Source: Polyangiales bacterium (GTDB lineage Bacteria; Myxococcota_A; Polyangia; Polyangiales; Polyangiaceae). Taken from it: a stretch of 64,000 nt of DNA. Below, in pieces: positions 1-64,000 of this stretch (position 1 is the first letter of the stretch; the number at the start of each line of letters is the position of its first letter). Under the pieces are notes generated by a model. It was not told the origin of the DNA, made no database searches, and saw only the letters and a program-made list of their open reading frames with translations. The translations under genes and the position numbers were made by a program. The stretch is taken from the NCBI GenBank assembly GCA_038231275.1, contig JBBRLQ010000007.1, positions 192,001 to 256,000 of the forward strand, written 5' to 3'.

Positions 1-106
1 GGCCCGGCTTTCCGCTCTGCTTGCGCGCTGCTGTTACCACGCTGTGTCCGTTCTTCTTGCCGCCGTCGACCGGCGAACGCACCCCGAAGTCCGATGATTG
101 TGCCAT
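1..106 (-). CDS. 5' end of a gene running off the left edge (MAQSSDFGVRSPVDGGKKNGHSVVTAARKQSGKPG...); possibly a ribonucleotide reductase given upstream NrdR-like boxes
   Basis: ATG at 106-104 preceded by strong RBS AGAAGGAGG (120-112, minus); open to the window edge. Product is inferred only from the upstream boxes. Confidence 0.55.
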   Translation of the reverse strand, partial: MAQSSDFGVRSPVDGGKKNGHSVVTAARKQSGKPG

Positions 107-561
107 AGCCGCCTCCTTCTTCATCACGCGCTTGAGCCCGCTCGAGCTCCGGCGCCGCTGCCGTGCTCGAGACAAAAAAATCCCCGCCCCTCACGGACCA
201 GGCCATGGGGGGTTGCCGTCACCCGTCTCGTCTCGTCTGTGGAGAACTTGGGGGGCGATCGCCGACGTCCCGAAGGACCGCCCCGTTTTGCCTTGCTCCG
301 GCTCCCGCCTCGTTCCCACTCCGCCCCCTCCTCTCGAGAAGAGCAGGGAGTCAGGTGACGCCAGCGTTCATCCGTACAGGCTTCCGTATCTCAGCTTGAA
401 CGTGCGTTCAGGTTCGCCATCTCCCAATCACTTGCCCGCCACTCGCCTGCCACTCGGCCGCCCTCGTACCGATGGGTGCAGGCTGCATGCTTGCACCTTC
501 CACCCATCGTCCGCCGGCTGCCGCGAGAGATTCGCGAACGACAGCGGAAGCCAGCATATAA

Positions 562-609
562 CCCCAAGATCTAGTAGCTGTCCAGGAATATGGATACTCC
601 ATCTCGTAC
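562..609. promoter_or_regulatory. Tandem NrdR-box-like operators
   Basis: CAAGATCTAG at 565-574 matches the core CwAnATnTwG of the NrdR box. A weaker copy CTCCATCTCG at 597-606 lies 32 bp away, the typical tandem spacing. Confidence 0.55.
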
Positions 610-958
610 CCACACTGTGAGGCAGTGGGTCCCATGGACGACAGATCTCACACCTCTTGTGTAAGCATTTGGGATCCTTGGGATCACTGAACCGCTCGAA
701 CAGCCCTGAACGGAGGTTAGGCCCAAGTGTTCCACAAGCTCAGCACAACGTAGGGGGCGGTTGTTCAGGAGTTCTCCACGGCCTTACCCACAACTTTCGA
801 GCGCGAATCGAGGGGTGTGGAAAAGAAAAGCGACAAGCGAACGCCGCGGCAGGCGTCGTCACGTGCTCGCGGACACCTTGGCTCGGATGCGGCTTCAGAG
901 ATCGATCGGGCCAGCCGTTGGTGGAGTTGGAGCACCGCTCCTTAAAGAAAGGCTCCCT

Positions 959-1204
959 ATGCGATTGGTTCTTCGGACTGCGGGCGCGTGGGCGCTCGTC
1001 GCGATGACACTCGTTGGATGCAACGGTTCGTCTGGAAAAAACGCCGATGTTGGCGCCTCGGGCGCGACGGGTGCCTCGAGCGGAGGCGGCACGAGCGGCG
1101 TCGGATCGAGCGGATCCGGAGGACCCGGCGGAACCAGCGGAACCAGCGGAACCGGCGGCCAACGCGGCACCGGCACCGTGAAGCTCACCCTCAAGGTCAA
1201 GTAG
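959..1204 (+). CDS. Small lipoprotein, Gly/Ser-rich linker ending in one beta-strand-like segment
   Basis: ATG 959 after AAGAAAGG; signal peptide with lipobox LVGC; ends GTGTVKLTLKVK. Confidence 0.65.
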   Translation: MRLVLRTAGAWALVAMTLVGCNGSSGKNADVGASGATGASSGGGTSGVGSSGSGGPGGTSGTSGTGGQRGTGTVKLTLKVK

Positions 1205-1216
1205 AGGAGCCGTACG

Positions 1217-2280
1217 ATGAAAGCTCGTTTCACGCGTTGGGGTTTTCGTGCAGGGTTCGCGCTCCTCGCAGCGCTCACGCCGGCCACGCTGGTGTACGGC
1301 GCCACGGGGGAGGTCAGCTTCACGCCGACGGGCTTCAAGGTCTCGATCATGAGGATCGCAATCGCGGCGCAGTCCGACGGCGGGCAGCCGACGTCCGAGC
1401 AGGTCCTCTACACGTGCAAGGGAACGACCGAAGCCGAGTGCCTCGTCGACGTGACGAACCAAGCGGAGCTCGACGCGATCACTGCGCAAGCCGCCGGTGT
1501 CGCCGTACAGGTCGGGAGCTACGACGTGATCTCGCTGAACATGTGCGCGCCCGGATCGGGCGGCACGACGCGCGTACCCGGATTCGTCCGCGGAGCGTTC
1601 TTCGTCCCCAGCGAAGGCAAGACGTACGCGACCGATCCCGACGCGGCCAACGTCACCGGGCTCAAAGAGGTCCCCGATCTCGCGGACGCGGGCGCCGAGT
1701 TCACCGCGATCGGCAACTGGTCGTGCAACACGAAGACGGTCCTCCTCCGCACGCCCATCGTCGTCGCGAGCGGCGCCATCGCGCCTCTCACCGTGGTCGT
1801 CGACGCGAAGGTCATCGCGTTCTCCACCTCGCACGTCTCCCCGGGGATGGGCGGATGCCGCGGAAACGCGAACGGGCAAGGGCGCGGGCTCTGCGTGTCG
1901 TACCCGTCCATCTTTCCGCTGGTCAGTGACGACGACGCCGAGCTCGATCGCTTCCTCATCGCGCACCACCGAACGGATCCCGACGCGACGACGCGGGCGA
2001 GCCGCTCACCGCGTTCGTCCGCCCCTTCTTCAGCGAGACGTCCGCGCAGATCAGCCAGAGCGTCGTCATGGACCCCGTCTTCGGCGGACCGGGCTACATG
2101 GGCGAGACGATCGTCCCGAGCTTCCACGACGTGGGCGACGCGTCCGTGAGCTTCATCACCGGCGGCAGCCTCGACGAAGGGGCCATCTTCCGGCACTTCG
2201 AGCTGAGGGATCACAAAGGAACGGTCGACACGTACGACGCAGGATCGTGGCGCTACCACGCCGCGCCGCTCGTGCCCTGA
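1217..2280 (+). pseudogene. Secreted Cys-containing protein, frameshifted near 1985
   Basis: The 1217 frame has a signal peptide and looks protein-like up to ...HHRTDPDA. The plausible continuation RDDAGEPLTAFVRPFFSETSAQISQSVVMDPVFGG...PLVP* is in the frame of ORF 2068..2280. Confidence 0.65.
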
Positions 2281-2365
2281 CGCCTATTCGGCCCGTACCT
2301 CCCGAGCTCGACGTCATGCTGCCGAGACTCGTGCACGCCGGATCAAGAGATCATCGAGCGCACCG

Positions 2366-3730
2366 TCAGCCAGCCGAACGCGACGGGGGATCGGTGACTT
2401 CGACGGGCCGCTGCGTCAGCGTCGGCTCTGCGTCGCGCTTGGCGATGATGCGATCGGCGAGCCCGAGGAGCACGTCTTCGCTCCCCGGCGGTCCGAGCAG
2501 CTGGATCGCGCGCGGGAGCCGCCCGTCGAACGTTCCGAACGGGATCGCCAAGCCCGTCGCGTCGGCGAGGTTGCCGGCAACGGTGTACGCGAGGAGCTTG
2601 GTCGTCCAATTCGATCGTAAGATCTTGGGCGGCGGATGAACCGTGACCGGCATGACGATCACGTGCCCTTCGTCCCAAAGCGCGCGAAGCGCGTCGCGCA
2701 CGCCGAACGCGCGTGCGAGCGCCTTCTCCTTGTCTCGGAAGATCGTCAAGCGCCCCAGCACGATGAGGAGCAAGAGCTCCGCGGTGATCGGATGGAACCG
2801 GCGATCGCCCAGTTTTCCGCGCAGAACCGCGGCGCTGAGCACCCCGCCGAGGCCCGCCCGCAACGAGATCGAGGGGTCCGAGTCGAGCAAGTCTTCGAAG
2901 TGGGAGCACCAGACCGCCGCGTTGATCGAGAGGAGCTCGGACGGCGAAGGAAGAGAGGTCGCCGTGTCGATCGGCAGATCGAAAGCGCTCCTCAGGATGG
3001 CGCCCGCGTCGCGCGCGAAGGTCGGCCACACGCCGGCGAGCGGCGCCCAGAGGGAGAGTTTGCGCAGCTCGAACGGCCGCGTTTCTCCCTTCTTCATGTG
3101 CGGCGCCGCCACTGCGAGTACTGCCCGCATCTGCGCGGTCGTGCGCGTGAACGGACCCTGACCGCACATCCAGGCCATCGCCGGTGGGACCGCCGGGAAG
3201 AGCTCCTGAATCGGCCACGTCGCGTGACTGAGTCGCAGCCCGAGGACTCCGCAGAACGCCGCCGGCAAGCGGATGCTCCCGCCGATGTCGGTCCCCCAGT
3301 CGAACGCGTGGAGGCCATACGCCACCGCCGCAGCCGATCCGCCGGAGCTGCCGCCGCTCGTCCGTGTTCGATCGAACGGGTTCTTGGTCGCGCCACCGAC
3401 GAAGCTCGTCGCTTCCGGTGTGAGGCCCATGTCGCTGAGGTTGGTCTTGCCGATCAGCACTGCGCCCGCCTCGTCGAACGCCCGACAAGGCGCGCTCTTG
3501 CGATCGGGCCGGCGATCGCGGTGACGGTACGAACCGCCGGTGGTTGGCAAGGGCGGCGCGTCGTATTCGTCCTTGAGCCCGTAAGGGACACCACGAAGCG
3601 CTCCACCGGTCGGCGCCGCCGCGAGCGCGTCGTCGAGCCGCGTGTTCACGTAGCAACAGAGCTCCGGCTCGTAGGCACGAATGCGCGCGACCGATTGGGC
3701 GACGGTCAACGGAAAGAGCGCGGCGCCCAT
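2366..3730 (-). CDS. Amidase signature family protein
   Basis: GVPYGLKD (catalytic Lys), GKTN, SGGSSGGSAAAV, GTDIGGSIRLPAAFCG. Confidence 0.92.
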   Translation of the reverse strand: MGAALFPLTVAQSVARIRAYEPELCCYVNTRLDDALAAAPTGGALRGVPYGLKDEYDAPPLPTTGGSYRHRDRRPDRKSAPCRAFDEAGAVLIGKTNLSDMGLTPEATSFVGGATKNPFDRTRTSGGSSGGSAAAVAYGLHAFDWGTDIGGSIRLPAAFCGVLGLRLSHATWPIQELFPAVPPAMAWMCGQGPFTRTTAQMRAVLAVAAPHMKKGETRPFELRKLSLWAPLAGVWPTFARDAGAILRSAFDLPIDTATSLPSPSELLSINAAVWCSHFEDLLDSDPSISLRAGLGGVLSAAVLRGKLGDRRFHPITAELLLLIVLGRLTIFRDKEKALARAFGVRDALRALWDEGHVIVMPVTVHPPPKILRSNWTTKLLAYTVAGNLADATGLAIPFGTFDGRLPRAIQLLGPPGSEDVLLGLADRIIAKRDAEPTLTQRPVEVTDPPSRSAG

Positions 3731-3928
3731 CCGGCTACTCTACTCGCCCACTAGGGCGTCCACCCGGATGGTCACCAACGAGGCCTGGGCACCCGCGGGC
3801 CGCGCGCTGCGGCTCCCATTGTTGGTGGATCCTCTTACCTATACCCACAGTGGCTTCATTCTCCCATCGCGCACGGATGGATCGATGAATTCAACGCAAA
3901 ATCATGTACTTGTGCATATGTAGGGAAA

Positions 3929-3944
3929 TGGCACTCAATGTGCT
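3929..3944 (+). promoter_or_regulatory. Putative sigma54 (-24/-12) promoter of the PLD gene
   Basis: TGGCAC-TCAAT-GTGCT (GG-N10-GC), with an AT-rich near-IHF site AATCATGTACTTG at 3900-3912. Confidence 0.6.
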
Positions 3945-3956
3945 GAGTAGCCGGTC

Positions 3957-5633
3957 ATGATTCGAATCCGCGTGGCTCTCGGGGTGGTTTTCGGACTGAC
4001 GATTGCCAGCGTCGGGGTCGGCTGCTCGTCCGCGGCGGGCAACTCGGATTCGTCCGACGAGGCCGTCTCGGCCGGCGAGCCGTCGTACATCGGCAAGGCC
4101 GTCCTCGCGCGGCTCGATGCGATGCATCCCAAGACGAAGGGGAAGGCCTGGAGCCTCTCGCGCGACAACACCTTCTCCGGTGACTTCGCCGTGCAGATCC
4201 CCGCCAAGTCGACCTGGGGCGAGGCCGAGATCACCATCGCGCCGATGTGCACCAAGGACGACGCCGGATGCGATCCCGACTTCCTCCTGACGATGTGCTC
4301 GACGGACGCCGACTGCGTGGCCGGTGGGCGATGCACGACGCTCAAGGCGACGATCGCGCATCGCGGTGACTCGGCGCGCGGGCTCTGTGCTGGCGACGCC
4401 GACACGGTGATCGACGCGGTGTGGAACGGCATCGCGATGGCGACGCAGACGGTGGACGTCTCCAGCCTGACTCCGCCCGATGGCCGCTACGAGGCCGCGG
4501 TGCGCAACGCCGTCACCTACGCGAGCGAAGCCCAGCCTCCGCCGCGCGTGCGCATGCTCTTCGGCGACTACCCCGGCGCGTTCACCTCTGCGAAAAAGAC
4601 GCTCGCCAGCCTCACGCGCGACGTCGCCGACGGCTCGGGCCTCGTCATGTCGGTCGGCACGTACCGCTCGGGCGTGACGTCGTGGAACCACTCGAAGATC
4701 ATCAGCCGCGACGGCAATTTCGCCGTGATGGGCGGCGCGAACATGTGGGACTCGCACTACCTCCGCAAGAACCCCGTCCACGACATCTGGATCACCGAAA
4801 ACGGCGGGGCCGCGGCGGACGCGGCGCGCTACCTCGACGAGCTCTGGGCGTACGCGTGCGGGAAGTCGGGCATCATGGACATGACGGCCGTGGCGTCGCG
4901 CGGCATCGAGGGCTGCCAACAGCCGTTCGCCGCCGAGCCCGCCGCCGCTGCTCACGGACCGGGCAACACGCCGGTCATCTCGATCGGCCGACTCGGTACG
5001 CTCGGTGAGGAGCCGAGCGACGACGCGATCCTCGCGATGATCGACAGCGCAAAGACGTCGATCCGCATGTCGCAGCAGGACATTGGTCCCATCCGCCGCG
5101 CCGGCGTGTCGCTCGGCGCGTGGCCCGAGGCGACGGTCGCCGCGCTCATCCGCGCGATGGATCGCGGCGTCAAGGTGAGCCTCATCCTATCGAACACCGG
5201 CGCTGTGCCCGGCGACATGAACGCGATCGAGGCGACCTTCAACACCTACGACAACGGCTGGACGCCGAAGGGCGTGCTCGAGAAGTTCGCGAGCGTCGCG
5301 GCGGCGCACCCGGACCTGCATCCGAAGGTGGCGAGCGCGTCGGCGCTCATCTGCAACTCGTTCACACTGATGCGCCTTCGCTCGAGCGACTCCGAGACGT
5401 GGCCCAGCGGAGGGACGCTCGCCAACCACGCAAAGATCGTCGTCGTCGACGACCGCGCCTTCTATGTCGGCTCGCAGAACCTGTACGTCGCCAACCTGGC
5501 CGAGTTCGGCGCCATCGTCGACGACGCCGCCGCGACGAAGCTGTTCCTCGCGAACTACTTGGACCTGGCCGAGAAGTACTCCAAGCGAACCGCCGCGAGC
5601 GGTGCGGGCGTCGCGTGCGAGCTCACTCGGTGA
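3957..5633 (+). CDS. Phospholipase D family lipoprotein (Streptomyces-PLD-like)
   Basis: Lipobox GVGC; two HxKxxxxD motifs (NHSKIISRD, NHAKIVVVD) followed by GGAN and GSQN. Confidence 0.9.
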   Translation: MIRIRVALGVVFGLTIASVGVGCSSAAGNSDSSDEAVSAGEPSYIGKAVLARLDAMHPKTKGKAWSLSRDNTFSGDFAVQIPAKSTWGEAEITIAPMCTKDDAGCDPDFLLTMCSTDADCVAGGRCTTLKATIAHRGDSARGLCAGDADTVIDAVWNGIAMATQTVDVSSLTPPDGRYEAAVRNAVTYASEAQPPPRVRMLFGDYPGAFTSAKKTLASLTRDVADGSGLVMSVGTYRSGVTSWNHSKIISRDGNFAVMGGANMWDSHYLRKNPVHDIWITENGGAAADAARYLDELWAYACGKSGIMDMTAVASRGIEGCQQPFAAEPAAAAHGPGNTPVISIGRLGTLGEEPSDDAILAMIDSAKTSIRMSQQDIGPIRRAGVSLGAWPEATVAALIRAMDRGVKVSLILSNTGAVPGDMNAIEATFNTYDNGWTPKGVLEKFASVAAAHPDLHPKVASASALICNSFTLMRLRSSDSETWPSGGTLANHAKIVVVDDRAFYVGSQNLYVANLAEFGAIVDDAAATKLFLANYLDLAEKYSKRTAASGAGVACELTR

Positions 5634-5698
5634 GAAGACTCGGCTTCAACGGCCAGACGGTGGAGATCGTTCTCCGAGTCGGAGGCGGCGGCGGGGTT

Positions 5699-6403
5699 TT
5701 ATAGGCTGTAGCAGTGGACCGTGACGTTGCCGCTGATCTGATCGCACGAGACGGGCTTGCACGTCCCGGCGGTGGCGATCGCGTTCACTTCGCACGTGCA
5801 GCTGTAGTCACCGGCGCAGGCGCCGGGGTTCGGCAGGCACTCGTAGGGCCCGGTCTGGCCGCCGCTGGCGGTGGCGACGTCGAGGCACACGTCGCCCGAG
5901 ACGCAGCTCTTGTCGCCGCACGCGAACCGGGTCGCTCCCGCATCGGTCGCGCACGCGGTGGTGCAGGTCCACTTTCCGCTGCCGGGATCGCATTGCGCTG
6001 AGCACTTGCAGTTGACAGGGCACGCGCAGGGAGGGGGCGGTCCGTTGCAGAATGGGGGCGGCGGACAGGGCGGGATCGGAGGGCACCTGAACACGCCGCG
6101 CACGCACACCTCGGGCACGAGGCCGCCGGTGCACCCGCCGGGACAGATCGACGGCCCCTGTTGGCCCTCGACGCACGCGCCTCCCGAGCTCGAGCCGCCC
6201 GAGGACGAGCTCGACGAGCTGGAGCCCGACGAGCTGGAGCCCGATGAGGAGGAGCCGCCCGAGGAGCCGGAGGACGATCCGGAAGACCCGGAGCTCGAGC
6301 CGCCGCTCGACGACGATCCTCCCGGCAAGACGACGCTCCCTCCGCACGCGGCGATGAGGAGGGTCGCGGCGGCGGTGGCGAGTCGGGCGCGCGGCGTGGA
6401 CAT
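5699..6403 (-). CDS. Cys-rich lipoprotein with Ser/Gly linker
   Basis: Lipobox IAAC, poly-SG tract, many Cys. Confidence 0.75.
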   Translation of the reverse strand: MSTPRARLATAAATLLIAACGGSVVLPGGSSSSGGSSSGSSGSSSGSSGGSSSSGSSSSGSSSSSSSSGGSSSGGACVEGQQGPSICPGGCTGGLVPEVCVRGVFRCPPIPPCPPPPFCNGPPPPCACPVNCKCSAQCDPGSGKWTCTTACATDAGATRFACGDKSCVSGDVCLDVATASGGQTGPYECLPNPGACAGDYSCTCEVNAIATAGTCKPVSCDQISGNVTVHCYSL

Positions 6404-6574
6404 GCTGAAAACGTAGCACGCGCAGCCCCGCCCTCTATGCGCTGGCCCTCACCGACGCCGTTCTTTTGATCGCCAAAAAAAAGAAACGACCCGATGTTCA
6501 CAAACGGGGCGGAGCGGCACCTACCTCCACGGCAGCCGGGGTTGGGCGCAGCCGAGCCATTCAGACGAGGAGTC

Positions 6575-9500
6575 ATGATGAAGGACCGGGGAATCGTTTC
6601 GGCAGCGGGCACGGGCGGGGTCGGGGTCGGGGCGTCGATGGAGCAGCGAGGGCGCACCGTCAGCCCTAGGTACATCACGCCGTGGCTCTGCCTCGCGGCC
6701 GTGCTCGGCGGCTGCACCTCCACGGCGCCTCCCGACGACAGCGGCCACGTCGGCGCGACGGCCGAAGCCCTGACCAGCTCCGTCACTTACCGGCGCGGCG
6801 TGCTCGGCACGGTCACGGACACCTTCATCAGCGCGTCCGAGATGGGCAAGGGCTTCGGCGCTCAGGAGAAGCTGCGCGTGAGCGCGAAGAACGAAGCGCT
6901 CCTGCGCTTCGACCTCTCCGCGATCCCGTCCAGTGCCGTAATCAACAGCGCCACCCTCTCGCTTTACCTCAACGGCGGTGACGACGAGCAGGACGACGAC
7001 TGCGACGAGGGAAGCCGAGAGGGCTTCCCGGTCGTGCCGATCAAAATCCACCGCGCCACGGCCGCCTGGGGCGAGAGCACCGCCACGTTCTCGAGCTTCA
7101 ATCAGCAGTTCGACCCGACCGTCGCGGGAACCGTTCTGCCGACGAGCGCCAACGTCTTCAAGTCGGTCGACCTCAAGACGCTCGTGCAGCAGTGGGTGGG
7201 CGGCGCGCCGAACTACGGAATGCTCATCCGCACGACGGGCAGGCGGCACACCATCTTCGTCAGCAGCGAGGGCGGCAAGGTATCTCTACGTCCGTCGCTC
7301 ACGATCAGTTACACGACGCCCGATGACCACTGCGCGCCGAACCCGTGCGCGAACGCAGGCAAGTGCCAGAACAGCGCGAACGGCTTCACGTGCACATGCG
7401 CGACGGGGTACGCAGGCCCGACGTGCCAGACGCTCGTCGACAACTGCGCAGGCAGCCCCTGCATGAACGGCGGCACCTGCACGAACGGCGTCGACAGCTA
7501 TACCTGCAGCTGCGCGTCGGGCTACACCGGCACCAACTGCCAGACCAACATCAACGAGTGCGCGCCGAACCCCTGCCAGAACGGCGGAGTCTGCACCGAC
7601 GGCGTCAACAGCCACACCTGCGCGTGCGCTCCCGGCTACACCGGCGCGAACTGCGAGACACTCGTCAACAACTGCGCGAGCAGCCCCTGCCAGAACGGCG
7701 GCACCTGCACGAGCGGCGTCAACACGTACACGTGCTCGTGCCCCGCCGGGTACACGGGCGCCAACTGCGAGGCGCTCGTCGACAACTGCGCGCCGAATCC
7801 TTGCCAGAGCGGCGGCACGTGCGCGAACGGGGTGAACAGCTACACGTGCAACTGCGCGCCAGGCTACGCGGGCGCGACGTGCGGGACGCTGGTGGACAAC
7901 TGCGCGAGCGGGCCCTGCCAGAACGGTGGCTCATGCACCAACGGCGTTGGTACGTACGCGTGCGCGTGCGCGCCGGGGTACTCGGGTGCGAACTGCGAGG
8001 TCGACATCAACGACTGCGCCGCGCAGCCGTGCGGGAACGGCGGCGTCTGCGTCGACGGCATCAACAGCTTCTCATGCATCTGCGCCCCCGGCTTCACCGG
8101 CGCAACCTGCGCGGTCAACATCGACGACTGCGCGGGCGCCCCGTGTCACCACGGTGGCACGTGCAGCGACGGGATCGCGTCGTTTGCGTGCGCGTGCAGC
8201 GCGGCGTGGACGGGTCCGACCTGCGACGTCGCGGTCGATGCGTGTGCGGCTCAACCATGCTTGCGTGGTGGCACCTGCACGGCCGGCAACCCCGGAGAGT
8301 TCTCCTGCGCGTGTCCGCCCAACTTCGGCGGCGCGCGCTGCGAAATCGACGCGTCGCAAGGGCTGGCGGTCACGGTGCCGGCCGTTCCCGCCAACACGAC
8401 CATCCCGCATACGATTCTTGCCGGCGTCGCGACGACCCTGAAGGGCCGTGCGCTAGGCCCCGCCACGCAGTTCTCCTGGGATTTTGGCGATGGCTCCGGC
8501 GGCACCGGCTGGGCAACCATCGCCGACGCGGCGAGCCTCGACGTCAAACACACCTACCAGGGCCCCGCGGGATACCGCTTTTTTGCCACGCTGTCTGTCC
8601 GGCTGTCGGCGTTCTCCGCCCCGCAGAGCGCGGTCTATCCGCTGATGGTCGCAGATCCGGCGAGCTCTCCCGATCCGCGGACGGCCATCGCGATCGATGA
8701 GGGCTTGTGGTTTTTGCACAAGCGTCTTGGACGTAGCAGCACCCCTTCCGGGATCGCCCTCGGGAGCGAAGGAGGGGGAGACTGCCAATCTCTTGCAGCA
8801 TTCGAGCGTCATGGGTCGAGCGTCACGGGATCGATTTACTCGGATCCGTACAGCGACGACGCTCAGCGCCTTCTCGCCAATGTCTCGCTTCAAATTCATG
8901 ACGTCCACGGCAACGGACGCCTCATGCTCGAGAGTTTCTCCGGGTCTTCCGAAAATCTCGGCGCGTGCGGCGACGCGCTCTTGGCGGTGCCCCGCTCCTA
9001 TGTCATGCCTGCTGGTGCCGCCGTCGGGCGCACGCTAGGCGATCTCACTCAGGGGTTCGCCGACGGCGTCGTGCTCGAACAGTTTCCTGACGGCAGCTGG
9101 GTTCACGATCCCTTCGCAACCTACGGCGCCACGCGCTGGTTGGACAACATCCAACGCCTCGGCGCTGTCGTGCCAGCACGAGTCTGGTCCGCAGCGAACG
9201 ACTGGTGGTCATCGGGAGGGGCCGTGTATACGCAGTGCTCAGCGACGCCCTCGACTCTGGACTTGGGTTGGGACTTCGTCTTCAACTCGCAGAGGTTGTA
9301 CGACGCGCTGCTCGCGGGGACCCCTGCGAGCGCTGCATTGATCCAGGGCGGCTACGGCTTCCTTGACGCTCACTGGTCCGATGCACTGTTTGGCTGTGCG
9401 GTCACCGAGGAGGCCGCTGTACTCGCGCTCGAGGCGAGCAATACCACCCAGCTCGCTCCGAATGCCTGCGACGGAACGGCGACCGGACTGGGCTTCGACT

Positions 9501-9661
9501 GGTACGCCGATCCGAGCAGGGGTCTGGCGCACGTGCTTGCGGCGCGCCAGCGCCCTGACGGGAGTTGGGTAGACCTCGACGATGCAGGTCACGCGTGCTT
9601 CAACTTCGCGGGAATTGGCGGCGCGACCGCCATCACCGTGTCGTTGCTGATTGGCCGATAG
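6575..9661 (+). CDS. Large lipoprotein: DNRLRE-like domain, 9 EGF-like repeats, PKD domain, prenyltransferase/squalene-cyclase-like C-terminal region
   Basis: RBS GAGGAG before ATG 6575 (start uncertain); lipobox LGGC; DTFI...ALLRFDLSAIP...SATLSLY...RPSLTISY; EGF repeats; FSWDFGDG (PKD); AIDEGLWFL, QFPDGSW, RQRPDGSW (QW-like motifs). Confidence 0.85.
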   Translation: MMKDRGIVSAAGTGGVGVGASMEQRGRTVSPRYITPWLCLAAVLGGCTSTAPPDDSGHVGATAEALTSSVTYRRGVLGTVTDTFISASEMGKGFGAQEKLRVSAKNEALLRFDLSAIPSSAVINSATLSLYLNGGDDEQDDDCDEGSREGFPVVPIKIHRATAAWGESTATFSSFNQQFDPTVAGTVLPTSANVFKSVDLKTLVQQWVGGAPNYGMLIRTTGRRHTIFVSSEGGKVSLRPSLTISYTTPDDHCAPNPCANAGKCQNSANGFTCTCATGYAGPTCQTLVDNCAGSPCMNGGTCTNGVDSYTCSCASGYTGTNCQTNINECAPNPCQNGGVCTDGVNSHTCACAPGYTGANCETLVNNCASSPCQNGGTCTSGVNTYTCSCPAGYTGANCEALVDNCAPNPCQSGGTCANGVNSYTCNCAPGYAGATCGTLVDNCASGPCQNGGSCTNGVGTYACACAPGYSGANCEVDINDCAAQPCGNGGVCVDGINSFSCICAPGFTGATCAVNIDDCAGAPCHHGGTCSDGIASFACACSAAWTGPTCDVAVDACAAQPCLRGGTCTAGNPGEFSCACPPNFGGARCEIDASQGLAVTVPAVPANTTIPHTILAGVATTLKGRALGPATQFSWDFGDGSGGTGWATIADAASLDVKHTYQGPAGYRFFATLSVRLSAFSAPQSAVYPLMVADPASSPDPRTAIAIDEGLWFLHKRLGRSSTPSGIALGSEGGGDCQSLAAFERHGSSVTGSIYSDPYSDDAQRLLANVSLQIHDVHGNGRLMLESFSGSSENLGACGDALLAVPRSYVMPAGAAVGRTLGDLTQGFADGVVLEQFPDGSWVHDPFATYGATRWLDNIQRLGAVVPARVWSAANDWWSSGGAVYTQCSATPSTLDLGWDFVFNSQRLYDALLAGTPASAALIQGGYGFLDAHWSDALFGCAVTEEAAVLALEASNTTQLAPNACDGTATGLGFDWYADPSRGLAHVLAARQRPDGSWVDLDDAGHACFNFAGIGGATAITVSLLIGR
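7322..8344 (+). repeat. Nine tandem ~38-aa EGF-like repeats (~114-bp period)
   Basis: C-x4-C-x5-C-x8/9-C-x-C-x8-C units, e.g. NECAPNPCQNGGVCTDGVNSHTCACAPGYTGANCE. Confidence 0.95.
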
Positions 9662-9766
9662 GGTTTCCGCAGAGGGCGTTCTCGACGACGTGGCCGACGA
9701 CCGGCTAGAGTCGGGGCATGCGCCCCGGCGTTCCGACCAACGTAGCGCCGGTCGGCGGCTGACGGC

Positions 9767-11146
9767 GTGCCGGCGTCACGAGCTGCACGCAGATGGGCCG
9801 CGGCGCTCCTCGCGGCCACCTCCGCAGCGTGCGCGACGGTGCTCGGGATCGACACCGTCAGCTACGAGTCCGCCGTCGACGGCGGCGACGACGCGAAGGC
9901 GCCCCTCGAGAGCGGGCCGTCGGACGGCGCAACGACGCCGGACGCTGACGCGAGCGACGTCGACGCGAGCGCCACGGTCACCTACTTCGACTTCAACGCC
10001 GCCAACGTCGAGACCTTCGAGGCCCGCGGTGCCGGCGTCATCGCGCCGGGCGCCGGCTACTACGGCGGCGCGTCGAACGACGCTTACGTGTATTACGCAC
10101 CTTTCTCGACGGCGCTCCCCGACGGTGGCCGCATCTACAACGACGCGGTCGTCCGCTACGATCGGCGGGGCGCGTTCGGCGATCCCGCGTCATGGAGCGT
10201 CTTCCACTTGCAGGTGAAGGAGTCACGCGCCACCGGGTACATCGGTGCCATCGCCGCGCGTGGGAGCGTCGTCTTCTGCCCGTTCGCGCCCGGATCCACC
10301 GGCTACGTCGCGATCCACGACGCCACCGGCGCGTTCACCGACGCGGCCGCGTGGTCGATCGACGACGCGGTCGCGATCTTCGGGGCCAGCGCGTCCGGGT
10401 TCCGGGGGGGCGCTTCGGACGGCACGAACGCGTACCTTGCCGGTCTCGCAGGCAACGTACTCCGCATCGATGCGGACGGCGGCGCGCGGCTCTTTTCCCT
10501 TTCGACGATCGACGCGGGGGCCGTGACCCCGTTCGGTGCGGTGTTCGACGGACGCTACGTCACGCTGGTGCCCGAGCACGCGGCGGGAAATCTGGCGAGC
10601 TCCGCAGTGCGCTTCGACACGACGAGAGACTTCGCCAGCGCGACGGCGTGGGACCAAGGCCAGCCGACGACGAACGGGCGCAACCTCCACTTCGAGAGCG
10701 GCGGCTTCGACGGCGCCTTCGTCTACTTCGCGTCGTTCGCCGAGTTCGCGCCCGACGGCGGGCGCTTGCCTGTACCCGGCGTCGTCACCCGCATCGCGCG
10801 AGCGGGGCCGCTCGACGACGCAGGAGCGTGGGAGAGCGTGGATCTCGCTTCGTTCGACGACTCGTGGCGAGGATGGTTTTCGATTGTCCACGACGGACGC
10901 TACGTCTACTTCGGCGGAACGTCTCGCGCGACCCTCCTCCGCTACGACACGATGAAGCCGTTCACCGAACGCGGGTCGTGGGAGCGGCTCGACATCGCGA
11001 CTCTCCTGGGGCTCTCGGGCCCGTTCGCGGGCCTCGTCTTCGACGGAGAATACGTCTACCTGGTGCCCGGCGAGGGCTCACGCTTCCTTCGTTTCCACGC
11101 GCGAGCTCCGCGCGCCGCGGTGAGCGCTACCACCGCGGCTCCCTGA
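9767..11146 (+). CDS. Lipoprotein with repeated (F/H)DGxYVY motifs, probable beta-propeller
   Basis: Lipobox SAAC; AVFDGRYVTLVP, GFDGAFVYF, VHDGRYVYF, VFDGEYVYLVP, each followed by RYDT/RFDT..F....SW-like segments. Confidence 0.75.
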   Translation: MPASRAARRWAAALLAATSAACATVLGIDTVSYESAVDGGDDAKAPLESGPSDGATTPDADASDVDASATVTYFDFNAANVETFEARGAGVIAPGAGYYGGASNDAYVYYAPFSTALPDGGRIYNDAVVRYDRRGAFGDPASWSVFHLQVKESRATGYIGAIAARGSVVFCPFAPGSTGYVAIHDATGAFTDAAAWSIDDAVAIFGASASGFRGGASDGTNAYLAGLAGNVLRIDADGGARLFSLSTIDAGAVTPFGAVFDGRYVTLVPEHAAGNLASSAVRFDTTRDFASATAWDQGQPTTNGRNLHFESGGFDGAFVYFASFAEFAPDGGRLPVPGVVTRIARAGPLDDAGAWESVDLASFDDSWRGWFSIVHDGRYVYFGGTSRATLLRYDTMKPFTERGSWERLDIATLLGLSGPFAGLVFDGEYVYLVPGEGSRFLRFHARAPRAAVSATTAAP

Positions 11147-11185
11147 GGCGAGAGTCCCCGCTCGATGCGTCGAATTTCCGACCCG

Positions 11186-11542
11186 TCACTCGTGAGTGGG
11201 AACCTTCGCGTGAGCCTTGGCCGGCTTCTCCTTGGGAAGCTCGATCTTCGGCTTCTTCGCCTTCCCGCCCTTCGCAGGCGCGGGCGCCTTGTAGAGGAGG
11301 AACGTCCGGCCGATCACCTGCGCGAGGATCGCGTGCGTCTCCTTCGCGAGCGCTGCGGCGGCCTCTTTGCGATCGAGCGGCGCTTCGGTGGCGACGCGGA
11401 CTTTGATGAGCTCGTGTGCGACGAGTTGCACGAGGGTCTGCTGAACGAGCGCGGGCGTGATGCCGGCCTTTCCGATCTGCACGACCGGATCGAGCGAGTG
11501 TCCGAGGGCGCGCAGGTGGGAGATGGCTTTCTTCGAGATCAT
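11186..11542 (-). CDS. yhbY: CRM/YhbY RNA-binding protein
   Basis: LRALGHSLDPVVQIGKAG...HELIKVRV...AQVIGRTFLLY; ATG 11542 overlaps the upstream stop (ATGA). Confidence 0.9.
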   Translation of the reverse strand: MISKKAISHLRALGHSLDPVVQIGKAGITPALVQQTLVQLVAHELIKVRVATEAPLDRKEAAAALAKETHAILAQVIGRTFLLYKAPAPAKGGKAKKPKIELPKEKPAKAHAKVPTHE

Positions 11543-13092
11543 TTCTGCTCCGATGCGAGGGTCCGAATGGACGCGAACTGCTTCTCTGGATCGACCACCG
11601 TGACCTCGCCGAAGCGCGCGAGCGCGGGGCCGATCGCATCGGCGTCTCCCGCGACGACGATGAGACCGGTATCGGGCTGGTACAGCTTTGCGGCGGCTGC
11701 GGACGCGGCGCTCGGCGAGGTCGCGCGGACGGCGGCGCGGTACGTGTCCCAGTACTCGTAGGGGAGGCCGAGGCCTGCGAGCTCGGCGGTCATGTTGGCG
11801 ATGGCGCCCACGGTCTCCATGCGGATCGCGAAGACGTCGCTCAGGTAGCGGCGCGCGGCCTCGGTCTCGTGCTCGGTGACGCCGGACGCGACGACGCGCT
11901 GCTCGTTCTCGAGGAGGCCGGTCACCGCGTCGGCGGTCTTCTCGGTCTGCGTGCCGGCGTACGCGAGGACGGGCTGAGGGCCGTGCGCGAGCTCGACGAC
12001 GCGCGAGTAGGCGGAGTAGGCGAGGGAGCGCTGCTCGCGGACGTCGGCGAAGAGGCGCCCGGCCATCCCGCCGCCGAGCACGTGGTTGCAGACGCGCGTC
12101 TCGGCCCACGTGGACGCGTCGCGCGCGGGGCCGAGGCCGACCACGAACACGTCGCTCTGCGCGCTCTTCGGCCGGTGCGCGATGATCACGCGGCGCTTGG
12201 CGGCGGCTGCTTTGGTCGGGAAATCGAGCTTGGGAGGCGCGTCGCCGGCCATGGCGCCGAATGCCTTCTCGACCTGCGCGGCCGCGGCGTCGCCGTCCAC
12301 ATCGCCGGCCACGACGACGGTGACGTTCTTGGGGACGTAGAAGTGCTTGTGGAAGTCACGGACGGCGGCCGGGCCGATGCGCGCGATGTCCGACGGGAGC
12401 GCGCCGTACGTGGCGTAGGGCGAGCCCTCCGCGTAGAGCTCGTGGAAGAGGACGTGCATCGCGGTGAACTGACCGCTCGAGCGCAGCTGATCCTCCGCCT
12501 CGTCGCTCGCGCGCGCCTTGAGCTTGCCGAGCTCCGTGTCGTCGAAGCGCGGCGACTGCACGACCTCGGCGACGATCGCGAGCGCCTCGGCGAAATGCGT
12601 GCGCGTCACGCCGGTCGCGATCGTGGTCGTGTCGAGATCGACGTCGACGGACAAGTCCGCGCCGAGGCCCTCGATCCTTCGCAAGAGCTCTGCGCTCGTC
12701 ATCGAGCGCGTGCCGCCGGCCTTCAGCATCTCGCCGGTGAGCTCGGCGAGGCCCGGCTGCTTGGGCGCGTACCCCATTCCTGCGCGCACGACGACGCGGA
12801 GCTGCACGATCGGCAGCGCGTGCGCTTCGACGATCGCGACGGAGAGCCCATTTTTCAGCGTCCGCGCGCGAACGGCGGGGAACGGCGACGGACGCGCCTC
12901 GCGGGACGCCGGAGGACGCTCGCGGCCGGACGACGAATTGGTCGGCTCCTTTCCGTCCGGCGCGTAGGTCGTGAGATCGGCGTGCGCGGGGCCCTTCGAC
13001 GCCGTGACCGTGTCGCCGCACGCCGGGACGAGGGCGAGCGCGCCGAGGAGGGCGAGCGCGCCGACGAGGGAGACGTTCGGGAGGGAGCTCAT
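11539..13092 (-). CDS. M16 peptidase, non-catalytic subunit (lipoprotein)
   Basis: LKNGL, GLAELTGEMLKAGG (no HxxEH), VLGGGMAGRLFADVREQRSLAY; lipobox VPAC. Confidence 0.88.
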   Translation of the reverse strand: MSSLPNVSLVGALALLGALALVPACGDTVTASKGPAHADLTTYAPDGKEPTNSSSGRERPPASREARPSPFPAVRARTLKNGLSVAIVEAHALPIVQLRVVVRAGMGYAPKQPGLAELTGEMLKAGGTRSMTSAELLRRIEGLGADLSVDVDLDTTTIATGVTRTHFAEALAIVAEVVQSPRFDDTELGKLKARASDEAEDQLRSSGQFTAMHVLFHELYAEGSPYATYGALPSDIARIGPAAVRDFHKHFYVPKNVTVVVAGDVDGDAAAAQVEKAFGAMAGDAPPKLDFPTKAAAAKRRVIIAHRPKSAQSDVFVVGLGPARDASTWAETRVCNHVLGGGMAGRLFADVREQRSLAYSAYSRVVELAHGPQPVLAYAGTQTEKTADAVTGLLENEQRVVASGVTEHETEAARRYLSDVFAIRMETVGAIANMTAELAGLGLPYEYWDTYRAAVRATSPSAASAAAAKLYQPDTGLIVVAGDADAIGPALARFGEVTVVDPEKQFASIRTLASEQK

Positions 13093-14480
13093 TTTTTGTC
13101 TCCCTTCGGCGCGCCCTTCGGCGCGGGTTCCGCGGGCTTCACCTCCACGCGCGACGTGCGGGCTGGCGTGAGGTACTTGCCGACGGCGCGCTGGATGTCG
13201 GCCTTGCCGATCGCGAGGTACCGCCCCAGCTCGCCGTTCACGAGGCTCGCGTCACCCCAGAAGAGCTCCATCTGCGCCAGCCGCTGCGCGCGCGCGAAAT
13301 TCGACTGAAGCCCCAGTAGGAAGCTCGCTTCGAGGCGCGCCTTGAGCTTCTTCATCTCGTCGTCGGTCGGCCCGCTCTTGGCGATCTGCGCGAGCTCCGC
13401 GACGATCACGCGCTCCACGTCGGCCACCTTGGCCCCCTTCGCCAGCTTCGCCTCGATCTCGAGCGCGTCGGGCCCGCGATGGCTCCCGAGCGACGCGTCG
13501 ATCTCGATCGCGAGGCCACGCTCGCGGACGAGCATCTTGTAGAGGCGCGAGCTCTCGCCATCCGAGAGCAGCATCGCGGCGAGCTCGAGGGCGTAGTGAT
13601 CCGGCTCGCGCGATTTCGGCACCGACCAGCCGAGGAGCAGATCGGGGAGCTTCGCGTGCGCGTCGAGCACCACATCGTCGCGGGGCGCCGTCTGCTCCGG
13701 CATCGGGCCCGGCGCATACGGTGGCACGGACGCGATCGGCCGCGCGCCACCGAAGAAGCGCCGCACCAGCGCCATCGCCTCCTCTTTCTCGAAGTCTCCG
13801 GCGATCGCGAGCACGGCGGTGTTGGGGCCGTAGTACGCCTCGTGAAACGCGCGAACCCACGAGAGCTCCGCCGCGTCGAGATCCTTCATCGTCCCGATCG
13901 CAGAGTGCTCGTAGGGCCAATACCCCTGGAAAATGAGCTCTTCGAGGCGGATCGACGCGGGGACGTACGCCGCGTTCTCGACGCGCATGCGGTACTCCTC
14001 TTTGACGACGGCGCGCTGGTTCTCGAAGTTCTTCTGGCTGACGTCGAGCGACTTCATCCGGTCCGCCTCGAGCCACAGGGCCAGGGGCAGCTCGCTCGAC
14101 GGGAGCATCTCATAGTAGTTCGTGCGATCGCCGTTGGTCGTGCCGTTGAGGACGCCGCCGTGCGCGCTGACGAGGGTGGCGTGCTCACCTCGCGCGACGT
14201 TGCGCGAGCCCTGGAACATCATGTGCTCGAAGAGGTGCGCGAAGCCGCTCCGCCCGCGCTCTTCGTTGCGCCCGCCCACGTCGTACATGACGTCGACCGC
14301 GATCGTCGGCGACGTGTGATCGACGGAGAGGACGACCCGCATCCCGTTGTCGAGCGTCACCCGCTGCACGTCGAGCTTCAGCGCGGGCGCAGGTGAAGGC
14401 GCAGGTGCCGGTGCTTGTGCGACAGCAGGGGACGTGACGCAGACGAAGGCCGATGCCAGGAGAATCGCGAGCGTTCGCAT
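13089..14480 (-). CDS. M16B zinc peptidase, catalytic subunit
   Basis: SGFAHLFEHMMFQGS (HxxEH), NGTTNGDRTNYY, LEADRM, VVKEE; signal peptide. Confidence 0.93.
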   Translation of the reverse strand: MRTLAILLASAFVCVTSPAVAQAPAPAPSPAPALKLDVQRVTLDNGMRVVLSVDHTSPTIAVDVMYDVGGRNEERGRSGFAHLFEHMMFQGSRNVARGEHATLVSAHGGVLNGTTNGDRTNYYEMLPSSELPLALWLEADRMKSLDVSQKNFENQRAVVKEEYRMRVENAAYVPASIRLEELIFQGYWPYEHSAIGTMKDLDAAELSWVRAFHEAYYGPNTAVLAIAGDFEKEEAMALVRRFFGGARPIASVPPYAPGPMPEQTAPRDDVVLDAHAKLPDLLLGWSVPKSREPDHYALELAAMLLSDGESSRLYKMLVRERGLAIEIDASLGSHRGPDALEIEAKLAKGAKVADVERVIVAELAQIAKSGPTDDEMKKLKARLEASFLLGLQSNFARAQRLAQMELFWGDASLVNGELGRYLAIGKADIQRAVGKYLTPARTSRVEVKPAEPAPKGAPKGDKK

Positions 14481-14565
14481 GGGGCTCGTCGACGTTTAGC
14501 ACGCCCGACGGTCCGCCTCCTGTCGTCCGACGCGGCGAAGGTCTTCGATCGATGGACGGCCCTCG

Positions 14566-15444
14566 TCAGGGAAGCGCGCCCTGCTCGATCCAACGCCGGA
14601 TCATGTCGACCTGCGCCTGCGGCAACGGCGCGGCGGTCGGCATCGGATCGCTCGCCACGCCCGGCGCTTTCTCGCCGAACGGGCCGCCCGTCATCTTGTT
14701 GTACAGGTAACTGTTCGCGGGATCGCCGGGCCGCACGTAGCGGCGGAGCTGGCCGTTCGGCGTCTCCCACGCGTCGAGCTTGGTGAGGCGATCGTAGAGC
14801 GACACGTCCGGGCAACCGGTGGCCTGGCCGCCGCTCGGGCCGCCGTAGATCTGCGAGCCGATCATCGCGTCCTCGAGCGAGAGCCAGCCGCGGCACGACC
14901 GGTCCTTCGTCGCGGCGTACATGTCGCGGATGTGGCAGGACGAGTTGCCCGCGCCGCACGACGCTTGGAGGACCGGCATGATGTCGCGCCGGAACGTCGG
15001 GTTCGCGACGCTCGCGTCGATCGCGGCTGCGTCGACGGGCGCGCCGCCATCCCCACTGGCGCCGGCGGGCGCGGCCATCGCGATCTCATTGGAGTACGCG
15101 CCGGCGCGCGACGCGTTTATGGCGCGGACGCGGTACGTGTACGTCCCGCCGGGGGAGACGCTCGCGTCGTGGTACGAGTTCGTGTCGAACGGCACCGCGT
15201 AGATCTTCGCGAAATCGCCGGTGCCCTTTCGCTCCACCTCGAAGCTCGTCTCGTCCGGCGAGTTGTCGTTCCACACGAGGTGGATGCCGCCGCCCATCGC
15301 CTCCGCCGTCAGCTTCGACGGCGCGGCGAGTGAGGATCCGGACGCGGATCCGCTCGACGCTCCGCCCGGCGCGATGTCCGCCGATCCCGAGCCGCTGCAC
15401 CCCGCGCAGATCCCGACGAACACGAGCGCGTGAACCGTTCTCAT
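14566..15444 (-). CDS. Lipoprotein with FN3 domain and c-type-cytochrome-like domain
   Basis: RBS GGAGG, lipobox CAGC; WNDNSPDETSFEVER...YTYRVRA (FN3); PTFRRDIMPVLQASCGAGNSSCH...VRPGDPANSYLYNK...PMP...IRRWIEQGA. Confidence 0.75.
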   Translation of the reverse strand: MRTVHALVFVGICAGCSGSGSADIAPGGASSGSASGSSLAAPSKLTAEAMGGGIHLVWNDNSPDETSFEVERKGTGDFAKIYAVPFDTNSYHDASVSPGGTYTYRVRAINASRAGAYSNEIAMAAPAGASGDGGAPVDAAAIDASVANPTFRRDIMPVLQASCGAGNSSCHIRDMYAATKDRSCRGWLSLEDAMIGSQIYGGPSGGQATGCPDVSLYDRLTKLDAWETPNGQLRRYVRPGDPANSYLYNKMTGGPFGEKAPGVASDPMPTAAPLPQAQVDMIRRWIEQGALP

Positions 15445-15473
15445 GGCTGCCTCCGCAAAAAGATTTTTCGAGT

Positions 15474-15495
15474 CAGGAGCGCTTCGCTCCACTCA
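15474..15495. repeat. REP-like mini-hairpin (copy 1, intergenic)
   Basis: Minus strand TGAGTGGAGCGAAGCGCTCCTG; GGAGCG/CGCTCC stem; 17-mer identical to 47693-47709. Confidence 0.5.
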
Positions 15496-15497
15496 AG

Positions 15498-16925
15498 TCA
15501 CTGCATGACCATCAAGTCGCCCATCATTCCGCGCTCGGCGTGCTCGAGGATATGGCAGTGGAACATCCACATCCCGACCGCGTCGTAGCGAACGGCGAGC
15601 CGTTGGGTCGCCGATTTCTTCACGTTCCACGTGTCTTTCCAGCCGTCGCGCAGATCCGGCGCGCCTTGCTCGTCGAGCGGCTGGAAGAACATGCCGTGGA
15701 GGTGAATCGGGTGATCCATCTCCGCGGTGTTCACGATCTCCCAGATCTCCGTCGCCCCTTGCTGCACCATCACCGCGGTGTTGAAGGGCCAGTACTCGTC
15801 GTTGATGTAGAAGCGCGGGCCGTCGGTCGCCTCGATCTCGCGGAGCACCATCTTGCGCACGGTCGTCTTCGCGCCGATCGCGAGCGGTTGCGCGGGGCGG
15901 AGCGAGGTCGGGATCGGCGCGAGCGTGCGCGGCGCGCGGGGACCGTAGACGACGTCGAGGAGCGGCTTGGGACCGACGTCCGGCATGTCGTGGCCGCGGT
16001 CGTAGTAGACGGTCTCGAGCGGGACGCGCGCTCCTTCAGCGGCGGGGAGGTCGACGAGGACGTCGTAGCGTTCGCCGGGGACGACGAGGAGCTCGTCGAC
16101 CGCATACGGCGCGGGGACTTGACCACTGTCGCCGCCGACCACAGTGAAGCGGTGGCCCGCGAGGCGAAGCTTGAAATACCGGCCATTCGCTGCGTTGACG
16201 ATGCGCCACCGCTCGCGGCCGCCGGCGTCGACGACGAGATCGCCGCCCTTCTTGCCGTTGACGAGGACCACGTTGCCTTGCCGCCCCATCATCATGTCCA
16301 TCTGGTCCTCGTCGAGGGCCAGCTGTCCGTCGGCGGTGATCTTCACGTCGTCGAGCACGAGGTAGCGCTCACGCGTGACGTCGAGCGGCGCGTCGTCGCC
16401 ATGCACGACGAGCGGCGCGTGGAGGCCTTTCTCGATCTGGACGTCGGCGTGGACGTGCGGGTGGAACCAGAAGGTGCCGGCGTCGAGGACCGTGAAGGTG
16501 TAGTCGAACGACGTTCCAGGCATCACGACTTGCTGGGTCGACGACGAGCCATCCATCGCGTTCGCGAGGCGGATGCCGTGCCAGTGGATCGTCGTCGATT
16601 CGGGGAGATCGTTCTGGAGATGGACGATGACGCGATCGCCTTTTTTGGCGACGAGCATCGGGCCGGGGACGGTGCCCACGCTGCCCGGGATCGCGCCGTC
16701 GCGGTACGCCCACACGTCCGCGGGCTTCCCCGGTAGATATTCGACGCGCGCGAGGCCGGCGACGACGCGCACCTCGACGACGTCCGGATCGGCGTTGATG
16801 TCGGTCAACGTCGCGATCGCGAAGGGATCGCTCGCCGGAGCATCGCCGGCCGTGCTCGGCGTCGTCGACGCGTGCGACGTGCACCCCATGACGAGCGCGA
16901 GGGTCACGGTAACGAGGCTTCTCAT
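15498..16925 (-). CDS. Multicopper oxidase (three-domain, lipoprotein)
   Basis: HWHG, WFHPH, HPIHLHG, HCHILEHAERGMM copper motifs; start MRSLVTVTLALVMGC at 16925 overlaps the upstream stop. Confidence 0.93.
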   Translation of the reverse strand: MRSLVTVTLALVMGCTSHASTTPSTAGDAPASDPFAIATLTDINADPDVVEVRVVAGLARVEYLPGKPADVWAYRDGAIPGSVGTVPGPMLVAKKGDRVIVHLQNDLPESTTIHWHGIRLANAMDGSSSTQQVVMPGTSFDYTFTVLDAGTFWFHPHVHADVQIEKGLHAPLVVHGDDAPLDVTRERYLVLDDVKITADGQLALDEDQMDMMMGRQGNVVLVNGKKGGDLVVDAGGRERWRIVNAANGRYFKLRLAGHRFTVVGGDSGQVPAPYAVDELLVVPGERYDVLVDLPAAEGARVPLETVYYDRGHDMPDVGPKPLLDVVYGPRAPRTLAPIPTSLRPAQPLAIGAKTTVRKMVLREIEATDGPRFYINDEYWPFNTAVMVQQGATEIWEIVNTAEMDHPIHLHGMFFQPLDEQGAPDLRDGWKDTWNVKKSATQRLAVRYDAVGMWMFHCHILEHAERGMMGDLMVMQ

Positions 16926-17395
16926 AGGCATGCTCCGCAGGCGATCCATCCGCCGGTTCCGCTCCCGTCGCAGCCGCACACGCGGAAGCCCTGCACGCCG
17001 CCCGCGCAGTGCTGCGCGCCGAGATCTCCCGGGCAAACGTGCTCGCCGCTGATCTCGTCGACGCACGGGGCGCCTGCCTCGCAGTGCGGGACGCAGTGAC
17101 CGCCGGAGCAAACGGCCCCTGCGCACGCGCCGCATTGATGCCCGCCGCACGCCACCCGCCCGCACACGAGCCCGGTGCAGTCGCACGGCCCATCGACGAC
17201 CGCATCGACGGCGACGTCTTGCGCCTGCGTCTCGGACGCGTCGCCTTGTGCATCCGTCACGAAGGCGTCCGTTGCCGCATCGCCGGTGTCCCCGGGAGCG
17301 AGGCCGCCGACGCTCGTCACATGGGCGCCGCACGCCCCCGCCACCAAAGCGGCAAAGGCGACGGCTACGAAGCGGCTTGCGAGCGAGCGTTCCAT
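16922..17395 (-). CDS. Small Cys-rich lipoprotein
   Basis: Lipobox AGAC, Asp/Ala linker, Cys-rich C-terminus; coupled to the oxidase gene. Confidence 0.7.
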   Translation of the reverse strand: MERSLASRFVAVAFAALVAGACGAHVTSVGGLAPGDTGDAATDAFVTDAQGDASETQAQDVAVDAVVDGPCDCTGLVCGRVACGGHQCGACAGAVCSGGHCVPHCEAGAPCVDEISGEHVCPGDLGAQHCAGGVQGFRVCGCDGSGTGGWIACGACL

Positions 17396-17433
17396 CGCGT
17401 CGTCTCGTACGTGGGGTCAGGGTCGGCGCGCGA

Positions 17434-18177
17434 TCACAAAAACGCCCGAACGCGCGAGGCGAGCGGACTCTTTGGGTATTTCTGGAGAAAGCTCCGCGCC
17501 TGCCGCGCCGCGCCGTCGCGATCCCCGGACGCCGCGAGCGCTTCGATGCCGAGCACCTGTCGCTCCTGGCCGAGGACCCCGTTCGGAAACCGCGTCCTCG
17601 CGGTGTCGAGAATCGCGAGCGCGCCCGAAGGATCGCCGCCATGCAATGCGTCCCGCGCGCGCGCGATGAGGGCCGACTCCTCGCGGAGGGCGTCGGGATC
17701 GACGGAAGGAGGCGGCTTGCGGGCGGTCGCGGTCGCGGTCGTGGTCGCGGTCGCGGCCGTGGTCGTGGTCGGGGTCGGATTCGTGGTCGTGGTCGTGGTC
17801 GGAGTCGGGGTCGAAGTCGGGGTCGGAGTCGTGGTGGAAGTCGGGGTCGGAGTCGGAGTCGGCATCGGCGTCAGTGTCAGCGTCGGTCGCGACGTGTAGA
17901 CCAGCCCTCCCGCGACGAGCGCAACCGCGAAAAGCGCGCCGAGGACCTTCCCCTTCGCGACGATCGCCGTCCCGCCAGCCGCCGGTCCTCCGCCTCCTGC
18001 TCCACCTCCACCGCCGGTCCCACCCCCGCCAGCGGGTGGAATTCTCCCCGCGATCGCGGCCCACACGGAGTCCTCCGCGCCTCGCGGGGGCTCGGCGCCG
18101 TCTGCGCTTCGAAGGAGATCGCGCTCGGTGTCCGTCGCGCCGCCGTCGTCGTCGAGCCATCGCTTCGGATCGGTCAC
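17434..18177 (-). CDS. Putative anti-sigma factor (TM helix, Pro/Thr linker, TPR-like C-terminus)
   Basis: Overlaps the ECF stop by 4 nt; single TM; LREESALIARARDAL...FPNGVLGQER...FLQKYPKSP. Confidence 0.7.
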   Translation of the reverse strand: MTDPKRWLDDDGGATDTERDLLRSADGAEPPRGAEDSVWAAIAGRIPPAGGGGTGGGGGAGGGGPAAGGTAIVAKGKVLGALFAVALVAGGLVYTSRPTLTLTPMPTPTPTPTSTTTPTPTSTPTPTTTTTTNPTPTTTTAATATTTATATARKPPPSVDPDALREESALIARARDALHGGDPSGALAILDTARTRFPNGVLGQERQVLGIEALAASGDRDGAARQARSFLQKYPKSPLASRVRAFL

Positions 18178-18707
18178 GGCGAACCTCCTTCGAGGCGATC
18201 GATGCGGCCGCGCGCGTGCATGCGGGACGTCACTTTGCGGAACGCGTCGCGCGCGAGGCGGAGGCGGGAATGCACGGTGCCGACGGGGATGTCGAGAAGC
18301 TCCGCGATCTCGTGGCCGGGGAGGCTCTCCAGCTCGAAGAGGACGAACACGGTGCGCTGCTCTTCGCCGAGCTCATCCAGGATTTCCTCGAGCAGCGTGA
18401 GGCGGCGACGGCGCTCGAGATCGGCGGCGAGATCGGCCGAGGAGTCACGCTTCGCGTCCGCGGTGGCGTCGCCGTCCGGGACCTCACGGCGCGCGCCGGC
18501 GCGCTTGTAGTCGCGCGTCATGTTCATGCAGATCGCGAAGAGCCAAGTCGTCATCTTCGAGCGTCCTTCGAACTCCACGAGCTTGCGGTGGACGACGAGG
18601 AATACGTCCTGCGCGATGTCGGGCACGTCGGCCTCGCGCACGCCGAGCCGCCGGAGCGATCGCCACACGAAACGGAAGTGCTCGTCGTACACCTCCTTCA
18701 GGCTCAT
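18174..18707 (-). CDS. ECF RNA polymerase sigma factor
   Basis: FVWRSLRRLG..DIAQDVF...FEGRS..TTWLFAI; region 4 EIAELLDIPVGTVHSRLRLAR. Confidence 0.93.
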   Translation of the reverse strand: MSLKEVYDEHFRFVWRSLRRLGVREADVPDIAQDVFLVVHRKLVEFEGRSKMTTWLFAICMNMTRDYKRAGARREVPDGDATADAKRDSSADLAADLERRRRLTLLEEILDELGEEQRTVFVLFELESLPGHEIAELLDIPVGTVHSRLRLARDAFRKVTSRMHARGRIDRLEGGSP

Positions 18708-18750
18708 TTCGGGTTTCCGATCGGTACGTGGGTCGAGGAGGCCGTCCTCA

Positions 18751-19737
18751 TCAACGAAACGTCACGCGGAGCCCGGCCGCAAGCACGATCGCGACGCGTG
18801 GAGGGTCGTACGCCACACCGGCGCCATCCACGCCGAACGCCTCACTGGACGTAGGGACGAGCGCGCCGGCGCGGGCCGTCCATCCCAGCGGCCCCACCAG
18901 ATCGCCTCCCGCGATCGCGGCGCCGCCGATCGCGAAGAGAGGTCGACTGCCGGAGCCCTCTCGAAAGTACCCGACGCCCGACGCTTGCACCGACGCGAGC
19001 GTCGCACCACCGCACGCGGCGAGGGTGATCGGGCGGAGAAGCGGTAGGTAGCACGCCATCGCTTCTCCACCGAGCAGCCGCACGTCGACATGGCCCGGCG
19101 CGAGGGGAAGGCTCTGCTTCGGCACGAGGATCCCGCCGAGCACGAAAGCCAGCTGCGGAATCGGCGTAAGCGCGAGGTCGATCGCGAAGATCGGCGCGGC
19201 TGAGCGGACGAGACCGAGCGCGACGCCGGCCGTCACGTCGGTATGAAACGCAACGGGGCTCGAGGCAGTCGGTGGAGGAGGTGACGGGCGCGCGGGCTCC
19301 TCGGTGGGCGCGGCCCTCGGCGGGGAAGGAGGAGGCTCTGCGTGAGGGGGTGGCGGCTCCGGCGGTCGCCACTCCGGATCGAGGAGCACGGCGAGCGAGA
19401 TCGCGACGGCGCGCGAGAGCTCCGTGCACGCGGCGCCGCCGTGAGACAGGACGCGCACGCCCGCACGGCTCCCTTTTGCGCGAATTTCGGCGCGAAACGT
19501 CGCTCCTGCGCGCGTGAACGAGACGTCGATCCGCTCCTGGGCGTCGGCGAGCTCCGGATCGAGCGTCACCTTCGCCGTGAGGCGGGCAACCTCGTCGGCG
19601 AGCGCGCGCGCGTCGGGGCACGTCGCGGCGGACGGAGAATGACGGACACCGAACGCCTCGCGGGTCTCGTCGGCGAGGGCGTGTCGAGCTGCGGCGATGG
19701 CGCCGAGCGCGACGAGGACCGCGACGCCACTTCGCAC
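18751..19737 (-). CDS. Hypothetical exported protein with Pro-rich linker and beta-rich C-terminus (ECF-cassette associated)
   Basis: Signal peptide, CPD...C..L..AVAI segment, amphipathic C-terminal strands. Confidence 0.7.
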   Translation of the reverse strand: MRSGVAVLVALGAIAAARHALADETREAFGVRHSPSAATCPDARALADEVARLTAKVTLDPELADAQERIDVSFTRAGATFRAEIRAKGSRAGVRVLSHGGAACTELSRAVAISLAVLLDPEWRPPEPPPPHAEPPPSPPRAAPTEEPARPSPPPPTASSPVAFHTDVTAGVALGLVRSAAPIFAIDLALTPIPQLAFVLGGILVPKQSLPLAPGHVDVRLLGGEAMACYLPLLRPITLAACGGATLASVQASGVGYFREGSGSRPLFAIGGAAIAGGDLVGPLGWTARAGALVPTSSEAFGVDGAGVAYDPPRVAIVLAAGLRVTFR

Positions 19738-19770
19738 TACCTCGCGCCCCCAGCCACGGCAGCTTTCTAC

Positions 19771-19811
19771 CAGAAGACGACCACAAGACGATCACAAGAC
19801 GACCGAAGACG
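19771..19811. promoter_or_regulatory. Four phased direct repeats (AAGACG; spacing 11, 11, 10)
   Basis: AAGACG starts at 19774, 19785, 19796, 19806, upstream of the ECF/oxidase gene run. Confidence 0.5.
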
Positions 19812-19812
19812 C

Positions 19813-20970
19813 TTAGAAGAGGCGTGCCGCGGTGTCGTCGGTGAAGAGCCACGCGTCGCGCGGGATCCGGAGGACGCTTCCCTCGTGAACGAGGCGCCCG
19901 CGCGCCGTCAGTCGTTCCGTCTCGCGCGTCCGATCGGCGGTCCAAGGATCGATGCCGAGCTCGCGGCCGGCGGCGTCGATGTCGAAGCCGGTCGCGAGGC
20001 GGAGCCCCAGCATGATCCGCTCGCGCAAGAGCGCCAGCGCGTCGAGCGGCTCGCGGCTCACCTCGGTTGCGGTACTTGCACCTTGCACGTATTTGCGCGG
20101 ATCGATCGGGTTTCGATACCTCGCGCCGCGCGCGTAGCCGTACGCCGCGCAGCCGAGACCGACGTACTCCTCGCCGCGCCAGTAGCCGAGGTTGTGACGC
20201 GCCTCCTCACCGGGGCGCGCGTAGTTCGAGATCTCGTAGTGCGCGAGGCCCCGCCCGGCGAGCGCCTCGTCGATCGCGAGGAACGACTCCGCGACGGCCC
20301 CCTCGTCGGCGAGCGGCAACCGCCCGCGCTTGGCCAGTTCGCCGAAGCGCGTGCCCGGCTCAATCGTCAGCTGGTAACACGACACGTGAGACAGCCCCAT
20401 GTCGGCGAGCGATGTCGCTTGCTCGCGCGCATCTTCCGGCGACTGGTCGGGCAGACCAAAGATGAGGTCGGTCGACACCCTCGGCACGGTCGCGAGCGCC
20501 GCCTCCACCGCGCGCCGCGCGCCCGAGGGATCGTGGAGGCGCCCCAAGTACGTCAGCTGATCCTGACGAAGCGACTGCGTGCCGATCGACACGCGCCCGA
20601 CGCCGACATCGGCCAACGCCTTCGCGCGCTCCGTGTCGAGCGACGTGGGGTTGCACTCGACCGTGACCTCCACGTCGTCCGTCACGCGCGCGCGCGACCG
20701 TATGCCGGAGAGGACCCGTCCCAGCTCGGCCGGATCCCAAAGGCTGGGTGTTCCGCCGCCGAAAAAGACGCTCGCGATCTCCCGATCCTCGAAGAGCGCC
20801 GCGCGCGCATCCAGCTCAGCCAGGACGGCGTTCGCGTATCCGACGTGGTCGATGTTGGCGCGTTCCTCCGCGTACGAAACAAAATCGCAATAGGGGCACT
20901 TCGCTAAGCACCACGGAAAGTGGACATAAACCGACGCGCGCATGGGTGTGGGGCTCTCGGAATGCTCCAT
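19813..20970 (-). CDS. hemW: Radical SAM heme chaperone HemW (HemN-like)
   Basis: YVHFPWCLAKCPYCDF, FFGGGTPS, ECNP, HYEISNYA, HNLGYW. Confidence 0.9.
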   Translation of the reverse strand: MEHSESPTPMRASVYVHFPWCLAKCPYCDFVSYAEERANIDHVGYANAVLAELDARAALFEDREIASVFFGGGTPSLWDPAELGRVLSGIRSRARVTDDVEVTVECNPTSLDTERAKALADVGVGRVSIGTQSLRQDQLTYLGRLHDPSGARRAVEAALATVPRVSTDLIFGLPDQSPEDAREQATSLADMGLSHVSCYQLTIEPGTRFGELAKRGRLPLADEGAVAESFLAIDEALAGRGLAHYEISNYARPGEEARHNLGYWRGEEYVGLGCAAYGYARGARYRNPIDPRKYVQGASTATEVSREPLDALALLRERIMLGLRLATGFDIDAAGRELGIDPWTADRTRETERLTARGRLVHEGSVLRIPRDAWLFTDDTAARLF

Positions 20971-21026
20971 AGCGCCAATTGCCGGAGAGGGGGGGCGGTG
21001 TTAGATTTTGAGACGATCTTCCCGAA

Positions 21027-23192
21027 ATGTTGCAGGTCGAACACATCGTCGAGCGAGTAAGGGCGTACCAGCCCGCGGCAGACGCCGACCTCATCAAGCG
21101 GGCGTACGACTACAGCTTCAGAATGCACGCGGGTCAGATGCGCAAGAGCGGCGACCCGTACTTCGTCCATCCGGCGAGCGTGGCGGGCATCATCACCGAG
21201 CTGCGCCTCGACACCGCGAGCGTGTGCGCGGGGCTCCTCCACGACGTCGTCGAGGACACGCTCGCCTCGACCGCCGACATCGAGCGCGAGTTCGGCGTCG
21301 AGATCGCGCAGCTCGTCGACGGCGTCACCAAGCTCAGCAAGATCAACTTCACCAGCAAGGAAGATCGCCAGGCGGAAAACTTCCGCAAGATGGTGGTCGC
21401 GATGGCGCAGGACATCCGCGTCCTGCTCGTCAAGCTGTGCGACCGCATCGACAACATGCGGACGCTCGAGCACATGAGCCACGAGGCGCAAGAGCGCATC
21501 GCGCGCGAGACGATGGAGATCTACGCGCCGCTGTCGAACCGGCTCGGCATGCAGAACTTCAAGAGCGAGCTCGAGGATCTCTCGTTCAAGTACCTCGAGC
21601 CCGACGCCTACCAGGACCTGTCGACCGCCATCACGCGCACCAAGCGCGAGCGCGACAAGTACATCAGCGAGGTCTGCAAGACGCTGTCGGCGCGCCTCGC
21701 CGAGCAGGGCTTCGCCTCCGACGTGACCGGCCGCGCCAAGCACCTCTACTCGATCTGGCGCAAGATGCAGTCGCAGCAGTGCACGCTCGAGCAGATCCAC
21801 GACATGATCGCCTTCCGTGCGCTCGTCGAGAGCGTGAGCGACTGCTACGCGGCGCTCGGCGTCATCCACTCGAAGTGGACCCCGGTGCCCGGCCGCTTCA
21901 AGGACTACATCGCGCTGCCGAAGCCGAACATGTACCAGTCGCTCCACACGACGGTCATCGGCCCCGGCCGCGAGCGCGTCGAGGTCCAGATCCGCACCCA
22001 CGAGATGCACCGCGTCGCCGAGCGCGGCATCGCAGCGCACTGGAAATACAAGGACAAGGGCGGCGGCGGCCTCGCCGATCAGGACGCGCAGCGCTTCGGG
22101 TGGCTCCGCCAGCTCATGGAGTGGCAGAAGGAGCTGAAGGATCCGGCCGAGTTCCTCGAGGGCGTGAAGGTCGATCTCTTCCAGGACGAGGTCTACGTCT
22201 TCACGCCGAAGGGGGACGTGCGCGTCTTCCCGCGCGGCGCGACGCCGATCGATTTCGCGTTCGGCATCCACTCGCAGCTCGGTGAGCACATCACTGGCGC
22301 GCGCATCAACGGCAAGATCGAGCCGCTCCGCTACAAGCTCCGCAACGGCGACATCGTCGAGGTCATGACGTCGGCGACGCAGCAGCCGAACAAGGACTGG
22401 CTCGACATCGTCGGCACCACGAGAGCGAAAGCCAAGATTAGAAACTACCTCCGCCTCGAGCAGCGCGACAAATCGCTGCGCCTCGGGCGTGAGCTCCTCG
22501 AGCGCGAGCTTCACAAGTCGAGCGTCTCGCTCAACAAGCTCCTCAAGAACGACAAGGAGCTCCGCAAGGTGCTCGAGGAGCTGAAGATCCAGTCGGCCGA
22601 GGAGCTCTTCATCGGTATCGGCTACGGCAAGATCGACCCGCAGGAGGTCCTCGCCATCGTCGCCCCGCCGGACGACGCCGGCCACGAGAGCAAGCCGCCC
22701 GATCAGCTCCGCGAGGGGCGCGTCGCCGGCTTCGTACGCAAGGTCACCAAGCGCGACGAGGGCGGCATTCGCCTGAACGGCATCGACGACGTGCTCGTCC
22801 GCTACGCGCGGTGTTGCAACCCGCTCCCCGGCGACGACATCCTCGGCTTCATCACGCGCGGCCGCGGCGTCACGATCCACCGCCGCGGGTGCCAAAAGGC
22901 GTTCGACACCGATCCCGAGCGCCGCGTCGAGATCGCGTGGGACAGCAAGGCGAAGATCAACCGCAGCGTGCAGCTGCGCGTCGTCACCGCCAATCGCCCA
23001 GGCATTCTCGCGACGGTCGGGCACACGTTCAGCGCGCAGGGCATCAACATCAGCGAAGCCAACTGCCGCGCCGGCGACGACGGCCGCGCGGTCAACGTCT
23101 TCACGTTCAACTGCTCGGACCTGACCCAGCTCAAGAACGTGATGCGCGCGCTGCAGAAGGTGCAGGGCGTCGTCGCGGTCGAGCGCGTGTAA
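21027..23192 (+). CDS. relA: Bifunctional (p)ppGpp synthetase/hydrolase (long RSH)
   Basis: HD motif LLHDVVEDT; GRAKHLYSI; KDYIALPKPNMYQSLHT; TGS domain VFTPKGD; CC region; C-terminal ACT. Confidence 0.96.
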   Translation: MLQVEHIVERVRAYQPAADADLIKRAYDYSFRMHAGQMRKSGDPYFVHPASVAGIITELRLDTASVCAGLLHDVVEDTLASTADIEREFGVEIAQLVDGVTKLSKINFTSKEDRQAENFRKMVVAMAQDIRVLLVKLCDRIDNMRTLEHMSHEAQERIARETMEIYAPLSNRLGMQNFKSELEDLSFKYLEPDAYQDLSTAITRTKRERDKYISEVCKTLSARLAEQGFASDVTGRAKHLYSIWRKMQSQQCTLEQIHDMIAFRALVESVSDCYAALGVIHSKWTPVPGRFKDYIALPKPNMYQSLHTTVIGPGRERVEVQIRTHEMHRVAERGIAAHWKYKDKGGGGLADQDAQRFGWLRQLMEWQKELKDPAEFLEGVKVDLFQDEVYVFTPKGDVRVFPRGATPIDFAFGIHSQLGEHITGARINGKIEPLRYKLRNGDIVEVMTSATQQPNKDWLDIVGTTRAKAKIRNYLRLEQRDKSLRLGRELLERELHKSSVSLNKLLKNDKELRKVLEELKIQSAEELFIGIGYGKIDPQEVLAIVAPPDDAGHESKPPDQLREGRVAGFVRKVTKRDEGGIRLNGIDDVLVRYARCCNPLPGDDILGFITRGRGVTIHRRGCQKAFDTDPERRVEIAWDSKAKINRSVQLRVVTANRPGILATVGHTFSAQGINISEANCRAGDDGRAVNVFTFNCSDLTQLKNVMRALQKVQGVVAVERV

Positions 23193-23210
23193 GCCAGCGG
23201 AACCGCTGGC
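23193..23210 (+). terminator. GC-rich hairpin right after the relA stop (no U tract)
   Basis: GCCAGCGG-AA-CCGCTGGC. Confidence 0.45.
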
Positions 23211-23274
23211 GATCGCGAACGGCCGTCATCCCTTCGGGCGACTTGCTCGGCGCAGCGGTACGCGCCATACCCTC

Positions 23275-24207
23275 ATGATGCCGAGCACCGGACCGCGCAC
23301 GTTCGTCCTCGTAACGACGGCGCTGGCTCTCGCGGCGTGCGTGCAGAGCTCCGCGAACCCCGCGCCGGATGGGGGGCCGGGAACCTCGTTCGGATCGGAC
23401 GGCGGACCGGACACGAGCGTTCGCGACTCCGCGCCCCCTCCCGAAGGCGACGCGTCGACGCCGCCCGATGCAGAGAATGGCCTCGACGCGGACGCGGCGC
23501 CCCTCGACGCCGGGCCTTGCACGAAGCCGCTGAACAAGGCGCTGCAGTTCGCGGGCGGGCAGCTCGCGACAGCGCCCGACTCGGTCTCGCTTCACCTGAG
23601 CGATCTGACCGCCGAGGCCTGGGTGAATTTCGCGACCCTCGCCAACCCGTATCAGACCATCATCGCAAAGCCGTACGGCGCTGCGACGGGCGATTCGTTC
23701 ACCATCTGGTACGAGAGCGGCGGGTTGCACGCGGGCGCGAACCCAACGAGCGTGACCGACGCAATCGGCTACACGTGGGCGCCCGCGATCGGCTCGTGGC
23801 ACCACGTCGCCTTCACGTTCGAAAAGGCCACCCTGGCGCAGAAGCTCTACGTCGACGGCGGCCTCGTTGCGTCGGGAACCGCCGCGAGCGCACCCGTCTA
23901 CGACACGCACGCGTTCTACGTCGGCGCCGACGCAGACTTCGGGAACCCGAGCGGATTCTTCAACGGGCAGATCGACGAGGTTCGGATCTGGACCTCCGTG
24001 CGCGCGATCGCGGACATCGGGGGAGACCTTCGGACCTGCATCCCCGGATCGTTCACGGGCCTCGGCGGCTACTGGCCGCTCGACGAAGGAAGCGGCCAGG
24101 CCGCCGGCGACGTCAGCGGCAACGCGAACAACGCGCAGCTCGGCGCGGCCGCGGGGGCCGACGCCGCCGATCCGGTCTGGGTCGATTCCACGGTCCCGTT
24201 CAAATAG
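23275..24207 (+). CDS. LamG/concanavalin-like lipoprotein
   Basis: Lipobox LAAC; TAEAWV, WHHVAFT, LYVDG, FNGQIDEVRIW, GYWPLDEGSG. Confidence 0.88.
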   Translation: MMPSTGPRTFVLVTTALALAACVQSSANPAPDGGPGTSFGSDGGPDTSVRDSAPPPEGDASTPPDAENGLDADAAPLDAGPCTKPLNKALQFAGGQLATAPDSVSLHLSDLTAEAWVNFATLANPYQTIIAKPYGAATGDSFTIWYESGGLHAGANPTSVTDAIGYTWAPAIGSWHHVAFTFEKATLAQKLYVDGGLVASGTAASAPVYDTHAFYVGADADFGNPSGFFNGQIDEVRIWTSVRAIADIGGDLRTCIPGSFTGLGGYWPLDEGSGQAAGDVSGNANNAQLGAAAGADAADPVWVDSTVPFK

Positions 24208-24216
24208 ACGCGGCGA

Positions 24217-25766
<1,550 letters not shown>

Positions 25767-25767
<1 letters not shown>

Positions 25768-26723
25768 CAGAACCGCGCGCTCAACGTGGCGGTGACGGTG
25801 GGCGCAGGGCCTGGTCCCGTAGACCAGCCGATCGCGAAGAGCCCGACGGCCGCCGTGGCCGCGCCGCTCGCCGCCGTCACGAGCGCCAGGACGTTCGTGC
25901 GGACCTGCGCGTCGGAGCCGGCGGTGGATGTCGGCGCGGACGGCTTGGCGACGAAGTCGTCGTGCTTGCTCTTCGTGTCGAGCGCGGACCACACGGTGAC
26001 GCCGCCGACGACGGCGGTGACGGCGGCGCCGACCCAGAACCACACCGGCGAGATTCCGCCGTCGCGCCGTGGCGGATCGTGAGGCGCGCGCGGAGGGGAG
26101 GGGGCGACCGTGCGGGGTGGCTCGATGGCGCGCGCGGGCGGCGGCGCGATTTTGCTCGGCGGCGGCGCGGGCGCGGGGGGCGGCGTGGGGGCGACCTCGA
26201 CGCTCGCGCCGATCGCGACGACGACCTTCTGCTTCTCGGGCGCGCCGTCGGCCGTCAGCTCGACGACGTGCTCGCCCGGCTTGACCCACCGCTTCACGCC
26301 GATCGGCGTGTGACGCCCGTCGACGTGCACGTTGCAGAACGTGGCGGGCGGCGGGCACGTCACGGTGAGCTGGCCCACGTCGCGCGAGAACCGCGCGCGC
26401 GCCGTCTTGCCCTTCTCCCACAGCGGCGTCGACGGAGGGACGCGCCGCTCGACACGCTCGACGAGATCCATCGCGGTCGCCGCGTCGCGCGCGCGAACGG
26501 CGGCCTCGAGCGCGAGGCCGAGCACCGTCACGTTGGGCGAGAGCTCGTCGGCGAGCGCGAGGTCCACCGCCGCCGTCGCGTACCCGCCGGCGTCGTAGGC
26601 GGCGGCGCCTCGATCGTACGCGGCGCGCGCCTGCGCTACGGAGGCGTCGTCCTGCGCCGATGCGACGCGCGCGACGAGCGCCAGCGACAGCGTCACGACA
26701 ACGCGCATGAAAACCCGCCGCAT
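25767..26723 (-). CDS. TPR + PEGA-like protein with C-terminal hydrophobic hairpin ending in Phe
   Basis: Signal peptide, helical TPR-like N-terminus, VHVDG..VKPGEH, two Gly/Ala-rich hydrophobic segments, ends LSARF. Confidence 0.75.
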
Positions 26724-26777
26724 CTCCCAAGAATACAGACAAAACGCGGAAGCCGCGTCGGCCTTCTGCTCGCGCGC

Positions 26778-28121
26778 CTACGTCTTGGTCAGCTTGTGCT
26801 TCACGAGCAATCGCCCGAGGTAGGAGCGATCGAGGCCCGCGAGCTTCGCGGCCGACGACTGGTTGCCGCGGGTGTGGGCCATGAGCGCCTGAAGGTAGAC
26901 GCGCGTGAAGCGCTCGGCGAGCTCCTCCTTCTGGTCACCGTACGGACGGTTCACGTCGACCAGATCGCCGAACGCCATCTCCAGGGTCGTCGACGTCGAG
27001 CCCGCGGGCTCGGGGAGGACGCCGAGCGCGGCGTACGCGTGGATGACGTTGCGGAGCTCTCGCGCGTTTCCCGGCCACGCGCGGGCCTTCAGCTGCTCGA
27101 TCAGCGGCGCCGAGAGCGCACCGAGGCCCACGTGCTCGGCGAACTGGCGCGCGAGCGGCTCGATGTCCTCCGGGCGCTCGCGGAGCGACGGGAGGGAGAG
27201 CTTCACGACGGCGAGCCGGTAGTAGAGATCCTCACGGAAGCGGCCGGCCCGCACCTCGGCCTCGAGATCGCGGTTCGTCGCGGCGATGACGCGCACCTGG
27301 ACGTGGCGTGCGGCGTCGGCGCCGATCGGCCGTACCTCTCCGGTCTCGAGCGCGCGCAAGAGGACCGGCTGCATCTCGAGCGGCAGCTCGCCGATCTCGT
27401 CGAGGAAGAGCGTGCCATGATCGGCGCACTCGAACGCGCCCTTGCGCGCCTGCGCGGCGCCAGTGAACGAGCCGCGCGTGTGGCCGAAGAGCTCGCTTCC
27501 CACGAGGTCGCGCGGGATGGCGCCGCAGTTGACGTTCACGAGCGGCCCCTCGGCGAGCGAGCCCTCGTGGAGCGCGCGCGCGACGAGCTCTTTGCCGACG
27601 CCCGACTCTCCGCCCACGAGCACGGTGACGAGCGAGCCCTCGAGGCGCGCGAGGGTCGCGAAGACGCGGCGCATCGCCAGGCTGGCGCCGACCATTCCGC
27701 GGAACGACTCGCCCGCGAACACCGCGCCGCCGGTCAGCGACTCCGTGTCCGCGTCGAGCGCGACGTCGGTGTTCCCGATCTTGATGCGCGCGCCGAGCGC
27801 GAGGCTCATTCGCTCGACGCGCTGTCCGAGGTACCACGTGCCGTTGCGGCTCCCGAGGTCGGTGACGCGCACGCCCTCGGGCACCAATGCCAGCTCGACG
27901 TGGGCGCGCGACACGCCGGGCTCCAAGACGACGATCGCGCTCCCGCTCGCCGAGCCGAGCACGCACGTGCCGGTCTTGAGCCGGAACGCCGCCGGCGTCG
28001 CGCGCGCGCCGAGGACACGGATCACGGCGCCCAGCGGTCGCGGCGAGCTCGTCCCTTGACGAACGAGCGTCGCCGTCGCCGGATCCGGTGAGCCTTGCTT
28101 CGTGCGCGCCACGAGGCTCAC
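26778..28121 (-). CDS. FHA-domain sigma54-dependent transcriptional activator
   Basis: VSRAH...DLGSRNGT (FHA); [40 protein letters not shown]-terminal HTH. Confidence 0.94.
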
Positions 28122-28131
28122 AGGATACCCG

Positions 28132-29082
28132 TTACTTCTTGGGCTCGCAGCACTCGTACTTCGCCGTCGAGTAGCCGCCGGCGGCGCACGCGTCGCCGAG
28201 GATCGAGGTGTTCACGACGTAGCCCTTGCTGGTGCACACCTTCGTGACCTCGTCGTTCAGGATCTGCGCCGACTCGCACGCACCGGTGATCGCGCCCGAG
28301 AAGCACGCGCGCGGGGGCGGCGGGGGCGGCGGCGGGGGCGGCGGGGGCTTGACGTCGCAGCACTCGAACTTCACGTTTTCGTAGCTCTTGCCACCGACCG
28401 GGCCGGCGCATGGGGTGCCGTATTCGAGCTGCGTCAGCGTCGCGCCCTTCTGCGAGCAAGTGTCCGAGGCGTACTGCTTCCAAATGTAGTCGGGCTTGCA
28501 GGACGTCGGGTCGCCGAGGCCCACCGTGAAGCACGAGGGCGGCGGGGGAGGAGGCGGCGGCGGGGGCGGCCCCGCGAGGCAGCACTCGAACTTCGTGTAG
28601 CGGTAGAGATCCTTCCCGCACGAGTCGGCGTACTCGATGACGACGACGTCGAGGCCCTTGGCCTTGCACTCCTCGGCGGCGTACGTCTTCCACGTCGCGG
28701 AGTCCTTGCAGCTGGTCGGGCCGCCCTGCGAGTCGACGAAGCACGCGACGGGGCCGGGGTTGGGGACCGGCGTGGGGTCGGGCTTGCAGCAGTACCACTT
28801 GGCGCCGTTGAACCCGTCGCCGCACTTGTCGCCGTAGCCGAACTCGCTGACCTCGAGGCCGCGCGACTCGCACGACGCAACGGCGTCCTTCTTCAGCTCC
28901 TCGGCGGTCGCGCACTTCGGGGTCGAGACGCCCTCGCCGATGCACTGCCCCACCTTAAGACCCTCTTGTGACGCTCCGCTATTGTCGCCGCCAATCGTCG
29001 GGGACGATCCCGAGCTACAGCCGACGATCAGCGCGGCGCCGACGAACGAGAGACCAAAAGCAATGTGGATGTTCCTGACCAT
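28132..29082 (-). CDS. Lipoprotein with four tandem 6-Cys domains (APP copper-binding-domain-like spacing) and Pro-rich linkers
   Basis: RBS GAGGAGG before ATG 29082; lipobox IVGC; repeats ending KWYCC, KFECC, KFECC, KYECC. Confidence 0.85.
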   Translation of the reverse strand: MVRNIHIAFGLSFVGAALIVGCSSGSSPTIGGDNSGASQEGLKVGQCIGEGVSTPKCATAEELKKDAVASCESRGLEVSEFGYGDKCGDGFNGAKWYCCKPDPTPVPNPGPVACFVDSQGGPTSCKDSATWKTYAAEECKAKGLDVVVIEYADSCGKDLYRYTKFECCLAGPPPPPPPPPPPSCFTVGLGDPTSCKPDYIWKQYASDTCSQKGATLTQLEYGTPCAGPVGGKSYENVKFECCDVKPPPPPPPPPPPPRACFSGAITGACESAQILNDEVTKVCTSKGYVVNTSILGDACAAGGYSTAKYECCEPKK

Positions 29083-29113
29083 GACGACCTCCTCGGGGTT
29101 GTCGTCCTCCATC

Positions 29114-29128
29114 GCAACGTGTGTGCCG
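29114..29128 (-). promoter_or_regulatory. Putative sigma54 promoter
   Basis: Minus strand CGGCAC-ACACG-TTGC, about 30 nt upstream of ATG 29082. Confidence 0.65.
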
Positions 29129-29253
29129 CGCCTCCGAAATCGCATTTTGCGCGGAATATTGCGGTCCGGGTGGGGACATGTGCCATCGGGAGTAGGAGTC
29201 GACTCCGCAGCCTGCTCACTCGAGTCTGCAGGGGGGCTTCGCGGCGCTCTCCG

Positions 29254-29910
29254 TCAGGGACTGCAAACGAGCGTGAGGCCGCCGTCGCCGGGATCGCAGG
29301 TGAGCGTCTTGCAACTCGTCTTCGCGCACGTGCAGTCGTGGGCGGCGGCGTCGCAGCCTTGCTTGTCCCAGTCCACGCACGCGTAGACGGCCTTCGTCTT
29401 GTAGGTCTGACAAAAGGACGTGGCGCGATTGCAGTACTCGTAGCCGCACTGGAAGTGATCGGCGCCGGCGCCTGTGCAGCCGCCGACGTCGAGATCGACG
29501 CCCTGGTTGAAGAGCTCGCAGTCGCTCTTCGCAATTTTGTTTCCGCAGCCGCAGTAATAGGCGGTGTCCTGCGAGCACCCGGAGCCGGGGATCGGCATGC
29601 AGACGCCGGTGGCCCCGCGGCCGCACTGGTGGTCATCGTAGAAGCAATACGAGCCGCCCGGGCATCCGGTCTTGCAGTTGGGAGGGACGAAGTTGTCGGG
29701 GAGGGGAGGCACGTCGTCCGAGGGGGCGTCGGCCGCGTCGGAGTCGGCGCCGCCGTCGAGGATCGAACCGTCGTGTCCGGCGTCCCCGCCGTCGCCACCG
29801 TCTCCGGCACCGTCGAACGTGAAGTCGTAGAAGCACGCCGCAGCGAGGGGTGCCGCCGCGACCGCCACGACGACGGCGAAGAAGCGGGTGCTCGCGCGCG
29901 TGACCATCAT
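29254..29910 (-). CDS. Cys-rich lipoprotein
   Basis: Lipobox AAAC, Asp/Gly linker, many Cys incl. CGC. Confidence 0.75.
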   Translation of the reverse strand: MMVTRASTRFFAVVVAVAAAPLAAACFYDFTFDGAGDGGDGGDAGHDGSILDGGADSDAADAPSDDVPPLPDNFVPPNCKTGCPGGSYCFYDDHQCGRGATGVCMPIPGSGCSQDTAYYCGCGNKIAKSDCELFNQGVDLDVGGCTGAGADHFQCGYEYCNRATSFCQTYKTKAVYACVDWDKQGCDAAAHDCTCAKTSCKTLTCDPGDGGLTLVCSP

Positions 29911-29923
29911 ACGGATCCTACGC

Positions 29924-31141
29924 TCACTCCGCGTACATCTGGATGCCGGTCGCCGCGAGCCGCGCCATCCGCAGCGCCTCGTCCCAATCGGGGTGCCGGA
30001 GGTGGACCCAACCGTCGGAGAGAAGCGTCTGCCGCCAGTCGCGTCGCAGCTCGCCCGGCCGGAGCAGGCGCTCCTCCATCACCCAATGACCGCACTCGCG
30101 GAGCCACTCGCGCAGGCCTTCGATGCGCGTGATGCGCCCGTGCCCCTGCGCGCGTTTGTAGACGATCGCGGCGTTGTACTTTCGCTCGGTGCTCGCGTCG
30201 AAGTGCTTCCAGCACGCGACGCGGGCCCACTCGCGGAAGTGATCGACGTCGCACGTGAAGTTCATCTGATCGACGATGCCGGCGCCGCCGGGGCGCGCGC
30301 CGATCTCCCCGAACACGGCCTCGCCTTTGGAGGTGAGGAACCACTCCATGTGCGTGAACCCGTCGGTCATGCCGAGCGCGGTGAGCACCTTGCGCCCGAG
30401 CGCGATGCCGCCCTGGTATTTCTGCTGCGCCATGTCGCGCACCGTGATGCCGATGGGACTGACCCACTCGTTCATGCGCATCTCGAGCGGCTTGGGGAAG
30501 TACGCCATGATGCTCTCGGTGGCGGGTACTCCGTCGATGCAGATCGTGTCGAACGTGAACTCCTCGCCGTCGATGTACTCCTCGCAGCTCACCTCCGGCA
30601 CGAGGCGCAAGCACGCGATGAAGTGATCGAGCTCGGGCGGCGTGTCGACGCGGTAGGTGTCGGCGCTGCCGGCGCCCGCGATCGGCTTCAGGATGAGCGG
30701 GTAGCCGATCTCCTCGGCGGCCTCACGCGCTTCGTGCGCCGTCTTCACGCGGCGGGAGCGCGGGACGCGGATGCCCGCGGCGGCGACGCGCTCCTTCATG
30801 AGCTGCTTGTCGCGAAAGCCGCGCGCCGTGTCGAGGCTCATCCCCGGCATCCCCCAGCGCTCGCGGAGCCGCGCGGCGAGCTCCACCACCGGCTCCCAGT
30901 TGGCGAGGACGCGATCGACCGTGCGGCCTTGCAGCCACGCCGAGACGCGCTCCATGACGTCGGCCTCGTCCATGATGCGTGGAACCTGCAAGTAATCTCG
31001 CAGGTACGGCTTCACCGCGGCGGGCAGCTGCTCGCGCGGCGTGTCCGCGACGCCGTACACCTCCGCGCCGACCTCCGCGAGGCCGCGCGTGTACTGCACC
31101 ATCTCGGGGGGATATGCGGGGGAGAGAAAGACGACGCGCAT
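29924..31141 (-). CDS. ATP-grasp domain protein
   Basis: FRDKQLMKE, GYPLILKPIAGAGS, EEYIDGEE, THMEWF, GEIGARPGG; start MRVVFLSP at 31141. Confidence 0.88.
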   Translation of the reverse strand: MRVVFLSPAYPPEMVQYTRGLAEVGAEVYGVADTPREQLPAAVKPYLRDYLQVPRIMDEADVMERVSAWLQGRTVDRVLANWEPVVELAARLRERWGMPGMSLDTARGFRDKQLMKERVAAAGIRVPRSRRVKTAHEAREAAEEIGYPLILKPIAGAGSADTYRVDTPPELDHFIACLRLVPEVSCEEYIDGEEFTFDTICIDGVPATESIMAYFPKPLEMRMNEWVSPIGITVRDMAQQKYQGGIALGRKVLTALGMTDGFTHMEWFLTSKGEAVFGEIGARPGGAGIVDQMNFTCDVDHFREWARVACWKHFDASTERKYNAAIVYKRAQGHGRITRIEGLREWLRECGHWVMEERLLRPGELRRDWRQTLLSDGWVHLRHPDWDEALRMARLAATGIQMYAE

Positions 31142-31154
31142 GGGCGGCGCTCGA

Positions 31155-31958
31155 TCAGCCGCCTTGCTGGTGCGCCTTCTGCGTTGCGCCGCGGTACATG
31201 CCGCCGAGGCCGCAGAAGATGCCGATGCCGATGCCTTGGGCGGCGAGGAAGATCGCGCTCGAGAAATCCATCTCCTCGAGGACGAGGCCGAGCCCGAGAT
31301 CGCCGACGCCATAGAGGATCGCCGACGCGATCACGACGCCGGTGACGAGCCCGCGTCCGGCCTTCGTGAAGAGCGCGCCGCCGTAACCTGCGCCCGCGAA
31401 CGAGAGAGCGGTCGTCGCATACCAGATGTACCCGGTCGGATCGTGGATGACCTTCGTGAAGACGATGTCGAACACGAGCGCGACGATCGCCGCGCCGATG
31501 CCCATCACGAACGCGAGCGCCGACGGCATCCCCGAGGCTTTTCCCGCAGGCATCGACATGCCGCCGAGCCCGCCGAAGCCGGGAATCCCGACGCCGAGAC
31601 CGCCGAGGTTCTGCGCCGGCGCCTGCTGCTGCGGCGGCTGCCCGTACGCTTGTTGCTGCGGCGGCTGCTCGTATTGCGGTTGCTGTTGCGGCGGCTGCCC
31701 GTACGCTTGTTGCTGCGGCGGCTGCCCGTACGCTTGTTGCTGCGGCGGCTGCCCGTATTGCGGTTGCTGTTGCGGCGGCTGCCCGTATTGCGGCTGCTGC
31801 TGCGGTGGCTGCCCGTATTGCGGTTGCTGCTGCTGCGGTTGCCCGTACGGCTGACCTTGCTGACCTTGCTGACCTTGCTGACCTTGCGGCGGATAGCCCT
31901 GCTGAGGATACTGACCGTAGCCGGGAGGAGGGCCGCCTTGGCCGGGGGGCTGGTTCAT
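31155..31958 (-). CDS. Membrane protein with Gln/Pro/Tyr/Gly low-complexity N-terminus
   Basis: Repeated YGQPPQQQ units, then about four hydrophobic helices. Confidence 0.75.
   Translation of the reverse strand: MNQPPGQGGPPPGYGQYPQQGYPPQGQQGQQGQQGQPYGQPQQQQPQYGQPPQQQPQYGQPPQQQPQYGQPPQQQAYGQPPQQQAYGQPPQQQPQYEQPPQQQAYGQPPQQQAPAQNLGGLGVGIPGFGGLGGMSMPAGKASGMPSALAFVMGIGAAIVALVFDIVFTKVIHDPTGYIWYATTALSFAGAGYGGALFTKAGRGLVTGVVIASAILYGVGDLGLGLVLEEMDFSSAIFLAAQGIGIGIFCGLGGMYRGATQKAHQQGG
31620..31885 (-). repeat. Tandem 27-33 bp repeats encoding YGQPPQQQ(PQ/A) and GQQ
   Basis: Repeated GGCTGCCCGTA.. units on the plus strand. Confidence 0.85.
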
Positions 31959-32036
31959 GAGCTCGAGAGTACGTGCAGGCCGCGCGCGGAACAATCCCTT
32001 GCGCGCGCCGCGCGGGCGCGCTTTTCTTGGGCTCGA

Positions 32037-32384
32037 GTGGACCCCCGCACCGCCACGCGCAAGTTCGACGTCGCGCCGTGCGTGATGTTGGTCGCCCTGG
32101 CGGAAGCAGAGGCGGAGGTGTGCGCGCGCGTGCTCAAGCCTCTCACCGCCGGGAAATCCGTCGCGATCATGCGCGTCGTACACATTCGGGCGGCGTGCGA
32201 GCGGATGCTGGTCACGCGGCCGCTCGTCGTCCTCTTCGCGGAGAAGCTCGGAGCGGAGGATCGGAAGCTCCTCGTCGAGCGCGCGCAGGACATCTCTGCG
32301 TCGATCGTGACCGTGCCCGTCTTGATCGACGAAGACGAGCTTCGCACCCGGATCGCCGCCGCACTCGCCGCCGCGGACCTCTGA
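32037..32384 (+). CDS. Small hypothetical protein
   Basis: GTG 32037; protein-like segment AACERMLVTRPLVV...ERAQDISA; alpha/beta pattern. Confidence 0.6.
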   Translation: MDPRTATRKFDVAPCVMLVALAEAEAEVCARVLKPLTAGKSVAIMRVVHIRAACERMLVTRPLVVLFAEKLGAEDRKLLVERAQDISASIVTVPVLIDEDELRTRIAAALAAADL

Positions 32385-32411
32385 GCGTCGTCGGTCTGAC
32401 TCGCTAGCTGA

Positions 32412-33446
32412 CTAGAAGGAGCCGGCGACGAACGCGCCCGCAGTTCCAGGGCCAACCGCCGGAGCGAGGTGGAGGCGCGCGGCCTCGTTGCCCTTCTCCC
32501 GGGGCGCCGTGAAGTAAAGGACCGCGCCACCCGCGACGAGGACCGCGCCGCTGACGAAGAACACGGTGGAGAGGAGCGCGTCTTTCTTCGCCGTGTCGTT
32601 CTTCGCGACGGCGTCCTTGTTCAGCGGAGCTTGAGGGGTGCCGTCAGGGTTCGTGCACCCCGTCGGGTAGCTTCCGCCGCACGCGCTCTTCACGTCGCTC
32701 TTGGCGCCGGTGGCGAGGAGGCCGAAGACGCTGCCCACCGCGAGACCCGCGACGCCGACGCCGCCGACCACGATGCCCGCGAGGCGTCGCCCCGCGCCGA
32801 CGTCGGACCCCTCGGGCTCGAGCGGCCCGCCGAGATCGACCGGGATGGCGGGGAGCTCTGCGCCGGCGGGGCCCTGCACACCGGGCTTGCTCCACGGCGC
32901 GCGGTTCTTCGCGGTGACGTCGATGCGGTGCGCCTGCCCCGGCTCGACGGCGTAGCTCGTCGCGAGCTGCGCGTAGTCCACGTCGGCGACCACGCGGCCG
33001 TCGATGGAGACCGCCAGCTCGCGGACGTTGGTCGGCAGAATGATGCTGAGCTTCACGACCTTGGGCTCCAGCTCGGCGATCGCCTTCTGCGCCGCTTCGC
33101 GCCGCTCGGTGTCGTGCTTCTGGACGGCGATCTGCTCGGCGAGCTTGAAGTTGTTCCACGCCTCGGCGTTGCGCTGCTCGGCGCGCGAGCACTCGGCGAG
33201 GTTGAACCGCGCACCGACGCTCTGCTCGGAGCGCAGGCTCTCGATGAAGAGCGGGATCGCCTCCTTGCAGTTTCCTTGCTCGACGTATTTTCGTGCGGCG
33301 AGAAAATCGCGCATCGCGAGCTGGTGCTTGGCAGGCGAGACCTCTTGGGCCGCGGCGACGCTCGGCGCACACACCGATAGAGCAGGGAGGAGCACGAGCC
33401 AGGCTGCCGACGACGGCGAGGTGCGCATGGATCTCATGGGCCTCAT
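32412..33446 (-). CDS. TPR + PEGA-like protein with C-terminal hydrophobic hairpin ending in Phe
   Basis: Signal peptide; GNCKEAIPLF..S...ARFNLAEC; VSIDG..VEPG; GIVVGGVGVAGLAVG; ends VAGSF. Confidence 0.8.
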   Translation of the reverse strand: MRPMRSMRTSPSSAAWLVLLPALSVCAPSVAAAQEVSPAKHQLAMRDFLAARKYVEQGNCKEAIPLFIESLRSEQSVGARFNLAECSRAEQRNAEAWNNFKLAEQIAVQKHDTERREAAQKAIAELEPKVVKLSIILPTNVRELAVSIDGRVVADVDYAQLATSYAVEPGQAHRIDVTAKNRAPWSKPGVQGPAGAELPAIPVDLGGPLEPEGSDVGAGRRLAGIVVGGVGVAGLAVGSVFGLLATGAKSDVKSACGGSYPTGCTNPDGTPQAPLNKDAVAKNDTAKKDALLSTVFFVSGAVLVAGGAVLYFTAPREKGNEAARLHLAPAVGPGTAGAFVAGSF

Positions 33447-33453
33447 CCTAGCC

Positions 33454-34947
33454 TCAAAACTTATCGAGGTTGGTGGTCGACGGAGGTTTGGGAGGCGGCG
33501 CCGTAGGAAGAGGCGGAGGAGGGGGTTGCGGCAGCGGAACCACCGCCACCGGCTTCGGGGGCGGCGGCCTGCGCGCACCGCCACCGGCACCGGCACCGCC
33601 ACCGCCGGGGGTGATCGGCGCGGGCCGCGGCGTGAGCGTTGCGATGGGCGCCATCGTCGCGATCGGGGCGACGCCGGCGTCGGAGGCGGGCGACGTCGCG
33701 AGCGGCGAGACCGGCTCGGGCATCGCGGGGCTCACGTCGACCGCAGGCGGCGGAGCCGAGTGGGCGGCCGCCGCGCCGCCATGATCCCGTCGGCCCTGGG
33801 CGAGGACGACCACGACCACGACCGCCAACGAGCCCAGCGCCGCCGCAGCAAAGCCCGCGATCCGCAGCGCGACGGTGCGTGACGCGTGCATCTTGCTGGG
33901 CTTCGAGTCGAACGAGGCCGCTGTCTTCGTGTCGCTGTGCACAAGCGTCTCGTCGAGCGCACCGGCGTTCATAGTCCGCGCCGACGCCACGTCGAACGAG
34001 CGTCGTGACGGCTCGGCCGGCAGCGCGTGCGCGGTCGCGAGGACCCCGCGCACGCGTGACGCCGCGCCCGCGGCCGCCGTCCCGCCGAACGGCTCCAGCA
34101 CGTCGGCCAGCTCTCCCACGTCGTCGTATCGCAGCGACGGCTCCTTCTCGAGGCAGCGCATCACGGCCTGCGCGAGCGCCGCCGGCAAGCCCAGCCGAAC
34201 CTCGTTCGGTGGCTTCGGCGCCTCCTTCAGCACGAGCGCGCAGAGCATCGGGACCGTCGGCGCATCGAACGGCACCGTCCCGGTCAAGAGCTCGTAGAGG
34301 CACACTCCCAAAGACCAGATGTCGGTGTGGCGATCGACGTCGCGCGACGCGCGCATCTGCTCGGGGCTCATGTACTGCGGCGAGCCCATCACCGCGGTCG
34401 TGCGCGTGAGCGCGTGGTCGTCGCCGCTCTCGACGTGCTTCGCGAGGCCGAAATCGAGCACCTTCAGCAGGGGCCGGCCGTCGACGCGCTGCGCGAGGAA
34501 GAGGTTCCGCGGCTTGATGTCGCGGTGGATGATGCCGCGCGCGTGCGCCTCGGCGAGCGCCTCGCACGCCTGGAGGACGAGGGCGACGGCGCTCTCGTAC
34601 GGCTGCGCGCCCGACTCTTCGAGGAGCTGGCCGAGATCCTTGCCGGTCAGGAACTCCATCACCATGTACGGCGCGCCGTCGGCGAGCCGCCCGGTGTCCT
34701 GCACGCGCGCGGTGTGCTCGCTCTGGAGGCTCGCGGCCGCGTTGGCCTCTCGCTGGAAGCGCGCCACGCTCTCGCCGTCCCGGAGCGCCTCGGCGCGCAT
34801 GAACTTGATGGCGACGCGCTTGTTCAGCGTCTTGTGCCGCGCCTGCACGACGACGCCCATACCCCCCGAGCCGAGCACGCGCTCGACGAGGTACTTGCCG
34901 TCCAGGACATCGCCAGGCTTGACGGATTCGTCGAGTCGGTTGCTCAT
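33454..34947 (-). CDS. Ser/Thr protein kinase with TM helix
   Basis: LGSGGMGVV, VAIK, HRDIKPRN, DFGLAK, YMSPEQ, DIWSLG; start MSNRLD at 34947. Confidence 0.94.
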   Translation of the reverse strand: MSNRLDESVKPGDVLDGKYLVERVLGSGGMGVVVQARHKTLNKRVAIKFMRAEALRDGESVARFQREANAAASLQSEHTARVQDTGRLADGAPYMVMEFLTGKDLGQLLEESGAQPYESAVALVLQACEALAEAHARGIIHRDIKPRNLFLAQRVDGRPLLKVLDFGLAKHVESGDDHALTRTTAVMGSPQYMSPEQMRASRDVDRHTDIWSLGVCLYELLTGTVPFDAPTVPMLCALVLKEAPKPPNEVRLGLPAALAQAVMRCLEKEPSLRYDDVGELADVLEPFGGTAAAGAASRVRGVLATAHALPAEPSRRSFDVASARTMNAGALDETLVHSDTKTAASFDSKPSKMHASRTVALRIAGFAAAALGSLAVVVVVVLAQGRRDHGGAAAAHSAPPPAVDVSPAMPEPVSPLATSPASDAGVAPIATMAPIATLTPRPAPITPGGGGAGAGGGARRPPPPKPVAVVPLPQPPPPPLPTAPPPKPPSTTNLDKF

Positions 34948-35044
34948 GCGGGGGATCGAAGCGGGAGGCGCGTGAAAGCGACCTCTCAGCGTAACATCAT
35001 CGACGGCGCCGGAACGAAGTCCGCGCCGAAGGGTAGGAGCAGGT

Positions 35045-36469
35045 GTGGTGAAGGTACGAGTGGTAGGTGCAGGGCTCGCGGGATGCGAAGCGGCGTGGCA
35101 GCTCGCCGAACGCGGGATCGACGTCGAGCTGATCGAGCAGAAGCCCCTCGCGCGGACGCCGGCGCAGACGAGCGATTGGATCTGCGAGCTCGTGTGCTCC
35201 AACTCGATGCGCGGCGCGGCGCTCGTGAACGCGGTGGGCCTCTTGAAGGAGGAGCTCCGTCGCGCCGGCTCGCTGATCATGGCGTGCGCAGAAGAGGCTC
35301 GTGTGCCCGCCGGCGGCGCGCTCGCCGTCGATCGCGAAGTGTTCGCCGAGAAGGTGACCGCGAAGATCGCCGCGCACCCGAGGATCGCGCGCCGCGCGGA
35401 GATCGTCACGAAGATCCCCGACGCGAGCCCCGACGCGCCCGTCATCCTGGCCACTGGGCCGCTCACCGGCGACGCGCTCGCCCAAGACCTCGCGCGCACC
35501 GTCGGCGCCGAGCACCTCGCCTACTACGACGCGATCGCCCCGATCATCGCAGCGGACTCGATCGACTGGGACAAGGTCTTCAAGCAGTCACGCTGGGGCA
35601 AGGGGGGCGAGGATCCGAACGCCGATCCCGGCGCCGCACGCGACGCGACCGCGCTCGGCGACGAGGCGTACGTGAACTGCCCGTTCGACGAGGCGCAGTA
35701 CCGCGCCTTCGTGGCGGCGATCGTCGCAGCCGAAAAAGTCGAGCCGCGCGCGTTCGAGGAGACGAAATATTTCGAAGGGTGCCTCCCCATCGAGGTCATG
35801 GCGTCGCGCGGCGAGATGACGCTGGCGTTCGGCCCGATGAAGCCGGTGGGGCTGACCGATCCGCGGACCGGGCGCCGTCCGTTCGCGGTGGTGCAGCTGC
35901 GGCCCGAGGATCAAGCGGCGACGTCGTACAACCTCGTGGGCTTCCAGACGCGCATGACCTACGGCGAGCAGCCGCGCGTCTTCCGGATGATCCCGGGCCT
36001 CGAGGAGTGTGAGATCCAGCGCTTCGGCAGCGTGCACCGCAACACCTTCGTCGACGCGCCGAAGCTCCTCGACGAGCGGATGCAGCTCCGCGCGCGGCCG
36101 GGGGTGTTCCTCGCGGGGCAGGTCACCGGCGTCGAGGGATACGTCGAGAGCTGCGCGGGCGGGCTCGTTTGCGCGATCCTCCTCGCGCAGTCGCTCACGG
36201 GGCGCCCTTTCACGCCGCCTCCGGAGACGACGGCGCTCGGCGGAATCCGGACGCATCTGATGCGCCCGCAGCCGAAGTTCCAGCCCTCCAACATCACGTG
36301 GGCCTGCATGCCCCCGATCTCCGATCGACGGCTGAAGAAGCGCGATCGCTACGCGGCGATGTCGGCGCGCGCGCTCGTGGACGTCGAGGCGTGGCTCTCG
36401 TCCGCGCCGCTCGCACGGATCGCGCGCGCAAAGCCGCCGGCTGAAGCGCCGGCCGTTCTGGTATCGTAA
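35045..36469 (+). CDS. trmFO: Folate/FAD-dependent tRNA (uracil-5-)-methyltransferase
   Basis: [51 protein letters not shown]. Confidence 0.95.
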
Positions 36470-36483
36470 CCGGCGAGGGAACG

Positions 36484-37104
36484 TTGGCCGCATCGAAGGA
36501 AAATCAAGCCAAGGCGCGCTCCGTCGTGCCGCCGGGGGACGATGTCGGCGCCGCCGAGCTCGGCCGCGGCGTCGCCGAGAACCTGCGTCAACGTCGCAAA
36601 GCGCGCTCCATGTCGCTCGACGATCTCGCGCGCGCGTCCGGCGTGAGCCGCGCGGCCCTGTCGCAGATCGAGACGTGCAAGAGCAACCCGACGCTCGGCG
36701 TGCTCTGGAAGATCGCCGTCGGACTCGGTATCCCCTTCGCCGAGCTGATCGGCGCGCCGCGTGGAGGCGTCTCGGTGCTGCGCCGCGCCGACGCGCAGAT
36801 CCTCCGGTCCGTCGACGGAAAGCTCGAGAGCCGCGCGCTCGCACCGGCCGGCGCGTCGTCGACCGTCGAGCTTTACGAGCTCCGCCTCTCCGCGCGCTCC
36901 ACGCACACGTCGGAGCCGCACGCCGCCGGCACGCGCGAGGTGCTCGTCGTCCTCTCGGGCGTTGCGCGCATCCAGGTCGACGACGAGAGCTTCGAGCTCC
37001 AGGCCGGCGACTCGATCGCGTTCCCCGCCGATCGCCCGCACGCGTACGAGAACCACGGCGGCGCCGAGGCGCGCTACCACAACGTCATCGTATACGAGCG
37101 CTGA
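36484..37104 (+). CDS. XRE-family HTH + cupin transcriptional regulator
   Basis: SLDDLARASGVSRAALSQIE...NPTL..LWKIA; C-terminal cupin GDSIAFPADRPHAY. Confidence 0.9.
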   Translation: MAASKENQAKARSVVPPGDDVGAAELGRGVAENLRQRRKARSMSLDDLARASGVSRAALSQIETCKSNPTLGVLWKIAVGLGIPFAELIGAPRGGVSVLRRADAQILRSVDGKLESRALAPAGASSTVELYELRLSARSTHTSEPHAAGTREVLVVLSGVARIQVDDESFELQAGDSIAFPADRPHAYENHGGAEARYHNVIVYER

Positions 37105-37999
37105 CTTCGCCGGCGGAGGTCGTGCGGCCCCTCACGAGCTCGAACGCGACGCCGGCCTCTTCGAGCCTCCGCGACGTCGTACGGATCGCGAGGGCCCCGA
37201 CGTCGCAGCCGACGAAGGGGCGGCCGAGCGCAGCGGCGGCGACGAGCGCAGTGCCGGAGCCGCAGAACGGATCGAGGACGAGCCCGCCCTCTTCGGTCGA
37301 CGCGCGGACGATGCGATCGAGGAGCTTGAGCGGCTTCTGCGTGGGGTAGCCGGTCGTCTCGCGGCGGAGCGGCGTGTTGCAGTGCATCGCCGGGCAATCG
37401 GTCCACACGCTGCCGAGCGCGCGCCCGAGATCCGCGTAGTAGCGGTACGTCTTGCCGCCGATCGTGCGGTCTCGGTAGCGGCGCCCGCCTTCGTCGGACT
37501 TCTTGAAGTGCATCGACAAGCTCGTCGGCGCGAAGCTCTCGCGGAGCGCGGGGTCCTTGCCGTTCCACACCCAGTCACCGGCGGGATCCTTCGCGTAGAG
37601 AAGGAGCGTCTGGTGGGTCATGCCCGGCCCACGACGGCCCTTTGCGCCGTTGCCGGGGACCCACACGATCTCCCCTAAAAATGAGGGCTTTCCGAAGAGT
37701 CGATCGCAGACGATCTTTGCCTCGTGGACCGCGCGTTGATCGAGGTGGAGCCACATCGTGCCGCGCGGCGAGAGCAGCTCGCGCGTCACGACGAGGCGCT
37801 CCTCGAGCCACGCGAGGTACGCGTCGAAGGAGGGCCACCGATCGTCGTACGCGACGGCACCGGTCGCGCGATGACCGCGGCCCTCTCGCGCGGCGAACTG
37901 CGCGCCGACGGCGAACGGAGGATCGAGGTACGCGAGCATCGCGCTGCTGGGCGCGACATGATCACGCAGGCGCGTCGCGTCGCCGTGGACGAGTCTCAT
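37085..37999 (-). CDS. Orphan amino-DNA methyltransferase (beta class, N6-A/N4-C)
   Basis: LAYLDPPF precedes YPTQKP..LL and VLDPFCGSGT; ATG 37999 overlaps the upstream stop. Confidence 0.88.
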   Translation of the reverse strand: MRLVHGDATRLRDHVAPSSAMLAYLDPPFAVGAQFAAREGRGHRATGAVAYDDRWPSFDAYLAWLEERLVVTRELLSPRGTMWLHLDQRAVHEAKIVCDRLFGKPSFLGEIVWVPGNGAKGRRGPGMTHQTLLLYAKDPAGDWVWNGKDPALRESFAPTSLSMHFKKSDEGGRRYRDRTIGGKTYRYYADLGRALGSVWTDCPAMHCNTPLRRETTGYPTQKPLKLLDRIVRASTEEGGLVLDPFCGSGTALVAAAALGRPFVGCDVGALAIRTTSRRLEEAGVAFELVRGRTTSAGEVSARIR

Positions 38000-38847
38000 C
38001 GGGTCCCCGCGGACGGCGCCGCGCCGTCGATCGGCCGGAGCAGCTCCAGCGCGAGCTCCGTGTCCGAGGGCGCTGTCGCGTCGGCGACGGGGTCCATCGC
38101 GATCCAGTGACGAGTAGGCCCCGTCGCCTCGCAGCCCTGCGCGATCTCCTCTGCCGAGCACTGCGTGCGCACGTGGACGTGATCGTCGTGAACGCCGCCG
38201 GGCACTGGCTGGAGCATTGCCTCCTGCGCGCGCAGCATTACTTCGCCGCTCTCGCCGCGCGCCTGCGCCCACTCGAGGAGGATCGCCTCGACGGTCCGAC
38301 TCGCGAAGATCCACTGGATGCGCGCGTCCGGGTCGGTGACGAGCGCCCTCACGAGGAGCCACTGCCGCTCGACGTCGAAGCGGAGGAAGCGGTGATGCAC
38401 GTCGTCCCACGCGAGGCCGTCCTCCTGCACGTGCACGAAGCCGGGGCTCTCCACCGGCGCGCCGTCGAGCGTCGTCATGTAGAGGAGCAGATCGGCGTCG
38501 CGCCCCGTCCGATGCGAGAGGTGGGGCATGAGGCGGCCGCCCGACCGCACGCTCAGATCGCCGACCGATAGCGTGCCTCCGGGACGTTCGCGCGCGACGG
38601 TCTCGGCGGCGCGCTCGATCGCCTGGACGAAGCGCGTGGCGCCGAAGTGCCGCTCGTCGTCCCGCAGCCACCGGTAGCCATTGCCGGTGCGCGGGAGAGC
38701 GCTGCCGTTGGTGAGCACGCCGCGGTGCGGCATTCCGATCGGTCCGCGAAGCTGTGGAGAAAGCGGGCTCGGGGCGCGCGCGCAGGATACGGCGAGCGCC
38801 GCGAAAATCGCGATCAGGAGCGGCCTGTACGGGCGCGCGGCGTCCAC
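37996..38847 (-). CDS. Penicillin-insensitive murein endopeptidase (MepA-like LAS peptidase), lipoprotein
   Basis: VGDLS..SGG...HLSHRTGRDAD and HDDHVHVR. Confidence 0.85.
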   Translation of the reverse strand: MDAARPYRPLLIAIFAALAVSCARAPSPLSPQLRGPIGMPHRGVLTNGSALPRTGNGYRWLRDDERHFGATRFVQAIERAAETVARERPGGTLSVGDLSVRSGGRLMPHLSHRTGRDADLLLYMTTLDGAPVESPGFVHVQEDGLAWDDVHHRFLRFDVERQWLLVRALVTDPDARIQWIFASRTVEAILLEWAQARGESGEVMLRAQEAMLQPVPGGVHDDHVHVRTQCSAEEIAQGCEATGPTRHWIAMDPVADATAPSDTELALELLRPIDGAAPSAGTR

Positions 38848-38988
38848 GCTTCTCCTCTACACCGTGCGGCCGCGGTGCACAAAGTGCGCGTCAAAAATTC
38901 CGTACGATCGTCGCAAAAAAGTAGCGCTTCGACGCTTGCGGCGCGCACCGAAGGGGAGGATCGTCTTCGCGGGTGGGGGGAGGTTCGA

Positions 38989-39252
38989 ATGGTGCTCAAG
39001 GTGGTTCCCGAGCTGAAGTACACGCGGCCCGTGCCGAGCTCGCGGCTCATGCGGGCGGGCGCGCTCGCTGCGGAGATCGAAGCGCTCCCCAACGCGTTTG
39101 CGGCCGAGGAGACGAAGGGGGCGAGCGCGTCGGTGCTCTACCAAGTCCGTCTCGCGAAAGGGCTCACGCAGAGCCTCATTGACCAGCTCGAGGAGCTCGA
39201 AGGTGCACCGTCCTCTGCGCGCGCCTTCGAGGCCGCGGTGAAGGCCGACTGA
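38989..39252 (+). CDS. Small helical hypothetical protein
   Basis: RBS GGGAGG, ATG 38989; LYQVRLAKGLTQSLIDQLEEL. Confidence 0.6.
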   Translation: MVLKVVPELKYTRPVPSSRLMRAGALAAEIEALPNAFAAEETKGASASVLYQVRLAKGLTQSLIDQLEELEGAPSSARAFEAAVKAD

Positions 39253-39280
39253 TCGCGCGCGCGCCCCGCGACTGCGCCGA

Positions 39281-39757
39281 CTATTTGCAGTAGCCGCGCG
39301 CGTTGCAGCCGGTGGCGATGCATCCGGCGTCGGACGCGCCGTTCGTGCAGTCGGGGAGACCGGTGCACGCCTTGGTGCACCACGCGCCTTGGCCTCCGAC
39401 GAAGCAGACCGAGAAATTGGGATCGGTGCACTCGGTGGGATCGGGGCCCGTCGCGGCGGCGGTGCACGAAGCGCCGAAGCTGCCGAGGGCCGCGCACGCG
39501 CCGTAGAGCGCGTCGGGGGCCGCGCCGTCGTGCGGACCGTCCGCCACGTGCCCGTCCTCGACGCCCACTCCCCCGTCGCCGCCGTCGCCGCCGTCGCCCG
39601 TGTTGCCGGTGTCGCCCGACGTGGCCGCGTCGCCGCCGCTCCCACTCGAGCCGCTGCTGCCGGAGCTGCTGCTACTGCTGCACCCGAACGCAAGGGCGAT
39701 CGAGGATCCCGCGGCGGCGAGCCAGAAGACCGGCGATGCGAGGATTTTGCGGTTCAT
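39281..39757 (-). CDS. Small Cys-rich lipoprotein
   Basis: MNRKILAS..lipobox AFGC, Ser/Gly/Asp linker, Cys-rich C-terminus. Confidence 0.75.
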   Translation of the reverse strand: MNRKILASPVFWLAAAGSSIALAFGCSSSSSSGSSGSSGSGGDAATSGDTGNTGDGGDGGDGGVGVEDGHVADGPHDGAAPDALYGACAALGSFGASCTAAATGPDPTECTDPNFSVCFVGGQGAWCTKACTGLPDCTNGASDAGCIATGCNARGYCK

Positions 39758-39858
39758 CGGGGCAGGACAAGCAAAGCAGCGGCGAACGATTCGCGCAAGC
39801 GCGCGCGCCTGGATGTAACAACTCGCGACGCCGACCCTCGGTGTCTCCCGGCGTCTTC

Positions 39859-42480
39859 TCAGGCCGACGTGAGGTAGTGCGCGAGCTTCGCCTCGATCGT
39901 CTTCACGGCGTCGCTGGTCGCGTAGCTCTCGGGGAGCGTCAGCTTTCCGTCCGCGCGGCCGGTGTAGCCCTGGTCGTGGAAGGCCTGGTAGGCGGTCTCG
40001 AAGACCGGGCGGCTCACGCTCTCGCGCTGCTCGATCTCGCCGGCGAGGAACATCCGCTCGCCGGCGGTGATCGCGCGCTTGGTCAGCTCCTTCAGCAGGA
40101 GCGGGCCGCGGAGGAGCGACGCGAGGGCCCGGGCGGCGACCCGGTAGCCCTCCACGAAATTGCGGACCATCCGCGCGTAGAGCACGACCTGCTCGCGGCC
40201 GTCCTCGCACGCGATCGCGATCGCGTCGCCGGCGCGCGAGAGCTCGCCGTCCCTGACCATCGCGTCGAGCGTCTCGTCGAAGATCTGCTCGAAGCTCGCG
40301 TCGGCGCGGAACTGGAACTCGTACTTGAAGAGGCGTGAGAGGGCGCGGACGCGCTCGCGCAGCACGTCGAAGTCGACTGGTGCAGTCGACGACAAGAGCG
40401 CCGTCGCGACCATCGCGCGCGAGACGAAGAAGTGAAGGACGATGTTCTTCGAGAGATCGAGCGACAGGCGCGCCTCGTCGGGGACCACGTACAGCGCGTT
40501 CGGTCCGGGACGCGCCGTCTTGTCGCGCGAGGAGAGCGCTTGGCCGGGGCGGTGCACCTCGAGGTGGCCGGCGCGCGCGAAGAGCTCGCACGCCTCGCGG
40601 ATCGCTTCGGTGCGAATGTCGCCGGGCCCGGAGCCCTCGAGCGACGGGCTGAAGCGCGCGCCAAAGCGACGCAGCGTGCGGGCCAATCGCTCGCACGCGC
40701 GCACGAGATCGCCGTGCGAGAGCCCGCGCTTTCCGTGCGTGAGCAGCGCGGTGGCGACGAGCGCGCTCGGGGTCACCGCCGTCACGCGGTTGATCTCGTT
40801 CATCACGCGGTACGCAAGACGCGTCACCACCGCGCGCCGCCGCGCCGGCGTCATCTTCGCGAGCGACTCGGGCCCCGCCGACGCGTCGAACTCGCGGAGC
40901 ACCTGCTCGAGGGTCAGCAGCTCGCCGACCTGCACGTTGAGGCGTCCGTAGCGCTCGGCGATGAGCTCGGCGCTCTTGAGGAAGCCGCGCACGTCCTCCT
41001 TTTTCTTCTCGCCTCCCGTGAGCTCCGCGACGAACGCGCGCTCCTCGACCAGGCGCTCGTAGCCGATCGAGATCGGCACGAAGTACACCTTGCGCCCCAC
41101 CGCGCCGAGCACCGCGTCGACGACCATCGACAAGAGCCCCACCTTCGGCGCGAGCAGCTTGCCAGTGCGCGATCGGCCTCCTTCGAGGAAGAACTCGACC
41201 GGCCAGCCGTCCTTGATGAGGCGCCGCACGTACGCGTCGACGACTGCGCCGTACAGCCGATCGCCGCTGAAGCTGCGGCGGATGTAGAAGGCGCCGGCCT
41301 TTCGGAGGATCGCGCCGACCGGGAAAAAATTCAGGTTGTCACCGGCCGCGGCGATCGGGAGCGGCAGGTGGTGGTGATAAAAGATGTACGTGAGGACGAT
41401 GTAGTCGAAGTGCGACTTGTGGCTCGGGAGCAGGATGAGCGTCGCGTCCTTGGACGCCTCGCGTAGGCGCGCGATGCCGGCCTGATCGATCTCCATGCCG
41501 GAGTACATGCGCGGGACGATGGCCTCGAATGCCTTGTCGAGCGCGGCGATCGCGTTGGTGTCGGGCGCCGCCTCCATCTCGAGGAGCATGCCGCGCGCGC
41601 GCTCGGTCAGCGTGCGGCGTTCGGCGAGGCCCTCGCCGGCCATGTCGACGATGATCTTGTGGAGCTTCGGGCTGCGGAGCACCTCGTCGCGGAGCCGATC
41701 GGATGGCTTCTTCGTGGGCCCCAGCACTGCACGCCGCTCGCGCTCGAGGCGGCGCAAGAGGACGTACATGAGCCGCCGCACGAGCACGTCGTCGGGCGGT
41801 CGCGCGCCGCCGTTCGTCTCGGCCTCGAGGAACGCGCGCAGATCGACCGCCTCGCCCGCGCGGAGCGTCACGTGCCGGTAGTTCGCGAGGAACTGCGCGA
41901 CCGTACGAATTTTTCCCGGCCACTCGCGGGGACCCAGCACCGCGTCGACGACATCGCGCTGCGCATTGTCCTGCGCCTTGGACCACACGAACACCTGTGG
42001 CACGAGGAGGATCGGCGCCTTGCTCTGCCGTTGCGCCTCGAACAGAGTGCGGATGAACGGATCGCCCTCGCTCTTGCCGCGCCCTGCCGCGGCGGGCTCG
42101 AGCAGCGTCGGCGGCCGCTTCAAGAAGAGGACCGCCGAGCTGCCCTCGGTCACCGCGCGCGTCAGGTCGCGTGCGTCATCCGCCTCCCGACGCGGTTTCA
42201 TTGCCTGCAGCCATCCGCGGCCCATCGGCTCCAAGATCCACAGCCCGAGATCGTTGGCGAAGCGGACCTGCGGGAGGTGCAGGCGCTTCGTCAGGTGGTC
42301 GAGCGCGAGGAAGTCGACGAACGACAGGTTGCGCATGACGTACACGACGGTCCCGCGCCGATCGGCGGCGCGTACCTGGCTCGCCCACGCCTCGTCGATC
42401 GCGATGTGATCGAAGAAGCGCTGGTAGACCCACGCGAGCAGCGGGTTGGGCTCGTAGGAGACGAGGGGCCGTTCGGACAT
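39859..42480 (-). CDS. plsB: Glycerol-3-phosphate acyltransferase
   Basis: SHKSHFD (HxxxxD), AAGDNL, GAFYIRR, FFLEGGRSRTGK. Confidence 0.9.
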   Translation of the reverse strand: MSERPLVSYEPNPLLAWVYQRFFDHIAIDEAWASQVRAADRRGTVVYVMRNLSFVDFLALDHLTKRLHLPQVRFANDLGLWILEPMGRGWLQAMKPRREADDARDLTRAVTEGSSAVLFLKRPPTLLEPAAAGRGKSEGDPFIRTLFEAQRQSKAPILLVPQVFVWSKAQDNAQRDVVDAVLGPREWPGKIRTVAQFLANYRHVTLRAGEAVDLRAFLEAETNGGARPPDDVLVRRLMYVLLRRLERERRAVLGPTKKPSDRLRDEVLRSPKLHKIIVDMAGEGLAERRTLTERARGMLLEMEAAPDTNAIAALDKAFEAIVPRMYSGMEIDQAGIARLREASKDATLILLPSHKSHFDYIVLTYIFYHHHLPLPIAAAGDNLNFFPVGAILRKAGAFYIRRSFSGDRLYGAVVDAYVRRLIKDGWPVEFFLEGGRSRTGKLLAPKVGLLSMVVDAVLGAVGRKVYFVPISIGYERLVEERAFVAELTGGEKKKEDVRGFLKSAELIAERYGRLNVQVGELLTLEQVLREFDASAGPESLAKMTPARRRAVVTRLAYRVMNEINRVTAVTPSALVATALLTHGKRGLSHGDLVRACERLARTLRRFGARFSPSLEGSGPGDIRTEAIREACELFARAGHLEVHRPGQALSSRDKTARPGPNALYVVPDEARLSLDLSKNIVLHFFVSRAMVATALLSSTAPVDFDVLRERVRALSRLFKYEFQFRADASFEQIFDETLDAMVRDGELSRAGDAIAIACEDGREQVVLYARMVRNFVEGYRVAARALASLLRGPLLLKELTKRAITAGERMFLAGEIEQRESVSRPVFETAYQAFHDQGYTGRADGKLTLPESYATSDAVKTIEAKLAHYLTSA

Positions 42481-42535
42481 CGTGCGCGCACGATTCCTAC
42501 CACATCGGGACCGTTCGAGGCCGGCCGGGCCGGGC

Positions 42536-43186
42536 TCAGCGTCGCGCGGCGGCGTCGATGCGCCTCACCGCGTCCGAGACCCGTGCGGCGTAGCCGATGC
42601 GATCTGGGCGATCGGTCAGAACGACGTCACCGCGGCGATCGATGACGAGCGTGGTGAACGTGCCGATGCCGAGCGGGTTCACGAGCGCCGCGCCGTCGGG
42701 ATCGAGGACGAGGTTCTGCTCGACGCCGTATTGCTTCGCCCACTCCACGGTGGCGTTCGAGTACGCGACGTTCACGACCGGCGCGTCGACGCCGAAGCCG
42801 CCGCTCGTATGCACGGCGCGGTACGCCTCGAACGCCGGCATGCAGTCGGGGCAACCCTGGAGCCACACGTTGACGATCATCGGCGACGACTGCGGAAGCG
42901 CGACGACGTTGCCGCCCGGACCACGCAGCACCATCTGCCCAACGCGCGCATTCGGTCCGTGCTCACGCGGCGTCGGCCCGCGCGCGACTTCCGGCGGGTG
43001 CGTCACTTGCCAGAGCGCGAGCGCCTCCTCACCAAAGCGCAGCGCCGCCATCCCCGCGACGAAGCTCGCGAGAGAGAGAAGGATCGCGTTACGCCGCCTA
43101 CGATCGGGCGGGATGATCGCGGCGAGCGGCTCCGCCTTTCGATAGGGATCGCGGGGCGCTTGCTCGGAGGTGGGCTCGTCGGCCAT
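42536..43186 (-). CDS. Membrane-anchored TlpA/thioredoxin-like protein
   Basis: TM helix, VNVWLQGCPDC, TTLVIDRRG. Confidence 0.8.
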   Translation of the reverse strand: MADEPTSEQAPRDPYRKAEPLAAIIPPDRRRRNAILLSLASFVAGMAALRFGEEALALWQVTHPPEVARGPTPREHGPNARVGQMVLRGPGGNVVALPQSSPMIVNVWLQGCPDCMPAFEAYRAVHTSGGFGVDAPVVNVAYSNATVEWAKQYGVEQNLVLDPDGAALVNPLGIGTFTTLVIDRRGDVVLTDRPDRIGYAARVSDAVRRIDAAARR

Positions 43187-43288
43187 CCCCTCGAGAATGC
43201 CACGGCCCGCCTCGTCGTGCCTCTTCTCTCACGTGCCTGCGCCCGCGCGCGTGCATGTGCCCGACCACCCACGTCCCCGCCAACTACC

Positions 43289-43888
43289 TCACCCCCCAAA
43301 CGCCTTCTTCGCCACATCGACGAGCCGCTTCGCCGTATCGCTCGTCACCCCTGTCTTCGCATATGGCCACGCGAACGAGAACGCCTGCACGTTGTCGCAC
43401 GACAAGCTCACCAGGATATCGGCCGGCGGCTGCCCGTTCGCCTGATTGATGGAGAACCCGAACTCCGCGAACATGCACCCGCCGTGCTGCGTCGTGAAGT
43501 TGCCGTCGTGGCCGAAGATGTCGATGACCTCGTCCTTCTGGGCGCTGTCGTTCAGATCCATCCACCCGAGGATCCGGAAATTGTGGAAGCGCGCGACGTC
43601 GGGCTGCGCGACCGGCGCCGGCGTTCCGCCCGGCAAAAGCCCCGGCGGGAGGAGGCCCGGCGGCAGCATCTGCGCGCCCGCGCTCAGCCACTGCTGGATC
43701 TGCGGCGGGAGCATCGTCGCGGCCGGCATCGCAGCGGTCGCCGGAGGCGGCTCGTAGTTCTGGAGGCGTAGGATGCGGATCGGCTGCCCCTTCATCTGAT
43801 CGAAGGGGGCCGCGAGACTGCCGCCGCACCCCTCCGCAAAGACGAGGAGCGCGATCGCGAACGGAGCGACTTTCAGCGAGGGGTGCAT
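43289..43888 (-). CDS. Hypothetical lipoprotein
   Basis: Signal peptide ending EGC; Pro-rich insert; GCMF...SLSC. Confidence 0.7.
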   Translation of the reverse strand: MHPSLKVAPFAIALLVFAEGCGGSLAAPFDQMKGQPIRILRLQNYEPPPATAAMPAATMLPPQIQQWLSAGAQMLPPGLLPPGLLPGGTPAPVAQPDVARFHNFRILGWMDLNDSAQKDEVIDIFGHDGNFTTQHGGCMFAEFGFSINQANGQPPADILVSLSCDNVQAFSFAWPYAKTGVTSDTAKRLVDVAKKAFGG

Positions 43889-43926
43889 GTCCGCCACGTT
43901 ACCTCTCTGATAAAGAGGAGTCACCC

Positions 43927-45555
43927 ATGACCGACGCCGCCGAGGTCACCGTCGCGCTCGAACGCCTGTACGCGATCGCGCACGAGCGTGTGCGGGCGCG
44001 GGTCACGGTGAACGGCAAAATCGCGGGCGACAAGCTCGACCATGAGCAGCTCGCCGCGCACGCCGTCGCCTACCTCGCCACCGAGCTCGAGGCGGCGCGC
44101 CAAATCCAGGGATGGGTCGTCCGCGCGCGCGCCGAAGGCGGCGGAGAACACGAGGCGCGCATCGCGAACGCGTACGTCGCCGAGCTCGCGCGCGAGCTGC
44201 GCGGCGGGGTCAACCTCGGCCAGACCGAGACGATCGCGCTCGCCGAGCTCGGCGTCACCGACGAAGAGGTCGCGAAGACGATCGGCGCACACGCGATCTC
44301 GGCGTGGATCACGACGCACGCGTCCGCCGCCGCGTGGATGGAGATCGCGCGCGGCGCCAAGGAGAGCGGCGGCGGCGTGCTCGGCCTCGGCGACGAGACG
44401 CTCTCCGCGTCGCAGAAAGAGTTCCGCAAGTTCACCGATCGCGAGGTCATCCCGATCGCGCAGGAGATCCACCGAAAGGACGTCCTCGTCCCCATCGAGC
44501 TCCTCCACAAGATGAGCGAGATGGGCGTCTTCGGGCTGACCATCCCCGAGGAGTACGGCGGCCTCGGCCTCGGCAAGATCGCGATGTGCGTCGTCACCGA
44601 GGAGCTGTCGCGCGGCTACATCGGCGTAGGCTCGCTGGGCACGCGCGCGGAGATCGCGGCGGAGCTGATCCTCGGCGGCGGCACCGACGCGCAGAAGAAG
44701 GAGTGGCTCCCCAAGCTCGCGTCGGGCGAGGTGCTCCCCACCGCGGTCTTCACCGAGCCGAACAACGGCAGCGACCTTGCGCACATCCAGGCGCGCGCGA
44801 CGAAGAGCGGCGACACGTGGAGGGTTACTGGCCAGAAGACGTGGATCACGCACGCGTGCCGCGCGGATCTCATGACGCTCCTCGTGCGCACCAAACCCGA
44901 AGAGAAGGGGTATGCCGGCCTCTCGATGTTCCTCGCGAAGAAGACGCGCACCGGCGACCCCGGCGCGCCGGAGTTCGTCGACGCGGGTCTCACCGGCACC
45001 GAGATCAAGGTCCTCGGCTACCGCGGAATGAAGGAGTACGAGCTCTCGTTCGACGGCTTCGCGATCGAGGACGCGGGCCTGCTCGGCGGCGTGGAGGGGC
45101 AGGGCTTCAAGCAGCTCATGGCCACGTTCGAGAGCGCGCGCATCCAAACCGCGGCGCGCGGGGTCGGCATCGCCCAGGCCGCGCTCGAGCAGGCGCTCTC
45201 CTACGCGCAGCAGCGCGTCCAGTTCGGTCGCCCCATCTTCGAGTTCCCGCGCGTCGCGCGAAAAATCGCGCGCATGGTGACGCGCGTGCAGGCCGCCCGT
45301 CAGCTCACCTACTTCGCCGCGAAGATGAAGGACGGCGGCAAGCGCTGCGACCTCGAGGCGGGCATGGCCAAGCTCCTCGCGACCCGCGCCGCGTGGGAGG
45401 CCGCCGACGCGTGCGTGCAGATCCACGGCGGCAACGGCTACGCGGAGGAGTACACGGCGAGCCGCCTCCTCGTCGACGCGCGCGTCCTCTCGATCTTCGA
45501 GGGGGCCAACGAAATTCAGGCGCACGTGATCGCACGGCGCCTCCTGGAGGCATGA
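43927..45555 (+). CDS. mcd: Acyl-CoA dehydrogenase, (2S)-methylsuccinyl-CoA dehydrogenase-like
   Basis: LSRGYIGVGSLGTR, VLPTAVFTEPNNGSDLA, VLGYRGMKEY, FESARIQTAAR, IFEGANEIQA; long N-terminal extension as in Mcd. Confidence 0.75.
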   Translation: MTDAAEVTVALERLYAIAHERVRARVTVNGKIAGDKLDHEQLAAHAVAYLATELEAARQIQGWVVRARAEGGGEHEARIANAYVAELARELRGGVNLGQTETIALAELGVTDEEVAKTIGAHAISAWITTHASAAAWMEIARGAKESGGGVLGLGDETLSASQKEFRKFTDREVIPIAQEIHRKDVLVPIELLHKMSEMGVFGLTIPEEYGGLGLGKIAMCVVTEELSRGYIGVGSLGTRAEIAAELILGGGTDAQKKEWLPKLASGEVLPTAVFTEPNNGSDLAHIQARATKSGDTWRVTGQKTWITHACRADLMTLLVRTKPEEKGYAGLSMFLAKKTRTGDPGAPEFVDAGLTGTEIKVLGYRGMKEYELSFDGFAIEDAGLLGGVEGQGFKQLMATFESARIQTAARGVGIAQAALEQALSYAQQRVQFGRPIFEFPRVARKIARMVTRVQAARQLTYFAAKMKDGGKRCDLEAGMAKLLATRAAWEAADACVQIHGGNGYAEEYTASRLLVDARVLSIFEGANEIQAHVIARRLLEA

Positions 45556-45556
45556 G

Positions 45557-46702
45557 ATGAGCACTCCCGCTTGGAAGTCCCCCAAGTACGGCCGACTCCT
45601 CGACGACTTCGAGGAGGGCGCCACGTACGAGCATCCGTGGGACGTGACGATCGACGGCGGGGCGATGGCGCTCTTCCAGGCGGCCTTCCTCGACGCGGTG
45701 CCGGTCTTCGCGAGCGCACGCTACGCCCGCGAGCTCGGCTTCCGCGATCGCCCGCTCTCGTCGCTCCTCCTCTTGAACCTCGGACTGAGCTTCAGCGTGC
45801 ACGACGTGTCCGAGCAGGCCATCGCGCACCTGGCGTACATCGACGTGAAATTCCCCGAGGCCGCGTACGCCGGCGACACGATCACCGCCGCGAGCACCGT
45901 GCTCGGAAAGAAGCTCGCGCAGAGCGGCGATCGCGGGGTGGTCCACGTGAGGACCATCGTGCGAAACCAGAGCGATCAGGTCGTCTGCTCCTTCGAGCGG
46001 AAGGCGCTCGTGCGCGCGGGAGGCAACGTGGTCGGCCGTCCGCCGTCGCCGTACGACGTCGCGATCTCTCCGAGCGGCGCGCCGTCGCGTCGCAGCATCC
46101 CGCCGTCCTCGCACATCCCTCCCGAGCTGCGCGAGTATTTACGCGTGCCGAAGCGCCGCGCGGGATTCTCGGGCTTCGCGCGCGACTTCGAGGTTGGGGA
46201 CGTCTTCGCGCACGCGATCGGCCGCACCGTGAGCGAGGCGGAGCACATGCAGCTCACCTTCCTCGTTCGCAACTCGCACCCGCTCCACTACGACGAGGAG
46301 TATTGCAAAGCGCCGGGCGCGAGCTTCGCGGGCACGCGCGTCGTGTACGGCGGTCTCGTCTTCGCGTGGATCGCGTCGCTCGCGAGCCGCGACACCTGCG
46401 GCAACGTGGTGTGGGACCTCGGCTACGACAAGGGTGCGCACCCGAGCGGTGTCGTCGCGGGAGATACACTCTTCGCCGCGAGCAAGGTCCTCTCGAAGGA
46501 GCCGCACGATGCCCACTCGTCGCGCGTCACGTTCCGCCTCGTCGGAACGAAGAACACGCCTGCGTCGTCGCTCCTCGAACGCGGCCGCGCGGACGATCTC
46601 TTCACCGCGGAGCTGGGCAAGACCGACGACGCGCGGAAGGTGAAGGAGAAGGTCTTCGAGATCGACCGCACCGTGCTGATGCTCAACCAGGCGGCGGTGT
46701 AG
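45557..46702 (+). CDS. mch: Double-MaoC hydratase, mesaconyl-CoA (2-methylfumaryl-CoA) hydratase-like
   Basis: Two hot-dog domains (GRLLDDFEEG..DVSEQAIAHLAY; DFEVGD..H..GRTVSEAEH...NSHPLH...VYGG); coupled to mcd. Confidence 0.7.
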   Translation: MSTPAWKSPKYGRLLDDFEEGATYEHPWDVTIDGGAMALFQAAFLDAVPVFASARYARELGFRDRPLSSLLLLNLGLSFSVHDVSEQAIAHLAYIDVKFPEAAYAGDTITAASTVLGKKLAQSGDRGVVHVRTIVRNQSDQVVCSFERKALVRAGGNVVGRPPSPYDVAISPSGAPSRRSIPPSSHIPPELREYLRVPKRRAGFSGFARDFEVGDVFAHAIGRTVSEAEHMQLTFLVRNSHPLHYDEEYCKAPGASFAGTRVVYGGLVFAWIASLASRDTCGNVVWDLGYDKGAHPSGVVAGDTLFAASKVLSKEPHDAHSSRVTFRLVGTKNTPASSLLERGRADDLFTAELGKTDDARKVKEKVFEIDRTVLMLNQAAV

Positions 46703-47786
46703 CGAGGCGCGCGGTCGTCTCGGCCGTCGAGAGTGCGTCGACGTTTTCGTGGTAGCCGAGCGCCACGACGTCGCGGTCCTCGCGCGAGATCAGCTTGTCC
46801 AAGCCGACACGCTTCAAGCACGCGCCGGCCACGTCGAGGGCGGAGATGCCCGCGACGAGCGCCGCGCACGCGACCTTCCGTATCCCGCGCGCCTCCGGCA
46901 TGTCCTGCTTGTTGATGGACCCCAGGCTGAAGAGCAGCCGCGAACCGAGGACGATTGCCTCCAGACCCGGCGCCTCGGCGAGGCGTGCAAGCGGCTTCGG
47001 GAGGTACGCGCGGCCGAGGTGCGGCGCGAGGGCCACTGCGTCGGCGCCGCGCAGGAGGCGAAGGCGAACGAAGTCGCGCGCGTCGTCGGGGAACCTGTGC
47101 GTCGTGCGCGCGGCCGGCTGGAACACGACGGGGACGCCGTTCTTCTGGAGCTCGAGGCCCAGGACCTGGCAATTTCCCCGGTAGAACGCGCCAGAGAGGA
47201 CGTACCGCGCGCGCTCGAAGGTCTCACGACGGAACGCGACGTTGTTCGCGTAGAAGTTCCGCGTGCATCCTTCGCCGAGGGGGCTCGGAAAATACATGAA
47301 GTCGATCGTCGTCGCCGCGGTGCCCAGGAGGTCGCCGCGGTAGCACGTGCGACCGGCGACCGCGTGGACCTCCTGATCGTCGAACGGCTCGGTGAGTAGA
47401 GCGAGCCAATCGTTCTCCGGCCAGCAGTCGGCGTCGCCGAAGACGATGACGTCGGCGGTCGTCGCCAAAAATCCGCGATTCTTCGCCTCGTAGTAGCCGG
47501 TCCCCGCGGGCATCGCGACGAACGTGATGCTCCGCGCGGCGGCGCGCATGAGGCGTGCCTGGTCTTCTTCGCGGAGCCCGTCGTGCGTGACGACGAGCTC
47601 GGCGAGCGACGCGAGGCCGGTCGTCTGCGCGCGCAGGTGCACGAACAGCTCCTCGAGGCTCTCGGTGACGCGCAGGAGCGTTTCGCTCCGCTGCGCTTCG
47701 CTCCACTCAGGCGGCCGTCCGTCGGGCGAGCGCGCGGCGCCGTGCAGGTTGTTGGTCTCGAGGACGAGGGACACGGACGAGGTCAT
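46683..47786 (-). CDS. Family 2 glycosyltransferase
   Basis: GYYEAKNRG, VIVFGDADC (DxD), FYANNVAFRR; C-terminal hydrophobic segments. Confidence 0.8.
   Translation of the reverse strand: MTSSVSLVLETNNLHGAARSPDGRPPEWSEAQRSETLLRVTESLEELFVHLRAQTTGLASLAELVVTHDGLREEDQARLMRAAARSITFVAMPAGTGYYEAKNRGFLATTADVIVFGDADCWPENDWLALLTEPFDDQEVHAVAGRTCYRGDLLGTAATTIDFMYFPSPLGEGCTRNFYANNVAFRRETFERARYVLSGAFYRGNCQVLGLELQKNGVPVVFQPAARTTHRFPDDARDFVRLRLLRGADAVALAPHLGRAYLPKPLARLAEAPGLEAIVLGSRLLFSLGSINKQDMPEARGIRKVACAALVAGISALDVAGACLKRVGLDKLISREDRDVVALGYHENVDALSTAETTARLATPPPG
47673..47709. repeat. REP-like mini-hairpin (copy 2, in-frame inside the GT2 gene)
   Basis: Minus strand TGAGTGGAGCGAAGCGCAGCGGAGCGAAACGCTCCTG; shares both ends with 15474-15495. 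Confidence 0.5.
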
Positions 47787-48939
47787 TGGCTTCACGGGAG
47801 GCTCCTTGTTCGGCGAGGGTGACGAGATCGAGGAAGGCGTCCGCCCAGGCGTCGTGGACGTCTTCGGCGGATCCTTCGAGCGCGCGGAGGTGGGTGGCGG
47901 TGACGGCGTCGAGCGCGCGGTCGAGAGCGCCTTCGAGCCCGCCTTCGGTGGCCGTCGACGCGAGAGGGACGGCGGCGAAGGGAGCGCGCGTCCGCGCGAG
48001 GGCGCCGGCGTTACGGAGCTGCTCGGGTTGATCGCCGAGCAGCGCGACGAGCGGCGTCCCGAAGACACGCGCCTGCGCGAGCGCGCCCATTCCAGCGCCC
48101 GACACGAGCACGTCGGCGGCGCGCACGACGCTCGCGAGATCGGGATCGGCCGCGCGCCACCCGGGACGCTCTGCGTAACCCTCGCCGACGGCGTGCACAC
48201 GGAAGCCGCGCCGCGCGAGCGCGCCTTCGAGCGCCGCGGCGACCGCAGGATCGTGGAAATGCGGGTTCAGGTAGACCGCGGCGAGCCGATCGCGCGGCCC
48301 GAGGCCCATCGCCGCGCGCACCTCCGCCGGCGTACGCGAAGGGGAGGGGAGGATCGGCGGGAGCACGATCGCGCGCTCGTCCGCGTGTGCCACCGGATCG
48401 ATCGTGTGCATGATGCACGCAAAGGAAGCGTCGCGCATCCGGCGGAGTGCGCGCTTGTAGAGGCGGTCGAACCACGCCGGCGCGCGGCCCGTGAAGTTCT
48501 CGTGCGCCGCGCTCCAGATGTTGTCGCCGAAGACGTGCACGACGCGCATCCTCGACACGAGCGGCGCGACGAGGAGCGCCGGGTGGAGCGAGTCGCACAC
48601 CACGAAGGCCGCTCCGCGCGCGAAGTGCCGCAAGAAGAGGAGATCGCGGAGGCCGCGCGTCGGGTCGACGTAGTAGCGGAGCACGCAGGCGTCGGTCGCC
48701 GCGCGCGCCATGTCGTGGCACCCCGAGAACGCGACCGCGAAGTGCTCGCTCAGGAGCCGACTCGGCGTGCCCATCGCCGCCAGGAACGCCTGCCCTTCGC
48801 GCGACGTCGTCACCACGTCCACGTCGACCCCGCGCGCGCCGCACAGGCCGCGGACGAGGTGCGCGCGCATCAGGTGACCGCGCGCGTCGGCGAGGGCGAG
48901 GTAGACGATGCGCGGCCGGACAGCGGTTGCACGAGCCAT
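47707..48939 (-). CDS. GT-B-fold glycosyltransferase-like protein
   Basis: YLALADARGHLMRA; ADVLVSGAGMGALAQ...P......DQPEQLRNA. Confidence 0.72.
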   Translation of the reverse strand: MARATAVRPRIVYLALADARGHLMRAHLVRGLCGARGVDVDVVTTSREGQAFLAAMGTPSRLLSEHFAVAFSGCHDMARAATDACVLRYYVDPTRGLRDLLFLRHFARGAAFVVCDSLHPALLVAPLVSRMRVVHVFGDNIWSAAHENFTGRAPAWFDRLYKRALRRMRDASFACIMHTIDPVAHADERAIVLPPILPSPSRTPAEVRAAMGLGPRDRLAAVYLNPHFHDPAVAAALEGALARRGFRVHAVGEGYAERPGWRAADPDLASVVRAADVLVSGAGMGALAQARVFGTPLVALLGDQPEQLRNAGALARTRAPFAAVPLASTATEGGLEGALDRALDAVTATHLRALEGSAEDVHDAWADAFLDLVTLAEQGASREANDLVRVPRPRDQQPARRRALARRTAA

Positions 48940-49589
48940 AGCGACACTCCCAGGGTGAAGAGGACAAGCGCGCCGAGGACGCCGAACGCGCGCTCGATGC
49001 GATCGATGCGGAAGACGAGCATCGCGAGATCGTTCTGCTCCGGCGCCGTCACGAGCCGCCTGAGGGCGCGCTCACAGGCGAGGACGTGGCCGCGCTCGTC
49101 CCGCAGGATCTTCTCGAGCATGGGCAGTGTCAGCGTCGCCTTGCCGCGCGCGCGCAGGACGTCGACGTGCCGGTGGAATACCTTCACGCCCATCTTCTCC
49201 ATCCGCCACGCGATCGCGATCAGCGGAACGAGGAGCCCTGCCCCGAAGCGCGGCTCGCTCTCCTTCGCGAGGCGAGCGAGCCGCCGCATCTTCCAGCGGC
49301 TTATCGGGTCCATCTTCCCGGTCGCCTGCGCGTCGCTGCCCGTCAGGACCCGGATGCGCGCGCGGAGGAGCTCGGCGTGGCGCGCCTCGTCGGCGCGGTG
49401 CTTGGCGAGCCAACGCGTGAGCCACGGCGGCGCGCTCTCCGTCACCGGATCGAGCAAAACAGCGCGCTCGGCGTGCTCCTCTCCTTCGAGGTACACGCGG
49501 AGGATGGCGGCCTCTCCGCGTGGCGTGGCGTGGAGCGCGTGCAGCGCCGGTCGCTTGATCGCTTCGAGGGCCCGGTCTCGGACGTTCAT
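48870..49589 (-). CDS. Ferritin-like di-iron protein with C-terminal TM helix
   Basis: EGEE...DEARH...MEK...DERGH carboxylate di-iron pattern; ATG 49589. Confidence 0.75.
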   Translation of the reverse strand: MNVRDRALEAIKRPALHALHATPRGEAAILRVYLEGEEHAERAVLLDPVTESAPPWLTRWLAKHRADEARHAELLRARIRVLTGSDAQATGKMDPISRWKMRRLARLAKESEPRFGAGLLVPLIAIAWRMEKMGVKVFHRHVDVLRARGKATLTLPMLEKILRDERGHVLACERALRRLVTAPEQNDLAMLVFRIDRIERAFGVLGALVLFTLGVSLWLVQPLSGRASSTSPSPTRAVT

Positions 49590-49630
49590 GAGAGAGAACG
49601 TGCGATCCCCGCTTGAACCGCGCGCGCACG

Positions 49631-49673
49631 GCGCGTGAAAGGTCCTCGGATCGGGTGTGAACGCGGCGTGAAA
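49631..49673 (-). promoter_or_regulatory. 11-bp-phased TTCAC direct repeats (OmpR/PhoB-type box)
   Basis: Minus strand TTTCACGCCGC GTTCACACCCG ATCCGAGGACC TTTCACGCGC; plus-strand GTGAA at 49635, 49657, 49668. Confidence 0.45.
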
Positions 49674-49700
49674 CGCGGCAAAACGTGCTAGGAAACCGGC

Positions 49701-50108
49701 ATGTTCACGATCAAGAAGATCGACCACGTCGCCGTGTGCGTGAGTGACATCGACGCCGCCGCCGCCAAGTACAAGGAGGTCTTCGGCCTCGAGGGTCGCG
49801 AGCGCGAGGTCGTCGCGTCGCAGAAGACGGAGGCCATCCTCCTCCCGATCGGCGAATCGAACATCGAGCTCATCAGCCCCCGCGGGAACGACGGTCTCGT
49901 GAAATTCCTCGAGAAGCGCGGCCCGGGCCTTCATCACATCGCGATCGAAGTGGAGGGGATCGAGGCGGCGCTCGCGTTCTTGAAGGGCCTCGGCGTCCCG
50001 CTCATCGACGAGACGCCTCGTGCCGGCGCGCGCGGGCACAAGGTCGCGTTCGTCCACCCGAAGGCCACGGGCGGCGTCCTCATCGAGCTCGTCGAGCCTT
50101 CGCACTGA
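49701..50108 (+). CDS. mce: Methylmalonyl-/ethylmalonyl-CoA epimerase (VOC family)
   Basis: IDHVAVCV, IELISP, FLEKRGPGLHHIA, FVHPKATGGVLIELVE. Confidence 0.92.
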   Translation: MFTIKKIDHVAVCVSDIDAAAAKYKEVFGLEGREREVVASQKTEAILLPIGESNIELISPRGNDGLVKFLEKRGPGLHHIAIEVEGIEAALAFLKGLGVPLIDETPRAGARGHKVAFVHPKATGGVLIELVEPSH

Positions 50109-50222
50109 CGGGCGACGGCTCGGCTCTGGCAAACCGCGCGTAGGGGCTATCTTTTTCGGGCGTCCATCCTGTACCCTGACGCGAGATTTCGAAGGCGTTC
50201 CCACCCGAGGAGCAAGGGACAC

Positions 50223-51317
50223 ATGGCGCGAGAGTCCAGGGTCGTTGGCAAGTTGGTCGCCGCCGTGATGGCTGGCCTCATCGGCGTCTCGTACGGCGGC
50301 GGCGCCACGCTGGTGTCCTCGGCGTACGCGCAGACCAAGCCGGCCACCGCGAAGCCCGCGGCCGCGGCGCCCGCACCCGCCGGCGGCGCAGGCGCGCCCG
50401 CGAAGATCGACGCGAAGAAGGCGTACACCGACGGCGAGAAGAAGTTCAAAGCGAACGATTTCGCGAACGCGCTCGCCGACTTCCTCGCCGCCGACACCGT
50501 CAAGCAGACGCCGCAGGCCGCCCGTTACATCGGCCTTTGCCACGACAACCTCGGCCACCCGCAGGACGCGGTGGTCGCCTACGAGCGCTTCCTCGCCGAC
50601 GTGCCGCCGAAGATGGCGGAGCAGGGTGAGGAGATCAAGAAGCGCGTCGCCGCGATCAAGGCGATCCCCGGCAAGGTGCACGTCGAGACCACGCCGCCCG
50701 GCGCGACCGTCGCGCTCGACGGCAAGGTCCTCTCGGCCGTGACGCCGACTGACGTCGAGGCCACGCCCGGCCGCCACTCGATCAAGCTCTCCGCCGACGG
50801 CCGCGTCGCGCAGGAGAAGGACATCGAGGTCGCCTTCGCGTCGAAGCAGGACCTCAAGGCCGATCTCGAAGAGAAGCCGATGCCGACCGCGCCGCCGCCT
50901 CCTCCGCCCGAGCCGGTCGCCGCCGTGCCTCCGCCGCCCCCGCCCGCGCCCGTCGCCGACAAGGGCTCGAGCATGGTGCCTGCGCTCATCACCGGCGGCC
51001 TCGCGGTCGTCGCGCTCGGCGTCGGGACCGTGTTCGGCGTCATGGCGCTCGGCGACAAGAGCGACTTCGACAAGAACCCGACGTCCTCGAAGGCCGACGA
51101 TGGCGAGAACCACGCGCTCATCGCCGACATGGCGTTCGGCGTCGCGGTCACGCTGGGCGTCACGAGCGCCGTCCTCTTCTTCAGCAGCGGCTCGTCGAGC
51201 GGCAGCGCGAAGGCGGCCCCGCCGGTGCTCGCCGCAAAGGCGACGCCCAAGGCGTTCTCGGTCGCCCCGATCGTCACCCCGCACGGCGGCGGCGCCGGCG
51301 CCACCTTCCGGTTCTGA
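50223..51317 (+). CDS. TPR + PEGA protein with C-terminal hydrophobic hairpin ending in Phe
   Basis: Signal peptide; TPR-like helices; VETTPPGATVALDG..TP...PGRH (PEGA); ends GATFRF. Confidence 0.85.
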   Translation: MARESRVVGKLVAAVMAGLIGVSYGGGATLVSSAYAQTKPATAKPAAAAPAPAGGAGAPAKIDAKKAYTDGEKKFKANDFANALADFLAADTVKQTPQAARYIGLCHDNLGHPQDAVVAYERFLADVPPKMAEQGEEIKKRVAAIKAIPGKVHVETTPPGATVALDGKVLSAVTPTDVEATPGRHSIKLSADGRVAQEKDIEVAFASKQDLKADLEEKPMPTAPPPPPPEPVAAVPPPPPPAPVADKGSSMVPALITGGLAVVALGVGTVFGVMALGDKSDFDKNPTSSKADDGENHALIADMAFGVAVTLGVTSAVLFFSSGSSSGSAKAAPPVLAAKATPKAFSVAPIVTPHGGGAGATFRF

Positions 51318-51325
51318 GGCGATCC

Positions 51326-51781
51326 ATGCGCAAGACCTCGCGCCACCGCATCCTCCTCGCCCTGACCGCGGCCACACTCGCCCTCGCGGGCTGTGAGCTC
51401 GCCGTCGACTTCGATCGCAGCAAGGTCCCCGGCGACGTGACCGACGCGTCGACGGACGGCACGACGGACGGCACGATCGACACCGGCACGGACGGCACCA
51501 TCGATACCGGCACCGACACCGGGACCGACGCGACCCCCGACGTCGTGAACGACACCGGCACGGACACGGGCGCCGACGCGCGCGACAGCGCCACCGACGC
51601 GGGCACCGACGCCGCAGACGCGAACGACGCCGCCGTCGACGCGAACGATGGAGCCGCCGACGCGAACGACGGCGCTGCTGATGCGTCCGATGCGGCCGAC
51701 GCCGCCGCCGACGCCGACGATGGCGCTGCGGACGCCGGAGACGCGGCCGACGCGGTGGCCGACGCCGACGACGCCGGTTGA
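51326..51781 (+). CDS. Small lipoprotein with acidic low-complexity tail
   Basis: LAGC-ELAVDFDRSK, then DTGTD/DAAD repeats. Confidence 0.75.
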   Translation: MRKTSRHRILLALTAATLALAGCELAVDFDRSKVPGDVTDASTDGTTDGTIDTGTDGTIDTGTDTGTDATPDVVNDTGTDTGADARDSATDAGTDAADANDAAVDANDGAADANDGAADASDAADAAADADDGAADAGDAADAVADADDAG

Positions 51782-51792
51782 AGGATCGAACC

Positions 51793-52137
51793 ATGACGAA
51801 ACGCGATCAAACGAGCCGCCGCCGCACGCGCGTCCACGCGGCGGTCCTCCTGTTGCTCCTCGGCGTCGGCGCGATCGGCTGCGAGCTCGCCCTCGACTTC
51901 GACCGCACCAAGATCGACGGCGGCGCGCTCGACGCCTCGTTCGGCGACACCGCGCTGCCCGACCAAGTGACGCCGCCCGCGGACGGCACCAGCGACACCG
52001 GGACCGACACCGGCGCCGACGCCGGGACCGACTCCAACACCGGCACCGATACCGGGACAGACACTGGCTCCGACACCGGCTCGGATACGGGGACCGACTC
52101 CGGCGCCGACGCCGCCGATGCAGACGATGCGGGCTGA
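51793..52137 (+). CDS. Paralogous small lipoprotein with acidic low-complexity tail
   Basis: AIGC-ELALDFDRTK, then DTG repeats. Confidence 0.75.
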   Translation: MTKRDQTSRRRTRVHAAVLLLLLGVGAIGCELALDFDRTKIDGGALDASFGDTALPDQVTPPADGTSDTGTDTGADAGTDSNTGTDTGTDTGSDTGSDTGTDSGADAADADDAG

Positions 52138-52139
52138 CG

Positions 52140-52159
52140 GCGACGAGGGCTTTCGTCGC
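52140..52159. terminator. Hairpin between convergent genes
   Basis: GCGACGA-GGGCTT-TCGTCGC. Confidence 0.4.
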
Positions 52160-53502
52160 TAACCCGAAGCGATCGCTCGAATCGCCTCGCTGACCTTCTC
52201 GACGTCGGGCGGAAGCGCGATCGGCGCGTTCGCGCGGCGGCTCGCGACCTCGAGCGTGCGTTCGTGGTAGCCCATCTTGAACTCGGTGAACTTGAGCGCG
52301 TTGGCGGTCGATACGACGACGACGCGATCGGTCTCCTTGATGAGGCCGCGCGCGCGCAGCTTGAACGTGGCGGCGAGCGCGACGCCGGTGTGCGGGCACG
52401 TGTAGAGGCCCGTGCGATCGGCGCGCGCGCAGGCGTCGGCGAGCTCGTCCTCGCTCGCCTGCTCCACGACGCCATCCATCGCCTTCAGCGCCGCCATCGC
52501 GCGCGGCGCGCTCACCGGACTGCCGATTTGGATCGCGCTGGCGAGGCTGTTTTTTGCCTTGATCGAGGCGACCGTCTCTTCGTGCGCGACGAACGCGCGG
52601 TACATCGGGTTCGCGTTCTCGGCCTGCGCGACGCAGAGGCGCGGTAGACGATTCGTCAGCCCGAGCTCCTTCATCATCGTGAACCCGGCGTACAGGGCCG
52701 CCGCGTTTCCCAGGTTGCCGCTCGGAAGGACGACCCAGTCGGGCACCTCCCAGTCGAACTGCTGCGCGATCTCGACCGCGACGGTCTTCTGCCCCTCGAT
52801 GCGGAGTGGGTTCATCGAGTTGGCGAGGTAGACGAGGTCCCGGCGGGCGAGCTCCTTCACCACGGTCATGCAGCCGTCGAAGTCGGTGTCGAGCGCGAGG
52901 ACCGTCGCGCCGTGGGCGAGCGGCTGGACGAGCTGCGCCGTCGACACGAGGCCGCGCGGCAAAAGAACCGCGACGGGAAGACCGCACGCAGCGCCGTACG
53001 CCGCGAGCGACGCGCTGGTGTCGCCGGTCGACGCGCACGCCACCACGCGCGCCTTCAACGCGCCCTCGGCGATCGCCTGGCGCACGACGCTGACGAGCAC
53101 CGTCATGCCCAGATCCTTGAACGATCCGGAGTGCGCGTTGCCGCACTGCTTCACCCACAAATCGCCGATGCCCATCTCCTTGCCGAGGCGCTCGGCCCAG
53201 AAGAGGTTCGTGCCGCCCTCGTCGGTGGACACGATGAGATCGTCCGGCACCTCCGGCGCGACCCACTCGCGCTTGCCCCACACGCCCGAGCCGTACGGCC
53301 AGGTCGTGCGCTTGTAGCGATCGTCGAAGAGCTTGCGCCACGCGCTCGCGGTTCGGGTGCGGAGCGCCTCGAGATCGTGACGCACCTCGAGGAGGCCGTC
53401 GCACGTGGGGCAGCGGTAAATCGGCTTCGTCAGCGGCCAGCTGCCCTCGCAGCCGTTGAAGCAGCGGAAGCTCGCCTGAAAGCGAACGGCGTCGCGCGGC
53501 AT
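52159..53502 (-). CDS. thrC: Threonine synthase
   Basis: [15 protein letters not shown] (PLP Lys), [29 protein letters not shown]. Confidence 0.93.
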
Positions 53503-53506
53503 GAGC

Positions 53507-54679
53507 TTACTGGCAGGTGAGGTAATGCGGGTTTGACGACGGGCGGCACTTGGTGCCGGCATACATCGAGCAGTCGGCGTCGACGCAGCAGACGTCGGTG
53601 CAGACCTTCGCGACCGGATCGCAGAAGGCGGTCTTGCACTGCGTTCCCGACGTGCACGCGGTCCCGACGACGCCGCTGCCGGGCGGTCCGTCCGGGGTCT
53701 CCGCGTTGTGCAGGCACGTGCCGAGGTACTCGGGCGCGCCGGAGGTCTGGAGGTACGCGCACGTGCCGAAGCCGGACGAAGGCGGCGTCATCGCGAGGCA
53801 GTTGGTCTTGCCGCACCCGTGCGGCTTGCACTCGGCGAAGCTCGTCGTGCCGTAGCAGATGCCGCTGTTGCAGTCGGCGGAGACGGCGCAGATCTGATCG
53901 TTGCCGACCGTTCCGGGCGGCGGGACCGCGCACGCGAACACGTTGTGCCCCTCGACGAGCGTCCGGCGGCAGATGCCGGGCGCCGCGCAGTCGGCGTCGG
54001 CGCAGCACGTGTCGGTGCACACCTTCGCGGTCGCGCCCGCGCACACGCCGGAGCGGCACGCCTCGGCGGTCGAGCAGCTCGTGCCCCCCTTGGTCGCGCC
54101 GTTCGCCGAGCCGCGCTGGAGCAGCGTGGGTCGCACGCAGTACGTGCCGCCGGTGCCGGGGCCGTAGCAGACCATGTCGTTCGGGCAGTCTTCGGATTTG
54201 CAGCAGGGCTTCGTGCAGAGCGGACCGCTCGTCTTCACCGCGTCGCCGAGCACCGCGTCGCCGCCGCAGAAGAACTCGGGCTTGCACTGCGTGTTGGTGA
54301 GGCAGCTGCACCCGAGCTCGCCGTTGCAACCGCCCTCGCCGCTGCTCTCGAACGGAAGGGGAGAGTCGACCTCGACGTCGGGCAGGATCGTCCCGTCCTC
54401 GACGCCGCTCTCGCTGGGGCCCGCCTCGGGCACGTCGACTGTGGGAACGCAGATGTGCGAGATCGTGTCGCACACGAGGTCCGCGCCGCACGGCGTCTGG
54501 GGGCACGAGCCGACGCAGACGCCAGCAGGCGAGCAGATCTGTCCGCCGGGGCACTCGTTGATGCCGCCTGGCGCGCACGCGAAGGACGGGAGGTCCTTCG
54601 GCACGAGCGCCTCGCAGCCGGCCGCGCCGAGCATCCCGAGCACGCCGGCGAGGGCGATGCTGGCGATGAAGCGACGCAT
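53507..54679 (-). CDS. Cys-rich lipoprotein with repeated GxxC..C..C..CC modules
   Basis: Lipobox AAGC; CTKPCC, CTDTCC, CTDVCC repeats; ATG 54679 overlaps the upstream stop. Confidence 0.8.
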
Positions 54680-55515
54680 CAGAACGATCCCCGCAGCATC
54701 AGGACTCCACCTCCACGCACGTCCGGCACAGGCACCACCGACACGCGCGCTTGGGTGCTCGCTTGCGGGCTCGGGGCCTGGGTGACCTTGGTCCGACCGA
54801 AGTAAAGATACGCCGCGACGGCCGCCGCGACGACCCCGATTCCCAGGCTGACGTCGGCGATGATGGCTTCTTTGTGCGCTTGCGACGTTTTTTGCAGGAG
54901 ATCGTCGTAGGTTCCGTCGCGTCCAGTCACGAAGGATTTCGGTCGATCGCTCACCGCCTTGACGCCGAACACGGCCCCCACGCCCACCCCAGCGACCGCC
55001 AGCGACGCCGCGGTGATCGTGAGCGCGTCGACACGCCCGCGCGGCGGAGGCTCGTTCTTCTTGTCGTTGGGCGGCGTCGGGGTCGGGGTCGGGGTGGGCG
55101 TTGGAGTCGGCGTCGGCGTCTCGCGCTTGGCGCCTTCGAGGCGCTTGATGAACGAGTCGGCCTTCAGCTTCTCCAGCGGCGTCACGTCCATCTGCGCGTA
55201 CGCGCGAAACCAGCGGAGCGCGTCGTCGATGTTCCCGAGCTTCTCGTTCACGACGCCGAGGTTGAAGGCGAGCTCCTTCGCGTTCGGATCGAGCGCGCGC
55301 GCCGCCTCGAGCTCGCCCTTCGCCTCGCGGTAGCTGCCCTGCGAGTAGAGCTCCCGAGCGCGCTTGTAGTGCTCCTCGGCCTTTTGTTGGGCGGCCGGCG
55401 GCGTCGGCGTGGCGCTCTGCGCGAACGCGGGGAGGGTGGTCCCCGTCATGGCCACGAGTGCCAACATCGCGACATAACGTCGCTTTGTCCCCGCGCGGCG
55501 GCCAACGGCACCCAT
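54679..55515 (-). CDS. TPR protein with Pro/Thr linker and C-terminal hydrophobic hairpin ending in Phe
   Basis: AEEHYKRARELY..G.Y.EA...ALDP...AFNLG; ends LRGSF; start uncertain. Confidence 0.8.
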   Translation of the reverse strand: MGAVGRRAGTKRRYVAMLALVAMTGTTLPAFAQSATPTPPAAQQKAEEHYKRARELYSQGSYREAKGELEAARALDPNAKELAFNLGVVNEKLGNIDDALRWFRAYAQMDVTPLEKLKADSFIKRLEGAKRETPTPTPTPTPTPTPTPPNDKKNEPPPRGRVDALTITAASLAVAGVGVGAVFGVKAVSDRPKSFVTGRDGTYDDLLQKTSQAHKEAIIADVSLGIGVVAAAVAAYLYFGRTKVTQAPSPQASTQARVSVVPVPDVRGGGVLMLRGSF

Positions 55516-55592
55516 GAGTGCGAAGGATACTCGAAACCTGCCTGTAAGGGGGGACGGCGCGGCCCCGTTGAGCACGCAGGAGGTCGAGACCC

Positions 55593-56261
55593 ATGCGTGG
55601 CAAGAGCGTTCGGTTCGGGATGGTCGTGGCGTTGAGTTTGGCGGCGGCGGCGGTCACGCAGACGGCGCGCGCGGACGACGCGGTCGTGTCGGTCGGTCGC
55701 GTCGACGACGGGCGCTTCGCGCGGCAGCCGGGCCCGATCGCGAGCTCGCCGATCGTCCCGAACGACGATCCGCGCGATCCTCCGTTCGAGCTCCACCGCG
55801 CGCCGATTCGCCTCCAGCTCGCGCCGACCGCGATCACGACGGGCAAGGGCCTCGGCGGCGGCATTCAGGTGGCCGCGGACTTCGGCACCGGAACCGTGGG
55901 CGGGCGCCTCGCGGCCGCGTGGATGCGCGGCGAAGGCCACGCCGCCGAGAGCGGCTACGCGCTCGGCGACAGCGTGGGGCAGTACACCGGGGAAATTACC
56001 CTCGATCTGCACAAGCGCGGCCCGATTCATCCGGTCCTCGGGATCGGCTTCGGCCTCGCGCACGTGAGCCGGCCGACGGGAAGCGGCAACGCGGGCATCG
56101 GCACAGGCCGCGTCGGCCTCGACTACGCGCTGCCGGTCGAGGACGCGGACGTCCGCATCGGAATGCACGCGACGGGCGTGATGACCGGCCCGTCGGACGA
56201 CGAGATCAAGGATCTCCACGGGTACGCGCTCGTCGCTGCGGTGCTCAGCATTGGGTTCTGA
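55593..56261 (+). CDS. Putative outer-membrane beta-barrel protein
   Basis: Signal peptide, amphipathic Gly-rich strands, C-terminal SIGF. Confidence 0.65.
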   Translation: MRGKSVRFGMVVALSLAAAAVTQTARADDAVVSVGRVDDGRFARQPGPIASSPIVPNDDPRDPPFELHRAPIRLQLAPTAITTGKGLGGGIQVAADFGTGTVGGRLAAAWMRGEGHAAESGYALGDSVGQYTGEITLDLHKRGPIHPVLGIGFGLAHVSRPTGSGNAGIGTGRVGLDYALPVEDADVRIGMHATGVMTGPSDDEIKDLHGYALVAAVLSIGF

Positions 56262-56286
56262 TTTGGGGCGTGCTACTTCCGCGCCC

Positions 56287-56643
56287 ATGCGCGCGCCGAT
56301 CATCGCCCTTCTCTTGATTCTCCTCACCCCGGCGTGCGCGACCCCGCCACCCGCCGATCCCGCGACCGCGACCGCGACCGCGACTCCGACCGCGACCGCG
56401 ACGCCGACCCCGACCGCGACCGCGACCGCGACGCCGACTCCGACCCCGACCCCGACCCCGACTCCGACTCCGACCCCGACTCCGACTCCGACGGCCGAAA
56501 AACCAGGGACGCCTCCTCGCCCCGGCCAAAAGGAAGGCGCCCTTTGTGGCGGCATCGCCGGCCTCCGTTGCGCGGAAGGGCTCGCTTGCAAAATGGGCGG
56601 CCCGACGCACCCTGACCAGGCCGGCGTGTGCGTCCGTCCCTGA
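56287..56643 (+). CDS. Small lipoprotein with (AT/PT)n stalk and 4-Cys tip domain
   Basis: Lipobox TPAC; EGALCGGIAGLRCAEGLAC...GVC. Confidence 0.7.
   Translation: MRAPIIALLLILLTPACATPPPADPATATATATPTATATPTPTATATATPTPTPTPTPTPTPTPTPTPTAEKPGTPPRPGQKEGALCGGIAGLRCAEGLACKMGGPTHPDQAGVCVRP
56361..56490 (+). repeat. Hexanucleotide microsatellite (NCCGAC/CGCGAC) encoding Pro-Thr/Ala-Thr
   Basis: About 21 units; similar tracts at 17720-17880, 24313-24400 and 55075-55119. Confidence 0.85.
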
Positions 56644-58067
56644 TTCTTCGTCTCGCCGTCGTCGTCGTCGCGGCGGCGGCCCTCGCGTCGCTGGCGTACG
56701 CGGTGATGACGCTCGGCGTGCGGCCGCTCGATGGCGTGGAGGGCGAAGTGCTGTTCGAGGGACAGCGCCTGCGCGAAGGGCTGCCGATTTACACCGACCC
56801 GATCGCCGGCGTGACCGACTACGGGCCGGTGCCCTCGCGCTTCTACGTGCTCTATCCGCCGGTGTGGGCGTGGCTCGTGTCGTGGGTGCCGCCGCGATCG
56901 GCGATGCTCGTCGCGCGCGCCGTCGCGTGCTTTGCGTGGTTCGGTCTGCTCCTCGCGATCACGCTGCGGGCGCCGCGGGAGAAGCGCGGGACGGCGGCGT
57001 TTGCTGCGGCGTTCACCGCGGGCGTCTACACGCTGGCGCTGTATGGGGCGGCGGCACGGCCCGACGCGCTCGCGGTCGCGCTCGCAGGGGCGGCGCTGGT
57101 GCGGAGCGTCGAGCGCGGCAAGGTGGACATGGTGGCGGCGGCCCTCTTCGCGCTCGCCGCGTGGACGAAGCCGAACGTGATGGGGCTCGCGGCGGGCGCG
57201 TTCGCGGTGCAGTTGTTCGTCGACAGGAAGGCCTTCGGACGGGCGATCGCGGCGGCGCTCTTCGTGACCGGCGGCCTCGCGGCGATCCTCCAGCACGTGA
57301 GCGGCGGCGCGTGGACCGATCACCTGCTGCGCGCGACCGGACAACCGGGCAGCCTGTCGCTTTGGCTGGAGCAGGTCCCGTCGCGCCTCCAGTTCCTCGG
57401 CGCGCCGATCGCGGCGGCGCTGTTCGTCGCGTGGCGTGCGAGGCGATCGTCTCCTGGCGCGAGGCTCGCTCTTGGCGCGCTCGTGGCGTCGCTCGCGTGG
57501 ACGCTCTTGTCGCTCGCGAAGATCGGGAGCGCCACGAACTACTGGATGGAGCCGATGATCGCCGCCACCGTCGTCGCGGCGTTCGTTCCGTTCACGATCC
57601 CGACGTCACGCGTCCTCGGATGCGTGTGCGCCGGCGCCGTCCTCTTCCAGTGCCTATGGACCGGCGTGGCCACGATCCGTAGCTCCCTCGAGGCGATCGC
57701 AGTGTCGAAGGTGCACGCGGCGTTCGTGGAGCGGGTCCGCGCGACCTGCAATCCCGGCGTGGACGAAGTGATCATCGCCGACGAGCCCGGGCTCGAGCTC
57801 ATGCTCGACGGGCGCGCGGTGACGACGCCGTTCCAGATGACGCACCTCGCCCGACGCGGGAAATTCCCGCTCGAGCCGTGGGTCGCCGACGTGCTGAGGC
57901 CCGAGGTGCGCTGCCTCCTCATGCAGGACGATCTGCTCGATCGCCCGCTCGGTGTCGTGTCGATCGAGCACGATCGCTTCGGCCCCGAGCTCCGGACCGT
58001 GCTCCGCGCCAAGTTCGTGCGCGCGCAGGAGCAAGGGGGGTGGCGGCTGTACCGGGCTTCGCGCTAG
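56628..58067 (+). CDS. Polytopic membrane protein, GT-C glycosyltransferase-like
   Basis: About 10 TM segments; acidic first loop DGVEG, LYPP, ARPD, WTKPN. Confidence 0.6.
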   Translation: MRPSLILRLAVVVVAAAALASLAYAVMTLGVRPLDGVEGEVLFEGQRLREGLPIYTDPIAGVTDYGPVPSRFYVLYPPVWAWLVSWVPPRSAMLVARAVACFAWFGLLLAITLRAPREKRGTAAFAAAFTAGVYTLALYGAAARPDALAVALAGAALVRSVERGKVDMVAAALFALAAWTKPNVMGLAAGAFAVQLFVDRKAFGRAIAAALFVTGGLAAILQHVSGGAWTDHLLRATGQPGSLSLWLEQVPSRLQFLGAPIAAALFVAWRARRSSPGARLALGALVASLAWTLLSLAKIGSATNYWMEPMIAATVVAAFVPFTIPTSRVLGCVCAGAVLFQCLWTGVATIRSSLEAIAVSKVHAAFVERVRATCNPGVDEVIIADEPGLELMLDGRAVTTPFQMTHLARRGKFPLEPWVADVLRPEVRCLLMQDDLLDRPLGVVSIEHDRFGPELRTVLRAKFVRAQEQGGWRLYRASR

Positions 58068-58076
58068 AACCTCACG

Positions 58077-59333
58077 ATGAGCCTCGAAGCGGAAATCGCC
58101 GCGATTTGCCGGCGCGCCAGGGTCGCCTCGCGCACCCTCGCGCCGGCGTCGCGCGCGAGGAAGGACGCGGCGCTCGAGGCGATCGCGACGACGCTCCGCG
58201 CGCGGCGTCCGGAGATCCTCGCGGCGAACGCGGCGGACGTCGCCGAGGCGGAGAAGAAGGGGACACGCGGCGCGCTCCTCGATCGTCTGACCTTGAACGA
58301 CGCGCGCATGGACGCGCTCGAGGCGGGCGTGCGCGAGATCATCGCGCTGCCCGATCCGGTGGGGCAGCTCATCGCAGAGTCGATGCGGCCCACGGGCCTG
58401 CGTGTGCGGCGCGTACGGACGCCGATCGGCGTCATCGCGATGATCTACGAGGCGCGTCCCAACGTGACGGTGGAGGCGAGCGCGCTCGCGCTGAAGGCGG
58501 GCAACGCGATCGTGCTGCGCGGCGGGTCCGAGGCGACGCGCGCAAACGCCGCGCTCGCGGCCGCTGTAGGGGAGGGGCTCGCGGCGGCCGGCCTCCCGCG
58601 CGACGCGGTGCAGGCGCTCGGCATGGTCGATCGCGACGCCGTGCGCGTGCTCGTGCAGCAGAGTGAGACGGTCGATCTGGCGATCCCGCGCGGCGGCGAG
58701 GGGCTCATTCGCTTCGTGACCGAGAACGCGCGCGTGCCGGTGGTGCAGCACTACAAAGGCGTCTGTCACCTCTTCGTCGACGCGGGCGCCGACGTCGACA
58801 CCGCCGCGCGCATCGCCGTCGACTCCAAGCTGTCGCGACCCGGTGTCTGCAACGCGCTCGAGTGCCTGCTCGTCGACGCCGCCGACGCCGCGCGCCTCCT
58901 CCCTCCCATCGCGGCGCGGCTCGTCCTTGGTGGCTGCGAGCTCCGCGGAGACGCGCGGGCGTGCGCGCTCGTACCTGCCGCGAGGGCCGCGACGGACGAC
59001 GACTGGGGCCGCGAGTTCCTCGACAAGATCCTCGCGGTTCGCGTCGTCGACGGCCTCGACGGGGCCCTCGCGCACGTCGTCGCCTACGGCTCCGGGCACA
59101 CCGAAGCGATCCTCACGCCGAACGCCGAGCACGCCGCGCGCTGGCGAACCGAGGTCGACGCCGCCTGCGTAATAGTGAACGCCTCGACCCGTTTTCACGA
59201 TGGAGGCGAGCTGGGCCTCGGCGCCGAGATCGGCATCGCCACGAGCCGCCTGCACTGGCGCGGCCCGATGGGGCTCGAGGCCCTCACCACGAACAAGTGG
59301 ATCATCGACGGCGAAGGGCAGACGCGCGGTTGA
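58077..59333 (+). CDS. proA: Gamma-glutamyl phosphate reductase
   Basis: PIGVIAMIYEARPNVT, LRGGSEA, PGVCNALE, NASTRFHDGGELGLGAEIGI, HWRGPMGL. Confidence 0.96.
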   Translation: MSLEAEIAAICRRARVASRTLAPASRARKDAALEAIATTLRARRPEILAANAADVAEAEKKGTRGALLDRLTLNDARMDALEAGVREIIALPDPVGQLIAESMRPTGLRVRRVRTPIGVIAMIYEARPNVTVEASALALKAGNAIVLRGGSEATRANAALAAAVGEGLAAAGLPRDAVQALGMVDRDAVRVLVQQSETVDLAIPRGGEGLIRFVTENARVPVVQHYKGVCHLFVDAGADVDTAARIAVDSKLSRPGVCNALECLLVDAADAARLLPPIAARLVLGGCELRGDARACALVPAARAATDDDWGREFLDKILAVRVVDGLDGALAHVVAYGSGHTEAILTPNAEHAARWRTEVDAACVIVNASTRFHDGGELGLGAEIGIATSRLHWRGPMGLEALTTNKWIIDGEGQTRG

Positions 59334-59391
59334 CGCGCACGCCGCGACCCCCCACGATGGGGGCTCTCGCGGAACCGAAAGGATCGACGTT

Positions 59392-59985
59392 TTGGCAGCA
59401 GGCAAGAAGAGGGGCGAATCGGGGCGTCCGAAGATCCGGTCGTCGCACGGCAGCATCCACGGGCGCGGGGTCGAGGCGAGCCCGCCCGCGCGCGGGACCA
59501 AGCCGCGGCCGAAGCGTGCCGCCGCTCTCCCGCGCCCGGCGCCGGCAGGCCCCAGCGGCGGCCCCCGCGCCAAGAAGGCGCGCCCCGCAGGCGGAGCCTC
59601 GCCGAGCACCTCCCTCGCGAGCGACTCCTCGCGTGAGCTCGCGGTCGCGATCGCCGTCGCCGCCCTCGACAAGAAGGCTGTCGGGCTGGAGGTCTTGGAC
59701 GTCGCCGGCAAGGTCGACTACGCGGACTTCCTCGTGCTCATGACGGGCCGGAGCGATCGCCAGGTCGCGGCCCTCGCGCAAGGCATCGAGGAGGCGCTGC
59801 GCAAGATCGGCAAGCGCCCCATGAGCGTCGAGGGTCTCCCCCACGGCAACTGGGTCCTGATGGACTTCGGGGACGTCGTCGTCCACGTTTTCCAAGACGA
59901 CGCGCGCAGCCTCTACGACATCGAGGGGCTCTGGATGGATGCGCGGCGCATCCCCGTGCCGATTCCCGACACGATGCGCGACTGA
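59392..59985 (+). CDS. rsfS: Ribosome silencing factor with basic N-terminal extension
   Basis: ALDKKA..LDV....YADFLVLMTGRSDRQV...VEG...GNWVLMDFGDVVVHVF...R..YDIEGLW; TTG 59392 after GAAAGGA. Confidence 0.88.
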   Translation: MAAGKKRGESGRPKIRSSHGSIHGRGVEASPPARGTKPRPKRAAALPRPAPAGPSGGPRAKKARPAGGASPSTSLASDSSRELAVAIAVAALDKKAVGLEVLDVAGKVDYADFLVLMTGRSDRQVAALAQGIEEALRKIGKRPMSVEGLPHGNWVLMDFGDVVVHVFQDDARSLYDIEGLWMDARRIPVPIPDTMRD

Positions 59986-59996
59986 TACCGTCGGGT

Positions 59997-61634
59997 ATGG
60001 GGAACGCCGGGGGCTCGCGGGGGCGCGGCTCGCTGCTCTTCGCGGAGCTCGACGCGGAGCTGCTCGTGTTCGAGCGCGCGGCGACCCGTGTGGAGCAGGG
60101 CTTCTCCGTCGTGGGTCTGTGCATGGCGGCGTACGTCGGCCTCTTCGTCGCGCCGCAGATGGGCCGCGCGCTCGCGATCGGCGCCACGTGCGTGCTCGCG
60201 TGGTTCACGGTGGCCAACCAGATGCTGACGCGAAAGCGGGCGGTGCCGTTCTTCTCGCGCGCGAACCCGATCGTCGAGCTGCTCCTCCCGGGGGCCACGC
60301 TCGTCGTCATCGCGCGCACGCAAGGCGCCGCCTATGCGCTGGGCTCGTGGGTACCGCCGCTCATGTTCGCGCTGCTGGTGATGCTCGCGACCTTTCGCCT
60401 GAAGCCGACCCTCCCGCTCCTCGCGGGCGTCCTCGGGGGCGCGGAGTACTTGCTCGTGTACTTCTTCTTCGTGCGCACCGAGCCGTCGCTCGGTTTCCTG
60501 GACGGCGCGCTCTACCGCGTGCCGATGCAGGTGGTGCGCGCCGCGTCGATCGTCGTCTTCGGCGCGATCGGATCCTTCGCGAGCGCGGGCCTCCGGAACG
60601 CCGTCGGCAACGCCGCTCGCAAAGAGCGCGCGCGCGATCTCTTCGGAAAGTACCGCATCGGCGCGCGCATCGCCGGCGGCGGGATGGGGACCGTCTACGA
60701 AGCGCTCTACTGCCCAGAGGGAGGCTTCGAGCGCAAGGTGGCGATCAAGCGCATCCACCCGCACCTCGCGATGGACGCGCGCTTCGTCACCGGCTTTCGC
60801 AACGAGGCGGAGCTGTGCGCCCGGCTCGCGCATCCCAACATCGTCGCGGTGCTCGACTTTGGTCTCGTCGACGACACGTATTTTCTGGCCATGGAATACG
60901 TCGACGGCATCGATCTCCTGCGCGTGCGCAAGCGGTGCAAGGCGGCCGGCATCGCGATCCCCTCGTCGATCGTGGCGCTCATCGGGCGCGAGGTGTGCGA
61001 GGGCCTCTCCTACGCGCACGAGCGCGCGGTCGACGGCTCCGGAAAACCGCTCCGCGTCGTGCACCGCGATCTGAACCCCGCGAACGTGCTCGTGTCCCGC
61101 ACCGGCCAGATCAAAATCTCCGATTTTGGCGTCGCCAAGGCGCTCGGCGAGTCGAAGAGCCACGAGACGCGCAACTTCGTCGGCAAGATGCCGTACCTCG
61201 CGCCGGAGCAGGCGCGCGGCGAGGCGTTCGACGCGCGCGCCGACCTGTTCGCGGTGGGGCTCCTCGTCTGGGAGCTTCTCTGCCTCTATCCGACGTTCCA
61301 GCGCGAGACCGACGCGCAGACGCTGCTCGGCGTGATGAACACCGTCGCGCCACCGCCATCGAGTGTCCGCGCGGAGCTGGCGGGCGGACCGTGGGACGCC
61401 TTCTGCGCGAAGGCGCTCGCGCCCGATCCGGAGCGCCGCTTCCAGACTGCCGGGGAGATGAGCATGGCGTTGGCGCGCCTGCTCGAGCTGGAGGGCGTGC
61501 CGAAGCTCGACGAGATGGCGACGTTCCTCCGGAAGGTCGAAGAAGCTCCGGATGCGCCTGTCGCCGAGGCGTCCGCGCCGGAGACGAACCTCGAGATGGA
61601 CGCGCCGACGGTCAAAGAGCCGCGCAGCGAATGA
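59997..61634 (+). CDS. Ser/Thr kinase with N-terminal multi-pass membrane domain
   Basis: About 6 TM helices, then IAGGGMGTVY, VAIK, HRDLNPAN, DFGVAK, YLAPEQ. Confidence 0.92.
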   Translation: MGNAGGSRGRGSLLFAELDAELLVFERAATRVEQGFSVVGLCMAAYVGLFVAPQMGRALAIGATCVLAWFTVANQMLTRKRAVPFFSRANPIVELLLPGATLVVIARTQGAAYALGSWVPPLMFALLVMLATFRLKPTLPLLAGVLGGAEYLLVYFFFVRTEPSLGFLDGALYRVPMQVVRAASIVVFGAIGSFASAGLRNAVGNAARKERARDLFGKYRIGARIAGGGMGTVYEALYCPEGGFERKVAIKRIHPHLAMDARFVTGFRNEAELCARLAHPNIVAVLDFGLVDDTYFLAMEYVDGIDLLRVRKRCKAAGIAIPSSIVALIGREVCEGLSYAHERAVDGSGKPLRVVHRDLNPANVLVSRTGQIKISDFGVAKALGESKSHETRNFVGKMPYLAPEQARGEAFDARADLFAVGLLVWELLCLYPTFQRETDAQTLLGVMNTVAPPPSSVRAELAGGPWDAFCAKALAPDPERRFQTAGEMSMALARLLELEGVPKLDEMATFLRKVEEAPDAPVAEASAPETNLEMDAPTVKEPRSE

Positions 61635-61655
61635 CGCCGATTCGGCGCGCTCGTT

Positions 61656-62381
61656 TCAGAGGTAGCCGCCGAGGCCGAGCCAAAGCTGCACGGCGAAAAG
61701 GCCGCCCTTGAGATCCGACGACGACGACGTCGACCCGTTGCCATTCGTTTGGGACGCGCTCGCTGTCACCGTGTAATCGAGCCCCAAGCCTCCGAGGAGG
61801 TTGAACGATCGCGTGGCGCGGTACGCCAGCACGCCTTCGCCCGACAGCGCCATCGCGAAGACGCCGGCCGATCCGTTGCCCGACCCCTGCGAGAGCGATC
61901 CGCCGGCGAGCGTGACGCCCGCGCGCGGCGTGAAGTCGAGCGAGGGACTCACCGGGATGCGGTACCCCACGCGAGGCGTGAGCGTGTAGATGAAGAGCGA
62001 GCCGACGTCTTGCGTGGTCGTCGTCTTGTTGCCGTTCACGGAGTTCGCCGTGGTCGCCGACAAGGAGAAGCGCCCCATGCTGACGCCGCCACCGAGCGTG
62101 AAACCGCCGTCGAAGATGTAGTCGAAGCCGACGCGCGGCGCCGAGTACGGGTTGGGGTTCACGCCGCCGATGCCGAACGCGGTCAGGGAGACGGCGTCGT
62201 CGGTGTCCTTCGCGAAGAGCTTCGTGTAGCCGACGCCGCCGACGCGCTCGAGGGCGAGGCTGAAGTGCGGCGCGGCCTCTCCTTCGGCGGCGTATGCGCT
62301 GGACGCGGAGACGCCGAAGGAGAGAAGGAGCGCGGCGAGGGGAGTGGAGAGCGCGATGAAGCGGCGTAGGGAAGGCGTCAT
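61656..62381 (-). CDS. Putative outer-membrane beta-barrel protein
   Basis: Signal peptide; LERVGG, PRVGFDY, TPRVGY; ends GLGGYL. Confidence 0.75.
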   Translation of the reverse strand: MTPSLRRFIALSTPLAALLLSFGVSASSAYAAEGEAAPHFSLALERVGGVGYTKLFAKDTDDAVSLTAFGIGGVNPNPYSAPRVGFDYIFDGGFTLGGGVSMGRFSLSATTANSVNGNKTTTTQDVGSLFIYTLTPRVGYRIPVSPSLDFTPRAGVTLAGGSLSQGSGNGSAGVFAMALSGEGVLAYRATRSFNLLGGLGLDYTVTASASQTNGNGSTSSSSDLKGGLFAVQLWLGLGGYL

Positions 62382-62393
62382 CCAACCAGGAAT

Positions 62394-62409
62394 AGCACGG
62401 CGTATGCCG
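62394..62409 (-). promoter_or_regulatory. Possible sigma54 promoter
   Basis: Minus strand CGGCAT-ACGCC-GTGCT just upstream of ATG 62381; also part of the palindrome GCACGGC..GCCGTGC. Confidence 0.4.
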
Positions 62410-62516
62410 TGCCTCGCGCGAGCCTATTCCTTGGTTTTCGCGCGCGGTACGCTCGCTGTCCATGGCGAGCCGGGCCGCGGGAGTGTGCCTGCGGCTTCAC
62501 AGCCCGCGTCGATCGC

Positions 62517-63146
62517 TCAGGCCTGCGGGAAGCGACCGGGCGGCAGGGGCGGCGCGACTTGGCCACCGAACTGCTGCGACTGCGGCCCCGACGCCGGCGG
62601 CACCGAGGTGTACCCCGGCGCGTTCTGCGGCGGGTAGTACGACTGGGGCTGAACCGACGCCGGCGGCAGCATCTGCGCAGCCTGCGCGCCGAAGACACCG
62701 GCGGGCGCCTGCTGGCCCATGCGCCCGCGCTGCGAGGCGAACGCGCCGACGCACGCCTTCGCGCCCGCCATGTTCTGGCGCATCGGCGCGAGGAGGCCGA
62801 AGAACTGGTTCGGGACCTTCATCGTGAGGTTGATCGGGCCCGACTGGGTCTGGCCACGGAGGCGGATCTTCTTCGCGAAGATTCCCTTCATGACCATCTC
62901 CTGCACGTTGCTCCACGGGATCGACTCGACGGCGCGGAGGCTCTGCGCCTGGTGCAGCCACGTCATTCTGTGATCGAGAAGGATGACGCGCCGGTCCGTC
63001 GCCAGGACCAGGTAGGTCCGATTGATGAATCCAAAGGACCACCACGGCATGTAGCGGGTGACCGTCTTGCCGGTGAGCTGCTCACCCGGTTCGAGGACGC
63101 CACGCGCGAGGAGCTCCACCTGAAGATCGCTGAAATACGAGTACAT
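62517..63146 (-). CDS. Hypothetical protein, bacterial PH-like domain with Pro/Gln-rich tail
   Basis: RBS GGAGG, ATG 63146; LEPGEQL...YLVLATDRRVILL...SIPWSNVQ. Confidence 0.7.
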   Translation of the reverse strand: MYSYFSDLQVELLARGVLEPGEQLTGKTVTRYMPWWSFGFINRTYLVLATDRRVILLDHRMTWLHQAQSLRAVESIPWSNVQEMVMKGIFAKKIRLRGQTQSGPINLTMKVPNQFFGLLAPMRQNMAGAKACVGAFASQRGRMGQQAPAGVFGAQAAQMLPPASVQPQSYYPPQNAPGYTSVPPASGPQSQQFGGQVAPPLPPGRFPQA

Positions 63147-63239
63147 TGAGTGCCTCCGTCCGGGCATCTCATACGTAGCGAGGCGAAAAGCCTTCCCGCC
63201 GACGAGCCCGTTTTTTTTCCAACGCCGCGGGCGACGCAC

Positions 63240-63377
63240 GGCGTGGTGGGCTTGCCCGTCCCTCGCCCCGCCGGGGGTTCGCGGTGACGCGCCGGCGACG
63301 TTTTGTTCGCGGGGAGCAGTGGCGCCGGCGCGCACGCTCAGCGGGGCGAGGGACGGGCAAGCCCACCACGCCTTTTT
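63240..63377 (+). repeat. Rod-hairpin element copy A (32-bp perfect inverted repeat around a 69-nt core, then T5)
   Basis: 63240-63271 is the exact reverse complement of 63341-63372; inner stem CGCGCCGGCG/CGCCGGCGCG. Confidence 0.85.
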
Positions 63378-63467
63378 GCGGGATCGGGTGGGCGTGGGAG
63401 GTGGCGTCGGGGAGGTCGCGGGTGAGCCGGCTTCGTTGTTGCCCTAGATGAAAACCTCCCAATTCCC

Positions 63468-63608
63468 AAAAGGCTCGGTGGGCTCGCCCCTCTTCTTCGC
63501 CACGCTGAGCGTACGCGCCGGCGCCACTGCTCCCCGCGGACAAAGCATCGCCGGCGCGTCCCCACGAACCCCCGGCGTGGCGAAGAAGAGGGGCGAGCCC
63601 ACCGAGCC
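63468..63608 (-). repeat. Rod-hairpin element copy B, inverted (34-bp perfect inverted repeat around a 69-nt core, then T4)
   Basis: 63472-63505 is the exact reverse complement of 63575-63608; core matches copy A at 63/69 nt in the opposite orientation. Confidence 0.85.
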
Positions 63609-63640
63609 GTGCGTGTGCGGTGGAAGGACGATTCTGCCGA

Positions 63641-64000
63641 CTACCCACCGGTCATCAGCGTCGCCATGTCCTCGTCGAACGTCGCGAGGATGTGCGCGAT
63701 CGTCTTGCCGCGCAGGCGCTTCTTCGTCGCGTGGTATGCGGGGCGCGAGAGGGCGCCCATCTTTGCGGCTTCGTCCTTGGCGCGTGCGAGCACCTCGGCG
63801 GCGGGGACGACGGCGTCGAGGTAGCCGACGCGCGCGGCTTCGTCGGGATCGTAGATGTTGGCGCGGAGGGTCGCGCGGGCGAGCTCGGTGCTGAGGAGGC
63901 GATCGCGGGCGAGCTCCATCGCGAGGATGGGGACGGGGAGGCCGATGCTGACCTCGTTGAGGCCGATGCGGAACGCGCCCGATGCGCCGACGCGCAGATC
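63641..64000 (-). CDS. Enoyl-CoA hydratase/isomerase (crotonase family), 3' part
   Basis: DLRVGASGAFRIGLNEVSIGLPVP...YDPDEAARVGYLDAVV; extends off the right edge. Confidence 0.85.
   Translation of the reverse strand, partial: DLRVGASGAFRIGLNEVSIGLPVPILAMELARDRLLSTELARATLRANIYDPDEAARVGYLDAVVPAAEVLARAKDEAAKMGALSRPAYHATKKRLRGKTIAHILATFDEDMATLMTGG

Follow-up and report, generated by a model that had tools for sequence, protein, structure and literature searches.

A predicted bacterial lipoprotein with four tandem homologues of the APP copper-binding domain that lack its copper ligands

A gene at positions 28132-29082 (minus strand) of the 64 kb window, by which we mean the whole stretch of DNA analysed here, from a soil-type myxobacterium, encodes a predicted lipoprotein with four cysteine-rich repeats that are, as judged from sequence profiles and a predicted structure, true homologues of the copper-binding domain (CuBD) of the amyloid precursor protein (APP; Pfam PF12924). 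The scaffold is common to the bacterial repeats and the animal domain, and sequence comparison confirms that the copper site has been lost in the former. Database searches point to a large, apparently undescribed bacterial branch of the CuBD family, of which this protein is one member. Taking the gene neighbourhood into account, we consider it probable that the product is an envelope lipoprotein made of CuBD-homologous, copper-independent modules and controlled by a kinase, an FHA-domain activator and a sigma-54-type promoter.

Read from the ATG at 29082, the lipoprotein is 316 amino acids long. The longest open frame (28132..29145, minus strand, 337 aa) begins further upstream, and the ATG at 29082 is the better start because it follows a ribosome-binding site, lies 3′ of the sigma-54-type promoter (Table 1) and is where the N-termini of the homologues align. 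A lipobox is read directly in the protein (AALIVG↓C22, matching the pattern [LVI][ASTVI][GAS]C), and all 10 aligned homologues share Cys22, confirming the product as a predicted bacterial lipoprotein; the lipobox call is a reading of the sequence by pattern, and lipidation is predicted. The mature protein contains 25 Cys, no His and no Met.

Table 1. Features of the lipoprotein locus in window coordinates.
Feature	Position	Strand	Basis or remark
Perfect 12-bp palindrome GGAGTCGACTCC	29195..29206	-	About 74 bp upstream of the -24 element
TGGCACA block adjoining the palindrome	29179..29185	-	GGCACA invariant in 4/4 aligned upstream regions
Sigma-54-type promoter GGCAC-N5-TTGC (-24 GG / -12 GC)	29114..29127	-	cGGCACacacgTTGCg, 32 nt before ATG
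Ribosome-binding site GAGGAGG	29088..29094	-	5 nt before ATG 29082; read from sequence
Lipoprotein signal peptide aa 1-21 and lipobox Cys22 (L-I-V-G-C)	29017..29082	-	pLDDT <50
Flexible Ser/Gly-rich tether, aa 23-46	28945..29016	-	Sequence; pLDDT <50 for aa 1-37
CuBD-like repeat 1 (R1), aa 47-99	28786..28944	-	Pfam alone 24.6 bits; family profile 64.5 bits
Pro-rich linker 1 (KPDPTPVPNPGPVA)	28744..28785	-	Sequence and whole-protein model
CuBD-like repeat 2 (R2), aa 114-168	28579..28743	-	Pfam 32.3 bits; pLDDT 97.7; exact APP Cys spacing
Poly-proline linker 2 (LAGP11S)	28534..28578	-	Sequence
CuBD-like repeat 3 (R3), aa 184-242	28357..28533	-	Pfam alone 22.7 bits; family profile 80.1 bits
Poly-proline linker 3 (DVKP12RA)	28306..28356	-	Sequence
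CuBD-like repeat 4 (R4), aa 260-312	28147..28305	-	Pfam alone 17.3 bits; family profile 61.4 bits
FHA-domain sigma-54 enhancer-binding protein	26778..28121	-	FHA, AAA+ sigma-54 interaction domain and Fis-type HTH
Terminator-like hairpin after activator gene	26743..26759	-	Consensus match only
318-aa protein, no Pfam match	25767..26723	-	Topology read from sequence
Membrane Ser/Thr protein kinase	24217..25767	-	Pfam Pkinase 2.4e-31

The initial annotation had described a lipoprotein with four repeats displayed in tandem on Pro-rich linkers, R3 keeping the cysteine spacing of R2 up to the fourth Cys, and the protein reads in the same way here. In R2 the six cysteines follow the pattern C-x10-C-x13-C-x15-C-x11-CC. 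The corresponding gaps are x9/x13/x15/x10 in R1, x10/x13/x15/x15 in R3 and x8/x13/x15/x11 in R4; these three repeats depart from the R2/APP framework in the length of the first or last loop, where the difference is 1-4 residues, and alignment places a 4-residue insertion between Cys4 and the CC pair of R3. R4 has Leu in place of Trp. The most conserved repeat is R2, which holds 20 invariant columns of the homologue alignment and includes a GGPTSCK..W stretch that is invariant in 10 of 10 homologues, with the next Lys present in 9 of 10. Between the repeats lie Pro-rich linkers of 14-17 residues. The whole-protein model consists of four confident domains and low-confidence linkers (pTM 0.28), and R1 is predicted to adopt a beta-alpha-beta-beta fold with a pLDDT of about 90. 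When the window and the flanks of the syntenic loci described below were searched with the family profile, no second CuBD gene was found.

Compared with Pfam, the whole protein matched PF12924 (APP_Cu_bd) in four stretches with an E-value of 9.6e-17 (61.8 bits), and no other family was found. On its own, R2 scores above the gathering score of 26.4 bits, while R1, R3 and R4 fall below it (Table 1). A profile of 17 bacterial repeats, searched against the PDB (177,635 sequences), returned 11 matches at E ≤ 1, all of them APP, APLP2 or APL-1, with a best E-value of 6.9e-6; between the second Cys and the CC pair it aligns with chain 1owt_A gap-free. Single-sequence phmmer searches of the PDB were weak, with a best value of 0.048 and two unrelated chains within the same E range. 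Beyond the cysteines, the bacterial repeats and APP have in common the core Trp, the core Ala and a G-x-D-x-[FY]-R motif before the CC.

The AlphaFold2 model of R2 comprises a strand, a helix and two further strands (E2-7, H15-28, E33-43, E46-54), so that the predicted domain has the one alpha-helix on a three-stranded sheet by which PF12924 is recognised. In Foldseek the best match was 2fkl_A, with a TM score of 0.95 and an rmsd of 0.8 Å over all 55 columns. Among the matches listed down to rank 22, all 13 rows shown were APP-family CuBD or E1 structures, and the next fold was an RRM (TM 0.51). Identity to APP is 25-29%. The Foldseek E-values are modest (best 1.7e-4; two at or below 1e-3) because the domain has only 55 residues, and as AlphaFold2 was trained on the PDB, APP CuBD included, the R2 model depends in part on that structure. 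The disulfides of the APP CuBD pair C1-C6, C2-C4 and C3-C5, and the column-for-column superposition at 0.8 Å leads us to predict the same pairing in the bacterial repeats. The Pfam, PDB-profile and AlphaFold/Foldseek checks that the initial annotation had proposed thus all led to the APP CuBD, and its claim that the Cys spacing of R2 is identical to that of APP is borne out by the gap-free alignments with 1owt_A and 2fkl_A.

In animal APP, APLP1/2 and C. elegans APL-1 (2FKL, 1OWT, 2FK3, 2M05) the CuBD has the six-Cys framework seen in the bacterial repeats, with identical spacing in R2, as well as the same core Trp, Ala and strand-helix-two-strand fold, and the profile matches are reciprocal. 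The architectures differ. The animal domain is a single copy between a growth-factor-like domain and an acidic region of a type I receptor, whereas the bacterial proteins carry 2-9 tandem copies, and the lipoprotein has no growth-factor-like APP_N domain, E2 domain, TM segment or YENPTY motif. It is not a member of the APP/APLP receptor family; the two have one domain in common.

A search with the family profile gathered 602 representative clusters (50% identity, E ≤ 1e-3). Of the best 148 of these, 135 match PF12924 and none matches APP_N or APP_E2 in Pfam. Cys2 to Cys6 are conserved at 99-100% in 501 family domains. Family members carry 2 to 9 repeats joined by linkers with a median length of 15 aa and 33% Pro, and a simple rule finds a lipobox after a hydrophobic stretch in 90 of 126 full-length-looking members (~70%). 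In rare relatives, a CuBD-like domain and a FecR sensor-type protein form a fusion. The relatives with names are from Myxococcota metagenome-assembled genomes (MAGs), and NCBI calls the proteins themselves only ‘hypothetical protein’; neither the lipoprotein nor the Cys-rich lipoprotein upstream of it has an NCBIfam model. The protein collection does carry automated Pfam labels that assign these proteins to PF12924, so that anyone who looks can already see the match itself. In the part of the literature available to us the APP family is treated as animal-only, and a literature search found no paper describing a bacterial CuBD. The earlier view of the lipoprotein as a bacterial member of a mainly metazoan fold is supported, with a correction: the protein is no isolated oddity among bacteria, and with 602 clusters, most of the best 148 confirmed by Pfam, ‘mainly metazoan’ describes the literature and not the sequence databases.

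The copper ligands of APP, which we take to be His147, His151 and Tyr168, fall on profile positions 15, 19 and 36 of the ungapped alignment. The residues at these positions are A/K/F in R1, S/K/I in R2, D/K/L in R3 and A/N/S in R4. Of the 501 bacterial domains, taken from 172 proteins, none has His at position 15, two have it at position 19 and none at both, and position 19 is Lys in 74%. The equivalents of the animal ligands are thus missing from the bacterial repeats, as the initial annotation had stated; of its proposal of a binding module rather than a Cu site, the second part agrees with the sequence and the first is a role that we too would assign. Since the scaffold (six Cys, core Trp and Ala, fold) is kept but the copper ligands are lost, the repeats are probably copper-independent binding or scaffolding modules, and the most likely function of the lipoprotein is that of a copper-independent binding or scaffold module in the envelope.

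Ten nucleotides after the lipoprotein stop codon lies the GTG start of the activator gene, whose product matches Sigma54_activat (4.9e-63), FHA (7.9e-11) and HTH_8 in Pfam. The next gene encodes a 318-aa protein with a signal peptide, periplasmic helical and beta parts, a Pro-rich linker and two C-terminal TM helices, and its stop codon shares 1 nt with the ATG of the kinase gene. The extracytoplasmic tail of the kinase is T/P-rich and ends in a DKAPPNPY motif that is invariant in the alignment. The order lipoprotein, activator, 318-aa membrane protein, kinase is conserved in the syntenic loci L002 and L003 (the latter Labilithrix-type) and in the contig-covered part of L001; the three are independent loci from Myxococcota MAGs, with identities of 42-81%. 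The activator keeps its position with 92% identity in L002 and 67% in L003; the 318-aa protein is retained at 74% and 45%, respectively. A complex prediction of R2 with the periplasmic part of the 318-aa protein and the C-terminal tail of the kinase, run without controls, scored 0.00 against a mark of 0.32 and carries no weight on binding either way.

Sigma-54 promoters have the consensus TGGCAC-N5-TTGCW. The element GGCAC-N5-TTGC upstream of the lipoprotein gene occurs exactly once in the 64 kb window; it is preceded by C and not by the consensus T. The element is present 5′ of the orthologue in three of three syntenic loci (L001, L002, L003) and is invariant in the alignment. As 40 of 100 shuffled sequences contain at least one match, the count in the window is not significant by itself and the case for sigma-54 rests on position and conservation. 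When one mismatch is allowed, the window holds 7 sigma-54-like sites against 16.2 expected, fewer than by chance, and so gives no sign of a wider sigma-54 regulon. No sigma-70-like promoter was found in 24000-30200. The combination of a -24/-12 element 5′ of the lipoprotein gene and an adjacent enhancer-binding protein gene is that of a sigma-54 unit, its activity being predicted.

Further upstream, the perfect palindrome is a candidate UAS for the FHA-domain activator. Its 10-bp core is unique in the window, and the palindrome is kept in L001 and L002, with a palindromic variant in L003. The leading T of the adjoining TGGCACA block is C in L001. Because no conserved -12 element follows this block, it more likely belongs to the activator site than forms another promoter. 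At the other end, the hairpin after the activator gene, one of 4 terminator-like hairpins found in the region against 2.2 expected, possibly marks the end of a two-gene sigma-54 transcription unit.

Homology, fold, the lost Cu site, the lipoprotein signal, the extent of the family and the conservation of promoter motif and gene order are what the analysis shows; for localisation, binding function, ligand and regulatory logic we infer the following scheme. The lipoprotein would sit in the cell envelope, where a flexible tether leads to four small domains, each locked by three predicted disulfides and spaced, like beads along a rod, by stiff linkers that are Pro-rich or poly-proline. In this oxidising compartment the domains could act as docking or scaffold modules, as the animal CuBD does with contactins. 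The gene would be the first in a unit driven by the sigma-54-type promoter and the upstream palindrome. The membrane Ser/Thr kinase would phosphorylate some target, the FHA domain of the activator would read phospho-threonine, and the activator would then switch on the sigma-54 promoter, raising both the lipoprotein and the activator itself in a positive feedback. FHA-domain sigma-54 enhancer-binding proteins are coupled to Ser/Thr kinases in myxobacteria (Myxococcus xanthus). The lipoprotein locus resembles these systems in that an activator with FHA, AAA+ and HTH domains is encoded close to a Ser/Thr kinase and to a promoter of the sigma-54 type. Unlike in the M. xanthus-type systems, the first gene of the regulated unit here is a CuBD-repeat lipoprotein, with phosphorylation and activation predicted only.

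Two other accounts of the descent of the repeats have to be weighed. A cysteine-rich repeat might have come to share the Cys spacing of APP by chance or convergence, with no common ancestor, and such an origin would sit well with a short (55 aa), Cys-dominated domain, an identity to APP of only 25-29%, the weak single-sequence PDB search and the three repeats of four that alone stay under the Pfam cut-off. It is strongly disfavoured, and we hold it to be very unlikely, given the Pfam E-value of the whole protein, the overlay of the model over its full length at 0.8 Å and the match at non-Cys positions, together with the reciprocal profile, which singled out the APP family (11 of 11) from a PDB set in which many further Cys-rich domains are represented. 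That an animal APP fragment entered the MAG as eukaryotic contamination or by very recent transfer is an idea prompted by the domain being otherwise described from animals only, in the portion of the literature available. The low identity to APP argues against it, as do the bacterial lipobox and ribosome-binding site, the bacterial synteny across three independent MAG loci, the lack of APP_N and APP_E2 in the best 148 relatives and a GC content of 0.68 across 28001-30000 that lies within the 0.65-0.73 of the rest of the window. Contamination or recent animal transfer is refuted for practical purposes and must be rated as extremely improbable.

As regards role, the envelope is a compartment in which Cu is handled, and this placement, together with the name APP_Cu_bd, might suggest a copper-handling lipoprotein, either a periplasmic Cu chaperone or a sink. 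We think this scarcely credible: His is absent from the ligand positions of all four repeats and no family domain has both His residues, the mature protein is free of His and Met, all the domain cysteines are predicted to be disulfide-bonded, and the neighbours are signalling genes, with no Cu-resistance gene among the six scanned with Pfam. The lipoprotein could instead be a passive structural spacer or tether, a rod that sets an envelope distance, for example from the membrane to another layer, and has no specific ligand. Pro-rich linkers here (14-17 residues) and across the family (median 15 aa), the lack of fixed inter-domain packing (pTM 0.28) and the fact that no partner was found are all consistent with a spacer. 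However, the strongest conservation falls on loop and helix residues of one domain (GGPTSCK..W of R2, Lys19), which looks like a conserved surface and not mere bulk; a repeat number ranging from 2 to 9 does not suggest a fixed ruler; and the FecR sensor-type fusion of rare relatives also speaks against a passive role. We regard the spacer as distinctly unlikely, if a good deal less so than copper handling, and favour a binding or scaffold module.

For the animal domain there is a structural precedent for docking. According to the available part of the source, the CuBD is the contactin-docking surface of APP and APLP2 (PMC8808184; 7MRK, 7MRN, 7MRS, 7MQY), the docking site does not overlap the copper-binding residues, and the interface is formed by residues L127-P130, the strand that leads directly into the first Cys, together with His137. 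The fold is thus usable as a protein-protein interaction module, and the contactin complexes are among the best fold matches of R2. At the places of the L127-P130 strand and His137 the bacterial repeats have proline linkers and other residues instead.

A bolder reading, which we offer tentatively and would not expect to hold in full, makes the APP CuBD an offshoot of a much larger family of bacterial envelope modules centred on Myxococcota-like bacteria. Copper-independent docking would then be ancestral, APP would have gained its copper site later, within animals, and the domain itself may have passed from bacteria into the animal stem lineage; the rod would be the envelope arm of the kinase/FHA-activator/sigma-54 circuit, possibly engaging the DKAPPNPY tail of the kinase or the membrane protein encoded next to it. 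Few extracellular modules in neurobiology have been studied as much, or are understood as little, as the E1 region of APP. The bacterial family provides natural ‘ligand-less’ versions of the fold that help to separate scaffold from metal function, turns the origin of the CuBD into a testable phylogenetic question and suggests that docking, not copper chemistry, is the general job of the fold. On the bacterial side, the family amounts to a widespread class of tandem-repeat lipoproteins that has no name, and one of its subfamilies is tied to a conserved module of kinase, FHA-activator and sigma-54.

Some smaller results concern the limits of the family. One candidate, P0023 (4546 aa, 28 stretches), was rejected as a false positive: it is of the HYR/Ig/LamG kind, carries a type-9 secretion tail and does not match PF12924. 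A protein atlas search with the lipoprotein gave a best feature score of 0.76; the atlas offers no structure, and the score says little about the protein. A profile of fourteen 2-domain relatives returned 13 proteins, 12 of them labelled PF12924.

The minus-strand ORF at 28132..29145 spans 337 aa in the ORF listing of the window. We accept the ATG at 29082 as the start of the CuBD lipoprotein (CuBD, the copper-binding domain of the amyloid precursor protein, APP), giving a 316-aa product, because a GAGGAGG ribosome-binding site lies 5 nt upstream, the alternative ATG at 29145 sits upstream of a sigma-54-type promoter element, and the N-termini of homologues align to the 316-aa form. At the N-terminus is a signal peptide with the lipobox L-I-V-G-C22, whose cysteine all 10 homologues share; a Ser/Gly-rich tether and four six-Cys repeats, R1 to R4, follow. 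Read in the protein sequence, R2 has the spacing C-x10-C-x13-C-x15-C-x11-CC and R3 keeps it through the fourth Cys, both as described in the initial annotation; the first loop is shorter in R1 and R4 than in R2. The mature protein contains 25 Cys, no His and no Met.

Features of the CuBD lipoprotein and its locus (window coordinates, or residues of the protein where marked aa)
Feature	Position	Strand	Remark
Membrane protein	31155-32183	-	long Q/P-rich repeat run (e.g. QPPQQQPQYG); Extensin_1 weakly
ATP-grasp enzyme gene	29924-31312	-	upstream of cluster
Cys-rich lipoprotein-like protein, 218 aa	29254-29910	-	directly upstream of CuBD gene
Perfect palindrome GGAGTCGACTCC	29195-29206	-	~74 bp further upstream of sigma-54-type element
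Sigma-54-type element GGCAC-N5-TTGC	29114-29127	-	exact motif occurs once in the 64 kb window
Ribosome-binding site GAGGAGG	5 nt upstream of ATG 29082	-	read from sequence
R1	aa 47-99		six-Cys repeat
R2	aa 114-168		six-Cys repeat
R3	aa 184-242		six-Cys repeat
R4	aa 260-312		six-Cys repeat
Inter-repeat linkers, in order			KPDPTPVPNPGPVA, LAGP11S, DVKP12RA
FHA + sigma-54 AAA+ + HTH activator	26778-28121	-	Sigma54_activat 4.9e-63, FHA 7.9e-11
Terminator-like hairpin	26743-26759	-	
Secreted, membrane-anchored protein, 318 aa	25767-26723	-	no Pfam family
Membrane Ser/Thr kinase	24217-25767	-	
Kinase C-terminus	24217-24500	-	extracytoplasmic tail

The whole protein matched Pfam APP_Cu_bd (PF12924) in four stretches (E=9.6e-17, 61.8 bits). 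Taken singly, R2 scored 32.3 bits, above the gathering score of 26.4 bits, and R1 (24.6), R3 (22.7) and R4 (17.3 bits) fell below it. Judged on its sequence, the protein contains PF12924 domains by Pfam's own criterion. A single-sequence search of PDB sequences was weak, with Caenorhabditis elegans APL-1 module 2 as the top match (E=0.048) and two unrelated chains at comparable E values. A profile derived exclusively from 17 bacterial repeats (A2; four from the window and 13 from loci L001-L004 of relatives in other MAGs) gave 11 matches at E<=1, every one of them APP, APLP2 or APL-1; the best, 1owt_A (6.9e-6), aligned without gaps from the second Cys to the CC pair. Since the profile retrieves the APP family alone, the relationship is reciprocal and specific among 177,635 PDB sequences, and the match between tandem repeats and APP CuBD first proposed from spacing is borne out. 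The CuBD lipoprotein falls outside the APP receptor family, as the remaining defining parts are absent.

Structure prediction points the same way. The AlphaFold2 model of R2, built with alignment A2, has a pLDDT of 97.7 and the order strand 2-7, helix 15-28, strand 33-43 and strand 46-54. In a Foldseek search of the PDB, all 13 rows listed to rank 22 were APP-family CuBD/E1 structures. The model superimposed on 2fkl_A with a query-normalised TM of 0.95 and an rmsd of 0.8 Å over 55/55 columns at 29% identity, which indicates a shared predicted fold; the next fold after the APP family was an RRM (TM 0.51, E 0.29). Foldseek E-values are modest (top 1.7e-4) because the domain is short, and, as AlphaFold2 training included the APP structure, the model is consistent with the sequence evidence and not independent of it. 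The full-length model comprises four confident domains (blocks ~85-96) with a low-confidence N-terminus and linkers; these linkers and a pTM of 0.28 suggest no fixed inter-domain arrangement.

The APP copper ligands, which we take to be His147, His151 and Tyr168, correspond to profile positions 15, 19 and 36 in the gapless alignment to 1owt_A. These positions are A/K/F in R1, S/K/I in R2, D/K/L in R3 and A/N/S in R4. Across the family, we retained 501 of 598 domains from 172 proteins, each covering at least 50 of 55 positions. His was found at position 15 in none of the 501, at position 19 in two and at both in none; Tyr occupied position 36 in 64. The initial annotation was therefore right that the ligands are not conserved, and the protein differs from APP CuBD in this copper-site feature. 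The scaffold is retained in the same 501 domains (Cys 99-100% at five positions, Trp18 71%, Ala22 79%, Gly7 80%, Leu33 76%), and Lys19, which sits where APP has His151, is present in 74%.

A word-indexed search returned nine relatives of similar length (34-45% identity), all labelled PF12924 in the protein collection; one, from a Deltaproteobacteria MAG, is named 'hypothetical protein'. A profile search of 1.84 billion representatives was passed by 602 proteins at E<=1e-3; 278 of these also reached E<=1e-10, and 56 reached E<=1e-30. Animal proteins, judging by the A2-profile PDB scores, would be expected at ~25-30 bits, mostly missing the E cut-off for this library, so the 602 (best 150 inspected) are essentially a non-animal set. 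The best 150 comprised the already known protein P0007 and 149 new ones, from which P0023 (4546 aa; HYR_4C, Big_14, LamG and a type-9 secretion tail, no PF12924) was removed; it proved to be a false positive. Among the resulting 148, PF12924 was detected at E<=1e-3 in 135, and APP_N and APP_E2 in none. They carry 2-9 domains per protein, joined by linkers with a median of 15 residues and 33% Pro, and by a simple rule a lipobox follows a hydrophobic stretch in 90 of 126 full-length-looking members. Rare fusions involve FecR, PrcB_C and BNR/sortilin-like parts. In four membrane-protein relatives (P0113, P0127, P0143 and P0156) the N-terminal region is cytoplasmic, resembling FecR in P0113, and CuBD-like domains occupy the outer end, a layout that suggests a sensor module in anti-sigma-type proteins.

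The APP family is described as metazoan in bioRxiv 10.1101/181966 and in PMC11405698, the latter reporting homologues for all examined animals but ctenophores. Our searches of openly available full texts found no description of bacterial CuBDs; automated Pfam labels already tag these proteins as PF12924. The bacterial family is real and large, apparently undescribed in print, yet visible in databases.

A pattern-based scan covering a single genome of each species gave 27 matches, four of them confirmed: two 'Myxococcales bacterium' MAGs (L002, 81%; L001, 66%), a Labilithrix MAG (L003, 42%) and a Polyangia MAG (L004). As the motifs were drawn from this subfamily, the scan sets no bound on the family's range. 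Further NCBI-named sources were one Deltaproteobacteria and one Polyangia MAG, and some relatives have low-GC-looking signal peptides. GC near the CuBD gene (0.68) is in line with the window remainder (0.65-0.73). A second architecture is seen in the L004 protein (433-1218, plus strand of that locus), a different Cys-rich protein in which just one CuBD-like domain (family-profile score 76.8 bits) is flanked by another repeated Cys motif, of the C-x9-C-x2-C-x11-C type. In the CuBD lipoprotein, each repeat is most similar to its counterpart of the same number in other genomes (R2 to R2 of L002, L001 and L003: 87%, 80% and 53%; to its own R1, R3 and R4: 32%, 44% and 28%), so the four-repeat layout is older than these lineages.

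The activator gene starts 10 nt past the CuBD lipoprotein stop codon, and the kinase ATG and the stop codon of the 318-aa gene share one base. L002 and L003 share the order CuBD lipoprotein, activator, 318-aa protein, kinase; the L001 contig stops within the activator gene. The 318-aa protein, also conserved in L002 and L003, carries a signal peptide; its periplasmic portion has helical and beta parts, and it further contains a Pro-rich linker and, at the C-terminus, two TM helices. The 218-aa Cys-rich gene, which matches no Pfam or NCBIfam family, is kept at the same position in L001 and L002 and was not detected in the L003 locus. At least one GGCAC-N5-TTGC match occurred in 40 of 100 shuffles, so the single window match alone is not significant; the element also precedes the gene in L001, L002 and L003 and is invariant across the four aligned upstream regions. 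The palindrome and a nearby TGGCACA block are both conserved, and a search of 24000-30200 yielded no sigma-70-like promoter.

The gene, which lies behind a conserved sigma-54-type promoter and adjoins an FHA-type activator and a kinase, specifies the precursor of a lipoprotein whose four CuBD-fold modules lack the metal ligands. After export and lipidation, the modules, predicted to be disulfide-stabilised, would form a semi-rigid rod reaching into the periplasm or outwards from the cell surface. Such a rod could, less probably, be a passive spacer. We favour binding of a non-copper ligand by the modules, with R2's conserved GGPTSCK loop and Lys19 as the top candidate surface. A precedent for copper-independent binding is animal CuBD, which docks contactins at a site stated by the authors of PMC8808184 not to overlap the copper residues. 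For regulation, the kinase probably makes phospho-threonine that the activator's FHA domain engages, and the activator, bound at the palindrome, probably switches on CuBD lipoprotein expression; as the activator is encoded next in that unit, this would be a self-reinforcing circuit.

The kinase C-terminus has, after a TM helix, a T/P-rich tail of variable length and sequence, ending in the motif DKAPPNPY, invariant in all three genomes of the kinase alignment A5 (window, L002 and L003). This tail resembles a tethered ligand peptide for some periplasmic partner.
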